A stretch of 63,079 nucleotides of DNA, filler included. It is 6 parts of 6 records of this genome, joined end to end, with 100 filler letters (N's around TTAATTAATTAA, not from the genome) between each part and the next. Parts side by side here need not be neighbours in the genome. Positions count along the whole stretch, not along the records: positions 57,007 to 63,079 come from SRR31156797_22841; 5 more parts are not named here. One strand, given 5' to 3'. The position numbers and the translations under genes are program-made. This document shows positions 1 to 63,079 of this stretch, one piece after another (position 1 is the first letter of the stretch; every line of letters begins with the position of its first letter). The notes beneath the pieces are model-generated. The model was not told the origin of the DNA. It saw nothing but the letters and a program-made list of their open reading frames with translations, and did no database searches.

Positions 1-164
1 TGTATCAAAAAGAAACTAAAATTTATCTATCAAACAGGCTTCTATATTTATTAAATTTATTAATTTCAGATAAGTAATTCGCACATATCATACAACGCAG
101 TCTACTGTTTATTAAGGCTTTGATCAAAACAATTACTATTTGTCAAAACTTTTTTATTTTTTGT

Positions 165-193
165 TTGACAAAATGAAAAAATAGGTGTATACT
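165..193 (+). promoter_or_regulatory. sigma70-type promoter upstream of the cheY-like gene
   Basis: TTGACA (165-170), 17-nt spacer, TATACT (188-193). Confidence 0.75.
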
Positions 194-255
194 TAGTTTA
201 GAAAAAGAAATAAAAAAATAATTTTATATTTACAAATAGAAATGGGGAGAGAATA

Positions 256-609
256 ATGAAAAGGGTATTATTAGTAGACGATTCTGATTTTATGAGAATG
301 ATGCTTAAATCAATTTTAACAACGAACGGATTTGAAATAATTGGAGAAGCACAAGACGGATCTGAGGCTATCAGAAAATATAAAAAATTAAATCCGGATA
401 TTGTTACTATGGATATAACAATGCCCGGGAAAAACGGAATAGACGCTACTAAAGAGATCATTGAATTTGACCCAAAAGCAAATATTGTAATGCTTAGTGC
501 TATTACACAAAAAAGATATGTTGTAGAATCATTAAGATTAGGTGCTAAAGAGTTTTTATTCAAACCTTTAAATCCTGAATTAGTATTATCAGTTATGAAC
601 TCTTTGTAA
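256..609 (+). CDS. cheY: Stand-alone response regulator receiver, CheY-like
   Basis: VLLVDDS, DIVTMDITMP (phospho-acceptor Asp) and FKP motifs; GGGGAG RBS; chemoreceptor nearby. Confidence 0.85.
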   Translation: MKRVLLVDDSDFMRMMLKSILTTNGFEIIGEAQDGSEAIRKYKKLNPDIVTMDITMPGKNGIDATKEIIEFDPKANIVMLSAITQKRYVVESLRLGAKEFLFKPLNPELVLSVMNSL

Positions 610-667
610 GTATAGATGGCTAAAAGAAACTTAAAACAATGTGATTGAAAAAAAGGAGTGAGTGTTT

Positions 668-781
668 ATGAAAAGGAAAACTACAAATCTAATGTTAAAA
701 TCTGCATGTTCGGCTATTATTGGTATTAATGTTCTTTTATTTATCACAACAACTGTAAAATACATTGAGTATATTTTTTAA
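668..781 (+). CDS. Small hydrophobic protein, 37 aa (MKRKTTNLMLKSACSAIIGINVLLFITTTVKYIEYIF)
   Basis: Hand translation; AAGGAGTG RBS; ungapped similarity to the next small ORF. Confidence 0.65.
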   Translation: MKRKTTNLMLKSACSAIIGINVLLFITTTVKYIEYIF

Positions 782-822
782 AAATATATAAATTGTATGT
801 GTATTTTTAAGGAGTGAATATT

Positions 823-924
823 ATGCACGAAAAACTTATAGCGTTATTATTGAAACCAATGACAGTTTTATTACTTATTGCAAACATCTTATTTTTTATC
901 AAAACCTTTATTAGGTATATATAA
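823..924 (+). CDS. Small hydrophobic protein, 33 aa (MHEKLIALLLKPMTVLLLIANILFFIKTFIRYI)
   Basis: Hand translation; AAGGAGTG RBS; similar to 668-781. Confidence 0.65.
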   Translation: MHEKLIALLLKPMTVLLLIANILFFIKTFIRYI

Positions 925-979
925 CATTCACATTTTTGATTCAAAGGAAATTAATTTTTAAGCGAAAGGGGTGTTTAAA

Positions 980-1084
980 ATGTTTATTATTATCGCTAAT
1001 ATTTTGGATAGATTAGCAGAAATTTTACTACTTCCCAAAAAAAAAGCACCGGTAAGAGCAAAAGTAAGAGTACGATCAAAATAA
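980..1084 (+). CDS. Small protein, 34 aa, basic C-terminus (MFIIIANILDRLAEILLLPKKKAPVRAKVRVRSK)
   Basis: Hand translation; AAGGGGTG RBS; directly followed by a terminator. Confidence 0.6.
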   Translation: MFIIIANILDRLAEILLLPKKKAPVRAKVRVRSK

Positions 1085-1104
1085 AATTATTCAAAATCCC
1101 TAAG

Positions 1105-1141
1105 AAATAAGTCTGTAAATTATTTTACAGGCTTATTTTTT
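1105..1141 (+). terminator. Intrinsic terminator
   Basis: AAATAAGTCTGTAAA / TTTACAGGCTTATTT stem followed by a T-run. Confidence 0.75.
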
Positions 1142-1219
1142 AACAAATTTTTAGCGCACTTATTTATTTTTTACTTATTATTTTACATTCTAACGTTAGA
1201 ATGTTAGGAGGAGATTATT

Positions 1220-3034
1220 ATGAAATTAAAAGGCAAAATCCTATGGTTGAACACTTCAAGTATTGTTTTACTGGCAATTATAATAACTAGCGTGAACTTA
1301 TTTTTTATGTCAAAACAAGTTAAAGAGATATCACAACTTGGAAGGGAAACAATTATTGCTGATAAAGAGGATGAGTTAAAACATTTAATTGGTATAACAG
1401 AATCTATAATTAACGCCAAAATGAATAATCCTGAATCAGAAGAAGTCAAAAAAGAGATGATATTAACGGAATTAGAGAAATTAAGATACAGTAAAAGTGG
1501 TTATTATTTCGGATTTGATGTTAATAGCTCTGATACAAAATGGCTATTTCACGGAGTTAGCACTAATAGAAGAGGTACGAGAGCTGATATTGATGCCATT
1601 GCTGATACAAATGGTATCAAATATATAAAAGAGATGGTTGAAGGCGCACAAAAACATGGTGCTCATTTTGTAGCTTACATGTATAACAACCCTGCTTCCG
1701 GTAAAGAAGAGGAGAAATTAGCCTATGCACTCTATATACCTGAATATAAATGGATAATCGGTACAGGATTTTATGTTGAGGATGTTAACAGCAGTGTTAA
1801 TCTCCTAACTAAAAAATTAAAAAAATCATTTAATCACCAAGGAGTAATTACAAATACAGTTTTTATTATCTCTGTAATAATATTAACTTTAATCTCAATA
1901 ATTTTCTCAAATAAAATCACTAAACCAATAAATTTATTAAAAAATAATCTCGATAAAATAGCTGACGGGGATCTCAATGTTAATATTGAAATAAAATCAA
2001 AAGACGAAATTGGTGAACTTGGTAATACATTTAATAATTTCTCATCTAATCTTCGTAACACTATTATGAATATTAAAACAATGTCTAATCATGTAGAAGA
2101 ACAAAATCTTGAACTGTTTAAAGTAATGGAGAATCTCGTTTATGGTAACAAATCTAAAACTTATTCAAATAATAATTCTTTCATAGATAGTGGAATTGTT
2201 CAACTAGATCAGCAAATTACAGAAGTACTGGATAATGTGCGAAATCAGACAGCTTCTTCTGAAGAATCTTTAGCCTCACTTGAAGAGATTTCCGCAACAA
2301 GTGATAATATGGCTACCAGTACAAAGGAAGCTGCAAATGCATTTGATACTACTTCGGATCTGATTTCCAGAAATCTTGCTGATATTGAAAATATGAGTGA
2401 AGGAATGGAGAGCATTAATGATAGTGTCTCGAAAACAAATACTGAAATAGAGAAATTAAAAGTTCTATCAATCGATATAGAGAATATCTTAACTGCAATT
2501 AACAGCATCTCGGAGCAAACAAACCTACTTGCACTTAATGCCGCTATTGAAGCAGCAAGAGCAGGTGAAGCTGGTAGAGGATTTGCTGTAGTAGCTGAGG
2601 AGATCAAAAAACTCGCTGAAGGAACCGGTAAGGAAACTAAAAAAATCGAAAACATTATTTCACAGATTCAAAGAGAAGTTGAAAGTGTTAAATTGTCAGG
2701 AGAGGTTTCATCTGAGAAAGTTATAGAGGGATTAGAACTGATGAAAATTTCAGAAGAAAATACTGTTAAAATTTCTGAATTAACTACTCAAAATAATATT
2801 CAGATAAATGAAATAATGAATGCTTCACACGAGCAGAGTCTTGCGTCAAAGGAGATCACCGCTGCAATAACTACAATTACAGAGAGTTCAACTGAAATAG
2901 AATCATTAAGCCATGATACTGCTGAAATTTCCAAAACGATTCAGGAAGTTTTGATGCAAAGACAACAAACTGTTGAGGAGTTAGCAGATATGGCTCAAGA
3001 GCTAAAAAAAGATCTTGAATTTTTCAAAGTTTAA
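1220..3034 (+). CDS. Methyl-accepting chemotaxis protein (TM-Cache-TM-HAMP-signalling domain)
   Basis: [34 protein letters not shown] hairpin tip; HAMP DEIGEL; Cache-type WIIGTGFY. Confidence 0.95.
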
Positions 3035-3058
3035 TAATTTATAAATTTATACTTTTCA

Positions 3059-3104
3059 TAAAATTAAAGAATAGAGACTCGCAGGTCTCTATTCTTTAAT
3101 TTTT
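3059..3104. terminator. Bidirectional intrinsic terminator
   Basis: AAATTAAAGAATAGAGAC / GTCTCTATTCTTTAATTT inverted repeat between convergent genes. Confidence 0.85.
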
Positions 3105-3114
3105 GTATTATTTC

Positions 3115-4587
3115 CTAGAAACTAATTCCAAGTACAAACTCTATATCTGCACCCATTCCTATAGTTGTATATTCTGCATCATCAGGCCCCAGATATGAGT
3201 TAAAATTCAAGCTCATTGCCAGATCATTGATATCTGCATAACTTAAACCTGTTGAGAAAATACCTGAACTGTCATTTAAGTTCGATATCAAGTTAAGATT
3301 CAAAGTAAGCTCATCTCTTTTTAAGAACTCACTTATAGAAGTAAATATAGCCGCATAATATTTCGAATGCATATTCGCTTCATAGTATCCACCTGCAAGC
3401 AGAGCACCTGCATGTGTTGAGTAATATGGCTCTTCAGTTATAGATAATGTTCCGTCAGCTGAATCCTGATTCACACTATCATAAGATAATTCTGTAGCAT
3501 AAACAGTGTCATCTTCGAAAATATTATCTTCATACCCGGAATGATTATAGAAGAACTCACCTGTTACGCTAATCTTGTCATTTTCATCTTTATAATCATA
3601 ACTTTTAGTAAATCCAACTGTTACTCTCGGGATTAAACCATCCTCTTCATACTCAGTTAAAGTTCCATTCTCTACTTTTAGTTTTTTCTGATTAGCACCA
3701 TTTGATAAACTAATCTCTCCTATTACATCTACATCATCAACTCTGGTTGAGATATCATAACCCAGTACAGGTTTATAGTCTGCTTTTGACCACATAGACA
3801 CAGCCATCTCAGTATTTTTAACCATAAATTCAGCCTTTGCAGCTCCACCAAATTCATTTATATTTTCCGCATCTGTCGAATCAATAAATACATAATAATT
3901 TTTTTCTGCACCTTGAGGAATATGAGCTTTTAATCCATATACTCCCTCTCTTGCACCAGCTTCACTTAAGAAGCTCTTTTTATCAATATTTATAAGATCT
4001 GTAGGATTCCACAAGTAACCTCTTCCCCACTGTAATACCTGTTTACCTATTCTGTAATATACTTTTTTATCATTATTTACATCTACAAATATCTCTTTTA
4101 AATTATATTTTGTATTAACTTCCGTTGTCGCATCTACTTCCGTTACTCCCAGATCAACAGTAGAAGTTTCATCCGTTCCGTTTGGATAATAATCTACCTG
4201 AATATTTGCGAAACCTTTCATGTTTTTCTTAAGCCTGATATCTATTAAAAAATTACCTGTTACATAGTTTTCAAACTCATTATCATCAAAGTCTCCGTCA
4301 CCTTGCAGGTAGTCTCGGTTAAGTGAGTAACTTGTAACTGCTTGCAATTCTCCTGAAAAGCTGATTTTATCTTGCTCTGTCTCCAGTGAAATAATCTCAT
4401 TATTTACAATATTAGTATTTTCAACTACTGTAGCTTCCATATCCTCAAACATAAGGCTTTCATCAAAGGCAAACGGGTCATCAGATAACAACATGTCATC
4501 CTCTCCATATGAAATATTAGTTAGTATGAGATAACCGGCAAGAAATGCAAAACAATATCTAAATATATTATTATTAAAAAATTTCAT
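3115..4587 (-). CDS. Putative outer-membrane beta-barrel protein
   Basis: Signal peptide; IGKQVLQWGRGYLWNPTD motif; C-terminal Phe (LGISF); last gene of the ABC/LolA-like operon. Confidence 0.65.
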   Translation of the reverse strand: MKFFNNNIFRYCFAFLAGYLILTNISYGEDDMLLSDDPFAFDESLMFEDMEATVVENTNIVNNEIISLETEQDKISFSGELQAVTSYSLNRDYLQGDGDFDDNEFENYVTGNFLIDIRLKKNMKGFANIQVDYYPNGTDETSTVDLGVTEVDATTEVNTKYNLKEIFVDVNNDKKVYYRIGKQVLQWGRGYLWNPTDLINIDKKSFLSEAGAREGVYGLKAHIPQGAEKNYYVFIDSTDAENINEFGGAAKAEFMVKNTEMAVSMWSKADYKPVLGYDISTRVDDVDVIGEISLSNGANQKKLKVENGTLTEYEEDGLIPRVTVGFTKSYDYKDENDKISVTGEFFYNHSGYEDNIFEDDTVYATELSYDSVNQDSADGTLSITEEPYYSTHAGALLAGGYYEANMHSKYYAAIFTSISEFLKRDELTLNLNLISNLNDSSGIFSTGLSYADINDLAMSLNFNSYLGPDDAEYTTIGMGADIEFVLGISF

Positions 4588-4596
4588 ATTTCCCCT

Positions 4597-5031
4597 CTAC
4601 TTTCCTATGTAAACTAACTCGATTCCCATTTCAAGTAGTTCAGAACCATGTTTAAACAGCGCTTTTTTAAAGTTTGGTGGACCCATTTTACTTACATTAT
4701 TGTTGGATGTTCCGTAACCTTCTTTTGGAATAAATAATTTGAAATCCATTTTATCATTATTATTTTCATCATGAAAAATAATTATCGCATACTCGCCATA
4801 CTCGATATTTTCAAATGTTGCTTCCGCTTCTTCATTATTTATTTCAGCCAAAATCCCCACTTTTGGTTTTCCTTTACTTTGAAACTCCTTCTTAGTTTTA
4901 CAAAGTGCCATCATAACTTTTCCGTCATTATTTTTTAAGTTGCTAACTATTACTTTTATATCGCCTTTTTCTCCGTTTGCGATGAGTGATAAACTCATCA
5001 TCAAACAAAACAAAATAATTAATTTTTTCAT
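4597..5031 (-). CDS. DUF2141 family exported protein
   Basis: Signal peptide; GEYAIIIFHDENNNDKMD...PKEGYGTSNN...GPPNFKKA. Confidence 0.85.
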   Translation of the reverse strand: MKKLIILFCLMMSLSLIANGEKGDIKVIVSNLKNNDGKVMMALCKTKKEFQSKGKPKVGILAEINNEEAEATFENIEYGEYAIIIFHDENNNDKMDFKLFIPKEGYGTSNNNVSKMGPPNFKKALFKHGSELLEMGIELVYIGK

Positions 5032-5086
5032 ATTAGTATTTACTCCTGTTTTATTAAAAATAATAATTATAGCAGCATGACTTACA

Positions 5087-5857
5087 CTATTTACTTAAAT
5101 TTTCTAAATATGCTTTTGTAAATAAAGAATCATCTAACTTCTCAGTTGAAATCCCCGATATTTGAACAAGTGTCTTATTTCCCTTTTCAAATTCATCTAC
5201 AAATAACATTTTTATTGCAACATATCTTTCATCAACTATAGTATATTTAGTGTAATAAGCTGTCTCCATTAAAGTCCCGCTTGCCGAATATGATTGCTCT
5301 TTTAGAGATAAATAATTATCTTTTCTTACGTAGAATACTTTTTTAGGATAATCAACATCTCTTTTTATTGCATTAACTTCCAGTCTGTAAACAGGAATTT
5401 TACCTAACATCTCTTCTGTAATCTTATCATTCCCGTTTTCATCTTTCACACCTTCATAGAGTTCAGTAGCTTTTTTCATCTCGAAATCATCACTATTTGC
5501 ATCTGTTCCGGCAATACTCTCATCTCTGTTAATGTGTTGAAATGTTCTTGTATTCCTTCTGTACATCCAGAAGTTATCCCCCATTCTCAGGTAACCGTTA
5601 CCCTTTTCATTTTCAGGTGCCAACATTACCAGTATAAAAGCATCGTCACTATCTCTTCTGTAATAGATCATTTCCGTTTGCTTAACACCTTGATTAACTT
5701 TTTTTTGAGTCATTACAACTTTTGCTCTTAGATCTGATGTCATCTCCTGCAATCTGTCAAATTCAGTTAACACTTCATGTATTGTCGGTATAGCAAATGT
5801 CGATGCTGCCATTAGCATAAACATTGCAATTCCAAGTAAACTCTTCTTAATTCTCAT
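5087..5857 (-). CDS. Outer-membrane lipoprotein-sorting (LolA-like) protein
   Basis: Signal peptide; APENEKGNGYL...WMY...GTD pattern; FTKAYL end; operon context. Confidence 0.8.
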   Translation of the reverse strand: MRIKKSLLGIAMFMLMAASTFAIPTIHEVLTEFDRLQEMTSDLRAKVVMTQKKVNQGVKQTEMIYYRRDSDDAFILVMLAPENEKGNGYLRMGDNFWMYRRNTRTFQHINRDESIAGTDANSDDFEMKKATELYEGVKDENGNDKITEEMLGKIPVYRLEVNAIKRDVDYPKKVFYVRKDNYLSLKEQSYSASGTLMETAYYTKYTIVDERYVAIKMLFVDEFEKGNKTLVQISGISTEKLDDSLFTKAYLENLSK

Positions 5858-5900
5858 TTGTAACTCCTCTCTAAAAAAATACTTTATTTTTATAATTTTC

Positions 5901-6044
5901 CTATTCTGCTTTTATTTGCAATTCTTCACTATCAATTTCCTTTTTTGTTGTCTCTGTATTACTCTGCTGCAAAGAAGCCGGAACTAACCAATCTCCTAAT
6001 AGAAACAATGAAACCAAAGCTTCTCCATCTATCTCTCTACTCAT
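5901..6044 (-). CDS. Small acidic protein, 47 aa (MSREIDGEALVSLFLLGDWLVPASLQQSNTETTKKEIDSEELQIKAE)
   Basis: Hand translation; AAGGAG RBS upstream of ATG; fills the gap inside the operon, same strand. Confidence 0.55.
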   Translation of the reverse strand: MSREIDGEALVSLFLLGDWLVPASLQQSNTETTKKEIDSEELQIKAE

Positions 6045-6069
6045 TTTTAACTCCTTTTATTTAAATCAA

Positions 6070-7854
6070 CTACTCATAATGTCTAAGCGCATCTGCCGGT
6101 GACATATTTGCTGCTCTTCTTGCCGGGAAAAATGCTGTAACAACTGCAATTATATGAATAACAATTACATTTGAAAGTATTCCCTCTATTGTAGGCAGGA
6201 AGTGCAAACTTTTATTTACAAGTAACATTCCTAAAGGATTTCCATCAGCATTAAAATTAATTCTACCTAACAGATACATCACTACAAATGCAAGAATTAC
6301 ACCTATTATTGATGAGAAAAGTGTTAGGAAAAAAGTTTCAAGTATAAATACATTTCTAACATCTCTCTTTTTCATACCTATTGCTCTTGATGTTCCTATC
6401 TCTCTGGTTCTCTCTTTAATAGTCATTCTAAGTGTATTGATTACCCCTATTAAAATTATAAAGAACAGAATTATTACAGCAAATAGTGTGATTAAATTCA
6501 GTGCTGATTCCAATTTCAAAATATCACTGGCACTTTCATACATTGAGTTTACATCTACTGTTACACCTTTATATTTCATTTTTGCAATATCTTTTAACTT
6601 TTTCTCCAGATCATCAGTTGATTGACTTCTTTCAAGCAATATCCATTCTGTAGCTAAGTGCTGATAAAGCTCATCACTGCTTTGAGGCACATATGCATCA
6701 CTATATCCATCTACAAGCTCAGGAAGATCGTTATAGTAAGTATCATAGAGTCTTTGTTCATTCATCAATACAACTCTATCTCCTGTTAATCCTTCAGGAT
6801 CAAATATTCCGTTTACTTTGTATTTTACTGTTGTATTTTTATCCTCTAATTTGTTTTTATAAGTAAATCTAAACTCATCATCTACTTTCAATCCTGTTTC
6901 ATCAGCTATGATTTTAGAGATTGCAACTCCGCCTTTTTTAGTAACTTCTGACATCTCGCCAGATACAAGCTTCATGTTATTAGTTATATAATCTATACTC
7001 TCCTCTGCACTTTTAAAACCAAGTACTGTAATTCTATCAGCCTCTTTTAAACTCTCAACTGTTTTAACTCTTCCAAATTTAATAGCTAAACCAGAGTTAA
7101 GAACTGAGTGAATTTTATCAGCATACATTTTTGCTTTTGACGGATCTTTTAGATTTACCTGAATTACACCGGTTTCAAAACTTCTATATGCCATCAGCTC
7201 TTTCAGATTATCTTTACTAACGAAAAGTACCGTGTCCATAAATATATTTGAGTTCTTTACAACTCCTACTATTGTTATTGTTGCAGCCTGCCATTGTCCA
7301 AATACATTTTGGAAACGTGCTTTAACATTATCTCCAACTTTAACATTTAATTTTTCAGCCTTTTGATCTGAGATAATTCCGGGATTAGCAACATCAGTTC
7401 GATTCATATCATCCCAGCTTCCCTCTACAACAGAGAACTGCTCCTGAAACTCTTTTTCTCTTTTCGCTGATACATTTCTATTCCCGCTAAAATCAAGTCC
7501 TACTATGACTATATTATCTGATCTTCCATTACCTATTGCTCTGGTAAATACTCCGATACTCTCTGAGTAACTCTCTACTTCTTCGTCAGGAATTATATCA
7601 TTTACTAATTTATCTATTCTCTCTTTATCTCTGAAAATTTGTGTCTGCGTTCCACCTTTTTCGTGAAAATCTATTGCTATATGACCAGCTACATAAGTAA
7701 CTATCTTATTAAACATTACATCTGATATTCCTTTTGAGAATGAGTTCGCAGTTACCAGTATAGTTACTCCTAGAGCAATTGCTATTCCCAAAAGCATATT
7801 TCTTCTCTTTTGCCTGAACAAGTTTCTCAGACTAAGATTTATTAAAAGTCTCAT
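6070..7854 (-). CDS. ABC transporter permease, FtsX/LolE/MacB type
   Basis: LRNLFRQKRR start; ERTREIGTSRAIGM; PARRAANMSPADALR; long periplasmic region. Confidence 0.9.
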   Translation of the reverse strand: MRLLINLSLRNLFRQKRRNMLLGIAIALGVTILVTANSFSKGISDVMFNKIVTYVAGHIAIDFHEKGGTQTQIFRDKERIDKLVNDIIPDEEVESYSESIGVFTRAIGNGRSDNIVIVGLDFSGNRNVSAKREKEFQEQFSVVEGSWDDMNRTDVANPGIISDQKAEKLNVKVGDNVKARFQNVFGQWQAATITIVGVVKNSNIFMDTVLFVSKDNLKELMAYRSFETGVIQVNLKDPSKAKMYADKIHSVLNSGLAIKFGRVKTVESLKEADRITVLGFKSAEESIDYITNNMKLVSGEMSEVTKKGGVAISKIIADETGLKVDDEFRFTYKNKLEDKNTTVKYKVNGIFDPEGLTGDRVVLMNEQRLYDTYYNDLPELVDGYSDAYVPQSSDELYQHLATEWILLERSQSTDDLEKKLKDIAKMKYKGVTVDVNSMYESASDILKLESALNLITLFAVIILFFIILIGVINTLRMTIKERTREIGTSRAIGMKKRDVRNVFILETFFLTLFSSIIGVILAFVVMYLLGRINFNADGNPLGMLLVNKSLHFLPTIEGILSNVIVIHIIAVVTAFFPARRAANMSPADALRHYE

Positions 7855-7868
7855 TTTCAGACCTCCTA

Positions 7869-8091
7869 TATTTAATTTAGTAATTCTTAAGCTTTGAACA
7901 AATTACTAATGCTTTTATAGTTATTTGTGAAAAAGCTTCTAGAATTTCAATTTCAATTTACTATTTAATTTAGAAAATCTTAAATTATTGAATGAATCAC
8001 CAATGCTTTAATGGTTATTCATGAAAAGAATTTTTTAGATTTTCGAATTCAATTATATTTAATTTAGTAATTTTTAAGCTTTATTTAATTT
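7869..8091. repeat. Imperfect AT-rich tandem repeat, 93-94 bp unit, about 2.4 copies
   Basis: TATTTAATTTAG recurs at 7869, 7962 and 8056 with collinear similarity downstream. Confidence 0.7.
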
Positions 8092-8098
8092 CAAAACT

Positions 8099-8154
8099 GT
8101 AGGGGTGTATTGATATACACCCAAATCGTTGGGCGTATGTCGATACGCCCCTAC
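8099..8154. repeat. GTAG-type REP doublet (REPIN-like)
   Basis: GTAG-GGGTGTAT-N4-ATACACCC, 8-nt spacer, GGGCGTAT-N4-ATACGCCC-CTAC. Confidence 0.8.
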
Positions 8155-8173
8155 GAGATTTTTTTTGGGGTGC

Positions 8174-9766
8174 TTAATCTCTTGAAATTGCATCAAGTGG
8201 CGTTATCTCACTAGCTACTTTCATTGGGTAAATCATCGCAATAAGAGTAACAACTAATAACTGAACGATACCTAAACCAATATCACTTAAAAGTATCACT
8301 GGTGTGAATTTATCTCCACCATACACTAGTTGTAAAATCTCATTTGTAGTTGTTATATTCATTGATGAAATGATAAGTACAAGAACAAGTCCACTTGCAA
8401 TTCCTAAACCACCAAAGAAAAATGATAATAGAGCAGTTTCATTTAGGAACATAAATCTGATAAATCTCTTTTTAGCTCCAATTGCTCTCATCATACCTAT
8501 CTCTGATGTTCTCTCAAGCGCAGTCATTGTAAGTGTATTAACTATAATTATTACCGCTACAAAGAATACGAACATAACAAACATAAATAATGCTCCTCTA
8601 ATAAGAGTTGCCATATTCCCAATAAATCCTGCTGCTTTTTTCCAGGTAATTGCTCTGGCTCCCTGTACAACTCTACCATCTTTGAACTCTTTATCATAAG
8701 AGATTTTCCCGCCAAAACCTCTTTCTTCAAGTTTTTGGTTTAATTTCTCAACTGCTTCTTCTCTATTTACACCATCTTTTAATCTGATAAATACCATGTT
8801 GTAAGCTCCAGCCTCAACATCAATATCTCCTTCATAAATTGATTCATCAACAGTGAAATCAATATCCTCAGTATTTATCGCTTCTCCGGTATCAATTGCA
8901 AACATATCCTCTTCAGCGAACATTGCATCAAGTGATTCTTCATCAAAAGTAAGCGCTTGCTCCTTCTCTTCATCTAATTCTACTGTTTCAGCAGCACTAA
9001 AATACCCCAGACAGTTTCTATATGATTCTATATCAGTAAACATAAATGTTCCCCAATAATTATTAAGTGCACGATATTTTATAATTCCTTTTACAGGTAA
9101 TCTAATATCTGTTGTACTGTTTGTTTCATTAAATCCCATGAAGACAAGATCCTCTTTATATGTCATCTCTTCTTCATTATCAAAATCTTCTTTGGCCTCT
9201 TTTGTAAAGTTATCTTTTATTACTCCGTCTTTTTCTGTAACTACCCAAAGTCCTGTAGAGTTATAAAAATCTTTACGACCTCCGGTACCTACTAAAACTC
9301 CCTTTGTTTCATTATCTATATAGTCTCCCTCTATTACCTCAATATTGTTAGGAAACATCTTAGCATATTCGTCAAAATCTACTCCCAGAATATAAGTATA
9401 TCCCGGTTCTCCCCCTTCTTCATTTAGAGCCATTGCCATGTTTTTCCCCACCGGTAAGAATTTCTCTATATAATCCTCTTCCAATAAGATGTCTTTTAGA
9501 TCTTTATAATTATAAATTGCTTCTATTGCTTCTCCCATCATCCCGAAAAGCACACTGTCTTGTGTTTGTTTATCAGAGATAAGAACTATATCTCCGGTAA
9601 ATCCATTGACTATATTTTTTTCAAGCCCTAAGTTCATACCTGAAATCACACTATTTCCAACAGTCATAAGTAAAGCACCTAGAAATAAGATTATTCCTAT
9701 TACAAAACTTTTCCCCTTATGCCTGAATATATTTCTCCATGCTATTTTTAATACAAGCATTTTCAT
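8174..9766 (-). CDS. ABC transporter permease, FtsX/LolE type
   Basis: AWRNIFRHK; ERTSEIGMMRAIGA; ITPLDAI. Confidence 0.9.
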   Translation of the reverse strand: MKMLVLKIAWRNIFRHKGKSFVIGIILFLGALLMTVGNSVISGMNLGLEKNIVNGFTGDIVLISDKQTQDSVLFGMMGEAIEAIYNYKDLKDILLEEDYIEKFLPVGKNMAMALNEEGGEPGYTYILGVDFDEYAKMFPNNIEVIEGDYIDNETKGVLVGTGGRKDFYNSTGLWVVTEKDGVIKDNFTKEAKEDFDNEEEMTYKEDLVFMGFNETNSTTDIRLPVKGIIKYRALNNYWGTFMFTDIESYRNCLGYFSAAETVELDEEKEQALTFDEESLDAMFAEEDMFAIDTGEAINTEDIDFTVDESIYEGDIDVEAGAYNMVFIRLKDGVNREEAVEKLNQKLEERGFGGKISYDKEFKDGRVVQGARAITWKKAAGFIGNMATLIRGALFMFVMFVFFVAVIIIVNTLTMTALERTSEIGMMRAIGAKKRFIRFMFLNETALLSFFFGGLGIASGLVLVLIISSMNITTTNEILQLVYGGDKFTPVILLSDIGLGIVQLLVVTLIAMIYPMKVASEITPLDAISRD

Positions 9767-9799
9767 TTCACCTCTTTTTATTATGAGTTCTATAAATCT

Positions 9800-10471
9800 T
9801 TACTCCACTACCAAACCATCTTTAATCTTAACAACTCTTTTTGCATATTTAAGTACATGTTCATCATGTGTTGAGAATATAAAAGTAGTTTTTTCTGTTT
9901 CGTTAAGTTTTAACATAAGTTGTAAAATATTATCCCCTGTTACTGAGTCAAGGTTTGCAGTAGGTTCATCTGCAAGGACAATATCCGGATTTGTAACCAG
10001 TGCTCTGGCAATTGCTACTCTTTGTCTCTGCCCTCCTGATAATTCTGCCGGTTTATGATCAATAAACTCTAATAATCCAACTTCTTCTATAAGTTTTTCA
10101 GCTCTTTTTTTGATTTCATTTTTACTGTGTTTTTTCATTAACAGTAATGGAAATTCTACGTTTTCTCTTACGTTTAATACAGGTACTAAGTTAAATGTTT
10201 GAAATATAAATCCAATTTTGTGTAATCTGATATCACTTATTTGATTATCATTTAGTGAGCTGATCTCCTGATTCCCTATTTTTATAACCCCGTCACTTGC
10301 TTTATCAATGCAGCCGATTATATTTAGTAGTGTTGTTTTACCACTTCCCGATGGTCCGATTACGCTTAAGAATTCCCCTTCACTAACTGTGAAATCTACT
10401 CCTCTTAAAGCATGAACCGTTGTTTTTCCTAGTGCATAGTTTTTCTTTAAACCTTTGATTTCAATTAGCAT
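9800..10471 (-). CDS. ABC transporter ATP-binding protein, LolD-like
   Basis: GPSGSGKT, LSGGQRQR, LADEPTANLD, STHD. Confidence 0.95.
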   Translation of the reverse strand: MLIEIKGLKKNYALGKTTVHALRGVDFTVSEGEFLSVIGPSGSGKTTLLNIIGCIDKASDGVIKIGNQEISSLNDNQISDIRLHKIGFIFQTFNLVPVLNVRENVEFPLLLMKKHSKNEIKKRAEKLIEEVGLLEFIDHKPAELSGGQRQRVAIARALVTNPDIVLADEPTANLDSVTGDNILQLMLKLNETEKTTFIFSTHDEHVLKYAKRVVKIKDGLVVE

Positions 10472-10591
10472 TTTTTCCTCCTTGCTATGATAAATGTTAT
10501 TAAATACTTCTGCTTATTTAGGCTTCCCTATTAGTTGTTCTGCATCCTTATCCCTATTCCTTTCAAAATCAAAAAAAATTTGACCGTATAA

Positions 10592-10605
10592 ACCAACCAG
10601 TTGGT
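10592..10605. promoter_or_regulatory. Palindromic operator candidate upstream of the ABC operon
   Basis: ACCAAC-CA-GTTGGT dyad in AT-rich intergenic DNA; resembles TetR-type sites. Confidence 0.4.
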
Positions 10606-10979
10606 CTATAGACTTATTCTACATCATATTTATTTTTTTGTAAACTATTACATTTGTAATTACTTTTAATCTTCAATACACTATAACTTCATTCAATTAT
10701 ACACATATATTTTTATACTCTTTTGATTATACTTGCTATTTTACAAATTAATTATACATGAGATAACATAAATATGCTTCAATTGGCAGGTATAATGTGA
10801 AATCCTATGGTAAGATGCAAATTACTTTGGTAAAGAGCAATCATAATCTGCACTAACTCCTTTCACTAATAAATTACATTATTTTTCGCTATTTTGTAAT
10901 CAGGACTAATCCCTAAAATTGATCTTTTTTTCCATAAGGAATACTCCCTAGCTATAATGAATGTTGTAAATCTTGGCAC

Positions 10980-11079
10980 NNNNNNNNNNNNNNNNNNNNN
11001 NNNNNNNNNNNNNNNNNNNNNNNTTAATTAATTAANNNNNNNNNNNNNNNNNNNNNNNNNNNNNNNNNNNNNNNNNNNN
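10980..11079. other. Artificial contig spacer
   Basis: 44 N + TTAATTAATTAA (stops in six frames) + 44 N. Confidence 0.98.
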
Positions 11080-11290
11080 AATCCCCGTACTTTTATACAT
11101 CAAATCGGCGTAATTGAAAACAGTCGGCACGTTCCCAAATCGACCTATTGAACCCAAACCTGCAATCAGATATAATCCGCTATCAATTTTCATCGGGCGT
11201 TTTGATTAATGAGTAATAACAAAATCTTGTCACCCATTGCGGCACGCTTGATTAACGGTTCGGCGAGCGGTTATTTGGGATTCCGCTACA

Positions 11291-13042
11291 ATGCTTAACG
11301 GGGGTTTCATGGAAAAGCTTCTTGATATTGAAGAAATGACAAAAGGCGAAAAGTTTTCTCGTCGTCAATTCCTGACGTTATTGGGGGCTTTAGGTATTGT
11401 CGGTTCCGTCGGCGGCCATGCAGGTCCGGCGCTGTCCGGACAAAAGGTTCTTATTACCGAAGAGATGATGATCGGCGCTGAAAAAATAGCCGGGCTGGAA
11501 TTCACGGGAGATGAAAGACAACGGGTTATTAAAAGGCTGAGTAGAAATATGAAAGCCTATGAAGCCGTCCGCAACCTTCACATGCCTAATCGGACGCCTT
11601 TATCCTTGTATTTTAATCCAATTCCGCCCGGAAAGACTATTGAAAAAAATGAAACTGTTTTCAATCCGAGTACTGCCAGTGTTAAAAAACCGGACAGGAT
11701 TGAAGACGCCGCTTTCTTTTCCATCACGCAGTTGGCTGAACTCATCAGGACAAAACAAATCAGTTCCATGGAACTTACCCGCATGTACATTGCCCGCTTA
11801 AAAAAGCACGATCCCGGGTTGAACTGCGTGGTAAACCTGACCGAGGAATTGGCCCTGAAGCAGGCCCGGCGCGCGGACCAGGAAATTAAAAGCGGAAAGT
11901 ACAAGGGGCCCTTACACGGCATTCCCTGGGGAGTAAAGGATATATTCGCGACCAGGGACTATCCGACAACCTGGGGGGCGGAGCCCTATAAAGACCGCGT
12001 GCTTGATTTTGAAGCCACGGTTGTGCGCAGGCTGGAAGAGGCCGGGGCGGTATTGGTTGCCAAATTGGCCTTGGGCGAGCTTGCCACCGGAGATAAATGG
12101 TACGGCGGCAGAACCCGCAATCCCTGGAAACCGAGCCAGGGGTCGGGCGGTTCTTCGGCCGGGTCTGCCTGCGCCGTAGCAGCCGGTCTGGTCGGCTTCT
12201 CCATTGGAACGGAAACCAATGAATCCCTGGTTGGACCGGCCATTGTCTGCGGCGTTTCGGGACTCAGGCCCACGTTCGGCAGGGTCAGCCGCTACGGTGT
12301 GATGACGGTTAGCTGGAGCTACGATAAAATAGGCCCAATGTGTCGCAGCGCGGAAGATTGCGCGCTGGTGTTTAATGCCATATATGGACCCGACAACCTT
12401 GATCGTTCAGTATTGGACATGCCTTTCAGTTGGGATGATGCCAATATAAATCCATCAAACATCAGAATCGGTTATATAAAGCAAATCTTGAACCTCAAGC
12501 CTGAAAACAAGTTCGCGGCCGCTGTTTTGAAGGCCCATCGGGACGCCTTTAAAAAGCTCGACGCGTTGGGCTTCAAAATGGTTGAAATCAAAGACGTTCC
12601 TTTTGAATACCTGGACAAGCTTATCAAAAGTTCATCATTCGGACTGCTGGTTGAAGCGGCCGCGGCCCATGATGAACTAACTTTGAGCAATCAAGATGAA
12701 ATGCTTAAACACAGTAATTGGGAGGACAGGTTTCTAGGCGCCAGGTATGTCCCGGCGGTTGAATATATACAGGCCAACCGCGCCAGGACGCTTTTGATTG
12801 AAGAAATAGACCGGATTTTTGATGGTGTGGACGTTGTGTTGGGCAGAATTGTTTTATCAGCGATTCAATCCAACATCACCGGCCATCCCGAACTTGTTAT
12901 TCCCCATGGTCTGAACTCGGCGGGAACGCCTAAAAGCATAATTCTGACCGGTAAATTATTCGGAGAAACCGAATTGTTGTCCGTGGCCCACAAATACCAG
13001 GCCGCCACTAATTATCATGAACTGCACCCTCCTCTTGAATAG
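11291..13042 (+). CDS. Amidase-signature family enzyme with twin-arginine signal
   Basis: SRRQFL Tat motif; GPLHGIPWGVKD; GGSSAGSA; GLRPTFGRVSRYG. Confidence 0.9.
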   Translation: MLNGGFMEKLLDIEEMTKGEKFSRRQFLTLLGALGIVGSVGGHAGPALSGQKVLITEEMMIGAEKIAGLEFTGDERQRVIKRLSRNMKAYEAVRNLHMPNRTPLSLYFNPIPPGKTIEKNETVFNPSTASVKKPDRIEDAAFFSITQLAELIRTKQISSMELTRMYIARLKKHDPGLNCVVNLTEELALKQARRADQEIKSGKYKGPLHGIPWGVKDIFATRDYPTTWGAEPYKDRVLDFEATVVRRLEEAGAVLVAKLALGELATGDKWYGGRTRNPWKPSQGSGGSSAGSACAVAAGLVGFSIGTETNESLVGPAIVCGVSGLRPTFGRVSRYGVMTVSWSYDKIGPMCRSAEDCALVFNAIYGPDNLDRSVLDMPFSWDDANINPSNIRIGYIKQILNLKPENKFAAAVLKAHRDAFKKLDALGFKMVEIKDVPFEYLDKLIKSSSFGLLVEAAAAHDELTLSNQDEMLKHSNWEDRFLGARYVPAVEYIQANRARTLLIEEIDRIFDGVDVVLGRIVLSAIQSNITGHPELVIPHGLNSAGTPKSIILTGKLFGETELLSVAHKYQAATNYHELHPPLE

Positions 13043-13086
13043 AGGGCCTTATAGATGGGGGCGGCGTGCGAACCCGCCGGTTGCTT

Positions 13087-14079
13087 TTAATCCGGGAGTC
13101 CGGTAATAAGGCATTGACGGGTCATGGCTTCACGGATTTCAGGCCCGGAAGCATTGCTGCCGCTCATCTGAACGGCCACGTTACGGCCGGCCAGCCTGTC
13201 TTTGATCTTGAAAGCGGCCCTCAGGCAGGATCCGCCCGAGCCTTCGGCCAGGTTACGTGTATGATGCGCGGCCAAAGCAATGCCTTCGTAAAGTTCTTCT
13301 TCCGACAGAAGGACAAAGTCGTCGAGCAACTCCCTGTAGATTGAAAAGGTGACTTCATAGGCCGTTCCCGTGGCGAATCCTCCGGCAAAGGTGTTGTTGG
13401 GCGAAGTTACTATTTGGCCGGCCTTCCACGATTTATAAGCAGCCTGAGACATTTCCGCCTGGACGGCAATGACTTCAATCTTTGGATTAATACTTTTCAA
13501 AACCGTTATTGCCGCGGCAACCTCGCTGCCGGCGCCGATGGGAACAAGCATGACTTCCAAATCCGGAACCTGCTCAATTATTTCAATAAATTCCGTCCCC
13601 ACGCCGTTTATCAGGTGAGGTTCATTGGCCGGATGAACAAAGTACAGTCCTCTTTCTTCGACCAGCTCTTCCACCTTTCGGCCGGCTTCCTCAAAATCAA
13701 CGCCGTACTCAATCAGCTCGGCGCCTGCGTCCTTAATAGCCGCGACCTTTAACGGGTTGGAGTTTTCCGGCACTACAACAACCGCGTTTAAACCGAACAT
13801 TCCGGCGCTCGCGGCCGTTGAAACGCCGTGGTTGCCGGTTGAATAAGTAATAACGCCCTTAACGCCGTCATTTGACAGATTATGCATCAGGTTTATTCCG
13901 CCCCTGATTTTGAACGTACCGGTAGGGTTAAGGTTTTCGTGCTTGATATATACCCGGGCGCCGATATTTCGATCCAGGCTTTTATAATTTCTTAGTGGAG
14001 AAGGTTTTAAATAAGGCCGTAATACCTCCCTGGCGCCCATAACGCGTCTTAGAGAAATCGACTCGCTTATGTTTTTCAT
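13087..14079 (-). CDS. PLP-dependent threonine/serine dehydratase family protein
   Basis: KHENLNPTGTFKIRG (PLP lysine); STGNHG; PIGAGS. Confidence 0.9.
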   Translation of the reverse strand: MKNISESISLRRVMGAREVLRPYLKPSPLRNYKSLDRNIGARVYIKHENLNPTGTFKIRGGINLMHNLSNDGVKGVITYSTGNHGVSTAASAGMFGLNAVVVVPENSNPLKVAAIKDAGAELIEYGVDFEEAGRKVEELVEERGLYFVHPANEPHLINGVGTEFIEIIEQVPDLEVMLVPIGAGSEVAAAITVLKSINPKIEVIAVQAEMSQAAYKSWKAGQIVTSPNNTFAGGFATGTAYEVTFSIYRELLDDFVLLSEEELYEGIALAAHHTRNLAEGSGGSCLRAAFKIKDRLAGRNVAVQMSGSNASGPEIREAMTRQCLITGLPD

Positions 14080-14197
14080 AATTGTCCTCCTTTAAGGCGG
14101 TAAAAAATATTAACATACCGCAATTGTATATGCTCTTCATTTGACGGGCCGTCCTATAACCGGCATCCGTGGTTATAAATACGCTAAACGGGCTTGA

Positions 14198-14238
14198 CAT
14201 AACAGATACAGTTTAACTAAAATTGAACCATAACAGTT
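14198..14238. promoter_or_regulatory. Candidate MocR-family operator
   Basis: CATAACAG direct repeat at 14198 and 14229 plus ATACAGTT, overlapping a TTGACA, between the divergent dehydratase and regulator genes. Confidence 0.5.
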
Positions 14239-14260
14239 ATAAACTGCGGCGGAGATTACC

Positions 14261-15706
14261 ATGTCCGGCAACACCGCTCAGCAGAGCGATTTTTTATACA
14301 AGAAACTGGCCCTCGACATTGAAGGCAAGATCAGGCGGGGAGAATTCAGATCCGGAGAAAAGCTGCCTTCGCTAAGGGCCCTTCATAAAAAGCTCGGTTT
14401 GTCCCTGGCAACCGTGTATCAGGCTTATATGGAACTGGAAGCAAGCGGTTTGGTGGAAGCTCATCCTAAATCCGGCTTTTATGTAAAAGTTGAAAGAATA
14501 TATAACAAGCCTCCGCCGCGGTATTTGAAACTTATAACCAGGCCCAGGCAGGTTAGACTGGATGCCATCACCGCGGACGTGGTAAATGCGTCCCTCAATC
14601 CCGGGTTTGTTCCATTGGGGTCGTCCGCCCTGTCGCCGGACCTTTTACCGCATAAGCACCTGGGCCGGATAATGAAGGAGATTCTAAGTCAGAACGCTAA
14701 AAAACAACTGAATTATGCGCCTCCTGACGGCGATCCCGAACTTAGAAGAATGATCGCAACCAGGCTTTTAGGCATTCTGCCGGGCGCGACCGGTGAGGAT
14801 GTATTGATCACCAACGGCTGCATGGAGGGAATAGCCCTGGCCTTGAACATGTTAGTAAAGCCCGGCCAAATAGTGGCCGTGGAATCGCCGACCCATTTCG
14901 GCTTTCTCCAATTGTTAAAAGCCATGGGGCTTTATGCGGTCGCCGTACCCACCGATCCCAGACACGGACTTGTTCCCGAAGCCCTGGCCAAGGTCCTGGA
15001 CGAGTATGATGTCAGAGCGTGCTTGACTATACCCAACTTTCATAACCCACTGGGCGCCTTAATGCCCGACGAGCGCAAAAAGGCCCTGGTTCGGCTGATA
15101 AATGACCGGGGCGTTCCCTTGATTGAAGACGACATATACGGAGATATGCATTTTGATCCACGCAGGCCGGGGTTATTGAAGAGTTATGACCGCCGGGACC
15201 TGGTTATAACCTGCTCGTCAATATCCAAAGTGCTTGCGCCCGGCTTCCGGGTCGGCTGGTGTCTGCCCGGCAAAAGGTTTTATGACGAAATGCTCAAGTT
15301 AAAAACTGCTTTTTCCATGGCTGCGCCGACGTTGCAACAATCCGTTATCAGGCGTTATATGGCCGGCGGAGAATTCGATCGTTATCTTCGCACACTGAGA
15401 ACCAGGCTCAAACACATGACGGTTGAAACGGCCATGGCCGTTCAGAGATATTTTCCGGCCGACATCAGGTTCACGGTTCCTGAAGGCGGCAATATGCTTT
15501 GGGTGGAACTTCCGACAAATATTGACGGATTGGAGGTATATCAGAAAGCCCTTTCAGCAGGAATTTCCATCGTGCCGGGCACGGCCTTCACTATTTCAGG
15601 CGGATATAATAATTTTATCCGAATCTCCGCCACTACTCCTTTTGATGAAAGGATCGAAAAGGGATTGATGATTTTAGGAAGTATTGTCAAGGAATTCGGC
15701 AAATAA
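14261..15706 (+). CDS. MocR/GabR-type regulator (GntR HTH + PLP aminotransferase-like domain)
   Basis: GEKLPSLRAL winged HTH; IEDDIY; SISKVLAPGFRVGW. Confidence 0.93.
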   Translation: MSGNTAQQSDFLYKKLALDIEGKIRRGEFRSGEKLPSLRALHKKLGLSLATVYQAYMELEASGLVEAHPKSGFYVKVERIYNKPPPRYLKLITRPRQVRLDAITADVVNASLNPGFVPLGSSALSPDLLPHKHLGRIMKEILSQNAKKQLNYAPPDGDPELRRMIATRLLGILPGATGEDVLITNGCMEGIALALNMLVKPGQIVAVESPTHFGFLQLLKAMGLYAVAVPTDPRHGLVPEALAKVLDEYDVRACLTIPNFHNPLGALMPDERKKALVRLINDRGVPLIEDDIYGDMHFDPRRPGLLKSYDRRDLVITCSSISKVLAPGFRVGWCLPGKRFYDEMLKLKTAFSMAAPTLQQSVIRRYMAGGEFDRYLRTLRTRLKHMTVETAMAVQRYFPADIRFTVPEGGNMLWVELPTNIDGLEVYQKALSAGISIVPGTAFTISGGYNNFIRISATTPFDERIEKGLMILGSIVKEFGK

Positions 15707-15853
15707 AAAAAGGCTTCCTTTAATAAAACAGTTTATTAAATTAAGCGAATATCAAATACTATGATATAAATTGACTATATTTCTAGTTTTATGTCGCACC
15801 GACGGAATGAAAATAGCCTTATTAGACGCTTTTTTCAAAGGAAGGATTTGCAG

Positions 15854-16510
15854 ATGAAAAACATCCATGGTTTTAAGAGCATGCTGGCAACTCTTTTGGT
15901 ACTGGGTTTTGTTCCTTTTTTATTGGCCATGCCAGGAGACGCCCTGGCCGCCGGCGAATATGAAGTTGAAATCGGGGGCCAAACTTATATTGCGTCCGAC
16001 GGCCAGCCTTTTAAAGTCAGCATTTCGGATGGAAGCCAACTTGACGTCGTTGTCAGAAAAAGAGAGATATTAACCTATAACGACCATGGCCTTACCTTTA
16101 ATTACCACAGCGATATGAAAGTCCTGGTGGACAAGGACGTTTTTTCCAACATGATAACCGTGGAATGTGAAGCCTCGCCCTTTATCATGGTCTATATATT
16201 TCCGGCCGTATTGAATCCCCGGGAAACTATTGACTCGCTGACTGATGACCTGAGAGAAAGCTTTTCCAGAATGAACGCCAAATTTTTTGACAAAGACGGC
16301 GCAGGAACCATAACCATGAATATCGGCGGGAAGGAATACTCGGGAAGAACTCTTAACTTCCTTTTGGGTGAAGAAACCACCATGACCAATATTTTCGCAT
16401 GGTCCAAGGGTATGAAAACATATGGATTCGTCACCCAGTACATGGAAAGCGACCGGGAATTGATGGAAAAGTATTTTCCAATTATTCTCAACTCGTTCAG
16501 CATTAAATAA
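15854..16510 (+). CDS. Hypothetical exported protein
   Basis: AAGGAAGG RBS before ATG 15854; signal-peptide-like N-terminus; no family recognised. Confidence 0.7.
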   Translation: MKNIHGFKSMLATLLVLGFVPFLLAMPGDALAAGEYEVEIGGQTYIASDGQPFKVSISDGSQLDVVVRKREILTYNDHGLTFNYHSDMKVLVDKDVFSNMITVECEASPFIMVYIFPAVLNPRETIDSLTDDLRESFSRMNAKFFDKDGAGTITMNIGGKEYSGRTLNFLLGEETTMTNIFAWSKGMKTYGFVTQYMESDRELMEKYFPIILNSFSIK

Positions 16511-16529
16511 AAGCGATTTAATTATTTTC

Positions 16530-16560
16530 GGGCGGGCCTTATTAAGTGTAAGGTCCGCCC
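16530..16560. terminator. Hairpin between convergent genes
   Basis: GGGCGGGCCTTA / TAAGGTCCGCCC. Confidence 0.55.
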
Positions 16561-16601
16561 CATCAGTCATTATACGAGCCCATTTCCCCTGTCATATCAT
16601 A

Positions 16602-17165
16602 TTAATTGAGTAATTGAGCAGCCAGCTCCTCAGCCCTGGTTTTGAAGGCGTCGACATTTGCTTCCGGCGCCACTCCTAATTCGACGCCCCTGATAACATG
16701 AACTTCAAAGCCGTACCAGGTGAGGAAAGTCTCGTACCTGGCTACGGCATCCTTGTGGTTGTGGGCGCCATCTCCCTGGGTGATTATTAAAACAGCCTTT
16801 TTTCCCGGTGGTATCCTGGTCGGTTTGGGATTGGTCATATAATCCGGCTTGACCAGCGACCAGGTACGGTCGAAAAATGATTTAAACTGCCCCGAGACGT
16901 CCGAATAATAAACCGGTGTTGCAAAAACCACTACATCCGAATCCTTTATATCATTGAGCACTTCGGTCAAGTCGTCATTGAGGGCGCAATGTTCCTGCTT
17001 TTCCTTGCACGCATCGCATCCTTGGCAGCCGCGGTACTTCATTCCGTTTAAATAATGAGATTTTACTTGGACACCCATTTTTTCCGTAGCAGTCATAAAA
17101 CCATCGACAATTCTGGAACTGGTTCCATTTTTCCTTGGACTCCCCTTGATAGCTAATACTTTCAT
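16602..17165 (-). CDS. Flavodoxin family / iron-sulfur flavoprotein
   Basis: GSPRKNGTS; CQGCDAC...C; ATPVYY; FFDR. Confidence 0.9.
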   Translation of the reverse strand: MKVLAIKGSPRKNGTSSRIVDGFMTATEKMGVQVKSHYLNGMKYRGCQGCDACKEKQEHCALNDDLTEVLNDIKDSDVVVFATPVYYSDVSGQFKSFFDRTWSLVKPDYMTNPKPTRIPPGKKAVLIITQGDGAHNHKDAVARYETFLTWYGFEVHVIRGVELGVAPEANVDAFKTRAEELAAQLLN

Positions 17166-17232
17166 GTTGTTTCTCCTTTGCAAATTTTTAAACTTCTAAA
17201 CTCTTCGAACTTATGACATAAAAAAATATCTT

Positions 17233-17565
17233 CTATTTCAGCAACTGACGAATTGATTCCAGGGCGTCCTTGTCTATCCAGACATATACTGTCTTGCCGT
17301 GCCTACGCATCTTAAGCAAACCCGCCTGGCGGAGTTCCTTGAAATGGTGCGAGACGGTCGACGGGGCCAGCCCTAGATCGGATGCGAATTCCTGCTGGCA
17401 ATTTTCAACCTGGTCTTCGTCGGTTTCAAATCCCCCTTCAGATGTCGCACAACTTGCCAACTCGAGCAGGATTCTCAACCGGTGCGGATTAGCCAGGGCT
17501 TTGAACATTTGGGCAAATCGTTCAATATCCTTCTGGTCCAACTCTTTCATTTCACAATTCGACAT
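17233..17565 (-). CDS. ArsR/SmtB family regulator
   Basis: FKALANPHRLRIL; LAPSTVSHHFKELRQAGL; start inferred from promoter position. Confidence 0.9.
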   Translation of the reverse strand: MSNCEMKELDQKDIERFAQMFKALANPHRLRILLELASCATSEGGFETDEDQVENCQQEFASDLGLAPSTVSHHFKELRQAGLLKMRRHGKTVYVWIDKDALESIRQLLK

Positions 17566-17601
17566 GTTTCGAATCATACACTCCCCCACTCCCATTGTCA
17601 A
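17557..17601 (-). promoter_or_regulatory. sigma70 promoter with overlapping inverted-repeat operator
   Basis: Minus strand TTGACA-17 nt-TATGAT; ATTCGA-N6-TCGAAT dyad at 17557-17574. Confidence 0.7.
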
Positions 17602-17871
17602 CCAATTATTATTGGAAGAAATTATTAAAGGAAGAAATTATTAAAGGACATCCAATTTTCTCTTAAATCAGCATTTTCACCTTTCTTAAGTAGTTAGAAA
17701 TCTAATTTGCGCCTGTGTTCTAAACCATATTAAGACAAGAACGGATTTTAGAGGTAATGGAGGAGATTAATATAAAATGTCCAGCATAAATAACCGAATT
17801 TATGACAAAGGTGTTGAAAGCACGGCGCGACAGCCCCACGCAAGTGAAAAAACGACGGTTGGTTTCACAGT

Positions 17872-18687
17872 CTAAGCGGTTGAGAACGACCTGGCACAGC
17901 TTTTTATGCCCCAAAACCAGCGAAGCCCGGCTTTATTTGCGGCTTTAACCATGGTATCTATACGACCGACAGCGCGGTGAAAGAGACCGCCATATCCCCG
18001 TACTGTGTCGGCCCACGATTCGCTTTCGACATTTAACCTTGATAGTATAGGCGCTATATGCCCTGGTATTGACGCCTTTCCCTCTCCACGAATCTGTCTT
18101 CCGGTCCAATCCACAAGATTCAAGTATTCATCCAGACTCATATCCAAAGCAGATGATTGCTCATTGCCGGCTTCATCTACAAAAGGCGTCAACCACCCCG
18201 ATGGATTATTCCGTCCTGTTGTCACCTGATTTTTTTCACTGGAAATCAGATCCGTATTCCCTGTGAATTCGCTCTTTTGTTTAATCATCCTGGACATAAT
18301 ACGTTCGTACACACTGGTGAAGAAGCTTGTTTCCGGCGTTGCTGCAATCCCCGCTCGAATGGGATTCAGGTCTACATAAGCCATGCAGGCCAGCACAGCT
18401 GATTCATCCAACAGGGCTTGACTTTTAAATCGCCCTTCCCAAAATCTGCCCTTACATTCGTCTTCATTGTTGGCCCGGCGAGCAATATGCTCATTCAAAC
18501 ACCTCATGAACCAGCTAACACTGGATAAACGTTCGCGCAGTTCGATTATTCTTGCTTTATTGTGCGCCAAGTTAGTCGCCGCATTTTGAATCTCATCCGG
18601 ATCATCAAAATTATTATAAGCAGGAAAGAGTTTCAGCCACCGCAAAGCAATTTCTTCATCCGACCAGTTTTCAGCTGCATCCGGCCG
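17872..18687 (-). mobile_element. REP-associated tyrosine (Y1/HUH) transposase, 5'-truncated by contig end
   Basis: SWFMRCLNE...GRFWEGRFKSQALLDE...MAYVDLNPIRAG; frame stays open to the contig edge (RPDAAENWSDEEIALRW). Confidence 0.85.
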
Positions 18688-18787
18688 NNNNNNNNNNNNN
18701 NNNNNNNNNNNNNNNNNNNNNNNNNNNNNNNTTAATTAATTAANNNNNNNNNNNNNNNNNNNNNNNNNNNNNNNNNNNNNNNNNNNN
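18688..18787. other. Artificial contig spacer
   Basis: N-run with TTAATTAATTAA. Confidence 0.98.
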
Positions 18788-18789
18788 AA

Positions 18790-18849
18790 GCCGGGGCTAC
18801 TCCAGAATATGAGATGACCCAAATCGATACTATTTTAAGTAATATTTAA
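18790..18849 (+). CDS. 3' end of an upstream gene, possibly a PfkB-family fructokinase
   Basis: AGATPEYEMTQIDTILSNI-stop; GATP is typical of PfkB C-termini; fructan PUL context. Confidence 0.4.
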   Translation, partial: AGATPEYEMTQIDTILSNI

Positions 18850-18860
18850 CTAATCAAATT

Positions 18861-21800
18861 ATGATGAACATGAGTGACTTTAGAAAGATGGCTAAGGGGA
18901 TACTAATTCTTCTTCTTAGTGTGTTTTCAACAACTGCATTTGCCCAGCAGGTTACTGTTACGGGAAATGTAAAGGATGCTTCGGGCATGGTGTTGCCGGG
19001 AGTAACGATTGTTGAAAAAGGAACAACAAACGGAACCATCACTAACATTGATGGAAACTATTCGATTAATGTCGCAAGTGCCAATGCTGTTCTGCAGGTT
19101 TCATTTATAGGTATGAAATCACAGGAAATTGCAGTAGCCGGCCAAACAACGATCGACATTAACCTGGAAGATGAAACCATCGACTTAGCAGAGGTAGTAG
19201 CTGTGGGGTATCAGGTTCAGCGAAAAGCGGACTTAACCGGTGCGATTGAAGTGGTTGAAATGGAAGCCATAGAAAATGTAAGCTTAAGTTCGGGTAACCC
19301 AATGCAGGCATTGCAAGGTCGTGTTCCGGGACTTTACATCGAAAAATCGGGTACACCAACGGGCACAAACAGCCGTATCCTTATCCGCGGAGTAAATACT
19401 CTTGGAGACAATAATCCCTTATACATAATCGATGGGGTGCCAACCAAACGCCCCGAAGTATTTCAAGGTTTAAGTGCAGGATCCATTGTATCTGTTCAGG
19501 TTTTAAAAGATGCTTCGGCTTCTTCCATTTACGGATCGCGGGCATCAAATGGTGTTGTTATTGTTACCACAAAAAATGGTGCAAAGCAAGATGGTGGTGT
19601 AAAAGTACAGTTTAACTCCAACGTATCCATCCAAAGCGAAAAACAGCAACGTTTCAAGATGTTGAATGCTGTTGACAGAGGCCGGGCATTATGGCAGGCC
19701 TCAGTTAACGACGGTGTTGATCCGGCAAGTGGTTATGGCGAAATCTACGACTTCGACTGGAATGGCGATTATAATAGTCCGGTACTTAATAAAGTTACTG
19801 TTCAGCCTTATGTTGGAGGCGACACAAATGTGCCGGCGGGTGATACCGACTGGCAGGATGAAACTTACGAAACAGGATTTGTAATTAATAACGATGTTAC
19901 GGTTTCTGGTGGTACCGATAAATCCTCGGTTCTGATGAATATTGGTTACTTGAAAAACACAGGGATGCTGAAATACACCAATTATGATCGTGTTACAGCC
20001 CGGATTAATGCTCAAACTAAAATGTTTGACGGAAAATTCCGAACCGGGATGAATGCCCAGGTTGTATCATCGAACGAGACATTGGAAACACCTGATTTAG
20101 GTAGTGCTCCAACTCCTGGTCTTGCCATAACCTTAGCACCAACTATTCCGGTATATACCAACGATGGCGAATATGCCGGGCCTATAGGCTCTGGTTATTC
20201 CGACAGAAACAACCCGGTTCATATGCAATATATTAATCGTTGGGATAACACAAAACGTCAATACCTTTTCGGAAATGTATTTGCTGAAATAGAACCATTA
20301 AAAGATTTAGTATTACGCACGAACCTTGGTATTGATTATTCAATGGTAAAAGATAAGGATATAGAACCAGCTTTTACCGAAGGTTTTATTGCACGTGCAG
20401 TAAACAACATGACTGAATATGCCAGTGATTTTACCAGCTTAACCTGGTCCAACACAGCAAGCTACAAATTCGAGTTAGATCAAAGCCGGTTTAGAGTAAT
20501 GGTTGGTATTGAATCAGTAGCTAACAATTTCAAAGATATAACAGCGTATAAAGAAGGATTCTCTACGCAAACTGAAGATTTTTTTGTTTTAAGCGCAGGA
20601 ACAAGCAATGGAAATAGTTTTGGAACGGCAACAAGCAGTAGGTTGTTATCGCAATTTGGTAAAATTGACTACAACTATGCCGATAAGTATTTGGCATCGT
20701 TTACGCTTCGTCGCGATGGATCTTCCCGGTTTGGTGAAGAAAACCGGTATGGTTATTTCCCGGCGGTTACATTTGGCTGGAGAATTTCTGAGATGAACTT
20801 TATGGAAACAGTTGGATTATTTAATAATCTGAAATTCCGCGCTGGCTGGGGACGCGTTGGCAACCAGGATATTGGAGATTTTGCCAGCTATGGACTATAT
20901 GAACCACGCTATGGTGCAACCGCTTACCAGGTTTCGGGTATGGGGCATGTTGGTTTCTTCGATCAATATTGGAATGTTGGTTCAGCCTATGATTTAAGTG
21001 GCGCCAATTCAGGCAACCTGCCATCGGGATTTGTTTCCGTTCAGGCAGCTAATCCTGCCTTGCGTTGGGAAACCACAGAAGAACTGAACTTTGGACTTGA
21101 TTTTGGTTTATGGGATAGTAAAGTAATCGGTTCATTCGACTATTTCACACGGAAAACCAGCGATATTTTGATTCAACCTCCAGTTGCTTCGGCTGTAGGA
21201 GAAGGGCAACTGCAGTGGTTAAATGGTGCAACCAAGAAAAACAATGGATGGGAGTTTGCTGCTACTTATTATAGCGATGAGAAGAATGACTTTTCGTATA
21301 ATATTACAGCAAGTGCCAGTCACTTTAAAGATAGAATTACGGAACTACCAGAAGAAGTACGTACAGCATATCCGGGTAATGCAGAAAAAGATATTCTGGG
21401 ACATTCCGAATTATCAATTTTTGGTTATGTTACTGATGGTCTGTTTCAAAACCAGGCAGAGGTTGATGCACATGCCTCCCAGGTAGGAGCAGCTCCAGGT
21501 AGAATTCGCTACAAAGACCTGAATGATGATGGCAAAATTGATGCTTTGGATCAGGACTTTATTGGAACTTTATTACCGAAGCTGGAGTACAGTGTGAAGA
21601 TTGAACTATTTTGGAAAGATTTTGACTTCTCGGTATTTGGATCAGGTGTGGCAGGAAGAACCGGTTTCGACAATTACATTTTCTTAAACGATTTTATTCG
21701 TGGACGAGACAATGTTGGACCTGGCGTATTTGATGCCTGGACGCCACAGAGTACTAACACTTCTGTGCCGGCATTAAGTTTATCCGACTCCAATAACGAA

Positions 21801-22049
21801 ACCCGCACATCGGATTATCTGTATGTAAATAATTCCTATTTCAAATTACGGAATCTGCAACTGGGTTATACTTTTCCGGAGACATTTACCAACAAAATTA
21901 AATTAGAGAAGTTGCGTGTTTACTTTATGGCTGATAATCTGTTCTGGATTAGCTCAGGTGAATTTAAAGGCCCCGATCCTGAACGAACCGACATCAATGC
22001 CATTCCTGTACCAACCACATTGTCGTTTGGTGTAAATGTTTCATTATAA
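18861..22049 (+). CDS. susC: SusC/RagA TonB-dependent transporter
   Basis: PLYIIDGVP; VLKDASASSIYGSRASNGVVIVTTK; RRDGSSRFG; NPALRWET. Confidence 0.95.
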   Translation: MMNMSDFRKMAKGILILLLSVFSTTAFAQQVTVTGNVKDASGMVLPGVTIVEKGTTNGTITNIDGNYSINVASANAVLQVSFIGMKSQEIAVAGQTTIDINLEDETIDLAEVVAVGYQVQRKADLTGAIEVVEMEAIENVSLSSGNPMQALQGRVPGLYIEKSGTPTGTNSRILIRGVNTLGDNNPLYIIDGVPTKRPEVFQGLSAGSIVSVQVLKDASASSIYGSRASNGVVIVTTKNGAKQDGGVKVQFNSNVSIQSEKQQRFKMLNAVDRGRALWQASVNDGVDPASGYGEIYDFDWNGDYNSPVLNKVTVQPYVGGDTNVPAGDTDWQDETYETGFVINNDVTVSGGTDKSSVLMNIGYLKNTGMLKYTNYDRVTARINAQTKMFDGKFRTGMNAQVVSSNETLETPDLGSAPTPGLAITLAPTIPVYTNDGEYAGPIGSGYSDRNNPVHMQYINRWDNTKRQYLFGNVFAEIEPLKDLVLRTNLGIDYSMVKDKDIEPAFTEGFIARAVNNMTEYASDFTSLTWSNTASYKFELDQSRFRVMVGIESVANNFKDITAYKEGFSTQTEDFFVLSAGTSNGNSFGTATSSRLLSQFGKIDYNYADKYLASFTLRRDGSSRFGEENRYGYFPAVTFGWRISEMNFMETVGLFNNLKFRAGWGRVGNQDIGDFASYGLYEPRYGATAYQVSGMGHVGFFDQYWNVGSAYDLSGANSGNLPSGFVSVQAANPALRWETTEELNFGLDFGLWDSKVIGSFDYFTRKTSDILIQPPVASAVGEGQLQWLNGATKKNNGWEFAATYYSDEKNDFSYNITASASHFKDRITELPEEVRTAYPGNAEKDILGHSELSIFGYVTDGLFQNQAEVDAHASQVGAAPGRIRYKDLNDDGKIDALDQDFIGTLLPKLEYSVKIELFWKDFDFSVFGSGVAGRTGFDNYIFLNDFIRGRDNVGPGVFDAWTPQSTNTSVPALSLSDSNNETRTSDYLYVNNSYFKLRNLQLGYTFPETFTNKIKLEKLRVYFMADNLFWISSGEFKGPDPERTDINAIPVPTTLSFGVNVSL

Positions 22050-22076
22050 ACCTATAATACTTTAAAACAGAACAAG

Positions 22077-23813
22077 ATGAAAATCAAAAATATTAATGTA
22101 ATTTTTTACATGCTGGCATTAATTCTTGCCACCTCATGTAACGATTATCTGGAAACCGTACCACAAGGCTCCGTTTCTGCAGGAACTCCAACTCCGGAAA
22201 GTGCTGATGGGTTGGTTACAGCGGCTTATGCTGCCACTGGAAATGATGATATGATCGGACCAATGACAAGTATGTGGGCTTACGGTAGCGTTCGCTCAGA
22301 TGACGCTTATAAAGGTGGTGGTGGTGTTGCCGATGTTGGAGATATTAATTTCTACGAACAATACAATCTAACCCAACCGGATCAGGGATGGATGCACCCT
22401 TATACCTGGGAGAACTTCTATATCGCAATATCTCGAGCGAACTCCGCATTGGCTTCATTAAACCAGTTAACAGATGACGAATGGAGTTTGAGTACCACCC
22501 GTATAGCAGAAGCACGTTTTTTACGTGCGCACTCGCATTTTATGCTAAAAGTATTATTTAAATATATTCCCTACATCGACGAGAATATGAGCAATGAAGA
22601 TATTCTGAACACCAGTAACCGGGAATATACAAATGATGAATTATGGAATAAAATTGGTGAAGACTTTCAGTTTGCATTAGATAATCTCCCGGAAACACAA
22701 ACTGAAGTAGGGCGTGCCAATAAATATTCTGCAGCTGCATATCTGGCTAAACTTCGTTTATATCAGGCTTACGAGCAGGACGAAAACAACCAGGTAACCA
22801 ATATTAATCAAAGTCGTTTACAAGAAATTGTTCAGCTTACCGATATGGTAATTAATTCCGGAAATTATAGTCTTCAGCCCGATTTTGGTGAAAATTTCCT
22901 GGATGGATACGATAATGGAACAGAATCCATTTATGCCATTCAGTTTTCTATCAGTGATGGTACATCTGTGGGGCGTTTGAGTTTTGTAACCGGATTAAAT
23001 TATCCGCATGGTGCTACCCAGTTTGGATGTTGCGGGTTTCATGCGCCCAGCCAAAACCTTGTGAATGCATTTGCTACCGATGAAAATGGATTACCAAAAT
23101 TTGAAACCTTTAACGATGTGGAATTAAGTGCTTCAGAAATAATTCCGACAGGAGTATCGGTTGATCCACGTATCGATCACTCCGTGGGAATCGATGGACA
23201 CCCTTATAAGTACCGCAACGAGGCAGATTATATTTTCAGCAACAGCTGGGTACGCGATCCTGGTGTTTATGGTTTCTTCCAAAGTATGAAAGAACAACAG
23301 GCGGCCGACTGTTCATGTTATAAAAAAGAAGGGCCTTTTATAGGAACATCAAAAAACATCGATATTATCCGCTATGCCGATGTACTATTAATGCAGGCCG
23401 AAGCTTATATCGAACTAGGTCAACAGGATAAAGCGATGCCATTGATAAATGAGGTACGTGCACGTGCAGCACAAAGCACCGGACGTACGGTACATTCCGA
23501 TGGTACTCCTGCTTCCAATTATTTGGTAAACGAATATAACGGTGTAAACCTGAATTGGACACAAGAAAATGCACGTATGGCATTACAATGGGAGAGAAGA
23601 TTAGAATTTGCGTTGGAAAGTCCTCGTTACTTCGACCTGGTACGTTGGGGAATTGCAGAAAAAGTACTTAATGCATATCTTGAAAAAGAGAAAACACGGA
23701 GAGACTTCTTGAAAGATGCAAAATTTACCGCAGGAAGGGATGAATACTATCCTATTCCACAACGCGAAATTGATTTTACGAAAGGTTTATACAAACAAAA
23801 TGTTGGTTATTAA
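22077..23813 (+). CDS. susD: SusD/RagB lipoprotein
   Basis: Lipobox ATSC; EARFLRA; IRYADVLLMQAEA; ERRLEFALE-RYFDLVRWG; PIPQREI. Confidence 0.95.
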   Translation: MKIKNINVIFYMLALILATSCNDYLETVPQGSVSAGTPTPESADGLVTAAYAATGNDDMIGPMTSMWAYGSVRSDDAYKGGGGVADVGDINFYEQYNLTQPDQGWMHPYTWENFYIAISRANSALASLNQLTDDEWSLSTTRIAEARFLRAHSHFMLKVLFKYIPYIDENMSNEDILNTSNREYTNDELWNKIGEDFQFALDNLPETQTEVGRANKYSAAAYLAKLRLYQAYEQDENNQVTNINQSRLQEIVQLTDMVINSGNYSLQPDFGENFLDGYDNGTESIYAIQFSISDGTSVGRLSFVTGLNYPHGATQFGCCGFHAPSQNLVNAFATDENGLPKFETFNDVELSASEIIPTGVSVDPRIDHSVGIDGHPYKYRNEADYIFSNSWVRDPGVYGFFQSMKEQQAADCSCYKKEGPFIGTSKNIDIIRYADVLLMQAEAYIELGQQDKAMPLINEVRARAAQSTGRTVHSDGTPASNYLVNEYNGVNLNWTQENARMALQWERRLEFALESPRYFDLVRWGIAEKVLNAYLEKEKTRRDFLKDAKFTAGRDEYYPIPQREIDFTKGLYKQNVGY

Positions 23814-23865
23814 CTGATTCATGGAGCAATGACCGGTGCAAGTCATTGCTCCTAACTATTTAATC

Positions 23866-25269
23866 ATGAAATTAAGACTTGTCATATTGTTTTTTCTTCT
23901 GTTAATAATATTCGGATGTACGAACAGTAAAAAGGAGTTTTCGGAAGGGGCTAATATTCATTATTCTTTAAACAAATTGAATTCGCCTGTAGCTCTTCAT
24001 TTTACGGGTCAGGAATATCACTTGTTTTATACTTATTTAATCGATGGAACTCAAAAAATTGGCCGATTAACAAGTAACAACCTTATAAATTGGAAGAAGA
24101 ACAAATGCCGTTTAGGGGAATCAAACAATGAAAACATTAGAACGATATCAATAATTCGAAGTTGGAATAATACGGCGGAGAAAAAGGTAGCACTGTTTTT
24201 CTCTTTTGTTATTAATAACAACGGGCTTATGGTTTACAGAAGCGATGATGAAGGGGAAACCTGGGAAAAGTGGGATCAGGAAATTTTTATTGATAATAGT
24301 TTCGACAGTGTAAACGACATAAAAATAGCCTGGAATGAAGATATTCAAAAGTGGGTAATGGTTCTGTTAAAAGATTATGAAGTAGAATTTTACACATCAT
24401 TCAATTTAAAAGATTGGGAATATCATTCGGTTTTTAACACAGAACCTACTGTTAAGAAAGGCAACTGGGTAGCCGTAGAGTTCTTTCCGATTGAGTATCC
24501 TGAGACAATGGAAATAAAATGGTGTCTGGCCATTAGTTCAACCGAAGGGGCTTCAAATTACGGTAGAGGAACCCAATATTTCGTTGGTGAATTTAATGAG
24601 CTGCAATTTCAAACAGAAGATGATGTGAAATGGATGGATGCCGGAACTGATTTACATTCACCAGTTGTACTTTCGGATCATTTGATTCAGAATAAACCTC
24701 TTTATTGCCTGGCAAAAGTTGACGATAGTAAAACAATAACATTGCCCCGTTCAATTTCTTTAATTCGAAAGTTTAATGAGTTTTATTTAGCTTCCACACC
24801 AATAAAGGAGATCAATCAATACCATCATAAAACCAAAAAGATAGCCGGGCAAGAATTTGAAGGAAAGTTGAGTATCAGTCAAAAACAGCAACTTCCGATG
24901 GAAATTAATTTGAAGTTTGACTTTAACAACCGAAAATACCTGGACTTTGCAGAAGTATTTGGGGTGGTTCTAAAAAATGAGGATAATGATAAACTAATTA
25001 TAGGCTATCATAATATCAGACGTTACTTTTTTATTTCATACAAAAATGAAATTGTTTATGCTCCAGGCATTATCGAAAAATCGAACCTGGAAATGAAACT
25101 AATTATTGATGAAGCTACAGTGGAACTCTTTAGTATGAATGGACAAATCTCAATGACAAAACAGTATAGCGCTCAAAAGTTATTGAATCAAATACAACTA
25201 TTTACAGAAGGAGGAAAAATAACCCTGAAAGACGGATCATTAACAAAATTAATCTCAAATTACAATTAA
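23866..25269 (+). CDS. GH32-like lipoprotein with degenerate catalytic motifs
   Basis: Collinear with the downstream GH32 (YHLFY, TQYFVGEF, LPR, DEATVELF) but has LNSP, VNDIK and WVAVE at the catalytic motifs. Confidence 0.8.
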   Translation: MKLRLVILFFLLLIIFGCTNSKKEFSEGANIHYSLNKLNSPVALHFTGQEYHLFYTYLIDGTQKIGRLTSNNLINWKKNKCRLGESNNENIRTISIIRSWNNTAEKKVALFFSFVINNNGLMVYRSDDEGETWEKWDQEIFIDNSFDSVNDIKIAWNEDIQKWVMVLLKDYEVEFYTSFNLKDWEYHSVFNTEPTVKKGNWVAVEFFPIEYPETMEIKWCLAISSTEGASNYGRGTQYFVGEFNELQFQTEDDVKWMDAGTDLHSPVVLSDHLIQNKPLYCLAKVDDSKTITLPRSISLIRKFNEFYLASTPIKEINQYHHKTKKIAGQEFEGKLSISQKQQLPMEINLKFDFNNRKYLDFAEVFGVVLKNEDNDKLIIGYHNIRRYFFISYKNEIVYAPGIIEKSNLEMKLIIDEATVELFSMNGQISMTKQYSAQKLLNQIQLFTEGGKITLKDGSLTKLISNYN

Positions 25270-25287
25270 AATCTAAAACAACTAAGA

Positions 25288-26865
25288 ATGAAGAATAAAA
25301 ACCTGTTAGTATTAATCATATTAATTACCCTGGGCGTTGGTTGTTCAAGTAAAAAAACACAACCAGGTTCAGAAACGACCAAAGAAAGGTATTATGCTGA
25401 AAAATACCGTCCTCAATTCCATTTTTCGCCTGAAAAAAAATGGATGAACGATCCGAATGGCATGGTGTATTACGAGGGTGAATATCATTTGTTTTACCAG
25501 TATTATCCCGATTCAACTGTTTGGGGGCCTATGCATTGGGGACATGCCGTTAGTAAAAATCTTGTTTACTGGGAACATTTACCTGTAGCCCTCGAACCGG
25601 ATGAACATGGTTTTATATTTTCGGGAAGTGCAGTGGTAGATTGGAATAATACTTCGGGTCTTGGCAAAAACGGCCAACCTCCTTTGGTAGCAATATTTAC
25701 GTACCATGATGGGGAAGCACAGAAAGCTGGAAAAATTAATTTCGAAACACAGGGAATTGCATACAGCAACGACAAAGGCCGCACCTGGACAAAATATGGA
25801 AAACCCGTTTTGGAAAATCCGGGAATAGAAGATTTTCGTGATCCCAAAGTAAGCTGGAACCAGGCTACAAACAAGTGGATTATGACCTTGGCCGTTAAAG
25901 ACCATATCGAATTCTACTCATCATTTAATTTAATCGATTGGAAAAAAGAGAGTGAATTTGGAAAAGAATTGGGGGCACATGGCGGCGTTTGGGAGTGTCC
26001 TGATTTATTTGAGCTTGAAGACAAGGAAACAGGGGAGAAAAAGTGGATACTTCTTGTAAGCATAAATCCGGGAGGCCCCAATGGCGGATCGGCCACACAG
26101 TATTTTGTTGGTGAGTTTGATGGCAACTCATTTTATACCGAACAAACCAAAAATAAATGGATTGATTCTGGCCGGGATAATTATGCCGGTGTTACCTGGA
26201 GCGATATACCTAAGGAAGACGGACGGCGTTTGTTTATTGGCTGGATGAGCAACTGGGAGTATGCACAGATAGTGCCAACTGAAAAGTGGCGAAGTGCAAT
26301 GACTGTTCCCCGGGAGTTGGCATTGAAAAAGATTAACAATGAATATGTTGTTGCTTCAGTTCCGGTAAAAGAACTTGAGGCATTAAGAATGGCAAAAGTT
26401 GAATTTACTTCGCAAGTGGTTTTCGGAAATGTTTTTCTTGATATACCAAACATTGATCTGATGCGCTCGGAGATGATGTTTAATATTCAACTAACGAATG
26501 ATTCTCAATTTGGAAATTCAGAGGAGTTTGGAATAGAACTCAGCAATGCTAAAGGAGAAAAATTCCGGGTAATATATTCTCCCTCAGAACAGAAATTTTA
26601 CACCGATCGTACTCTTGCAGGTAAAAGTTTCTTTTCTGATAAATTTTCTGGTAAATCTGAAGCAATCTACCAAGCCTCAAACAACATGGAAATAAGAATC
26701 TTTGTAGACGAAGCCTCGGTTGAGGTTTTTATTGATGGTGGGAAACTCGTTTTTACCGATATTATTTTTCCCTCTGAATCATACAATAAAGTAGAATTAT
26801 TTTCTGCCAATGGAAGTGTAAAGTTACATGATGCAAAAGCCTGGAGTTTGAAATCCATTTGGTAA
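25288..26865 (+). CDS. GH32 beta-fructosidase / levanase, lipoprotein
   Basis: WMNDPNG, WGHAVS, FSGSAV, RDPKV, WECPD all intact; lipobox GVGC. Confidence 0.95.
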   Translation: MKNKNLLVLIILITLGVGCSSKKTQPGSETTKERYYAEKYRPQFHFSPEKKWMNDPNGMVYYEGEYHLFYQYYPDSTVWGPMHWGHAVSKNLVYWEHLPVALEPDEHGFIFSGSAVVDWNNTSGLGKNGQPPLVAIFTYHDGEAQKAGKINFETQGIAYSNDKGRTWTKYGKPVLENPGIEDFRDPKVSWNQATNKWIMTLAVKDHIEFYSSFNLIDWKKESEFGKELGAHGGVWECPDLFELEDKETGEKKWILLVSINPGGPNGGSATQYFVGEFDGNSFYTEQTKNKWIDSGRDNYAGVTWSDIPKEDGRRLFIGWMSNWEYAQIVPTEKWRSAMTVPRELALKKINNEYVVASVPVKELEALRMAKVEFTSQVVFGNVFLDIPNIDLMRSEMMFNIQLTNDSQFGNSEEFGIELSNAKGEKFRVIYSPSEQKFYTDRTLAGKSFFSDKFSGKSEAIYQASNNMEIRIFVDEASVEVFIDGGKLVFTDIIFPSESYNKVELFSANGSVKLHDAKAWSLKSIW

Positions 26866-27026
26866 GCAAAGTCCGGGTTCCCAGGGGAAATTGATGGTAA
26901 AGAGACGCCCATAAAATGTGCCGCTGCTTAACTTTTGTGTTAAAACTTGGGCATTGGTTCTTTTAAGCAACATATACAACACCAATAACTTTTTACTTTG
27001 TTCCGTAAACAGAAAAGGAAAAGAAT

Positions 27027-27935
27027 ATGGGCATACGGTATGGAGTAATTGGTACGGGAGCCATTGGCGGGTATTATGGAGGAAAGCTGGCGCAAAACGG
27101 ATGTGATGTTCATTTTTTGTTCCGAAGCGATTTTCAGGAAGTACAACAAAATGGTTTAAAGGTTGAATCGGTAAATGGTGATTTCCATCTGCAAAATGTT
27201 TCATGTTATGCTGTGGTTAACGAAATGCCTGTTTGCGATGTGGTGCTTGTTGCGCTTAAAACCACTAACAACCATCTTTTGCCGCGACTGCTGGGACCTA
27301 TTGTTCACAAAAACAGTTTAGTAATACTCATTCAGAACGGATTGGGAATTGAAGAAGAACTGGCGAAAGAAATGCCGGATATTCAGATTGCTGGAGGTTT
27401 AGCTTTTATTTGCTCCAATAAAACCGGGGCAGGCCATATAAAACACCTTTGTCTCGGTCGGCTTGAAATGGGTATGCATACAAACGATTACAATGAGATG
27501 CTTCAGCAATGTTGTGCCGATTTCGAAAAGGCGGGTGTTCCGGCCATTGACACCGAAAATCTGGAACTTACCCGCTGGAAAAAACTAATCTGGAACATTC
27601 CGTTTAACGGCCTTGCCGTGGTACTAAAAACCACCACCGACAAAATGATGCAAAACCAATCGACCAAAAAGCTGGCCTATGAAATGATGCGGGAAGTGAT
27701 TGATGCTGCCAGCCATTGTGGTCACCAGATCGATAATAGTATGGCTGATAAAATGATCTCGATGACTGAATCGATGACACCCTATGCCCCCAGTATGAAA
27801 CTGGATTACGACAATGGCAGGCCCATGGAAATTCATTCGATTTATACCAATCCTATAAAAACAGCAAACGATGCAGGGTTCGAAATGAAAAAAACGGCCA
27901 TGCTAGAACAACAACTACGTTTTATTGCCGGGTAA
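27027..27935 (+). CDS. Ketopantoate reductase (PanE/ApbA) family
   Basis: GTGAIGGYYG; QNGLG; WKKLIWNIPFN; PSMKLD...E. Confidence 0.9.
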   Translation: MGIRYGVIGTGAIGGYYGGKLAQNGCDVHFLFRSDFQEVQQNGLKVESVNGDFHLQNVSCYAVVNEMPVCDVVLVALKTTNNHLLPRLLGPIVHKNSLVILIQNGLGIEEELAKEMPDIQIAGGLAFICSNKTGAGHIKHLCLGRLEMGMHTNDYNEMLQQCCADFEKAGVPAIDTENLELTRWKKLIWNIPFNGLAVVLKTTTDKMMQNQSTKKLAYEMMREVIDAASHCGHQIDNSMADKMISMTESMTPYAPSMKLDYDNGRPMEIHSIYTNPIKTANDAGFEMKKTAMLEQQLRFIAG

Positions 27936-28301
27936 TGCTTTAAAGAAAAAGCATCAGTATTTGCCTCTAATCGCACGTGCTGTATCTAGCTTATATATAG
28001 CAATATAAACAAACAGGCGAACAACCGGTTCCTAAATTGGCCATATTTTCCCTCCTATTAGGGATGACAGTTGAACCTTTAGAACACCCTCTTGCGAATA
28101 AAATGTCAAACAAGTGATGTTTTTAAACTTTACATAAAACCATTTGTGCAGAATAATTGCTAAATTGGGGCTTCAAAAAAATAATATCCGTTGATTATAC
28201 GCCCACAGATAAAATCAAGAAGATAAATCAATTTAGTAATATTTAAAAGATTACTAAAATTGAACTGGCAAAGCTACTAATCAAAAAGTTATATAATAGA
28301 T

Positions 28302-28913
28302 ATGGAAAACTTATTTACTTATGCTCTAACAGTATTTATGAGCTTTTTTGCTATTATGAATCCAATTGCAAATACGCCCATTTTCCTGGGATTGGTAGAA
28401 GGGGAAACAAAAGAAAATAAAAAGGAAATTGCCCGGATTGGAACAATTACAGCTTTTATAATTGTTGTTTCTTTTGTAATTGCCGGGAAATATATTTTTG
28501 AACTGTTTGGGATTACGATTCCTGCATTTAAAATAACTGGTGGTATTCTGATTTTTTATGTTGGTTTTGAAATGCTAATGTCTCAAAAGTCTAAGATACA
28601 CCACAACAATACAGAGGGTAATAACAATCTTGCAATTTCGCCATTAGCAATTCCAATATTAGCAGGCCCAGGAACGATTGTGACAGCAATGAATAGTGTT
28701 ACAGATGCAAATTTTTTACATATCGGGATTGTCATCGGAATCTTTGCAACACTTATTTTTCTTACTTATTTAGCTTTTTCTTTCAGTGAAAAAATTGTTG
28801 AAATGGTAGGCACTAATTTGATTTCAGTAGTTGCTAAATTAATGGGGCTAATTCTTGCCATTATTGGAGTAGGAATGATAACAGAAGGAATCAAATTATC
28901 ATTCAATATGTAA
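28302..28913 (+). CDS. MarC family membrane protein
   Basis: IMNPIAN; ISPLAIPILAGPGTI. Confidence 0.92.
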   Translation: MENLFTYALTVFMSFFAIMNPIANTPIFLGLVEGETKENKKEIARIGTITAFIIVVSFVIAGKYIFELFGITIPAFKITGGILIFYVGFEMLMSQKSKIHHNNTEGNNNLAISPLAIPILAGPGTIVTAMNSVTDANFLHIGIVIGIFATLIFLTYLAFSFSEKIVEMVGTNLISVVAKLMGLILAIIGVGMITEGIKLSFNM

Positions 28914-28930
28914 AAAACAAAAGCAAAATA

Positions 28931-29155
28931 ATGAAACTTACTGCCCATAGGCAGCTTAGAGGTAAGCTTTTCACTGTAAGCGACTTTATTGCATATCGTA
29001 TTAATGATGTTGCCAAAAACAAAAAAACAGAATTAGATGATTTGTTGGCAATGTATAATGTAAAGTACGACCTAAAACTAAACTTAAAAGAAGATAGACA
29101 CGGCAATATAAATGCTAAACCGGATTTAAGATTTATACGAAAACATAATAGATAG
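28931..29155 (+). CDS. Hypothetical protein, 74 aa
   Basis: ATG ORF just after marC on the same strand; no family recognised. Confidence 0.4.
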   Translation: MKLTAHRQLRGKLFTVSDFIAYRINDVAKNKKTELDDLLAMYNVKYDLKLNLKEDRHGNINAKPDLRFIRKHNR

Positions 29156-29420
29156 TTAGCGGAGAATAATATTATTAAATTATACTGCAGACCAGACTAT
29201 TAAAACATTGCTTAGCTTCAGATCGCTCGTAAACAAGGTATAGGAAATTGTTTTTAAGCTTGTCAAAAAGAATTAAAGCGAGTAGAATCTCCACAATTAA
29301 CAATGACTCTTTTACCCCTACATTTAATGTCGAAATAAACGAGGTTATTAAAAAACATTTGTCCATTTTTGCAAATACCTAGAATAAGACCTTGTACAAA
29401 AAAATAAAATCGACTAAATA

Positions 29421-29652
29421 ATGGAAATCGTAAAATGTACCCATTGCAACGAGGACAATAAAACCAACGCTAAATATTGTCGGTATTGTGGTTACGAGCT
29501 ACCAAAACCCGAACCAAAAGAGGAAGACCCCAGGGAAGAGGTTAAATCCAAACGAAAAATATCGAAACAAAAAGTGATCGGCGCTGTAGTGGGAACAGTT
29601 GTTTTTTTTCTGGTTTATTTTGCCATTCAACATTTTATATTCGGCTCCTTTT
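29421..29652 (+). CDS. Zinc-ribbon membrane protein, 3'-truncated
   Basis: CTHC...CRYCG followed by a hydrophobic helix; runs into the spacer. Confidence 0.75.
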
Positions 29653-29752
29653 NNNNNNNNNNNNNNNNNNNNNNNNNNNNNNNNNNNNNNNNNNNNTTAA
29701 TTAATTAANNNNNNNNNNNNNNNNNNNNNNNNNNNNNNNNNNNNNNNNNNNN
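29653..29752. other. Artificial contig spacer
   Basis: N-run with TTAATTAATTAA. Confidence 0.98.
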
Positions 29753-30004
29753 CTTCTTTTCTTTGGCGGGTTGCATGGACGAGCAGTTGCACTTTTAGTG
29801 TAATGACCAGTCTCGTTTCTTTTCTTATTTTAAGAGAAGAAATAGAAATGAACAAATATATAGCAAATACCTAATATTGTACTTATGTAGAATATTAGAA
29901 TTATCTTGCAAGATTTTCATCTTAAACAGAGTTTATCTACAGTTTAAAAACCCTCCTTTAACAAAGGACTTTGTTTTTAAGTAATAAATATGTTTCTTAT
30001 ACAA

Positions 30005-30838
30005 CTATTGCCCAGCTGCACGCAATACCATTGCCTGATGATCAGGACAGACTGCATTACTTCCATGAGTTCTGGAATTGTAAAAATGCATACAGCAGTG
30101 TCCATTGAAATTATTATCTGAAAGAGTGCTGGAAGAGTGAGGCTGAGCATTCATAGATGCAGCTACCAGCTCGCCGTCAATGATTGCAATTACCGCCATC
30201 CTTGCCCAGCCGAAGCTGCCGCCGTGAGCCAACCTTAGTTTCTCAGCATCGTCTGCCGTTACAGGCTCAACATCAGCATGTTTACTGCCACCGTATCGCT
30301 TTACCTGGAAGCTGTATCCGCTGTCTACAGCATAGACTGTAATAATCTTACCACGCTCAAATTTCTCATCCACATAGGAGAACCAATCCTGTATAGCTCC
30401 GTATTTTCCATCAAGGCTTGCTGCTTTTCCTGAATTGCCATTAACAACAATATTACCTGTGACATTAGTATTTGTACCTGAACTATTGCTAGCTCCTTTA
30501 TAAACGGATTCAACTACCGTATGAACAGCCTTTCTCTTGGCATCATTGCTGTAGAGAGCATTATAAGTTATATCATCTAATACTCCGCTCTCTCTGATAT
30601 CATTTTCATCTTGGAAATTCAATAGTGCTTTTTGGGTAAATTCACCATAGTAATTTGTAATCTTGTAGCTGTAATACCCTAAATCCTTCAGCCTTAGCTG
30701 AAGAAGGATAACTTCATCACCAGTATCTCCTACTTCTAGTATAATACCATCCTCAGCATAAGCAGGGATAAAACTGCTTCCACAAAACATAATACACAAA
30801 GCTATTAGCACAGCCAAAATCTTTATTCGTTTGTTCAT
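30005..30838 (-). CDS. Secreted peptidoglycan-binding domain protein
   Basis: Signal peptide; GDTGDEVILLQLRLKDLGY...YGEFTQKALLNFQ; C-terminal HADVEP / GHCCMHF domain. Confidence 0.8.
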   Translation of the reverse strand: MNKRIKILAVLIALCIMFCGSSFIPAYAEDGIILEVGDTGDEVILLQLRLKDLGYYSYKITNYYGEFTQKALLNFQDENDIRESGVLDDITYNALYSNDAKRKAVHTVVESVYKGASNSSGTNTNVTGNIVVNGNSGKAASLDGKYGAIQDWFSYVDEKFERGKIITVYAVDSGYSFQVKRYGGSKHADVEPVTADDAEKLRLAHGGSFGWARMAVIAIIDGELVAASMNAQPHSSSTLSDNNFNGHCCMHFYNSRTHGSNAVCPDHQAMVLRAAGQ

Positions 30839-31220
30839 TTTACCAATATTAAGCAATTATTTAGCTTAACCCTTTCTGATATCTCTTCATATGTTTATTT
30901 GTGCACATACAAAGATTATATGAATTAGAATAAGTAGTTATACATCTATGCGATTTATATTTTAATTCAATTACTAGCATATCCATTTGTGGAATTCTTA
31001 TACATTATTGTATGCAGTATCGACATATAATGTTACTCGTATATTGAGCAAATGGTTATGAAATGATTATAAATGTCTACTATTTTGTGGTTTTATTGGT
31101 ATTTAAATAAATTTTTAGGTGTAGAATCGTCTTTTGTAATCTCATGTTTTATTTGACTGTGATTATGTCAATAAATAAAGTGTAGTTTCACAATAGGTGA
31201 ATGTATTCTTTATATTATGT

Positions 31221-32300
31221 CTATTTAGTAATACTTTGTAGAAATTTAATAATTTCCTCTTTTGTGGGAGGACAGCCCTTTAAATATTTATTGAATTCAC
31301 AAGTGCAGTTACCAATTCCAATTTCACCTGATTTTCCTCGAAAAGCCTGACCAATGGATATTTCCTCAACGAATTTCTCCATTTCGCCTTGTTCATTTAA
31401 TTGATGAAGAGCTGACACCAAGGTAGAGTAACAGCTGGAACATGCATCAGCTGAATTTATTATATTCAGATATTTATTATCTTGATTCTTAATATTCACT
31501 GTGGATATGGCGTTGTCAATTAAAATGATTTTGGTGTTTTTATCCATAGCTTTACCGACACCAATCTCCGCCGCAATAGTAATATAATCAATCTGATTAA
31601 TATTGTATCCAAGCATATTTGCGGCATAGCTATCCATTAAAACAGGATCAAAGCATCCAAAAATTTTGTTGAAGTTATGGGGTCTTCCACCCTCCTCAAA
31701 ATATGGATCAGGGCAAATAGCGTCAGCAATTATCAAATCCTGCTTAATTGCTTTGCCAAGATATGCTATAGGTTTGTGAAGACCTAACCTGTGGAATCTT
31801 CTCTTTTCACTGTCAGGAATTAATCCCTTTTGATTTTTTAGTGCGCATGTGATATTGGTCTGGCAATGCCCTTTTACGAGGGGAACATTAATCAAGAAAT
31901 CAATCTTGTCCACAATATCGCAGATATTTAGTTTGTAATTATTAATTTCAACGCTGTGATATGAATCACTTTTTGCATCAAAGAGCTCTACAGCATATTT
32001 ATCGGCAAGGGCAGTATATCCGCATACATCAAATGCTGCCTTTGTATCACTCTCCCCTACCCACGCACTCTCGGCTATTACGATATTCGTAAACCCGAGT
32101 TTTTGCAGGAAGATTATTATTCCCTCAACAATCTCGCTGTGAGTGGTTGCGCCATTAAATGAAGGTGATGCAACAACTAAATTGGGCTTAATAGCAATTA
32201 ACGCATTTTTATTAATCGGTAGCGATATTTCCATCTGCTCCAATAATTCAATTGTGTTTTTTGTAGGCTCATCTCCGCCAATTACATAAATATTATTCAT
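31221..32300 (-). CDS. DUF362 family protein with Cys-rich C-terminus
   Basis: IKPNLV; ATTH; KGHCQT...ALKN; CSSC; GNC; GCPP. Confidence 0.85.
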   Translation of the reverse strand: MNNIYVIGGDEPTKNTIELLEQMEISLPINKNALIAIKPNLVVASPSFNGATTHSEIVEGIIIFLQKLGFTNIVIAESAWVGESDTKAAFDVCGYTALADKYAVELFDAKSDSYHSVEINNYKLNICDIVDKIDFLINVPLVKGHCQTNITCALKNQKGLIPDSEKRRFHRLGLHKPIAYLGKAIKQDLIIADAICPDPYFEEGGRPHNFNKIFGCFDPVLMDSYAANMLGYNINQIDYITIAAEIGVGKAMDKNTKIILIDNAISTVNIKNQDNKYLNIINSADACSSCYSTLVSALHQLNEQGEMEKFVEEISIGQAFRGKSGEIGIGNCTCEFNKYLKGCPPTKEEIIKFLQSITK

Positions 32301-32320
32301 AATCTTATTATTCTTATAAA

Positions 32321-33493
32321 TTATTTTCTTACTGCTCCAGTTTTGATGGCAGATTTAGCAACAGCCTCTGCTACAGCCTGGCTTACTTTCTTGTCCAAAG
32401 CACTTGGAATAATATAATCATCACTTAGTTCATCATCTGGTACGAAAGAGCTTATTGCCAAGGCAGCAGATAACTTCATTTCATCATTAATATCACTTGC
32501 ATTTACATCAAGTGCTCCACGAAATACTCCCGGGAAAGCCAGAACATTGTTAATCTGATTAGCAAAATCGCTTCTGCCGGTTCCAACTATTCTTGCACCA
32601 GCTTTCTTAGCCAAATCCGGCATAATCTCAGGGACTGGATTACTCATGGCAAAGACTATAGCATCATCGTTCATAGATGCAATCATCTCCTCTGATACAA
32701 TATTTGCACATGCAACACCAATGAATACATCAGCACCTTTTATTACATCCTTTAATGCACCCTTATCATTGTTGGGATTTGTGAAATCTGCTAGCTGCTT
32801 ATGTTCATCAGAAAGGCTTTCATCATCTCCTGATATTGCACCCATTTTATCGCATACTATAATGTTTACTATACCATAGCTATAAAGCAGCTTAGTAATA
32901 GCTGTACCTGCGGCACCTGCTCCTACCAATACTACCTTAATATTCTTCTTATCTTTTCCTGTCAGCTTCAAAGCATTGATTAATGCCGCCAAAACTACAA
33001 TAGCAGTCCCATGCTGATCATCATGAAATATTGGAATATCGCAGCGTTCCTTCAAACGTCTCTCTATCTCAAAGCACCTAGGAGCACCAATATCCTCCAG
33101 ATTAATACCACCAAAGCTCTGTGATATATTATAAATTGTATTGACAATTTCATCAGTATCCTTTGTATTTATGCAGATTGGAAATCCGTCTACATCACCA
33201 AACTCCTTTAGCAGAACGCACTTACCCTCCATTACTGGCATACTCGCTAATGGTCCAATATCCCCAAGTCCCAAAACGGCAGTACCATCTGTAATTACTG
33301 CAACTGTGTTCCACCTTCTGGTTAGGTTATAGCTCTCCTCTGGATTGCTGTGAATAGCCTTACATACATGAGCAACACCAGGGGTATATGCCAGCGACAG
33401 TGATTCCCTGCTATCTACCTTAGCTCTTGAAATCATCTCTATTTTGCCTTTTAATTCTCTGTGAAATTTAATTGCTTCATTTTCTTTAGACAT
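32321..33493 (-). CDS. NAD(P)-dependent malic enzyme
   Basis: AYTPGVA; DGTAVLGLGDIG; NLEDI; FHDDQHGTA; NQINNVLAFPG. Confidence 0.95.
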   Translation of the reverse strand: MSKENEAIKFHRELKGKIEMISRAKVDSRESLSLAYTPGVAHVCKAIHSNPEESYNLTRRWNTVAVITDGTAVLGLGDIGPLASMPVMEGKCVLLKEFGDVDGFPICINTKDTDEIVNTIYNISQSFGGINLEDIGAPRCFEIERRLKERCDIPIFHDDQHGTAIVVLAALINALKLTGKDKKNIKVVLVGAGAAGTAITKLLYSYGIVNIIVCDKMGAISGDDESLSDEHKQLADFTNPNNDKGALKDVIKGADVFIGVACANIVSEEMIASMNDDAIVFAMSNPVPEIMPDLAKKAGARIVGTGRSDFANQINNVLAFPGVFRGALDVNASDINDEMKLSAALAISSFVPDDELSDDYIIPSALDKKVSQAVAEAVAKSAIKTGAVRK

Positions 33494-33509
33494 ATTTACC
33501 TCATAAATC

Positions 33510-34097
33510 TTATAATTTTGCCTTCTTTTTAGTTCTCTTCTTTATCTTATGCTTCTTGACAAAGAACAACTTATACACTCCAAATCCAATTAATGCTCCA
33601 AGAGTATTCAAGATTAAGTCATCAGTATCAAAAGATCTATCGCCTAAGCCCGATAGATTTAGTATAAGCTGGCTTACTTCAATAAAAAGAGACCATACAA
33701 AGCCGGGTACAATAGCAAAATACCATTTTCTCATTTTCGAAAAAAGCATAGGTGGGAAGAATCCAGCTGGTATAAACATAATAATGTTTCCAAGAAACTG
33801 TCTTGCCGCTCCTACTTGACCATCCATCATATTCATAAATTGCTGAGGAATCAAGGAAAAAGGTACTAAATTCCACGGTCTTTGATAAACCAATCTTTCT
33901 ATAAAGGTATATTCCAAATTTGCACTATTAGTTGCTGGTAAAGTCATTGCCATCATTATTAGCATATACGAAACCCAGAGAGTAGCGAGAATTGCTCTCT
34001 CCAGGCGTTTAGACTTTTGAGATAAAAGTACCAGTACAATGGTAATAGTTAATAGAATAGCCAGCAGTTTCAGCGATGGCTGTGCAAGTTGTAACAA
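33510..34097 (-). CDS. VanZ family membrane protein
   Basis: NLVPF; GNIIMFIPAG; SLFIEVSQ; FDTDDLILNTLG. Confidence 0.88.
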   Translation of the reverse strand: MLQLAQPSLKLLAILLTITIVLVLLSQKSKRLERAILATLWVSYMLIMMAMTLPATNSANLEYTFIERLVYQRPWNLVPFSLIPQQFMNMMDGQVGAARQFLGNIIMFIPAGFFPPMLFSKMRKWYFAIVPGFVWSLFIEVSQLILNLSGLGDRSFDTDDLILNTLGALIGFGVYKLFFVKKHKIKKRTKKKAKL

Positions 34098-34109
34098 ACT
34101 GATTACTCC

Positions 34110-35459
34110 TTATTTTATATATATAATATCGCCAGATGATTTTTCATTAATACCACTTGGTTCATTCATTACGACACCGTTATAAACCATTGTGCTGACT
34201 GCTCCGCCATATAAATTATATGCAACTTCACAGCCGTACTGTTCGAATAAATGAGCAAATTCTACAAGGGTTGGACCCGGATAATCCAGTCGTCTACCAT
34301 CAGCAACGATAAGAATATAATGCCCAGGCTCTATCATACCGATTCCAGTTCTAGGATTTGGCGGATTAGTATTTGACCTGCCAGTGAAATCATCATATGC
34401 TGCACCATTCTTAACCAGAACAGGACCTGCTGACCAGCATTCGACAACACCTGCTTCCACCATTTCTTCAGCAGTCATTTCATCCTCATCAATACCCTCC
34501 ATGCGTCCGTCATCATACAATAGAAGCATTTCATAGTCCTGACTATCTCTTAAGATTTCTCCGTTTCTGATAGCAACACCCTTATCATGATATGAAACAA
34601 AGTCACCGTTTATTGCAAGTATAGCTCCAACTTCTTCAGCCATTTCGGTTGGTGTCATGCGATTTGTTCTGTCTAATTCAGTGTCAACCATATAGGTTGC
34701 CAGACTGCCAGGCTCACACCATACCTCAGCAACAAAGAATTGCTGGGTTTCTTCCTTTACTGCATCCAAATGTATAGTAGTTGTTCCATTTTCATATACA
34801 TATTCTTCCTCAACCACACGTGTTGATGGTGTGGCTGACGGCTGAGCAGCAAGCTCTGCTTCCTGTTCGTCAGACAATGGGTAGTATCCTTCCACATAAT
34901 ATGTATTAGTAATATATCCTGCTCCGTTTAGGAACTTAATCTTTAACCATCTGCCCTTTTCAAGGACTTCAACAATGCTATCCTGTGGCAGAACGCCCAT
35001 TCTGCTGTATTCTGGCGAAGCACCAGTACGTACATTAATCAAATCACCATCTATCCAGCCTACTTCTATAACTTCCTCATCACCATCCAATGACAGTGGT
35101 GAAACAGCATCCCCTGGTATCTTTGGTGTTGGTCCAGGAACTAGAGTTGGCTCAGGTGTTGGACTCGGCGTTGGGCTTGGTGTTATCTCTACTGAAGGCT
35201 CTGGAGTTGATTCCACAGTTGCATCAGTATTATTTATAGCTGACGCATCAATACTGACTGTTTCTTGTTTATCAAACACTCCATTAGCTAATAACACAAT
35301 TAGCGAAACTCCCATTAAGGCAAGAGCGATTATACTAGTTAGGATTATTTTGAAAGCTGGTGTATATTCCATTGTATCAAACTGCCCGCCTGTTGGACGC
35401 ATATACTTACGCTTTATTCTATTTTTAAATTTTCTGAATTTATAAAGAAAGTCGCTCAT
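34110..35459 (-). CDS. Membrane-anchored SH3b + phosphodiester glycosidase (NAGPA/DUF2233) protein
   Basis: TM helix, Pro/Thr linker, INVRTGAS SH3b, AINGDF, GPVLV, PRTGIG, ADGR. Confidence 0.85.
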   Translation of the reverse strand: MSDFLYKFRKFKNRIKRKYMRPTGGQFDTMEYTPAFKIILTSIIALALMGVSLIVLLANGVFDKQETVSIDASAINNTDATVESTPEPSVEITPSPTPSPTPEPTLVPGPTPKIPGDAVSPLSLDGDEEVIEVGWIDGDLINVRTGASPEYSRMGVLPQDSIVEVLEKGRWLKIKFLNGAGYITNTYYVEGYYPLSDEQEAELAAQPSATPSTRVVEEEYVYENGTTTIHLDAVKEETQQFFVAEVWCEPGSLATYMVDTELDRTNRMTPTEMAEEVGAILAINGDFVSYHDKGVAIRNGEILRDSQDYEMLLLYDDGRMEGIDEDEMTAEEMVEAGVVECWSAGPVLVKNGAAYDDFTGRSNTNPPNPRTGIGMIEPGHYILIVADGRRLDYPGPTLVEFAHLFEQYGCEVAYNLYGGAVSTMVYNGVVMNEPSGINEKSSGDIIYIK

Positions 35460-35746
35460 TTTTATATCTCCATATTTAAATCAATCAAATGCATATTGCA
35501 AGTATTAAGTATTCTTCACTTAAAATATTATAGCACAATATGTCAAGTTATAGTGTAAGTAATATTTGACTTAATGTATTATTCATAACCAAATATAATA
35601 TAAACTCTAATAAAAAATGGTCTGATACTATTGCAACATAATAATTCTCATGTTACAGTGTACTAATCTGGGATTAATTTATAAAAAATAGATTTCCAGA
35701 TAAATGGACTTATTAATTTTATTATTTGTACAAGGAAGGTGAAAAT

Positions 35747-36736
35747 ATGTGGACACTAGCAATTGATGCTATGGGCGGAGACAACGCTCCAAAGGATATA
35801 ATAGACGGTACTCTAAAGGCATTAAGCAATCATAAGGACATCCAGATACTGCTATATGGCATTGAGGATGAAATTAAAAAACACTTAGATGAGGTACCAG
35901 ACAGGGTAACAATTATTGATACACCAGAAGTAATTGAAACATGCGAACCACCTCTGATTGCCATCAGAAAGAAAAAGGATTCCAGTCTGATGATGGGTTT
36001 AGAAGCTGTAAAGGAAAAGAAAGCTGATGCTTTCATCTCAGCTGGTTCGACTGGTGCTGTATTAGCTGGTGCTCTCTTTAGAGTGGGAAGAATAAAGGGA
36101 ATAGAACGACCAGCATTAGCTCCTGTTCTGCCGTCAAAATCTGGTAAAACATTGCTGATTGACTGCGGTGCCAACGCAGACTGCGAAGAGAAATTCCTGC
36201 TGCAATTTGCTCAGATGGGTTCTGCTTATATGGAATTAGTGGAAGGTGTTGATAATCCACGCATTAGCTTAGTTAATAACGGTACTGAAGAAGGTAAAGG
36301 AAATAAGCTGTACAAAGGTGTTCATCAGTCACTAAAGGAATTAAGCGGAATTAATTTTGTTGGAAATATTGAAGCACGAGATGCTGTTCAGGGGCTGTGT
36401 GATGTATTAGTATGTGACGGCTTCACAGGAAATGTACTGTTAAAATCAACAGAGGGTATAGCACTATATATCTTCGATTTATTGAAAAAAGAGATAACAA
36501 AGAATGCATTTACAAAGCTAGGATATTTGTTGCTAAAAAAAGGATTTAAAAATCTGAAAGGAGCTCTAGATTACAAAGAATACGGCGGTGCACCACTTCT
36601 GGGTGTACAAGGTTGCATAATAAAAGCTCACGGTTCATCAGATGAATTATCATTCTCTTCAGCTATTAATCAGGCAATCACATATCTGGAAAAAGACGTA
36701 ACAAACAAAATCAGTGAAAAAATTCAAGCAAAATAA
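35747..36736 (+). CDS. plsX: Phosphate acyltransferase
   Basis: AIDAMGGDNAP; SAGSTGA; DCGANAD; GGAPLLGV; KAHGSS. Confidence 0.96.
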   Translation: MWTLAIDAMGGDNAPKDIIDGTLKALSNHKDIQILLYGIEDEIKKHLDEVPDRVTIIDTPEVIETCEPPLIAIRKKKDSSLMMGLEAVKEKKADAFISAGSTGAVLAGALFRVGRIKGIERPALAPVLPSKSGKTLLIDCGANADCEEKFLLQFAQMGSAYMELVEGVDNPRISLVNNGTEEGKGNKLYKGVHQSLKELSGINFVGNIEARDAVQGLCDVLVCDGFTGNVLLKSTEGIALYIFDLLKKEITKNAFTKLGYLLLKKGFKNLKGALDYKEYGGAPLLGVQGCIIKAHGSSDELSFSSAINQAITYLEKDVTNKISEKIQAK

Positions 36737-36844
36737 TACTTACAACTATAGTTAAAATCTAGTTGAGAATAAGATAAAAAATTGATATAATATTATGTGA
36801 TTGATATTTATGTCATTAATAAGAACATTACGGAGGCACAACTC

Positions 36845-37081
36845 ATGGTATTTGAGAAAGTAAAGAACATTATTGCAGAACAATTAGGTGACATTTCAGC
36901 TGATGAAATCACATTGGAATCATCTTTAGCTGACGATTTAAAAGCTGATTCAGTTAATGTAGTTGGTATCATTATGGATATCGAAGAAGAATTTGATTTC
37001 GAATTTCCTCAAGAGGAAGAGGAAATGAAGAAAATCGTCACTGTAGGAGACGTGGTGAAGTATATTGAAGAACAACTATAA
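36845..37081 (+). CDS. acpP: Acyl carrier protein
   Basis: Acidic, 78 aa; LKADSV attachment serine; [17 protein letters not shown]; between plsX and rnc. Confidence 0.92.
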
Positions 37082-37760
37082 TCTAGCACAAGTTGAAAAC
37101 ATTATAGGTTATACATTCAATAATAAGGCACTTATCATTAGTGCCTTAACTCATTCATCTGCTATTATTGACAATCCCAAGCTAACAAGCTATGAACGGC
37201 TGGAGTATTTAGGTGATGCAGTACTTGATCTATTGGTAACAACACTACTGTTTGAAAGCTTCCCCAACAAAAGCGAGGGCTGGATGACGAAGGTAAGAGC
37301 GTCTATTGTATCCGAAACACCATTAGCTGAGATAGCCAGAGAGCTAAATCTAGGCAGTCACTTAATTCTTGGAAAAGGTACCGAGAATGCAGGGGGCAGG
37401 GAACTTCCATCAATATTGGCAGACACTATTGAAGCAATTATTGGAGCAATATACGTGGACAGCAGTATTGAGAATGCAGAAAAGTTTATACTTCCATTTA
37501 TGAAAACCAAGCTGACAGATTCTATTAGCAGCGGAATGTATTTCGATTACAAGACCAGATTACAGGAACTAATCCAGAAAAACGGAAGCGTAATCATTAA
37601 GTATGACCTTATTGATGAACAGGGACCATCCCATGACAAGATATTTACTACAAAAGTCATGGTTGACAACAAGGAAATGGGAACAGGAAAAGGGAAGAGC
37701 AAGAAAGCTTCACAGCAGGCAGCGGCAAAAAATGCACTAGATGTATTGGAAGGCAAGTAG
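37065..37760 (+). CDS. rnc: Ribonuclease III
   Basis: [21 protein letters not shown]; ds[11 protein letters not shown]...[12 protein letters not shown]. Confidence 0.96.
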
Positions 37761-37842
37761 TATTTTATCTTAAGCAAGATATGTAATGACATTATTGTTT
37801 TGCTTAAACGAAAATATGGGTATTGTTAAGTGAGGTATTAAT

Positions 37843-38478
37843 ATGAATGATAATCCAAGTACACAAGGAACCGATATCGTCAGTAAGTTAATTGAATTTA
37901 TCAAGAAATCTTTTCAGGTTACATTCAAGTATTTCTGGGGCAAAACATTAGCTTCAATAATACTAGGACTAATTGCATTTGGCTGGTTCAAACTAGTTGG
38001 TTTTGAGCAAGAGGGTGCTATGGCAATAATAATCGGCGTAGCTAATCTGATTCCAGTAATCGGCGGACTGGCAGCAAGTATTATCTGCGGAGTAATTACA
38101 GCATTTAATCCTCCGCTTATCAACATATTATGGGTAATTCTGTCCATATTAGTTTTACAGCAGATTGACCAATGGATAATAACCCCTTTGGTAGTTGGTA
38201 ATTCAGTTAGTCTTCCTCCGCTCTTGATATGTCTGGCTCTTATTGCAGGAAGCTGGCTATGGGGAGCTGTTGGCATATTGATAGCAGTACCTGTTGCAGC
38301 CATCATCAAGCTATTCTACACAATGTTTATCCGAAAGGAAGAAACGCCTGATTTGACCATAGAAGGCAAGGCGGATGTAGTGATAGAGGATGCAACCGCA
38401 AAGGATGCAGAGCCTGATGATACGACAGAGAATATTAATACGGGAAATACCACATCAACAGACGATGAAGAACAATAA
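37843..38478 (+). CDS. AI-2E (PerM) family membrane protein, short form
   Basis: NLIPVIG; QQIDQWIITPLVVG; GILIAVPVAA. Confidence 0.8.
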   Translation: MNDNPSTQGTDIVSKLIEFIKKSFQVTFKYFWGKTLASIILGLIAFGWFKLVGFEQEGAMAIIIGVANLIPVIGGLAASIICGVITAFNPPLINILWVILSILVLQQIDQWIITPLVVGNSVSLPPLLICLALIAGSWLWGAVGILIAVPVAAIIKLFYTMFIRKEETPDLTIEGKADVVIEDATAKDAEPDDTTENINTGNTTSTDDEEQ

Positions 38479-38487
38479 TTAAGAGCA

Positions 38488-38525
38488 AACAGCTAAGAAA
38501 TATAATAATTCCTTAGCTGTTTTTT
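38488..38525 (+). terminator. Intrinsic terminator
   Basis: AAACAGCTAAG / CTTAGCTGTTT stem followed by a T-run. Confidence 0.7.
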
Positions 38526-38587
38526 ATTTGTGATTTATCTCAATATATGATATTTTATAAATAATAAACAATTATATTGGAGACAAG

Positions 38588-39142
38588 ATGATTACATTGG
38601 TAACAGGAGGCGCACGAAGCGGAAAGAGTACCTTTGCAGAAGAGATATGCAGAGACAGCAATCAAGTTATCTATATTGCCTGTGCGAAAGTTACTGATGA
38701 AGAAATGCAGGATCGTGTAGATAAGCACAAAGCACAAAGACCAAGCACTTGGTACACTTTGGAAGCCTACAAGAATCTAGACCCACTGCTTTTTAATTTG
38801 GATAAATTCTCAAAAGCTCAATATATTCTCCTAGACTGCATAACAACTATGATTACAAATCATATGATGGACTTTGATTTAGACTATGATACCTGTACAA
38901 TGGATGAGATTGAAATGGTTGAGACAAGCATAGTTACCGAGATAAATAATTTGCTTAACCTTTTTAAAGACAGCAATAAACATTTAGTGATTGTAACAAA
39001 CGAAGTCGGGCTTGGACTGGTACCAGCATTTAGAATGGGCAGGATTTTTAGAGACATTGCTGGCAGATGCAATAAGCTGATTGCATCTAATGCAGACAGT
39101 GTTTATATGCTGGTTTCCGGTATTGATATAAAGATAAAGTAG
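38588..39142 (+). CDS. cobU: Adenosylcobinamide kinase / phosphate guanylyltransferase
   Basis: GGARSGKS; HKAQRP; LLDC; VTNEVGLG; FRDIAG. Confidence 0.95.
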   Translation: MITLVTGGARSGKSTFAEEICRDSNQVIYIACAKVTDEEMQDRVDKHKAQRPSTWYTLEAYKNLDPLLFNLDKFSKAQYILLDCITTMITNHMMDFDLDYDTCTMDEIEMVETSIVTEINNLLNLFKDSNKHLVIVTNEVGLGLVPAFRMGRIFRDIAGRCNKLIASNADSVYMLVSGIDIKIK

Positions 39143-39150
39143 GATTATTT

Positions 39151-39912
39151 GTGAAAAGATTTCTAGGAATGTTAACATTCTTTACCAGAATACCAATTAG
39201 AATAAAGAGTGATTTAACATATAATGACTATGTAAAAGGTGTATGGTTCCTGCCTCTTGTCAGCTTAATAATAGGTGTATTGGTAAGTGCTGTAAACATT
39301 GCATTGCGTTTGGTAAGCAGTAATATTGCAGCATTATTATCCTTAATGTTTTATCTGTATCTGACAGGCGGACTGCATATTGACGGCATGGCAGATACTA
39401 TGGATGCACTAGGTTCTAACAGGGATAAATCCCGTATGCTGGAAATAATGAAGGACAGCAGAATAGGTACATTTGGTGTACTTGCTATAGTAATCTACTG
39501 CATTGCTATGGTAACAGCTATAAATATCTCAGGCTGGACAATATGCCTTCTCTTCCCTATTGTCGGCAGAAATGCAGCTATCCTTATAGGTTCACAATTT
39601 AATTATGCCCGAGAGGACGGCATGGGAAAGAGCTTCATTGATGGAACAAATATCTGGATACTAGTTATTGGCAGTGTATTATTTATTGGTATTATTCTGC
39701 TCGTCCCAATTGAATCAATCAGATTAATATCATTATTAGCAGCTTACTTATTATCACTTACAATTATATACTTGACTGTAAGGAAAATCTCAAAGAAATT
39801 AGAAGGAATAACAGGCGATGTAATAGGCTTTACAATTGAATTGAGCCAGCTTGTTTTTCTATTAATAAATATTCTAACATATAATATTATAAGGATAGTG
39901 GTAAACATATGA
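39151..39912 (+). CDS. cobS: Cobalamin 5'-phosphate synthase
   Basis: FFTRIP; TGGLHIDGMADT; IMKDSRIGTFG; GITGDVIG. Confidence 0.95.
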   Translation: MKRFLGMLTFFTRIPIRIKSDLTYNDYVKGVWFLPLVSLIIGVLVSAVNIALRLVSSNIAALLSLMFYLYLTGGLHIDGMADTMDALGSNRDKSRMLEIMKDSRIGTFGVLAIVIYCIAMVTAINISGWTICLLFPIVGRNAAILIGSQFNYAREDGMGKSFIDGTNIWILVIGSVLFIGIILLVPIESIRLISLLAAYLLSLTIIYLTVRKISKKLEGITGDVIGFTIELSQLVFLLINILTYNIIRIVVNI

Positions 39913-40484
39913 TATATTTAGTACGACATGGACAAACAATAGCAAATACGAAATCTCTTTACTGCGGCGTTAATGACTCCCCTTTAACCGAAAAAGGAGT
40001 TCGTCAGAGCAAAAAAGCAGTTGATTCATTAAAAAACAAAACAATAGACATTATCTATTCCAGTCAAAGAGAGAGATGTCAGTATATTGCAAAAGCATTA
40101 TCAGAAGCATTGGGCATTGAGTACGTAACTGATAAAAGATTAAATGAATTTAACTTTGGAATCTTGGAAAATCTAACATATGAAGAAATTCAGGACAGGC
40201 ATCCCGATGTGCTTAATAGATGGCTTAACGAAAGTGATTACATTATTCCAGAAGGTGAAAGCAGAGCACTTGTAGATAAAAGATTATCTAACTTTCTAAA
40301 AACTGAAAGCCATAACCTACAGTCAAAAAACGTTGCTGTAATTGCTCATCAAGGTACAAACATCAAATTATTATGTCAGCTTCTAAATATTGCAAGAGAA
40401 AACATCTGGCATTTCAGAATAAACAACGGAGCTGTTGTGAAAATTGACAACGACAAAGGATTCTATTATATGGTGATAGACTAA
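39909..40484 (+). CDS. cobC: Alpha-ribazole phosphatase (histidine phosphatase family)
   Basis: LVRHGQT; LNEFNFG; PEGES; IAHQG; located between cobS and cobT. Confidence 0.85.
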   Translation: MIYLVRHGQTIANTKSLYCGVNDSPLTEKGVRQSKKAVDSLKNKTIDIIYSSQRERCQYIAKALSEALGIEYVTDKRLNEFNFGILENLTYEEIQDRHPDVLNRWLNESDYIIPEGESRALVDKRLSNFLKTESHNLQSKNVAVIAHQGTNIKLLCQLLNIARENIWHFRINNGAVVKIDNDKGFYYMVID

Positions 40485-41548
40485 TGCAAAAAATATTAGA
40501 TACAATAAAAAGGATTGAAAGTCTTGACAGCACTGCAATGTCAGAGTGTAAAGCTATCTTAGATAACCTAACAAAACCCATTGGAAGTATGGGAGAGTTG
40601 GAAAATATAGCAATACAGCTATCTGGCATTTACGGCAAAGTTCCTGAGACTATGCCACAAAAACTCCTGACAATAATGGCTGGAGATCACGGTATAGCAG
40701 CAGAAGGTGTCACTGGGTACCCTCAGGAAGTTACAAAGCAAATGGTTCGCAATATCCATAATCATGGCGCTGGCGTTAACGTACTGCTGAAAACCAATAA
40801 CTGCGAATTCGTTATGGTGGATGTTGGCATCAACGGCGAAATCCAATGCGATGGTCTTATTGACAGGAAAGTAAAAAACGGAACTAACAATATACTAAAA
40901 GGTCCTGCTATGTCAAGAGAAGAAGCAATCAATTCAATAAATATTGGCATTGATATTGCTAATGAATACATAGACAAGGGCTACAGCCTACTAGGCATTG
41001 GAGAGATTGGGATTGGTAATACTACCGCTACCTCAGCTATAGTATATAGCTTTTGTGATTTAGATACAAATGACATTGTAGACAGAGGTGCTGGGATATC
41101 AGATGAAGCGCTGGAGAGAAAGAAACTCATTGTAAAGCAATCAGTAGAGCTAAATAACCCAGATACAAACGATGCAATTGATGTTCTTGCAAAAGTGGGT
41201 GGGCTGGAGATTGGTGCTATGGCTGGTGTTATCCTAGGGGCAGCCAGCAGACATGTACCAATTGTAATAGATGGTTTTATCACATCAGCATCAGCATTAA
41301 TAGCATATAACCTCTGTGAGTTGTCAGTGAAATATATGATACCAAGCCACATGTCTCAGGAAAGAGGACATAAATGGGTGATGAATGCATTGGGACTGAT
41401 ACCATATCTAAGCCTGAATATGCGGCTGGGCGAAGGCAGCGGTGCAGCAATTGCCTTTGGAATAGTTGATATGTCAATTGCAATGCTTAATGAAATGGCA
41501 ACTTTCGATAGTGCTGGAGTATCCAGAAGTCATCATAGTAAGGATTGA
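40484..41548 (+). CDS. cobT: Nicotinate-nucleotide-dimethylbenzimidazole phosphoribosyltransferase
   Basis: LTKPIGSMG; AGDHG; GEIGIGNT; DGFI; MRLGEGSGA. Confidence 0.95.
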   Translation: MQKILDTIKRIESLDSTAMSECKAILDNLTKPIGSMGELENIAIQLSGIYGKVPETMPQKLLTIMAGDHGIAAEGVTGYPQEVTKQMVRNIHNHGAGVNVLLKTNNCEFVMVDVGINGEIQCDGLIDRKVKNGTNNILKGPAMSREEAINSINIGIDIANEYIDKGYSLLGIGEIGIGNTTATSAIVYSFCDLDTNDIVDRGAGISDEALERKKLIVKQSVELNNPDTNDAIDVLAKVGGLEIGAMAGVILGAASRHVPIVIDGFITSASALIAYNLCELSVKYMIPSHMSQERGHKWVMNALGLIPYLSLNMRLGEGSGAAIAFGIVDMSIAMLNEMATFDSAGVSRSHHSKD

Positions 41549-41551
41549 TAT

Positions 41552-42529
41552 ATGCGGGATAAAATACTAAAAATATTGCTTGATGATATAAATAACAGTG
41601 TTTCTGGAGAAAAAATCAGCTCAATGCTTGGCATTTCTCGTGCAGCAGTGTGGAAGCATATTAACAAATTAAAGGAGATGGGCGCCGATATCAAGAGTGC
41701 AACAGGCGGTGGTTATTCATTGGTATCTGTACCAGACTGGTTGAATACCGAAGTATTTGAGTACTACGACAAGGATATCAATGTGCTTATAGAGGATGAC
41801 GTTCTTTCAACAAACAGCCTGTGCATGAAGCTGGCGGATGAAAATTTAGCCGACAATACTCTAGTAATAGCCAGCACTCAATCAAAAGGTAAAGGCAGAT
41901 TAGCTAGACAGTGGGATTCATCCTCTGGCGGTGTATGGATGAGTATTCTGCTTCGTCCCAACCTGTCTCCAAACGCCATACCTCCGATAACACTGCTGTC
42001 AGCAGTGGCTGTATGCAAAGCCTTGGAAGAGATATTTGATGGTATTGCAGTATTTATTAAATGGCCTAATGATATTCATATTACAAATAAAAAGCTTTGC
42101 GGAATATTAGTAGAAGCTGCAACAGATATTGACGGCGTACGACATGTCGTGGCAGGTATAGGTGTTAATGCAAATAATTCTGCAAAAAATTTCCCTGATG
42201 AAATTAAATCAATGGCTACAACTCTTACTGATAATAATTACTTATCCACAAGAGCACACATAGCAACTACTATCAGAAAACACCTTATTGATTTAGTACA
42301 AAAATATGAGATTTCCCAAAACATAGATTTTATCAAGGATTACTATTCCCATCATTTGCTATGGAAGGGAAAAATGATAATGCTAAAAAATATGGGGCTT
42401 AACAAAATCGAAGATACAGGAGTTTTAATTGGTATAAATAATGCTGGCAATCTAATAATTGATAGCAATGGAGTACAAAAGGCTATTGTATCAGGCGAAT
42501 TAAACCTTCGAAAGGCAAATCTAGATTAA
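41552..42529 (+). CDS. birA: Biotin protein ligase with N-terminal HTH
   Basis: SRAAVWKHI HTH; QSKGKGR; KWPND; KKLCGIL. Confidence 0.93.
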   Translation: MRDKILKILLDDINNSVSGEKISSMLGISRAAVWKHINKLKEMGADIKSATGGGYSLVSVPDWLNTEVFEYYDKDINVLIEDDVLSTNSLCMKLADENLADNTLVIASTQSKGKGRLARQWDSSSGGVWMSILLRPNLSPNAIPPITLLSAVAVCKALEEIFDGIAVFIKWPNDIHITNKKLCGILVEAATDIDGVRHVVAGIGVNANNSAKNFPDEIKSMATTLTDNNYLSTRAHIATTIRKHLIDLVQKYEISQNIDFIKDYYSHHLLWKGKMIMLKNMGLNKIEDTGVLIGINNAGNLIIDSNGVQKAIVSGELNLRKANLD

Positions 42530-42539
42530 GGAGCACATT

Positions 42540-43463
42540 ATGAAGTATTCAGGCAGTATAACAGATATTGCTGGTATAGAGGTAGGTAACTACACTGACA
42601 AAGAACATAAAACAGGCTGTACAGCAGTTCTATGCAAAAATGGAGCCGTAGGCGGTGTTTCCGTAATGGGTTCTGCCCCAGGCACTAGAGAGACCGACCT
42701 GCTAAAATCTGAAAACTTAGTAGATACAATTCATGGAATAATGCTGTCAGGCGGTTCGGCATTTGGTCTGGAGAGTGCTTGTGGTGCAATGGATTTTCTT
42801 CGTGAAAACGGCTATGGTCTTAATACTGGATTCACAAAGATTCCTATTGTGCCGGCAGCTGTTCTGTATGACTGCAATGTAGGAAGTGCTGATGCCTATC
42901 CAACCAAGGATATGGGATACAAAGCATGTGAAAATGCTGATAAAAAACACTTACAAAATGGTCAAATTGGAGCAGGAACAGGTGCTACAGTAGGCAAAGC
43001 ATTAGGTATTCAGTATTGTCAATCCGGAGGATTAGGTACAGCAAGCATATCTGGAAAGTCTGAATTAGCCGTAGGTAGTATAACTGCAGTCAATGCACTA
43101 GGAGATATCGTAGAAAAAGACGGAACAATTGTAAAAGGTGCATACAATAATGGTTTTATGAATGTTTCAGAAAGTTTATTAGGTTTGAACGAGACATTTT
43201 CATTAGTTGGAAGCAATACTACCATCGGTATACTTGCTACAAATGCACGACTTACAAAACCACAAGCGAATAAATTAGCCAGCATGTGTCATGATGCTCT
43301 TGCAATTGCAATACGACCTAGTCATACAATAAACGACGGTGATACGTTCTTCGTGATGTCAACAGGAGAAATAGAAGCAGATTTCACAGTATTATCAACT
43401 ATGGCAGTAGAATGTGTACGCAGATCTATAATAAACGCAGTAATAGGAGAAGATGATGATTAA
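42540..43463 (+). CDS. P1 / S58 (DmpA-like) peptidase
   Basis: GSAPGTRETDLL; LSGGSAFGL; GAGTGA; NTTIG; HTINDGD. Confidence 0.9.
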   Translation: MKYSGSITDIAGIEVGNYTDKEHKTGCTAVLCKNGAVGGVSVMGSAPGTRETDLLKSENLVDTIHGIMLSGGSAFGLESACGAMDFLRENGYGLNTGFTKIPIVPAAVLYDCNVGSADAYPTKDMGYKACENADKKHLQNGQIGAGTGATVGKALGIQYCQSGGLGTASISGKSELAVGSITAVNALGDIVEKDGTIVKGAYNNGFMNVSESLLGLNETFSLVGSNTTIGILATNARLTKPQANKLASMCHDALAIAIRPSHTINDGDTFFVMSTGEIEADFTVLSTMAVECVRRSIINAVIGEDDD

Positions 43464-43821
43464 GGGATTAGGAATAGATATAGTAGAAATAGATAGAATG
43501 GATAAGTTTATAGAAAAAGGTACTCCTCTTGATAGAATACTGACTGAAAGTGAGCAGCTGGAACTAAAAGACAGCCCCAAACCATCAGAATACTTAGCAG
43601 GTAGGTTTGCTGCAAAGGAAGCAGTTTCCAAGGCATTTGGTACCGGAATATCAGGCTGCCCCTTAAACAATGTGGAAGTCCTAAACGGCGATACTGGTAA
43701 TCCATACATAAAACTATATGATACTGCAAAAAGGCTTAAAGAATCAAAATTCGTAACAAAAGTAGACGTAAGCATAAGCCATGAAAAGCATTATGCTGTG
43801 GCAGTGGCTATCGTAGAATAA
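43453..43821 (+). CDS. acpS: Holo-ACP synthase
   Basis: GIDIVE; AGRFAAKEAVSKAFG; SISHE. Confidence 0.95.
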   Translation: MMIKGLGIDIVEIDRMDKFIEKGTPLDRILTESEQLELKDSPKPSEYLAGRFAAKEAVSKAFGTGISGCPLNNVEVLNGDTGNPYIKLYDTAKRLKESKFVTKVDVSISHEKHYAVAVAIVE

Positions 43822-43830
43822 AGGAAGATT

Positions 43831-45081
43831 ATGAATAAAAATAATAGAAAAGTCGTTCTAATATCAATGGATGCTCTTTCAAATACTGAACTGGATGTTG
43901 TACTAAAGCAGCCAAATCTATCGAAATTAATAAGTAATGGTACTTTTTCCAATCAGTTAATAAGTGTTTATCCTACTTTGACGTATACTGTTCACGCTAC
44001 AGTTTCTACAGGTAATTATCCTGATAAACACAAAATATATGGTAATCACATGTTCCAGCCATTTATCAATGATAGGAACAAGGAATGGTTCTGGTATAGA
44101 TCTCAGATAAAGTCCAATACAATATATGATGCTGCAAAGGCAAACGGTAAAAAAACAGCTGCGTTTTTGTGGCCTACCACATGCAAATCAGGAATAAAAT
44201 ATCATTTTCCTGAAGTTGTTGCAATAAATAATGAGAATCAAGTCCTGAAAGTCCTGAAAAATGGTTCTCCTCTTATGATACTTAATATGGAGCTAAAGTA
44301 TGGTAAAGATAGAGAAAGCTATGACCAGCCTCATCTGGATAAATATACTGCAAAGGCAGCTGCTCATATAATTAGTCATAAGAAGCCTGACTTGGTTATG
44401 GTTCATTTAGTCAGCATTGATGCTGCAAAACATAAGTACAGGGTTGAAAATACAAAAGTTGCCGAAACAGTAGAAATATTAGATCAGTGTATAGGTGAAA
44501 TTGTTAATGCATGCGATGACAGCTACAGTATTGTATTATTCAGCGATCATGGACAGTTTAGCATTAACTATAATGTACATATTAATTCACTTCTCAAAAA
44601 GCATGGTCTGGTGGACTTTGATAACAAGGAGTACAAAGCCTTTGTTCAGTCTCCAGGCGGCAGCGGGGTACTTCACGCAAAGTCATCAGAAGATATAAAA
44701 AAAGCAGTAAAAATAATCGAAGAAAATATGGATTTGCTTGGCGTTGAAGCTATATACGCAAGGGAGGATTTAGACAGGCTTCATGCAGATAAAGATATTA
44801 AGTGTATGATTGAGTGTAAGGCTGGATATAATCTCGTTGAGGGAGATAATGATGATATCGTCGTTGACCTAAATAAGCAAAAGATTTCATATGCTACCCA
44901 TGGATATGATCCAAATAAAGAGGGTTATGAATGCTTATTTATTGCAGTAGGTGAAGGTATTGCAAAAGGTAAAAAAATCGGTAAGATTGATATGGTCGAT
45001 ATTGCACCGACAGTCTGCAGCCTGCTGGATATTGAATTCAATGACTGTGATGGTAGAATCATTTCAGAAATTTATGAGTAA
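43831..45081 (+). CDS. Alkaline-phosphatase superfamily nucleotide pyrophosphatase/phosphodiesterase
   Basis: LISMDA; YPTLT; TGNYPDKH; DAAKH; SDHG; THGY; DIAPT. Confidence 0.88.
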   Translation: MNKNNRKVVLISMDALSNTELDVVLKQPNLSKLISNGTFSNQLISVYPTLTYTVHATVSTGNYPDKHKIYGNHMFQPFINDRNKEWFWYRSQIKSNTIYDAAKANGKKTAAFLWPTTCKSGIKYHFPEVVAINNENQVLKVLKNGSPLMILNMELKYGKDRESYDQPHLDKYTAKAAAHIISHKKPDLVMVHLVSIDAAKHKYRVENTKVAETVEILDQCIGEIVNACDDSYSIVLFSDHGQFSINYNVHINSLLKKHGLVDFDNKEYKAFVQSPGGSGVLHAKSSEDIKKAVKIIEENMDLLGVEAIYAREDLDRLHADKDIKCMIECKAGYNLVEGDNDDIVVDLNKQKISYATHGYDPNKEGYECLFIAVGEGIAKGKKIGKIDMVDIAPTVCSLLDIEFNDCDGRIISEIYE

Positions 45082-45088
45082 ATGCTAG

Positions 45089-45114
45089 AAAAGGATAGTT
45101 AACCTATCCTTTTT
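45089..45114. terminator. Bidirectional terminator
   Basis: AAAAGGATAG / CTATCCTTTT between convergent genes. Confidence 0.75.
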
Positions 45115-45124
45115 CATTATTTTC

Positions 45125-47014
45125 TTACGAAGGCACCTCTGTCTTTGTCTCTTCCTTTTTGTCAACCATCAAAGCATACAGCAACGCAAATGGTAAAGCT
45201 ATGAAATTAATATAAAAATACCTGACATCCTGAGAAGAAATAACGAACATATATGCCAATGCATTCATAAACACAGGACTCATAGATATTAGGAATTTGA
45301 ATTTATGCCGCTTAAATCCAATAAAACATAAGATTAATATTCCCATCAAAAATGAAGCAGGACGAATAAGTGCAATAAATATTCCATTATAGACGTAGAA
45401 AACATTATTATCCAGATATTCTTTAATAGGAGTAACAAATTCAAGGTATCCATCGCTGCAGCAGGCGAGCATTTCGTCTTTGTAATATGCTCTAAATGGA
45501 GTAGGTCCATAGCCTACACTTGCCCAAATAATGCCTATCTGCTTTTGATATGCATCAAGCATTGTTACTGGATGCTGTGCAAAAATCTCACGATAGTATC
45601 GCCAAAATTCCGGTCTATCTTCGTCTTTCATTGGCTTTTGGGTTAGGTTTGGCTTATGATAGAATTCCCAGTTGCTTCCGTATTTTGTTCCAAAGAAATA
45701 CTGCTCCTTATGCTGTTCTAGCTCCTCTAAATACACATATTTCTCAAAATTCGTAGTCTGCACTGCAGTAAATTCATCACCTGAATAATGCTGGGTATAT
45801 ATTAATTGCTGAACAGCAATAATCGTAGGTACATAATGAGGCATCAGAGTTACTTGTGTATATCCCTCGTTTTCATAGAATTCTTCAGCATTTTCTACTT
45901 TACTTGCATCTACTTGTGCAGCTTTCTCTCCCTCGACAATCTTATTGATAGCAACTTTAGTGAAATTCTTTATACCTATAAACAGAGCAACCAAGCAAAC
46001 ACCTATTATCAAAGTTTTTCTAACAATTTTATAATTTTTTTTACATAATGCGTAAATAAAAACCAAACCGCCAGTTCCAATAATCGCAATAAATCCGTTA
46101 TGTCTAAAGAACATTACAGTCAGTCCAATTGCTGTATATTTAATCATATTTATTGGCTTATTAAGGTAATCATCTTCTAAGACTTTTATTGTCATTATCA
46201 GAAATATAAGAAGAAACATTGAGTAAGGTATATCTTTCCATAGTGTTACTGTATACATTGCACATACTGGATACAGTGGTAATATTGTTGCAGTAACGTA
46301 ACACCAGATTTTCTTCAAGCCTTTGCTTGAGAAATAATTTACTGCATATCCAAACGTAAGAACAGTTATTAAATACTGAAATAATGCTATCACTCCGTAA
46401 CTGTCCCATACTAGAGTCAATAGCTTGTAATAAACCATCAGCATCAATGGATGAGTATCGCTGAATTTATTTTCATGAATTAATTTCCAAAGCCATGTTG
46501 TATCAATAGTACCTGTGCCAGGATAATATATTGCAAAAATTATTCCCAGAATAATAAAAGATGGCAAACAATACAATAAATACTGCTTAAATCCCTGCCT
46601 ACTTATAGGAGACGCTTTCCATGATATTAGGCTTAATAAGTGAGTAATCAAGTAGATAATCCCACAGCCAATAATTGACCAGCCAAGCCATATTAATGCT
46701 GCAACAATGAATGAAGCATTTTTTGCAATGGGAAAAATACTAATAACATACGATTTGATAACAATATTGCCTACAATAATTGATAATATTAGTTCAATAA
46801 CAAAAGCCATTATACTAGCTTTTTCTCTGTACTTCTCCTGTAATCTATTTACCAAATATATCGTCAAAGCTATGCTCAATATAATCAGCAGATATACAAA
46901 ATACTTAAGTTCTTTACTTAGGTGTGAGTAAATACAATAACTTGTGAAAATCGATAGTATTAGTCCCACTATAACTGCTGATATTGATATTTTGCGCTTT
47001 ATCTTTTGTAACAT
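45125..47014 (-). CDS. Polytopic membrane protein, DUF6020-like (possible GT-C fold)
   Basis: YYPG...D, HP, WKDIPY, RHN, QDVRY; many TM helices. Confidence 0.7.
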   Translation of the reverse strand: MLQKIKRKISISAVIVGLILSIFTSYCIYSHLSKELKYFVYLLIILSIALTIYLVNRLQEKYREKASIMAFVIELILSIIVGNIVIKSYVISIFPIAKNASFIVAALIWLGWSIIGCGIIYLITHLLSLISWKASPISRQGFKQYLLYCLPSFIILGIIFAIYYPGTGTIDTTWLWKLIHENKFSDTHPLMLMVYYKLLTLVWDSYGVIALFQYLITVLTFGYAVNYFSSKGLKKIWCYVTATILPLYPVCAMYTVTLWKDIPYSMFLLIFLIMTIKVLEDDYLNKPINMIKYTAIGLTVMFFRHNGFIAIIGTGGLVFIYALCKKNYKIVRKTLIIGVCLVALFIGIKNFTKVAINKIVEGEKAAQVDASKVENAEEFYENEGYTQVTLMPHYVPTIIAVQQLIYTQHYSGDEFTAVQTTNFEKYVYLEELEQHKEQYFFGTKYGSNWEFYHKPNLTQKPMKDEDRPEFWRYYREIFAQHPVTMLDAYQKQIGIIWASVGYGPTPFRAYYKDEMLACCSDGYLEFVTPIKEYLDNNVFYVYNGIFIALIRPASFLMGILILCFIGFKRHKFKFLISMSPVFMNALAYMFVISSQDVRYFYINFIALPFALLYALMVDKKEETKTEVPS

Positions 47015-47074
47015 TATGTACCTCTAATTGTTATTTATTTAAAACTAAATAACGAAAATCTATTTTATTTATCT

Positions 47075-48940
47075 TTATATTTCATTTGAAACTTTATTAT
47101 CACTAATGACTATTTTAGTAGTCAATGCTAAAGCTAGTATTATAACAAACATAGAATAGTTTAAATAAGTATATCTTGTGTCCTGCGAAGCAGTTACAAG
47201 CAAGTAAGTAATCTGGTTAAAAAACATTGGCAAAACAAATAGTATTGTTGAAATTCCATGTTTTTTATATGCAGCTATCATTATTATCAGTGATAATATA
47301 AATGCTAATGCAGGTCTCCAAAAAATACTGCTCAATGAACTATCAATATATTTAAATACTGTACCATCCAGAATGTATCTTATTTTAAATCCCAGTAATG
47401 GTTTGAATTCTTCTCCTAAAGTCTTATTTATGTTAATGGTACTATCTGCTCTGTATGCTACTGATCCATTAGGAGACGAACACCATACAATTGATGTAAT
47501 CTTCTTATAACCTTCCAGCATTAATTCAGGATGCTTATCAAACATATAATAGTAATATTCCCAGAAATCTTCCGATGGATAATCATAGCTGTCTATTCTA
47601 TCTGGTTTATAATAGAACATCCAAATATCATTTTCTGAATACTTCTCTTTATGTGCAATAAGTTCTTCCTCAATAACTATTATCTCAAACATTTCTCTCT
47701 CATATTGAGTAAATTCATTTCCTTTGAAATGCTCGGTATATATTATCTGCTGAAGTGGTATTACTGTTGGGAATTTTATATTTAGTAAAGATGTACCTCT
47801 TATATCAGATGAAGAATCTGATGTTTCTTCATCAATATTTTCTTTTTCTTTATTTTCATTTTCTATGTTTAGTGCAATTGCCTTGAATATTATCTGTTTC
47901 GAACCAAAAAAAACTATAGTCAGAGTTAAGCCCAAAATTAAAGTTTTTATAATTTTCTTCTTATCTAATTTGAATATGAAATAAATTCCCATAAAAAATA
48001 ATGGAAACATAACACTAATTATTGCATTATGACGAACAAAAAGAGTGAATAATCCTACACTAAATAATGCCCAAAATGATTTTTTTGAACTGTAAAAATC
48101 TGTGGCAACACATCGCAGTATTATAACAGATAGAATAATCAATCCCATAGTATATGGAATGTCCTTCCAAGCAGTAACTGAATACAGTGCATTAGCAGGA
48201 AACAATGGTAGAATTACACTAGATACCATGCATAAAACTCTGTTAACACCTAATCTATCCAATTGATAGCATACATAACCAAAAGTAAATATAGTAATTA
48301 CAGCATTAAATAGGCTGACAACACCAATATTATCCCATACTAAACTTAGTAGTTTTATTAGCATCATGTAAACAATGGGATGTGCATCAGCATAATTATT
48401 ATTTCTTACATCCTCCCAAATATGAATTGAATCACCGGATAAATTACCTGGATAATACACAATGAATAAGAAGCCTATTACAAGTAAGCTAGGTAACATG
48501 TAGATAAAAAACATGTACAACTTTGTATTTTTACTTCCGGAAATGTTATTATAATTTATAAATAAAATAATAAAAATAACGAATTGACTAATCAACAGAA
48601 TTGCACCTACGTTGGCAGGTATACTCATTGCACCCCAATTCATATTATACAAATCTTTATTAATACTGGTATACAACACAATGCTTAGAACAAATACAAC
48701 TAATCCGAAAATAAGATTCAAATATTTCTTCCTATATTTAAATCTTTTTTCTTTAAAAAACCTGCAAAAAGCATTATTAAACATAAATATTGGAACTACA
48801 AAAGCCAGCAATAAAAGTTTGTAAGATGACTCTCTAAGTAGTACATAAATATATGAAATCTCAAATAACGAGTATAAAAAAACAATTACTTTGTCATATG
48901 TTATTTTATGTTTTAGTTTAGTAAACAATGAATTATCCAT
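47075..48940 (-). CDS. Polytopic membrane protein, DUF6020-like; paralog of 45125-47014
   Basis: Same YYPG/HP/WKDIPY/RHN/QQIIYT/QDTRY motifs. Confidence 0.7.
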   Translation of the reverse strand: MDNSLFTKLKHKITYDKVIVFLYSLFEISYIYVLLRESSYKLLLLAFVVPIFMFNNAFCRFFKEKRFKYRKKYLNLIFGLVVFVLSIVLYTSINKDLYNMNWGAMSIPANVGAILLISQFVIFIILFINYNNISGSKNTKLYMFFIYMLPSLLVIGFLFIVYYPGNLSGDSIHIWEDVRNNNYADAHPIVYMMLIKLLSLVWDNIGVVSLFNAVITIFTFGYVCYQLDRLGVNRVLCMVSSVILPLFPANALYSVTAWKDIPYTMGLIILSVIILRCVATDFYSSKKSFWALFSVGLFTLFVRHNAIISVMFPLFFMGIYFIFKLDKKKIIKTLILGLTLTIVFFGSKQIIFKAIALNIENENKEKENIDEETSDSSSDIRGTSLLNIKFPTVIPLQQIIYTEHFKGNEFTQYEREMFEIIVIEEELIAHKEKYSENDIWMFYYKPDRIDSYDYPSEDFWEYYYYMFDKHPELMLEGYKKITSIVWCSSPNGSVAYRADSTININKTLGEEFKPLLGFKIRYILDGTVFKYIDSSLSSIFWRPALAFILSLIIMIAAYKKHGISTILFVLPMFFNQITYLLVTASQDTRYTYLNYSMFVIILALALTTKIVISDNKVSNEI

Positions 48941-49045
48941 ACTAGTCCTTTAAATTTTTTATCAAGTAATTATACACAATTTATACTTAATAGTAAAGAA
49001 AGGTGAATGATTTTAATAGATATAATGGTAATATGTTTCTATTTC

Positions 49046-49074
49046 TTGACATTGTTTAAATCCAGTTGTACTAT
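49046..49074 (+). promoter_or_regulatory. sigma70-type promoter
   Basis: TTGACA-17 nt-TACTAT. Confidence 0.6.
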
Positions 49075-49103
49075 TATTTATGATATATAATGGGGAGAAG
49101 TTC

Positions 49104-49649
49104 ATGGACAGTAATTACAAACGGAAATTAGTTAGAGCAAAACTGCTAATTAATCAAATTAAAGAAGGTAATGATCCAATTAACAATATACAAATTAGTA
49201 ACGATAGCTTCCTAAAAGATAAGAAAATATATAATCTATTTTCTTTTGTTGACGAGCTTCTTGATAAAGAAATCTATTCAATGCTCCCTAAGGTGGATTT
49301 CTATATAACTGCGAAAGAAATTAATGATTTAAAATATCCTGCTGACAAAACTACCATATCAGTTACTGATTTTACAAATATCGTTAATGAAACAATTCGT
49401 CTAAAAGACAGAAAAAAACTTCGCCCTACTCAAGTAAACACTGTTTTAAGAGAATTGAATGAAATTAAATACGAAATAATAAATGATAAGAAAAGAAATC
49501 GTGCTACTGATTTAGGTAAAAAACATGGTATTTTAGAAAAAACATCAAATTATAATGGTACGGAATATTTTTATGTGTGTTATGGTGAAATCGGATTTAA
49601 ACATCTTAAAGATATTTTACTAGAATATTTTTGCGAGGATGATTTCTAA
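49104..49649 (+). CDS. Hypothetical protein
   Basis: GGGGAG RBS and upstream promoter; no confident family. Confidence 0.65.
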   Translation: MDSNYKRKLVRAKLLINQIKEGNDPINNIQISNDSFLKDKKIYNLFSFVDELLDKEIYSMLPKVDFYITAKEINDLKYPADKTTISVTDFTNIVNETIRLKDRKKLRPTQVNTVLRELNEIKYEIINDKKRNRATDLGKKHGILEKTSNYNGTEYFYVCYGEIGFKHLKDILLEYFCEDDF

Positions 49650-49845
49650 CCAACATTCCATCTATAAAACAAATCATACCATTGTTCAGTTAAATTAATA
49701 AGATAAGTACCATACGACAGAATTCATAGCTAGATATATTTAATCAATTAATATCAATGACACCTAAAAATCTAAAAACATCTATCAATAAGCCCAAACT
49801 ATTAAAAGATAATAGCAAAAGAACCCCATAACGGAGTTCTTCAAT

Positions 49846-49945
49846 NNNNNNNNNNNNNNNNNNNNNNNNNNNNNNNNNNNNNNNNNNNNTTAATTAATTA
49901 ANNNNNNNNNNNNNNNNNNNNNNNNNNNNNNNNNNNNNNNNNNNN
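49846..49945. other. Artificial contig spacer
   Basis: N-run with TTAATTAATTAA. Confidence 0.98.
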
Positions 49946-49968
49946 GGCAATTCATGAATTGCCCCTAC
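49946..49968 (-). repeat. GTAG-type REP at contig edge
   Basis: GGCAATTCATGAATTGCC palindrome followed by CCTAC. Confidence 0.75.
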
Positions 49969-49990
49969 AATTTTTATTTGTTAAATTAAT

Positions 49991-50608
49991 TTATTTCTGT
50001 TCTTCAATAATTTTAGATTGATAACTTTCAATTAGTTTACTAGAACCTAAACCAACTGCAATAATAGACTTCATAGCTTCATCAATTTTGACATCAACAA
50101 CTTTTACTCTGTGAGATGGCACGTGAAAGATATTTCCTGATGTAGGATTTGGTCCGGTTGGAATAAATACAGTACAAAGGTCACCTGTTTGCTCAATAAA
50201 GAAAACAGTTGAAAGTGAGCCTGTGTCATAAACATCAGCAAGAGCTACTTTTGAAAAGGAGTCCTTCATACTACTACTGGTAAATTGTTGAACTGTATCT
50301 CTAATAGTTCCGTAAAATGGAATCTTATTAAGGATTCTATCTGCTAAATCATGTAAGTATCCACCTAATCTGGTAGTGATGAAAAAGCCAGTTACAAAAC
50401 AGATAGCCAAAATAATAGCGAGTGCTACAAAATTCGCAAGAGCGTCACTAAAGTCAAGATGAGCTTCAATAACTTTTGATATTGGGCTGATAAAATTTAG
50501 TATAAAATTAAATACAAATTGAAAAACAAAAATCAAAACACCAATTGGAAGTAATACAGTTATTCCCCCAACAAGAGTTGATATAAAAAATCGTTTAAGT
50601 CTTTTCAT
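49991..50608 (-). CDS. DUF502 family membrane protein
   Basis: GGITVLLP; KIPFYGTI; VFIPTGPNPTSG; AAGGAG RBS before ATG 50608. Confidence 0.88.
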   Translation of the reverse strand: MKRLKRFFISTLVGGITVLLPIGVLIFVFQFVFNFILNFISPISKVIEAHLDFSDALANFVALAIILAICFVTGFFITTRLGGYLHDLADRILNKIPFYGTIRDTVQQFTSSSMKDSFSKVALADVYDTGSLSTVFFIEQTGDLCTVFIPTGPNPTSGNIFHVPSHRVKVVDVKIDEAMKSIIAVGLGSSKLIESYQSKIIEEQK

Positions 50609-50651
50609 AAATCTTCTCCTTAAATTTAAAGTAATATTATAATTAAAATTT

Positions 50652-50802
50652 AAAACCGTGCTGTCGTCAGCACACCCCGCAAGCATGATGCTTGACCTTT
50701 AAAGAAACATAACAAATTATAGCATATTTACCATTAATTTGTTTTTTATTTTAAACGGTGAAGCGTAAGGCTTCTAGGGTGTGCTCCAACGAGCACGGTT
50801 TT
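50652..50802. repeat. Nested inverted repeat: two opposed ~50-nt double-hairpin units
   Basis: AAAACCGTGCT-N6-AGCACACCC..AAGC-N5-GCTT..TTTAAA and its inverted copy, with different loop sequences. Confidence 0.8.
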
Positions 50803-50826
50803 TATTTTAGAATTTTTTAAGTAAAA

Positions 50827-52767
50827 TTAAACGTTACTAGCTTTAACCATTAATTTAGACATTTTATTAGCAAATTCTACAGGATCATCTAATTTGAATC
50901 CTTCTACTAATAGAGATTGAGAATATAATAAGTCTGCGATATCATCAATGTCAGCAGGTGATTTTTCATACAATCTGTTTAATGCACCGAATAATTCATG
51001 GTCAGGATTGATCTCAAGGATTCTTTCAGCTTTCATTCCCATTGGATTAGCTTCTCCTGGCATCTCTGCCATAACTTTTTCCATTTCGAATGACATTCCC
51101 TCTCCACTAACTAAACAAACAGCACTTGATTTAAGTCTGCTAGTAAGCTTAACATCAGAAACTTTTCCTTGCAGGCTTTCCTTGATTTTTGTAAGCATAT
51201 CTTTGTTATCTTTTGCTCTCTCTTCAAGAAGTTTTTTATCATCTTCGTTTTCATCAAGTTCAAGATTACCTTGGTTAACTGATTTGAATTTTTTACCATC
51301 AAATTCAGCAAGAACCTGAACTGCAAACTCATCAACTTTATCAGTGAAGAATAGTACTTCATAACCTTTATCTTTGATAGATTCCATTTGAGGCATTTTC
51401 TCAAGAGTCTTTTTGTCGTCTCCAGATACGAAGTAGATATATTTTTGGTCTTCTTTCATTCTTTCAACATACTCTTTTAGAGTAGTTAATTTATCAGAGA
51501 AAGTACTAGAGAAGATTAATAAGTTCTTTAATGACTCTTTGTACATTCCGAAGTTATTATAAACACCGAATTTAATATCACTACCAAATTCTCCCCAGAA
51601 TTTTTCATAATTCTCTCTATCTTTTCTAAGCATAGTATCAAGTTCTCTAGTGATTTTCTTTTCTACATTTTTAGCAATAATATCTAATTGCTTGTTTTGT
51701 TGTAAAATCTCTCTTGAGATATTCAGAGAGAAATCAGCTGAATCAACTAATCCTTTAACGAATCTAAAGTGATCAGGAATTAACTCTTTACACTTATCCA
51801 TGATGAATACATTTTTAGTGTATAGTTGTAATCCTTTTTCGAAATCCTTGCTGTAGAAATCCATTGGAGCTTTTCCAGGGATGTATAACATTGCAGTATA
51901 TTCGATATTTCCTTCAACTGTATAGTGAATAGTTTTTAACGGGTCAGTCCAATCATGGAAGTTTGATTTATAGAACTCATTATAGTCTTCATCTTTTAAT
52001 TCAGATTTACTTTTTTTCCAAATAGGAGTCATTGAGTTAAGAGTTTCAGTTTTGATCTCTGTTTCATATTCTCCTTCAATATCTTTTCCTTCTGCATCTT
52101 TTTTAGGAGTTTCTTTTTTAACATCCATTTGGATAGGGTATCTGATATAATCAGAGTATTTTTTAATTAAATCTCTTAATTTCCATTCCTCTAGATAATC
52201 ATCAAATTTTTCTTCTGCTTCTTCGTCATCATGTCTAAGGTGAAGAATTAATTCAGTTCCTCTATCTGTTTTTTCAATTTCTTCAATTGTGAATGACCCA
52301 TCACCGATAGATTCCCATTTAACTGCCATCTCTGAATATGGTGATTTTGTAATTAAAGTTACTCTGTCTGCAATCATAAACGATGAGTAGAATCCAACAC
52401 CAAATTGACCGATGATATCTACTTGCTCTTTATCTTTCATTTCAGATAATTTTTCAACAAAAGCTTTTGATCCTGATTTTGCAATTGTACCGATATTGTT
52501 GATAACTTCATCTCTAGTCATTCCGATACCGTTATCTTTTATCGTAAGTGTTCTGTTTTCCTTGTTTGGAATTAACTCAATTCTAAAATCTTTATCATTT
52601 CCTAAAATTTCAGTCTCTGTTAGTGAAGTGAATTTAACCTTATCTACTGCATCACTTGCGTTTGAGATAAGTTCTCTTAAGAAGATATCCTTGTGAGTAT
52701 AAATTGAGTGCACCATTAAATCTAATAATCTCTTAGTTTCCGTTTGAAAACTCATAGTTTCTTTCAT
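50827..52767 (-). CDS. htpG: Hsp90 chaperone HtpG
   Basis: FLRELISNASDA; DNGIGM; IGQFGVGFYS; LNISREILQ; LEINPDH. Confidence 0.98.
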   Translation of the reverse strand: MKETMSFQTETKRLLDLMVHSIYTHKDIFLRELISNASDAVDKVKFTSLTETEILGNDKDFRIELIPNKENRTLTIKDNGIGMTRDEVINNIGTIAKSGSKAFVEKLSEMKDKEQVDIIGQFGVGFYSSFMIADRVTLITKSPYSEMAVKWESIGDGSFTIEEIEKTDRGTELILHLRHDDEEAEEKFDDYLEEWKLRDLIKKYSDYIRYPIQMDVKKETPKKDAEGKDIEGEYETEIKTETLNSMTPIWKKSKSELKDEDYNEFYKSNFHDWTDPLKTIHYTVEGNIEYTAMLYIPGKAPMDFYSKDFEKGLQLYTKNVFIMDKCKELIPDHFRFVKGLVDSADFSLNISREILQQNKQLDIIAKNVEKKITRELDTMLRKDRENYEKFWGEFGSDIKFGVYNNFGMYKESLKNLLIFSSTFSDKLTTLKEYVERMKEDQKYIYFVSGDDKKTLEKMPQMESIKDKGYEVLFFTDKVDEFAVQVLAEFDGKKFKSVNQGNLELDENEDDKKLLEERAKDNKDMLTKIKESLQGKVSDVKLTSRLKSSAVCLVSGEGMSFEMEKVMAEMPGEANPMGMKAERILEINPDHELFGALNRLYEKSPADIDDIADLLYSQSLLVEGFKLDDPVEFANKMSKLMVKASNV

Positions 52768-52815
52768 TACTTTAAACCCCTCCTGCTTTTCTATATAATT
52801 TACTTTTATTTTGTC

Positions 52816-52842
52816 TTAGCACTCCGTCTCGGTGAGTGCTAA
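52816..52842. promoter_or_regulatory. CIRCE element (HrcA operator)
   Basis: Perfect TTAGCACTC-N9-GAGTGCTAA about 50 nt upstream of htpG. Confidence 0.95.
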
Positions 52843-52954
52843 TAAATTAATATCATATATTTCAGTAAAAGTCAAGAAGTAATAAAAAGAAATGATAAAA
52901 AAAGTAATAAAAAATACTCTCAGAATAAATCCAAAGAGTATCAAAATAAATAAA

Positions 52955-53401
52955 TTATTTTGTATAAATCATTTTAATATGTGGAATTCCATCCTCCAAA
53001 TAAGGCTCAGAAACTCTATTAAATTCTAAGTCACTATAGAATTTTTCTAAGTAACTTTGTGCACTGATAGTTATTTTCTCATATCCCCAAGTTTTGGTAA
53101 TATAGTCAATTCCAGCCTGCATAACTTTTTTACCATATCCTTTTCCTCTTGTTTCCTCTTTGCAGATAACTCTTCCGATAGAAGATGCATCTGGGTATGA
53201 AACACCGGGTTTTAATAATCTGATATATGCTACAACTTTTCCCTCTTCTCTAATAGCTACATGCATTGCATCAAGATCTTTATTATCAATATCCTGATAA
53301 ACACAGTCTTGCTCCACAACGAAAATTTCACTTCTAAGTCTCAGAATTTCATACAATTCATTAATTTCAAGTTCGCTAAAATGTTTTATAGTTAGTTCCA
53401 T
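52955..53401 (-). CDS. elaA: ElaA-like GNAT acetyltransferase
   Basis: LRLRSEIFVVEQDCVYQDID; IGRV; SAQSYL; YLEDGIPHIKM. Confidence 0.9.
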   Translation of the reverse strand: MELTIKHFSELEINELYEILRLRSEIFVVEQDCVYQDIDNKDLDAMHVAIREEGKVVAYIRLLKPGVSYPDASSIGRVICKEETRGKGYGKKVMQAGIDYITKTWGYEKITISAQSYLEKFYSDLEFNRVSEPYLEDGIPHIKMIYTK

Positions 53402-53403
53402 TA

Positions 53404-53856
53404 TCAATATCTCCTTTTATTTCCTTTTTTCATGTTTATCCAGTCTTTTTCTATATTTAATCGCATCTTATGCAGTAATTCAAAAAGCTGTTTTTGCTCC
53501 TTCTCGGTGATTCCTTCAAGTGTAACTTTATTTGAGTATTCTTCTTCTCTCTGTAAAAACTGATAAAGTTCATTTCCTTTGTTTGTACAATAAAGTTTAA
53601 ACTCCTTTTTATTATCAGGTGATTTTTCTTTTAAAACATATCCGGCTTCAATTAATCTTTTGATTGATTTAGCCGTAGTTGTTCTGTCTAATTTAAGTAT
53701 AGAAGCAACTTTTGCCTGAGTAATTCCGGGATTTTCGAATATTCTTACTAAATAAAGATATTGGCCTTTAGCAAGGTTAATATCTTTAAATTCAATATCA
53801 CTTATAGTTGCGAAGCACCTGGCGATCATCCCTATCTCTCTCAATATCTCTTTCAT
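53404..53856 (-). CDS. MarR family regulator
   Basis: GQYLYLVRIFENPGITQ...DRTTTAKSIKRLIEAGY winged helix. Confidence 0.9.
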   Translation of the reverse strand: MKEILREIGMIARCFATISDIEFKDINLAKGQYLYLVRIFENPGITQAKVASILKLDRTTTAKSIKRLIEAGYVLKEKSPDNKKEFKLYCTNKGNELYQFLQREEEYSNKVTLEGITEKEQKQLFELLHKMRLNIEKDWINMKKGNKRRY

Positions 53857-54457
53857 TGATATTTCCTTTCCCGTACTTTATTAGATTAATAATTACTCCA
53901 CATATTATCAGTGAAATAATAGTAAGAAACGCTGAGTTCCAACCAATTATCAAAGCTGAACTGATTACTATCAAAGTATCAACAACGTTTAAAGTTGTAC
54001 CAATCTTTATCTTAAAAAGATATTCCACGATTTGAGCTAAAATAGTAGTTCCACCGGCACTTCCGTGATTTGCGACAACAACCCCTATACCAATGCCACT
54101 TAACACTCCACCAATAATTCCGCCGATAATTTGATGAACTGCAAAATAATTCATCAAAAAATCAATAAGAAAATATCTGGTAATAAGATTAGTGTAAAGT
54201 GAAATCGCAATAATGCTATAAACAGTTTTGACAGCATATTTTTTACCAAATATAATAGTCCCTGTAATAACCAAAGGAAGATTTAGCAGTAAATATCCAA
54301 CGGAAACAGGTAGTTTGTATAGATGGTAAAGAATAATAGCTATGCCTGTCGTACCTCCGGCAGAAAGTTTTGCCGGTATAAAACAATTAGCAATTGTGTA
54401 GGATATCAGTATTAATCCAAGATTAAAAACAATAGTATCCTTTAAAGTTTTATTCAT
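53798..54457 (-). CDS. YitT family membrane protein
   Basis: AGGTTGIA; NLPL; GSAGGT; appears to lack the C-terminal soluble domain; overlaps the marR start. Confidence 0.85.
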   Translation of the reverse strand: MNKTLKDTIVFNLGLILISYTIANCFIPAKLSAGGTTGIAIILYHLYKLPVSVGYLLLNLPLVITGTIIFGKKYAVKTVYSIIAISLYTNLITRYFLIDFLMNYFAVHQIIGGIIGGVLSGIGIGVVVANHGSAGGTTILAQIVEYLFKIKIGTTLNVVDTLIVISSALIIGWNSAFLTIISLIICGVIINLIKYGKGNINERDIERDRDDRQVLRNYK

Positions 54458-54489
54458 ATTTTCACCCCGCTGATATGTATTATATTTCA

Positions 54490-54513
54490 TTTTTGTTGAA
54501 AATTCAACAAAAA
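54490..54513. promoter_or_regulatory. Candidate MarR operator
   Basis: Perfect dyad TTTTTGTTGAA-AA-TTCAACAAAAA upstream of yitT-marR-elaA. Confidence 0.65.
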
Positions 54514-54601
54514 CTTTTTTAGAATTTTTATTGCTCTAATTTACTTTTAAAAAAAGTGTGGTATACTGAATTGTATAAAATTTAACGAGAGGGGAATAAA
54601 T

Positions 54602-55042
54602 ATGGAAGATGTAATTATCAGATGTAATCATTGTGGTAAAAAAAATAAACTTAAGAAGGAAGATTTAGATAAAGCGATTAAATGCGGTCATTGTCATGAA
54701 GTAATGAAAATAATGGATGAACCGCGATATATAACAGAAGCGAGTTATACAACAGAGGTTGTACAAAATCCCGGAGTAACACTTCTGGAGATGTATACAG
54801 ATAACTGCGGATACTGCAAACAGCTAAATCCGGTTTTGGATGAGATAGCAAAAGAGCACAAAGGAATAATTAAAGTAGTAAAAGCTGATGCTAATCAGGA
54901 GAGAAAACTCTCTATGGGCTTCATGTTAAGAGGTGTTCCTACTTTAATTCTTTTTAACGACGGAAGACAGCTGGATATGAAAGCGGGAGCAATGAATAAA
55001 GAGCAAATAATAGCTTGGATGAGAAACTACGTTATTCTATAA
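54602..55042 (+). CDS. Thioredoxin 2 (TrxC)-like protein with zinc finger
   Basis: CNHC...CGHC zinc finger; CGYC active site; GVPTL. Confidence 0.88.
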   Translation: MEDVIIRCNHCGKKNKLKKEDLDKAIKCGHCHEVMKIMDEPRYITEASYTTEVVQNPGVTLLEMYTDNCGYCKQLNPVLDEIAKEHKGIIKVVKADANQERKLSMGFMLRGVPTLILFNDGRQLDMKAGAMNKEQIIAWMRNYVIL

Positions 55043-55078
55043 GAAATCTAATAATACTAAACTAAGAGGAGATAAAAA

Positions 55079-56575
55079 ATGGCAAAAAATATTAAACTTA
55101 TTGCTTCAATTGTATCATTATTTCTAGTAACTCTAGTGCTAAACTATGTAACAAGTATCGAAGAAAGTGTGGCACCAATTACATTTTTTATAACAGAAGA
55201 TACAGAAGTAATTTCTTATCAAAATTTGAATGTGCAAAACAGTAACGGTTACTATGATGTAACAAAGGCAAGTTTAGCAAAACTGCTACTAACATCAGAA
55301 GTTGAACTGGATGAAAAACAGAAAGAAACTGCTGCTAAAATTGTTAAAATAGTAGATGATATACACACTAATGTAGAAGATATAGCAGTATTACTTGGTG
55401 AGAATCAATATGAGACATTAACAGATTTTCCTGTTGATATTAAGGGTGTATTTGTTGCAAAATTTAAGAGTTCTTTAGCAAGTATATATTTAAAAAAATA
55501 TTTCGTTAAACAAGAAAACGGAATATATAGATTAAACGATGAAACTAAAGCTGATCTGGAAAAAGATATATTAGAAGCGAATCAAGTTGAAATGTCTGAT
55601 GCTGAGAGAGAAGAGCTAAGTGAGCTGATTGATAGTATTGATCTATTTGTTAAGCAACAACTGGGAAGATATGTTTTTTCATTCAACGAGGTTTATTTAA
55701 CAAATTATTTAGGTAAAATTTCTGAAGCGAATCTAGAAAACGAGATTACTAAAAAGTTTACAGAGCTTGCAACAGAAGAAAAAATGGAACTGGTAATAGT
55801 TGATACAAAAAAAATTATTGAAAGATATAGCAATTTAATTGATTTCAAAGGATATATTGATAACTTAAATTATCTATACTCATATTCAACATATGAAAAC
55901 GGAGTTATTGATTTTAATATGACTGTTAATGGAGCCGGAAAAGTTTTCTCAATGATTGATAGTAGTGAGTTAACTGATAGAAAATTAACTGATTATATGA
56001 ATGAGGATTTTAATGTTTATTTCGCAAATAACTCATTTGAGAAGTTTTTCAGAGAAATCAATAATGAAGTAGCTAAGGCAAAAGGGATGGACTATTCATT
56101 TTTCGTAGGAATGATGATAGGTAGAGATCCATTTGAAATGATAGATAATTTAGGTGATGAAATTGTTATAAATATTAATGATCAAAGTATCGGAGCAGTA
56201 TTAAATACTAAAGATCCTTCTATGCTTTCTGATCTATTTAGTCAAATGGGCCTTCCGGAGCAAAATGGAGTTTATCAAGTTCAGGCATTAACTCTTGAAC
56301 TAAATGATAATAAGATATTTATTAATCAAGAAGTAAAATCAGAAATAAATAACATTGATTTTGCTAACTTATCTCTATATTCTAAAATGGATATTGATTA
56401 TATGGTAAATAATTTTGATCAATTAGCTGATTTAAGAAATTTAGGAATAGAATTTTTTACACCTGAGTTATTCATTTATGGGAAAAAAGATCAGATTAGG
56501 ATTAATATAAGTGTAGATTATGAAGAGGTTATGAACTATATAGTTACTACGGGAAAAAGTGTAGCTGCATTTTAA
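55079..56575 (+). CDS. Hypothetical membrane-anchored or exported protein
   Basis: 498-aa ORF, GAGGAG RBS, N-terminal hydrophobic helix. Confidence 0.75.
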   Translation: MAKNIKLIASIVSLFLVTLVLNYVTSIEESVAPITFFITEDTEVISYQNLNVQNSNGYYDVTKASLAKLLLTSEVELDEKQKETAAKIVKIVDDIHTNVEDIAVLLGENQYETLTDFPVDIKGVFVAKFKSSLASIYLKKYFVKQENGIYRLNDETKADLEKDILEANQVEMSDAEREELSELIDSIDLFVKQQLGRYVFSFNEVYLTNYLGKISEANLENEITKKFTELATEEKMELVIVDTKKIIERYSNLIDFKGYIDNLNYLYSYSTYENGVIDFNMTVNGAGKVFSMIDSSELTDRKLTDYMNEDFNVYFANNSFEKFFREINNEVAKAKGMDYSFFVGMMIGRDPFEMIDNLGDEIVININDQSIGAVLNTKDPSMLSDLFSQMGLPEQNGVYQVQALTLELNDNKIFINQEVKSEINNIDFANLSLYSKMDIDYMVNNFDQLADLRNLGIEFFTPELFIYGKKDQIRINISVDYEEVMNYIVTTGKSVAAF

Positions 56576-56672
56576 AAAATAAACAAAAAGTTACCAAATA
56601 GAAATATTTTTAGTTGACTAAGTCTAGATGCTGAAATATAATATCTCCGAACAAAAGGGGTTGGGAGATATT

Positions 56673-56813
56673 ATGAGAAGATTAGCATTGTATGGAGTAG
56701 CGGTCTTGTTACATCTAATGCTTCTGGGAAAGATCCTATCAGAAATAAGTACAGTCGGGGAAAAACTGAATAATAGAGCGGTTATTTCTAAAACAGAAGT
56801 TGTAGATAATTAA
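56673..56813 (+). CDS. Small single-TM protein, 46 aa
   Basis: GGGAG RBS before ATG 56673; MRR followed by a hydrophobic helix; terminator downstream. Confidence 0.55.
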   Translation: MRRLALYGVAVLLHLMLLGKILSEISTVGEKLNNRAVISKTEVVDN

Positions 56814-56853
56814 AAAAACCTGATATTTCAATGGTGAGATATCAGGTTTTTTT
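56813..56853 (+). terminator. Intrinsic terminator
   Basis: AAAAAACCTGATAT / ATATCAGGTTTTTT. Confidence 0.8.
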
Positions 56854-56906
56854 ATATTTGAAAGCTTATCAAGTGCTTAACCTCATCCCCCAACCCCTTC
56901 TCCTCA

Positions 56907-57006
56907 NNNNNNNNNNNNNNNNNNNNNNNNNNNNNNNNNNNNNNNNNNNNTTAATTAATTAANNNNNNNNNNNNNNNNNNNNNNNNNNNNNNNNNNNNNN
57001 NNNNNN
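56907..57006. other. Artificial contig spacer
   Basis: N-run with TTAATTAATTAA. Confidence 0.98.
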
Positions 57007-58200
57007 ACGTTGGGCCACGTCATATATCAGTATCTGCAGACGCCAGGCAGCAGAAGGGAAACCATGTATCGCCGCATGCGCTCCATCCTGACCCAGAGCA
57101 GCTTTACTGTTCCCGAGCCCTTAAGAAAAATTGCCGAAATAAAGGATTTTTCACTTTATGTCAGCACGACCATCGATTCTCTGATGGAAGAAGCTATCAA
57201 CCAGGCCCGTTTCGGGGGAGAAAGCCGGACCGGTGCTCTGGTATACACCTTCAACGACGCCAAGGATTTACCCTGCGAAGTAAAGGATTTGGACCGGCCG
57301 ACGGTTTTTCACCTGTTCGGCCGCGTCTCGTCCCAACCCGACTACGTACTTACGGATGAAGACACGCTGGAATTCATCCATTCCCTGCAGTCGGAAACCC
57401 ACCGGCCTCACCTTCTTTTTGACGAACTAAAAAGCCACCATCTGCTTATACTCGGAAACGGCTATTCCAATTGGCTGGCCCGTTTTTTCATCCGTACGGT
57501 CAGAAACGAGCGTTTGACCGTGCCGGGCGACAGGGAGGCCATATTGGCCGGCGACTCGGTCAGCAGTGATGAAAGCCTGGTTCTGTTTTTAAGTTCTCCA
57601 TTAAGTTATGGAACCAAGGTTTATGAATCGGGAGGAGCGGTCGAGTTCATTGACGAGTTGTATTCCCGTTGGCGGGAGTTGAATCCCGAAGATGAGGAAG
57701 AAGCCCCCATGGCTCCGGTTTCGGTTGAAGTTGAAGAGTCGGGCATGGAGTCCGGAGCCATATTTTTGAGTTATGCCAGCGAAGACGTGGATATAGTCGA
57801 ACAAGCCAAGTTCGATCTTGAAGAGGCCGGGCTGGACGTGTGGTTTGACAAGCGGCGGCTGGAGCCGGGCGACGACTATGATTTGAAGATAAAACGCAAC
57901 GTCAGGAAGTGCGCCCTGTTCTGCCCCTTTATTTCCCGGAGCACGGAACAAAGACTGGAAGGATATTTCAGGCGTGAATGGAGGTACGCCCTGGACAGGT
58001 CCCTGAACATAGATGAATCCATCCCATTTATACTTCCGGTGGTCATAGACGACACCGCTCCGTACACCGGGCGGGTTCCGGAAGAATTCAAGAGGCTTCA
58101 ATGGACGAGCATGAAGGGCGACCGGCTCCCGGAAAGTTTCATTAAAAGAATTGTTCAGCTAGTCAGGGACTATCGCAAGCGCGAGCGAGGATACCTATGA
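57007..58200 (+). CDS. SIR2-like (degenerate) + TIR domain protein, 5'-truncated
   Basis: SIR2_2-like YVSTTID, VFHLFG, DYVLTDED, LLILGNGY; acidic linker; TIR IFLSYASED, WFDKRRLEPGDD, YFRREW; frame open from the contig edge. Confidence 0.85.
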   Translation, partial: TLGHVIYQYLQTPGSRRETMYRRMRSILTQSSFTVPEPLRKIAEIKDFSLYVSTTIDSLMEEAINQARFGGESRTGALVYTFNDAKDLPCEVKDLDRPTVFHLFGRVSSQPDYVLTDEDTLEFIHSLQSETHRPHLLFDELKSHHLLILGNGYSNWLARFFIRTVRNERLTVPGDREAILAGDSVSSDESLVLFLSSPLSYGTKVYESGGAVEFIDELYSRWRELNPEDEEEAPMAPVSVEVEESGMESGAIFLSYASEDVDIVEQAKFDLEEAGLDVWFDKRRLEPGDDYDLKIKRNVRKCALFCPFISRSTEQRLEGYFRREWRYALDRSLNIDESIPFILPVVIDDTAPYTGRVPEEFKRLQWTSMKGDRLPESFIKRIVQLVRDYRKRERGYL

Positions 58201-61200
58201 TCGAAAGTAAAACCGGATTGGGGGCCGCGGCCGACATCGGGGCCGATAATCCCTGGCTGGGCCTGACCGCGTACACCGAGGAAGCCAGCGGTTATTTTTA
58301 CGGTCGCGACAGGGAAACAAGCGATACTTACCGTCTGGTCAAGCGTGAAACCCTGACGGTGCTTTTCGGTCAATCCGGATTGGGCAAGACATCGCTTTTA
58401 AACGCCGGCCTTTTCCCGCGTTTGCGACAGAACGATTTTTTACCCGTCTATATACGCTTTGATTATTCGGACGACAGCCCGGATTTGATTAAACAGATAA
58501 AATCCTCAATTCGGGACCACATCGTCCTATATGACGTGGACGCCCCGCCGCCCAATGACGATGAAACATTGTGGGAATACTTTCACCGGCGTGAAACGGA
58601 TTTTTGGAGCGCCAAAAACAGATTATTGAACCTGGTGCTGGTTTTCGACCAGTTTGAAGAGATTTACACCCTGGGCCGATCGGGCGAATTGAACCAACAG
58701 CGAAGCCGGGCTCTTGTATCGGAGCTGGCCGACCTGATCGAGGGCCGGCCTTCCGAAAACGTTCGGAAGCGCTTTGAAGACGATCCCGAGGCGGCGCGCG
58801 CCTTTTCATTTGAAAAGCAGAATTTCAAGGTCATTTTCAGTTTGCGCGAGGACTTTCTCCCGCATTTGGAAAGTATGCGCGAGCAAATCCGATCCGTTAT
58901 GCGCAACAGGCTGAGGCTGACCCGTATGAACGGGCTTCAGGCGCTCCAGGCGGTCATTGAACCCGGCGGGGACATTATCGACGAGGCCACCGCCGTCCGG
59001 CTGGTTTTGTTTGTAGCCGGAGCCGCTGTTGAATTTACGATATCCGGCGACGGGGAAGATCAATTAAACGAACTTGAAGTGGAGCCGGCCCTGTTAAGCG
59101 TTGTTTGCCGTGAATTAAACAATATCAGGATACTCAGGGGCGACGATTTTATCACGGTCGATCTGTTGGCCGGCACAAAATCGGAAATCCTGAGCGACTT
59201 TTACGAAAGGTCGGTAACGGATCTGCCGGCCGGGGTTCGCGTTTTCACCGAAGAACGTCTTTTGACAAAATCCGGTTACAGGGACAGTGTGGCCCTGGAA
59301 GAAGTATTGGAGGTTGAAGGCGCGTCTTATGAGGTCGTGGACACGCTGGTCAACAGGCGTTTGTTAAGAATTGAGGAGAGATTCGGAGTCAAGCGGGTTG
59401 AACTCACCCACGACATACTTACCGAAGTAATTCAAACCAGCCGGGACAAGCGGCGGGAGGACGAGCGCCTGGCCGCGGAAACAAGGCAGGCCGAGGAGCT
59501 CAGGAAAAAGCTCTGGCGGGCGCGTATGGCCGTGGGTTTTTTCGCCGTGTTGTTAATCCTTATGATCGGCGCCCTGGTGACGGCGTACATGGCCAGAAAC
59601 GAGGCCAAGGCCGCATTGCAAAAAGTGGCTGCCACAAAGGCCGGGACCAATGCCCTGGCAGGACACAATGCCAGACTGAGATACGATTGGGGCGCGGCGC
59701 TATTACATTATCAAAGATCCCTGAAGCAGGCCGACAATTTGAGCGCGCGGATCGGCCTGAGCGACCTTCTGAATTCCTATATGCCGCAGATAGCGAAGTT
59801 CAAAACCGATTTCCCCATAATAGCCGCCGGATTTTCCAAAAGAGGACTGCCAGTGGTTTTTACCAGGGGAAACAGGGAAATCAATATTATTGACGCGGCT
59901 TCCTGGAAAAGGACCGGCCAAATACCAACCCATGATTCCACAACGGTTGCAGCCGCTTACAACAGCGACAAGGGCCTGCTGGCCTATACTGGAGCCGGAG
60001 GAACCATCCACGTTCGGGAATTGGGGAAAAAGGAATCCGGAAAGGTTATAGAAGGAAGAGGGCCCAAGACGACCGCCCTGGCCTTCAGCCATGACGGCGC
60101 CTTTCTTATGGTCGGGTATGCGGACAATTCGGCGGAATTAATGCAGGCGTCCGACGGGAAAAAAATCGAGGAATACACCGCCTTTCCGTCGCCTCCGATC
60201 CTTTTGGCTTTTTCTCCTGAAAATGATGCTTTCGCGGCGGGATTCGAAAACGGGGACGTTATTTACTGGAATATAAAAACCGGGGGCGATGAGGACGCGT
60301 TCAAGGGCCATAATGGAAAAATCGTTTCCCTGTCCTTTGATTCCAGTGGACGGAAGCTGGTTTCCACTGCCGAAGACGGCCGGGCGATCGTGTGGGACTG
60401 CCGGAGCCGTTTGATGGTTTCGTCATTTTTGAAGGATCCGGCCAGGGGATCGGTTGTGCACGCCGGTTTTTCAAACAGCGGCCTGTTTTTTGTCACCAGG
60501 GAAAAAAGCATTTCGGTTTTCGATTATCAAACCGAACCGTGGACTCTATTAACCGAAATAGGAGTCAAACCGGAAACAGCCGGCCGAACCGTTATCAGCC
60601 CGGGCGGCCTTTTGCTGATGTCTTACAAGCCTGCCGGCGCCGCGGCTGTATGGCAAACCAGCGGGTTGGCCTCGATCAGGGGGGCTTTTAGAAAAGTCGA
60701 TGCCAAATCGGTTTCTCTTTGGGGCGATCTTTGTGCCGTTATTTCGGAAAAAGGCGAATTAAAGATCTTTAATCTTGAAAGTAAAAGCAACGACGGAAGC
60801 GAGAGGAAAGAAATATTCAGGTTTACCCCGGACAGCGCCAAAACCGCTATTGAATTCACGGCCGTATCCCGGGGAAACGACTACCTTGCTTTTGCCAGGT
60901 CGGACAACGCCATTATATTGTGGCACGAACCCACGGGCGACGTAAGTCTTCTTGAACGCCAGGACAAGCAGCGCCTTTCAGCCAAAGGTCCGTCATACAA
61001 TTTTACCGAGCGCGATAAAAGAATGGCTAAAATGGCCCGCCTTCGTGATATAAAGCCCGCGGCCCTGGCTTTCGATCCTGCCGGTGCGCGCATGGCCGCG
61101 GTTAGCGAAGCCGGGACAATCCGTATATGGGATCTAAAATCCCGTTCACAGTCGCCGTCAATTATAAGAAGGCAGACAACCGGGGTCAGGTGCGCGGCCT

Positions 61201-63079
61201 TTGGGCCGGGCGGCCTGATAGCGGTGGGCGAGGCTGATGGGGATGTCATTATTCATGATTCATCCGGTGTGAAAGAAGCCTCGGTGCTGAAAGGGCATAA
61301 AGGGCCGGTTCTTTCAATCGATATCAGTCCCGACGGCAAGATGCTTGCTTCGGCATCCACGGACAATACGGTTCGCGTATGGGACGTGGAAGCAAAAGCG
61401 CCCCTGGCTGTGTGCACGGGACACTCGGACGCAGTGAACAAGGTTGTTTTCAGCAAGTCCGGGAAGATTTTCATAACAGGCTCGGATGACGGAACAATTC
61501 GATTTTGGGACATTCAAGACCAAGGAATGCTGGCCCTGATCAAGGCAGGAACGGCGGTTAAGACCCTATCCTATGACAATCGGGCCGGGAATGGCGAACA
61601 ACTGTACATGGCAGGCGCCGACAGCACGGTTTTCAGGCGGAAACTTTACTTGCTCTCACCTGTTCCGGAAAAGAATCTTTTTACACTTTCCCTTTATAAC
61701 TATCCATTTGAACTGGACGCCGGCGATCAACCGGTCTTGATAGAGCCCTGGAGATTTTCCCAGTTAAGGCTTGAAGCAGCGCTTGCCGGGGCGCTAAAAG
61801 GAGCGCCGGAAGGAGGCAAGCCTTTTGCGGGGCTTCTGAAAAATGAAATAGCCCGGGCCCGGAAAAAGATGGAAATCGAGGCCCTGAGGGAGGCGGTGAT
61901 AAATCGGAACGCCGAGCGTGTCGCCAATTTGATTGAAAAAGGAATAGATGCGGACACGGTTTTCATGAACGGACACACGCCGCTGACATTGGCTTTGAAC
62001 AAGGGGTACGGCGATATCACCGCCGTTTTGATAAATAAAGGGGCGGACGTCAATTATATACCCGTCCGAGGCAAAGGGCCTTTGGAAACGGCCATCGGCA
62101 AGGGGCGCGGCGGGGATGTTAACCAATTATTAAAAGCGGGCGCGGATGCCGCCGCCATCTTTGGCCGGGCCTTGGACATGGAGGACCACAAAACAATCAA
62201 TCTCCTTATGAGCAGCGGTCTGGACCCGGATGAAACCGACCACAGAGGGTACACCCGTCTTCACAAGGCTGCCCGGGAAGGAGACGTATCGCGTATAAAA
62301 ATTCTTTTGTCTCTGGGCGTGGATATTGAAAAAAAAGGGCCGGACGGTTCATCGGCCCTCATGTATGCGGTCGGCCGGGGGCATAAAAGCGCGGCTGAAT
62401 TTCTGATCAATAACGGCGCAGACCTGGAGGCAAAAAACAAGCCCGGACAATCGCCCTTGAATCACGCCGCAGCCATGGGACAGGAAGAAATGGTTAAATT
62501 ATTATTGGTAAAAGGGGCGGATCTGTTAAGCACGGACAGACGCGGCCGGACGCCCCTAGTAACCGCGGTTCGTCACGGTCGGACCGATATTATCAAAACC
62601 TTGCTGCTCATCCCGACGCAGGTTAATGTTCTTGACCGTAATGGTTGGAGCCTGCTGATGCATGCGGCCCGGGGAAACAGGATTAAAACAGCACGATACC
62701 TTATTGAGACCGGAGCAGACGTAAACGCTATAAGCCGACGCGGGGATTCCGCTCTTCTTTTGGCCTGTAAATATGGTTCAAAAAATTTGGTCGAATTGCT
62801 CTTAAACAAGGGGGCCGATATTCAGGTCAAAGACGAAAACGGATGGACGCCTTTAATGCACGCGGCAGGAAATGGCGCCCATGAATCGATGCTCCTTTTA
62901 CTCGATAATGGCGGAAATCCTGGCGATAAAACCCGATCTGGAGAAACGCTGCTCATGCTTGCGGCCCGGTCGGGCAGTCTGAAGACTGTTGAAATACTTC
63001 TTCGCAAAGAGGCCCGCCTGGACGAACAAGACCGTTTAGGCTGGACGCCGCTGCATCATGCGGCTGCCGCGGGCAAGGA
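58197..63079 (+). CDS. nSTAND1-type NTPase-TM-WD40-ankyrin protein, at least 1627 aa, 3'-truncated
   Basis: Hand translation with no stop: NPWLGL..FYGRD, Walker A GQSGLGKT (58368), Walker B LVFDQFEE, SLREDF, VELTHD, TM ~59526-59594, WD40 ~59810-61640, ankyrin ~61880-end; ATGA overlap with the upstream stop. Confidence 0.92.
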   Translation, partial: MIESKTGLGAAADIGADNPWLGLTAYTEEASGYFYGRDRETSDTYRLVKRETLTVLFGQSGLGKTSLLNAGLFPRLRQNDFLPVYIRFDYSDDSPDLIKQIKSSIRDHIVLYDVDAPPPNDDETLWEYFHRRETDFWSAKNRLLNLVLVFDQFEEIYTLGRSGELNQQRSRALVSELADLIEGRPSENVRKRFEDDPEAARAFSFEKQNFKVIFSLREDFLPHLESMREQIRSVMRNRLRLTRMNGLQALQAVIEPGGDIIDEATAVRLVLFVAGAAVEFTISGDGEDQLNELEVEPALLSVVCRELNNIRILRGDDFITVDLLAGTKSEILSDFYERSVTDLPAGVRVFTEERLLTKSGYRDSVALEEVLEVEGASYEVVDTLVNRRLLRIEERFGVKRVELTHDILTEVIQTSRDKRREDERLAAETRQAEELRKKLWRARMAVGFFAVLLILMIGALVTAYMARNEAKAALQKVAATKAGTNALAGHNARLRYDWGAALLHYQRSLKQADNLSARIGLSDLLNSYMPQIAKFKTDFPIIAAGFSKRGLPVVFTRGNREINIIDAASWKRTGQIPTHDSTTVAAAYNSDKGLLAYTGAGGTIHVRELGKKESGKVIEGRGPKTTALAFSHDGAFLMVGYADNSAELMQASDGKKIEEYTAFPSPPILLAFSPENDAFAAGFENGDVIYWNIKTGGDEDAFKGHNGKIVSLSFDSSGRKLVSTAEDGRAIVWDCRSRLMVSSFLKDPARGSVVHAGFSNSGLFFVTREKSISVFDYQTEPWTLLTEIGVKPETAGRTVISPGGLLLMSYKPAGAAAVWQTSGLASIRGAFRKVDAKSVSLWGDLCAVISEKGELKIFNLESKSNDGSERKEIFRFTPDSAKTAIEFTAVSRGNDYLAFARSDNAIILWHEPTGDVSLLERQDKQRLSAKGPSYNFTERDKRMAKMARLRDIKPAALAFDPAGARMAAVSEAGTIRIWDLKSRSQSPSIIRRQTTGVRCAAFGPGGLIAVGEADGDVIIHDSSGVKEASVLKGHKGPVLSIDISPDGKMLASASTDNTVRVWDVEAKAPLAVCTGHSDAVNKVVFSKSGKIFITGSDDGTIRFWDIQDQGMLALIKAGTAVKTLSYDNRAGNGEQLYMAGADSTVFRRKLYLLSPVPEKNLFTLSLYNYPFELDAGDQPVLIEPWRFSQLRLEAALAGALKGAPEGGKPFAGLLKNEIARARKKMEIEALREAVINRNAERVANLIEKGIDADTVFMNGHTPLTLALNKGYGDITAVLINKGADVNYIPVRGKGPLETAIGKGRGGDVNQLLKAGADAAAIFGRALDMEDHKTINLLMSSGLDPDETDHRGYTRLHKAAREGDVSRIKILLSLGVDIEKKGPDGSSALMYAVGRGHKSAAEFLINNGADLEAKNKPGQSPLNHAAAMGQEEMVKLLLVKGADLLSTDRRGRTPLVTAVRHGRTDIIKTLLLIPTQVNVLDRNGWSLLMHAARGNRIKTARYLIETGADVNAISRRGDSALLLACKYGSKNLVELLLNKGADIQVKDENGWTPLMHAAGNGAHESMLLLLDNGGNPGDKTRSGETLLMLAARSGSLKTVEILLRKEARLDEQDRLGWTPLHHAAAAGK

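Follow-up and report, generated by a model that had tools for sequence, protein, structure and literature searches.

Bacterial STAND/NLR-like sensors that have been characterised (Avs, bNACHT) detect phage proteins in the cytoplasm. In animal Toll-like receptors a single transmembrane helix links repeats in the ectodomain to a cytoplasmic TIR output. The nSTAND1 counter-invader systems, in the accessible part of the paper that describes them, join a STAND switch to variable, superstructure-forming repeats and to effectors such as TIR that can come from a neighbouring gene, adaptor domains of the Death-like or EAD kind providing the coupling (Kaur, Iyer, Burroughs, Aravind, eLife 2021, PMC8195603). 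For PCTM and TIR-ParA, the available portion of the preprint has its authors proposing that perturbation of the periplasm or envelope is sensed (bioRxiv 10.64898/2026.10.19.760177).

The window analysed here, a stretch of 63,079 nucleotides assembled from six pieces, ends in a contig carrying two adjoining genes (Table 1). We suggest that this contig carries part of a widespread module of conflict or immune type, in which two genes encode a membrane STAND receptor and a pseudo-SIR2/TIR partner, a reading that we hold to be probable while leaving considerable room for doubt. The pair itself is real; its mechanism is what we infer. By HMM (PF20703) the NTPase belongs to the same clade as those of the nSTAND1 systems. 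Unlike these, as the accessible text of PMC8195603 presents them, the pair has no EAD and neither an N-terminal effector fusion nor a shared adaptor; that text mentions neither a SIR2-like/TIR partner nor a transmembrane helix between NTPase and sensor, though its supplementary tables may list such neighbourhoods. With Avs/AVAST, and especially with Avs5 (SIR2-STAND), the module shares a STAND switch and a SIR2 fold of the same structural family, and activation by oligomerisation would be expected in both. However, Avs is a single cytosolic polypeptide with an active N-terminal effector, whereas the module has its effector on a second polypeptide; its SIR2 domain is catalytically degenerate, any enzymatic activity probably belongs to the TIR domain, and a transmembrane helix is predicted to separate the sensor from the NTPase. 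No Avs model was among the PADLOC matches of the gene pair.

Type I Thoeris (ThsB TIR and ThsA SIR2-SLOG) likewise combines a TIR domain with a SIR2 fold of the ThsA type. In contrast to Thoeris, the locus places both folds in one protein and has a STAND NTPase as obligatory partner, the equivalents of ThsA Asn112 and His152 are absent, and the PADLOC match to ThsB covers only 40 residues (E 9.7e-4), with no SLOG or Macro domain found. Toll-like receptors may work in a similar way, whole-protein homology not being implied; they differ from the module, in which the TIR domain belongs to a second polypeptide, sensor and TIR have a STAND ATPase between them, and the enzyme-type Glu is kept. PCTM and TIR-ParA, in the available portion of the preprint, share with it a cytoplasmic NTPase, a transmembrane segment, variable periplasmic repeats and an upstream effector gene, but their NTPase is a ParA (SIMIBI class) rather than a STAND of AAA+ type, and the partner genes differ (10.64898/2026.10.19.760177). 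As the preliminary description had supposed, the pair matches no named system: PADLOC and NCBIfam gave only domain-level TIR and ankyrin matches, and in the literature we found no paper naming a pseudo-SIR2/TIR and nSTAND1 pair, and nothing on SIR2-TIR or TIR-SIR2 proteins or on TPR-S together with TIR/SLOG or with nucleotide, sensor or conflict.

The locus and the conservation of its gene pair

The window holds five identical spacers, one of which directly precedes the contig. GC content is 0.307 before that spacer and 0.531 after it, and over the whole contig it is 53.1%, against 30.7-47.7% in the remaining five pieces. Window DNA upstream of 57007 is unusable as neighbourhood of the gene pair, and since 57007 is the first base past a contig-joining spacer, gene 1 is truncated at its 5' end. 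Its product corresponds to residues 64-460 of P0003, a full-length protein of 460 residues with 99% identity (3 differences in 397 residues), which leaves some 63 N-terminal residues missing. The TTG at 57010, given as the start in the ORF list, is a mechanical call. For gene 2 the best full-length relative among 8,000 candidates scored is P0123, of 1,888 aa. Neither gene is whole on this short contig, the window copy being incomplete at both ends.

Table 1. Features of the contig and its preceding spacer, in window coordinates
Feature	Position	Strand	Detail
Contig-joining spacer	56907..57006	.	44 N, TTAATTAATTAA, 44 N (all five spacers); start of separate 6,073-bp contig
Pseudo-SIR2/TIR gene (gene 1)	57007..58200	+	frame 1; 5' cut by contig edge; TGA 58198-58200
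SIR2-like domain	57007..57687	+	N-terminal Rossmann strand absent from this copy; SIR2_2 (Pfam) 57154-57558
Catalytic-Asn equivalent, Thr	57169-57171	+	profile alignment to SeThsA
Catalytic-His equivalent, Phe	57316-57318	+	profile alignment to SeThsA
TIR_2 domain	57760..58125	+	gene 1 residues 252-373, E 4.5e-19
Putative catalytic TIR Glu	57976-57978	+	motif GYFRREW
ATGA start/stop overlap	58197..58200	+	shared with related loci (see text)
nSTAND1-TM-WD40-WD40-Ank gene (gene 2)	58197..63077	+	ATG 58197-58199; 3' open at window/contig end
STAND NTPase module (NBD, helical, winged-helix parts)	58251..59456	+	nSTAND1 HMM, AF2 model
Walker A GQSGLGKTS	58368-58394	+	residues 58-66; Lys64 at 58386-58388
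Walker B VLVFDQFEE	58635-58661	+	contains DQFEE
Single predicted transmembrane helix	59526..59594	+	residues 444-466 (23 residues, hydrophobic), inside helix 407-511
Two WD40 beta-propeller regions	59859..61646	+	residues ~555-830 and 953-1150; predicted extracytoplasmic; Pfam
Ankyrin repeats	62184..63077	+	residues ~1330-1627; cut by window end; Pfam

The stop of gene 1 and the start of gene 2 do overlap in an ATGA, as had been noted beforehand. The same 4-bp overlap is found at 40 of 70 related loci with an assignable start, and the intergenic gap lies between -8 and +20 bp at 60 of the 70. This overlap is beyond chance, and we take the pair to be translationally coupled. The earlier claim of a two-gene system is borne out by co-occurrence: at all 72 informative loci among 80 metagenomic loci fetched, an nSTAND1 gene (42-59% identity) follows directly downstream on the same strand, and the eight loci lacking it have at most 151 bp of sequence left. 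The cultivable Paraburkholderia caribensis MBA4 also has the pair, at 29.5% identity, with a TPR-S gene upstream. Relatives at E <= 1e-3 number at least 4,309 for gene 1 and at least 4,614 for gene 2, each among 8,000 candidates scored.

A third gene, TPR-S + Guanylate_cyc, accompanies the pair at 8 of the 37 loci that have a complete STAND gene with at least 600 bp beyond it. Apart from this gene, clustering of neighbours over the 80 loci gave no family in more than four of them, and the family recurring at four has no Pfam match. Among 125 neighbouring ORFs scanned with PADLOC, at most two matched any one family, and the defence-island context is thin. Viral contigs gave 28 pattern matches and no relatives, and 72,556 plasmid records a single full-length relative; the module is chromosomal. 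Some candidates were set aside during this survey. An apparent SIR2-TIR/STAND fusion at locus L029 (gap -3213) is in fact two ORFs, 9746-11329 and 11339-14551, and the gap of -457 at L039 is probably a script artefact of the same sort. P0180 (1,066 aa; nSTAND1, SIR2_2, P-loop) resembled a Rosetta-stone fusion but was left out of the evidence because its domain order fits read-through of a tandem array, and L001, from a contig search with the truncated protein, is a distant TIR-only match (34% identity over residues 237-324) of no context value.

Domain content of the two proteins

Profile searches confirmed the domains read earlier from the letters: Pfam matched both SIR2_2 and TIR_2 in gene 1, and in gene 2 nSTAND1 followed by the WD40 and Ank families. 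The SIR2_2 match spans gene 1 residues 50-184 (E 5.3e-11, 43.2 bits, cut-off 24.5). The AF2 model of the partner (pLDDT 90.8) has a SIR2 Rossmann-like fold, with ThsA, Avs5 SIR2, KomC, DSR2 and SPARSA SIR2 as its best Foldseek matches; ThsA 7uxt_B comes top at E 4.9e-11, and Avs5 SIR2 (PDB 9nc9 and 9jap) is matched at 1.4e-9 and 3.2e-8. In the profile alignment to SeThsA, TTNYD pairs with sTTfD and YKLHG with yhlLG; the SIR2-like profile matches ThsA weakly among PDB sequences (E 0.35) and was used only beside the fold match, to the same chain. ThsA activity needs Asn112 and His152, according to the accessible part of PMC7272460. Among 113 relatives of the partner, the first column has Thr, Ser or Gly and never Asn, and the second Leu, Phe, Val, Tyr or Cys and never His; the Asn and His of a defence-type SIR2 NADase are thus lacking in 113/113. 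We conclude from these residues that the SIR2-like domain is a catalytically degenerate pseudo-SIR2, predicted not to consume NAD. Given its invariant charged residues (D120, R131, D150, D182, D202, R226), it may have an unrecognised ligand-binding or catalytic role.

The TIR Glu, on the other hand, is kept in 113/113 relatives; in the alignment it falls on a Glu of SPARTA TIR-APAZ 8j8h, residue 77 by our own count, which we take to be catalytic there. Fold and conserved Glu make an enzymatic TIR, whether NADase or ADPR-signal synthase, the likely assignment, its activity being predicted. The preliminary description had both TIR and SIR2 consuming NAD+; this stands for the former and fails for the latter.

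In gene 2, the nSTAND1 match begins at residue 19 (E 5.1e-30, 105.8 bits, cut-off 27.1), and the 18 residues ahead of it contain no effector domain, in agreement with the view that the STAND protein lacks an N-terminal effector. The same HMM is matched by 44/44 partner STAND proteins, and both the Walker A signature G-x-SGLGK-x-S (G58, S60-K64, S66) and the DQFEE of Walker B (D151-E155) are invariant in sets of 44 and 51 sequences. The best fold matches of the STAND model (AF2, pLDDT 87.3) are Cdc6/Orc1, the archaeal ATPases 2fna and 2qen, plant resistosomes and NLRP7. Searches of both proteins with Pfam, PADLOC and NCBIfam found no adaptor family of the EAD or Death-like kind.

Past the NTPase, each of the 44 partners has one uncharged hydrophobic segment of 21-24 residues (mean Kyte-Doolittle score 1.6-2.7) with basic residues on both sides, Lys and Arg amounting to 244 in the 15 residues that precede it and to 148 in the 15 that follow. 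In the AF2 model, residues 407-511 form one continuous helix, with confidence dropping past about residue 470. Because this helix sits between NTPase and sensor, the repeat sensor is predicted to lie across the membrane from the NTPase; the STAND sensor is probably extracytoplasmic, in an N-in/C-out receptor topology read only from hydrophobicity and a moderate charge bias, both flanks being charged. The earlier notion of a membrane-anchored STAND protein is retained insofar as there is one transmembrane helix, but it understates a layout in which the sensor is predicted on the opposite side of the membrane. WD40 sensors occur in 9 of the 44 partners; the others include weak TPR, Sel1, Ank-only and LRR + C-type lectin, and PD40 is also among the ectodomain variants.

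Proposed mechanism and rival explanations

We infer the topology, binding, order of events, trigger and immune role of the module as follows. The NTPase module would be cytoplasmic and joined by a single membrane-crossing helix to a fast-evolving repeat sensor, probably in the periplasm, with the gene 1 product as the cytoplasmic partner of the receptor. Sensing of a ligand or an envelope disturbance by the ectodomain would be relayed by the long transmembrane helix into nucleotide-dependent STAND oligomerisation; the oligomer would bring partner molecules together, their pseudo-SIR2 domains serving as adaptors or as a scaffold for oligomerisation; and the TIR domains would then assemble and cleave NAD+, resulting in NAD+ depletion or an ADPR-derived signal. 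The TPR-S/cyclase gene, present at about one fifth of loci, could read such a signal. That a STAND oligomer may recruit the TIR protein in trans had been proposed in the preliminary description, and complex prediction lends this weak support: the two proteins passed the mark with an ipSAE of 0.51 (best control 0.16), a mark reached by 51/78 solved complexes and 2/108 mismatched pairs, but where a pairing was not already likely, most passes at or below 0.60 are wrong. The runs have at least 90% of their contacts in common, with a partner pLDDT of 76; the result is a score without an interface, and our own alignments were not used.

We also raise, tentatively and with the balance somewhat against it, the broader reading that these modules make up a large class of bacterial innate immune receptors signalling from the outside in, each functionally a Toll-like/NOD-like hybrid. 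Periplasmic repeats would detect cues from phage, competitors or a breached envelope, at the moment of genome entry or earlier, and one transmembrane helix would act through a STAND ATPase oligomer to turn on the TIR enzyme via the pseudo-SIR2 adaptor. If true, bacterial NLR-like immunity could also watch the envelope or periplasm, in a family of thousands of members, and the dead SIR2 would be a natural case of a pseudo-enzyme that has become the adaptor of a TIR enzyme.

The WD40 and ankyrin folds are for the most part found in the cytoplasm, which would suit a helix that does not cross the membrane and is instead membrane-peripheral or for oligomerisation, the STAND protein being an ordinary cytosolic Avs-like sensor; the embedding of the segment in the continuous AF2 helix, less confident in its distal part, points the same way. 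We consider this very unlikely, given the uncharged, basic-flanked hydrophobic stretch in all 44 partners and ectodomain variants such as LRR + C-type lectin, PD40 and Sel1, folds that are common outside the cytoplasm. An inverted, Thoeris-like order, with the TIR protein as sensor and signal generator and the membrane STAND as a membrane-damaging oligomeric effector like plant resistosomes, would account for a STAND protein that has no enzymatic effector and whose sole invariant extra is the transmembrane helix (44/44); resistosomes are among its fold matches, and many Thoeris effectors span the membrane, as stated in the available part of 10.64898/2025.12.03.692087. Yet our searches of the STAND protein found no domain for nucleotide sensing, SLOG and Macro included, the variability of its C-terminal region is that of a sensor rather than an effector, and the partner, pseudo-SIR2 aside, has no obvious sensing domain, which makes this order improbable in our estimation.

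The membrane receptor that we favour need not be immune. It might act in development, in kin recognition or under envelope stress, with the product of the TIR domain feeding second-messenger signalling, for example through TPR-S/cyclase, and the receptor-like layout, the adenylate/guanylate cyclase gene with TPR-S at 8/37 loci, the TPR-S gene upstream in P. caribensis, the few defence genes nearby and a chromosomal module unseen in viral contigs would all be in keeping with that. We nonetheless regard a non-immune role as unlikely, since STAND, TIR and hypervariable repeats together are a hallmark of conflict systems in the accessible text of PMC8195603, and the swapping of sensors among close NTPase relatives is more in line with an arms race than with housekeeping signalling; P0123 and the gene 2 protein are 70% identical in their first 460 residues and 39% overall.

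The gene pair and its conservation

The window consists of six pieces separated by five spacers (GC, in order, 0.313, 0.477, 0.387, 0.353, 0.307 and 0.531), and hence 57007-63079 is a separate 6,073-bp contig, of a composition unlike the rest of the window. The upstream window sequence therefore cannot be read as its neighbourhood; with GC running from 0.307 to 0.531, the six pieces may not all come from a single organism. The window copy of the pair is incomplete at both ends. Gene 1, which encodes the SIR2-like/TIR protein (hereafter the partner protein), is a fragment equal to residues 64-460 of P0003, a 460-aa database protein, with 3 differences over 397 positions. Gene 2, the STAND gene, is likewise a fragment, whose best full-length relative, P0123 (1,888 aa), has the same domain order: NTPase, helix, propellers and ankyrin repeats. 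With these corrections (a separate contig, two gene fragments), the preliminary observation of a SIR2-like/TIR gene followed by a large STAND NTPase gene is confirmed, as is the ATGA overlap between the stop of one gene and the start of the other.

Coordinates of the features discussed
Feature	Position	Remarks
Contig-joining spacers	10980-11079, 18688-18787, 29653-29752, 49846-49945, 56907-57006	N runs + TTAATTAATTAA
Spacer directly before the feature	56907-57006	44 N + TTAATTAATTAA + 44 N
Gene 1 (partner protein)	57007-58200 (+)	frame 1, open from 57007 to TGA 58198-58200
Gene 2 (STAND)	58197-63077 (+)	ATG at 58197; continues off window end
P. caribensis MBA4 module	L082:4831-10344 (NZ_CP012748.1)	TPR-S/MAP3K_TRAF_bd gene, SIR2_2/TIR_2 gene, 660-aa nSTAND1 gene with hydrophobic helix
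TPR-S/cyclase gene	L014:13908-15791, L024:5291-7243, L029:14524-16401, L054:14572-16467, L015:1605-3467 (-)	
~350-aa protein without Pfam match	L022:11079-12134, L025:15063-16100, L031:11668-12798, L049:5534-6055	400-480 bp downstream of STAND gene, 4 loci
Tandem nSTAND1 genes	L015:4915-8064, L015:8133-9428	after one SIR2-TIR gene

The partner protein is one of a large family whose members are about 460 aa long (4,309 database proteins at E <= 1e-3 among 8,000 candidates scored), and a scan of metagenome contigs with a 31-member alignment of this family yielded 80 loci at 38-50% identity. A STAND homologue (42-59% identity; tblastn with the first 450 STAND residues) follows immediately, in the same orientation, in 72 of these, and in the other eight merely 2-151 bp of sequence remain past the first gene. 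A STAND ORF of 100 aa or more was recovered from 71 of the 72 loci, 70 of them with an assignable start. In those 70, the gap between the genes is -8 to +20 bp in 60 cases, and a 4-bp overlap is seen in 40. One gap outlier, L029, proved to be a computational artefact, there being two separate ORFs at that locus, and a second is probably of the same kind. A 2.55-Mb replicon of Paraburkholderia caribensis MBA4 carries the pair as well, at only 29.5% identity and again with a 4-bp overlap. Because the STAND gene follows in 72 of 80 loci, the overlap recurs and the pair extends to P. caribensis, the co-occurrence of the two genes, on which the preliminary description had staked its reading, is strongly borne out. 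P. caribensis MBA4 is a cultivable strain with a distant copy of the module, whose genes all lack annotation in the PLSDB gene table.

A putative pseudo-SIR2 domain joined to a TIR domain

Pfam searches place SIR2_2 at residues 50-184 (E 5.3e-11) and TIR_2 at residues 252-373 (E 4.5e-19) of the window copy, and the AlphaFold2 model of full-length P0003 is confident (pLDDT 90.8), with two domains separated by a disordered linker. The best fold matches of the SIR2-like domain are ThsA (7uxt_B, E 4.9e-11), Avs5 SIR2, KomC, DSR2 and SPARSA SIR2. Profile alignment to the same SeThsA chain sets TTNYD against sTTfD and YKLHG against yhlLG (E 0.35 by sequence alone), motifs that we take to correspond to N112 and H152 of ThsA. 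In the 113 family members compared, the Asn position is Thr in 99, Ser in 13 and Gly in one, and the His position is Leu in 83, Phe in 24, Val in three, Tyr in two and Cys in one; the window copy carries Thr and Phe, respectively. In Bacillus cereus ThsA, either N112A or H152A abolishes NAD+ cleavage, and neither mutant binds NAD+ (PMC7272460). Since residues needed in ThsA are thus replaced in 113 of 113 members, it is very improbable that the SIR2-like domain acts as a sirtuin-type NADase. Its conservation is nonetheless high and includes many charged residues that never vary, so the domain must have some function; we propose that of an adaptor or a part in oligomerisation. The TIR domain aligns with SPARTA TIR-APAZ and AbTIR, and the Glu of its GYFRREW motif is invariant in all 113 members. 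By our own count of positions, this residue aligns with Glu77 of TIR-APAZ, presumably the catalytic residue of that protein.

A conserved switch, a hydrophobic helix and a variable sensor

Gene 2 matches nSTAND1 from residue 19 onward (E 5.1e-30, Pfam), with GQSGLGKTS as Walker A (residues 58-66) and VLVFDQFEE as Walker B (147-155), a 23-residue hydrophobic segment at 444-466, two WD40 propeller regions and then ankyrin repeats up to the window end. We compared 44 STAND partners, namely the window copy and 43 that are complete. Each of them matches nSTAND1, retains Lys64 and the DQFEE motif, and carries a single strongly hydrophobic segment (21-24 residues) immediately after the NTPase module. 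Summed over the 44, Lys and Arg number 244 in the 15 residues before the segment versus 148 in the 15 after, a moderate bias in keeping with an NTPase in the cytoplasm and a C-terminus outside it. The AlphaFold2 model of residues 1-530 (pLDDT 87.3) comprises an NBD with helical and winged-helix parts, and a single unbroken helix from 407 to 511 passes through the hydrophobic segment; the structures closest to it in fold are Cdc6/Orc1, the archaeal ATPases 2fna and 2qen, plant resistosomes and NLRP7.

Past the helix the partners differ widely. WD40 occurs in 9 of 44, most of eight partners inspected singly either show weak TPR-like repeats or match nothing in Pfam (Sel1 repeats in one of the eight), and in database homologues the region is ankyrin-only, PD40, or LRR plus C-type lectin. 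Identity between P0123 and the window protein is 70% across the first 460 residues and only 39% overall. Combining a conserved switch with an exchangeable sensor that diverges quickly is typical of STAND conflict proteins (PMC8195603). In three close NTPase relatives (P0129, P0163 and P0169; 53-54% identity), the WD40 region that follows the helix is replaced by LRR plus C-type lectin, an ectodomain that recalls animal surface receptors.

The preliminary description had the STAND protein recruit the TIR protein in trans, and proposed a complex prediction of the two. A single prediction, which paired residues 1-440 of the STAND protein with the complete partner and was run against three controls, scored 0.51 (runs 0.51, 0.53 and 0.51; contacts agreeing to at least 90%, partner pLDDT 76) versus 0.16 for the best control. 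The pair thus passes a mark that 51 of 78 solved complexes attained, as did 2 of 108 mismatched pairs, although the tool's verdict is 'weak support', and most passes at or below 0.60 are false unless binding was already likely on other grounds. The prediction returned no interface and drew on none of our alignments. With the two genes so strictly linked, the score would raise the odds of binding slightly, without amounting to proof.

Relation to known systems and accessory genes

The pair is best described as belonging to the known STAND-plus-TIR kind of conflict system, distinguished by its predicted membrane-spanning layout, its separate effector gene and its adaptor-like pseudo-SIR2 domain. 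The split sensor/effector reading has partial support; its mechanism, trigger and immune role are inferred. The preliminary description knew of no characterised counterpart, and indeed no named defence system was matched in PADLOC or NCBIfam, where only domain-level TIR and ankyrin matches were obtained. Kaur et al. (2021) named nSTAND1 within Death-like/EAD-coupled systems, and the accessible part of that paper (PMC8195603) mentions neither a SIR2-like/TIR partner nor a helix between NTPase and sensor; the word 'SIR2' is absent from Kaur et al. (2020; PMC7159879). A survey of STAND sensors from 2026 (PMC12803255) uses 'transmembrane' a single time, in a figure legend and abbreviated to TM. 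A 2025 preprint on TIR signalling systems (10.64898/2025.12.03.692087) leaves out Avs-type and standalone TIRs, and its accessible text holds no description of the pair. Neither 'SIR2-TIR' nor 'TIR-SIR2' occurred in any paper found, in a search that covered text outside supplementary architecture tables, which possibly list the pair. An analogous receptor-like arrangement is that of the PCTM ParA proteins, which have periplasmic repeats and an upstream effector gene (2026 preprint, 10.64898/2026.10.19.760177).

Around the related loci the defence-gene context is thin, no PADLOC family occurring in more than two of 125 neighbouring ORFs; no relative was found on viral contigs, and only one full-length relative among 72,556 plasmid records. 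The sole other recurrent gene family encodes proteins of about 620 aa in which TPR-S (PF20308) is combined with an adenylate/guanylate cyclase domain. Ten loci have it overall; among the 37 where the STAND gene is complete and followed by 600 bp or more, it is present in 8, usually immediately downstream. In P. caribensis, a TPR-S/MAP3K_TRAF_bd gene lies immediately upstream of the pair. No account of TPR-S was found in the literature searched. The recurrence of TPR-S genes is compatible with a possible third component that, in a subset of systems, would read a TIR-made nucleotide signal. The tandem nSTAND1 genes at L015 suggest sensor duplication inside one module, and P0180, a database protein of 1,066 aa with the order nSTAND1, SIR2_2 and second P-loop, is either a read-through of a tandem module array or a true fusion.
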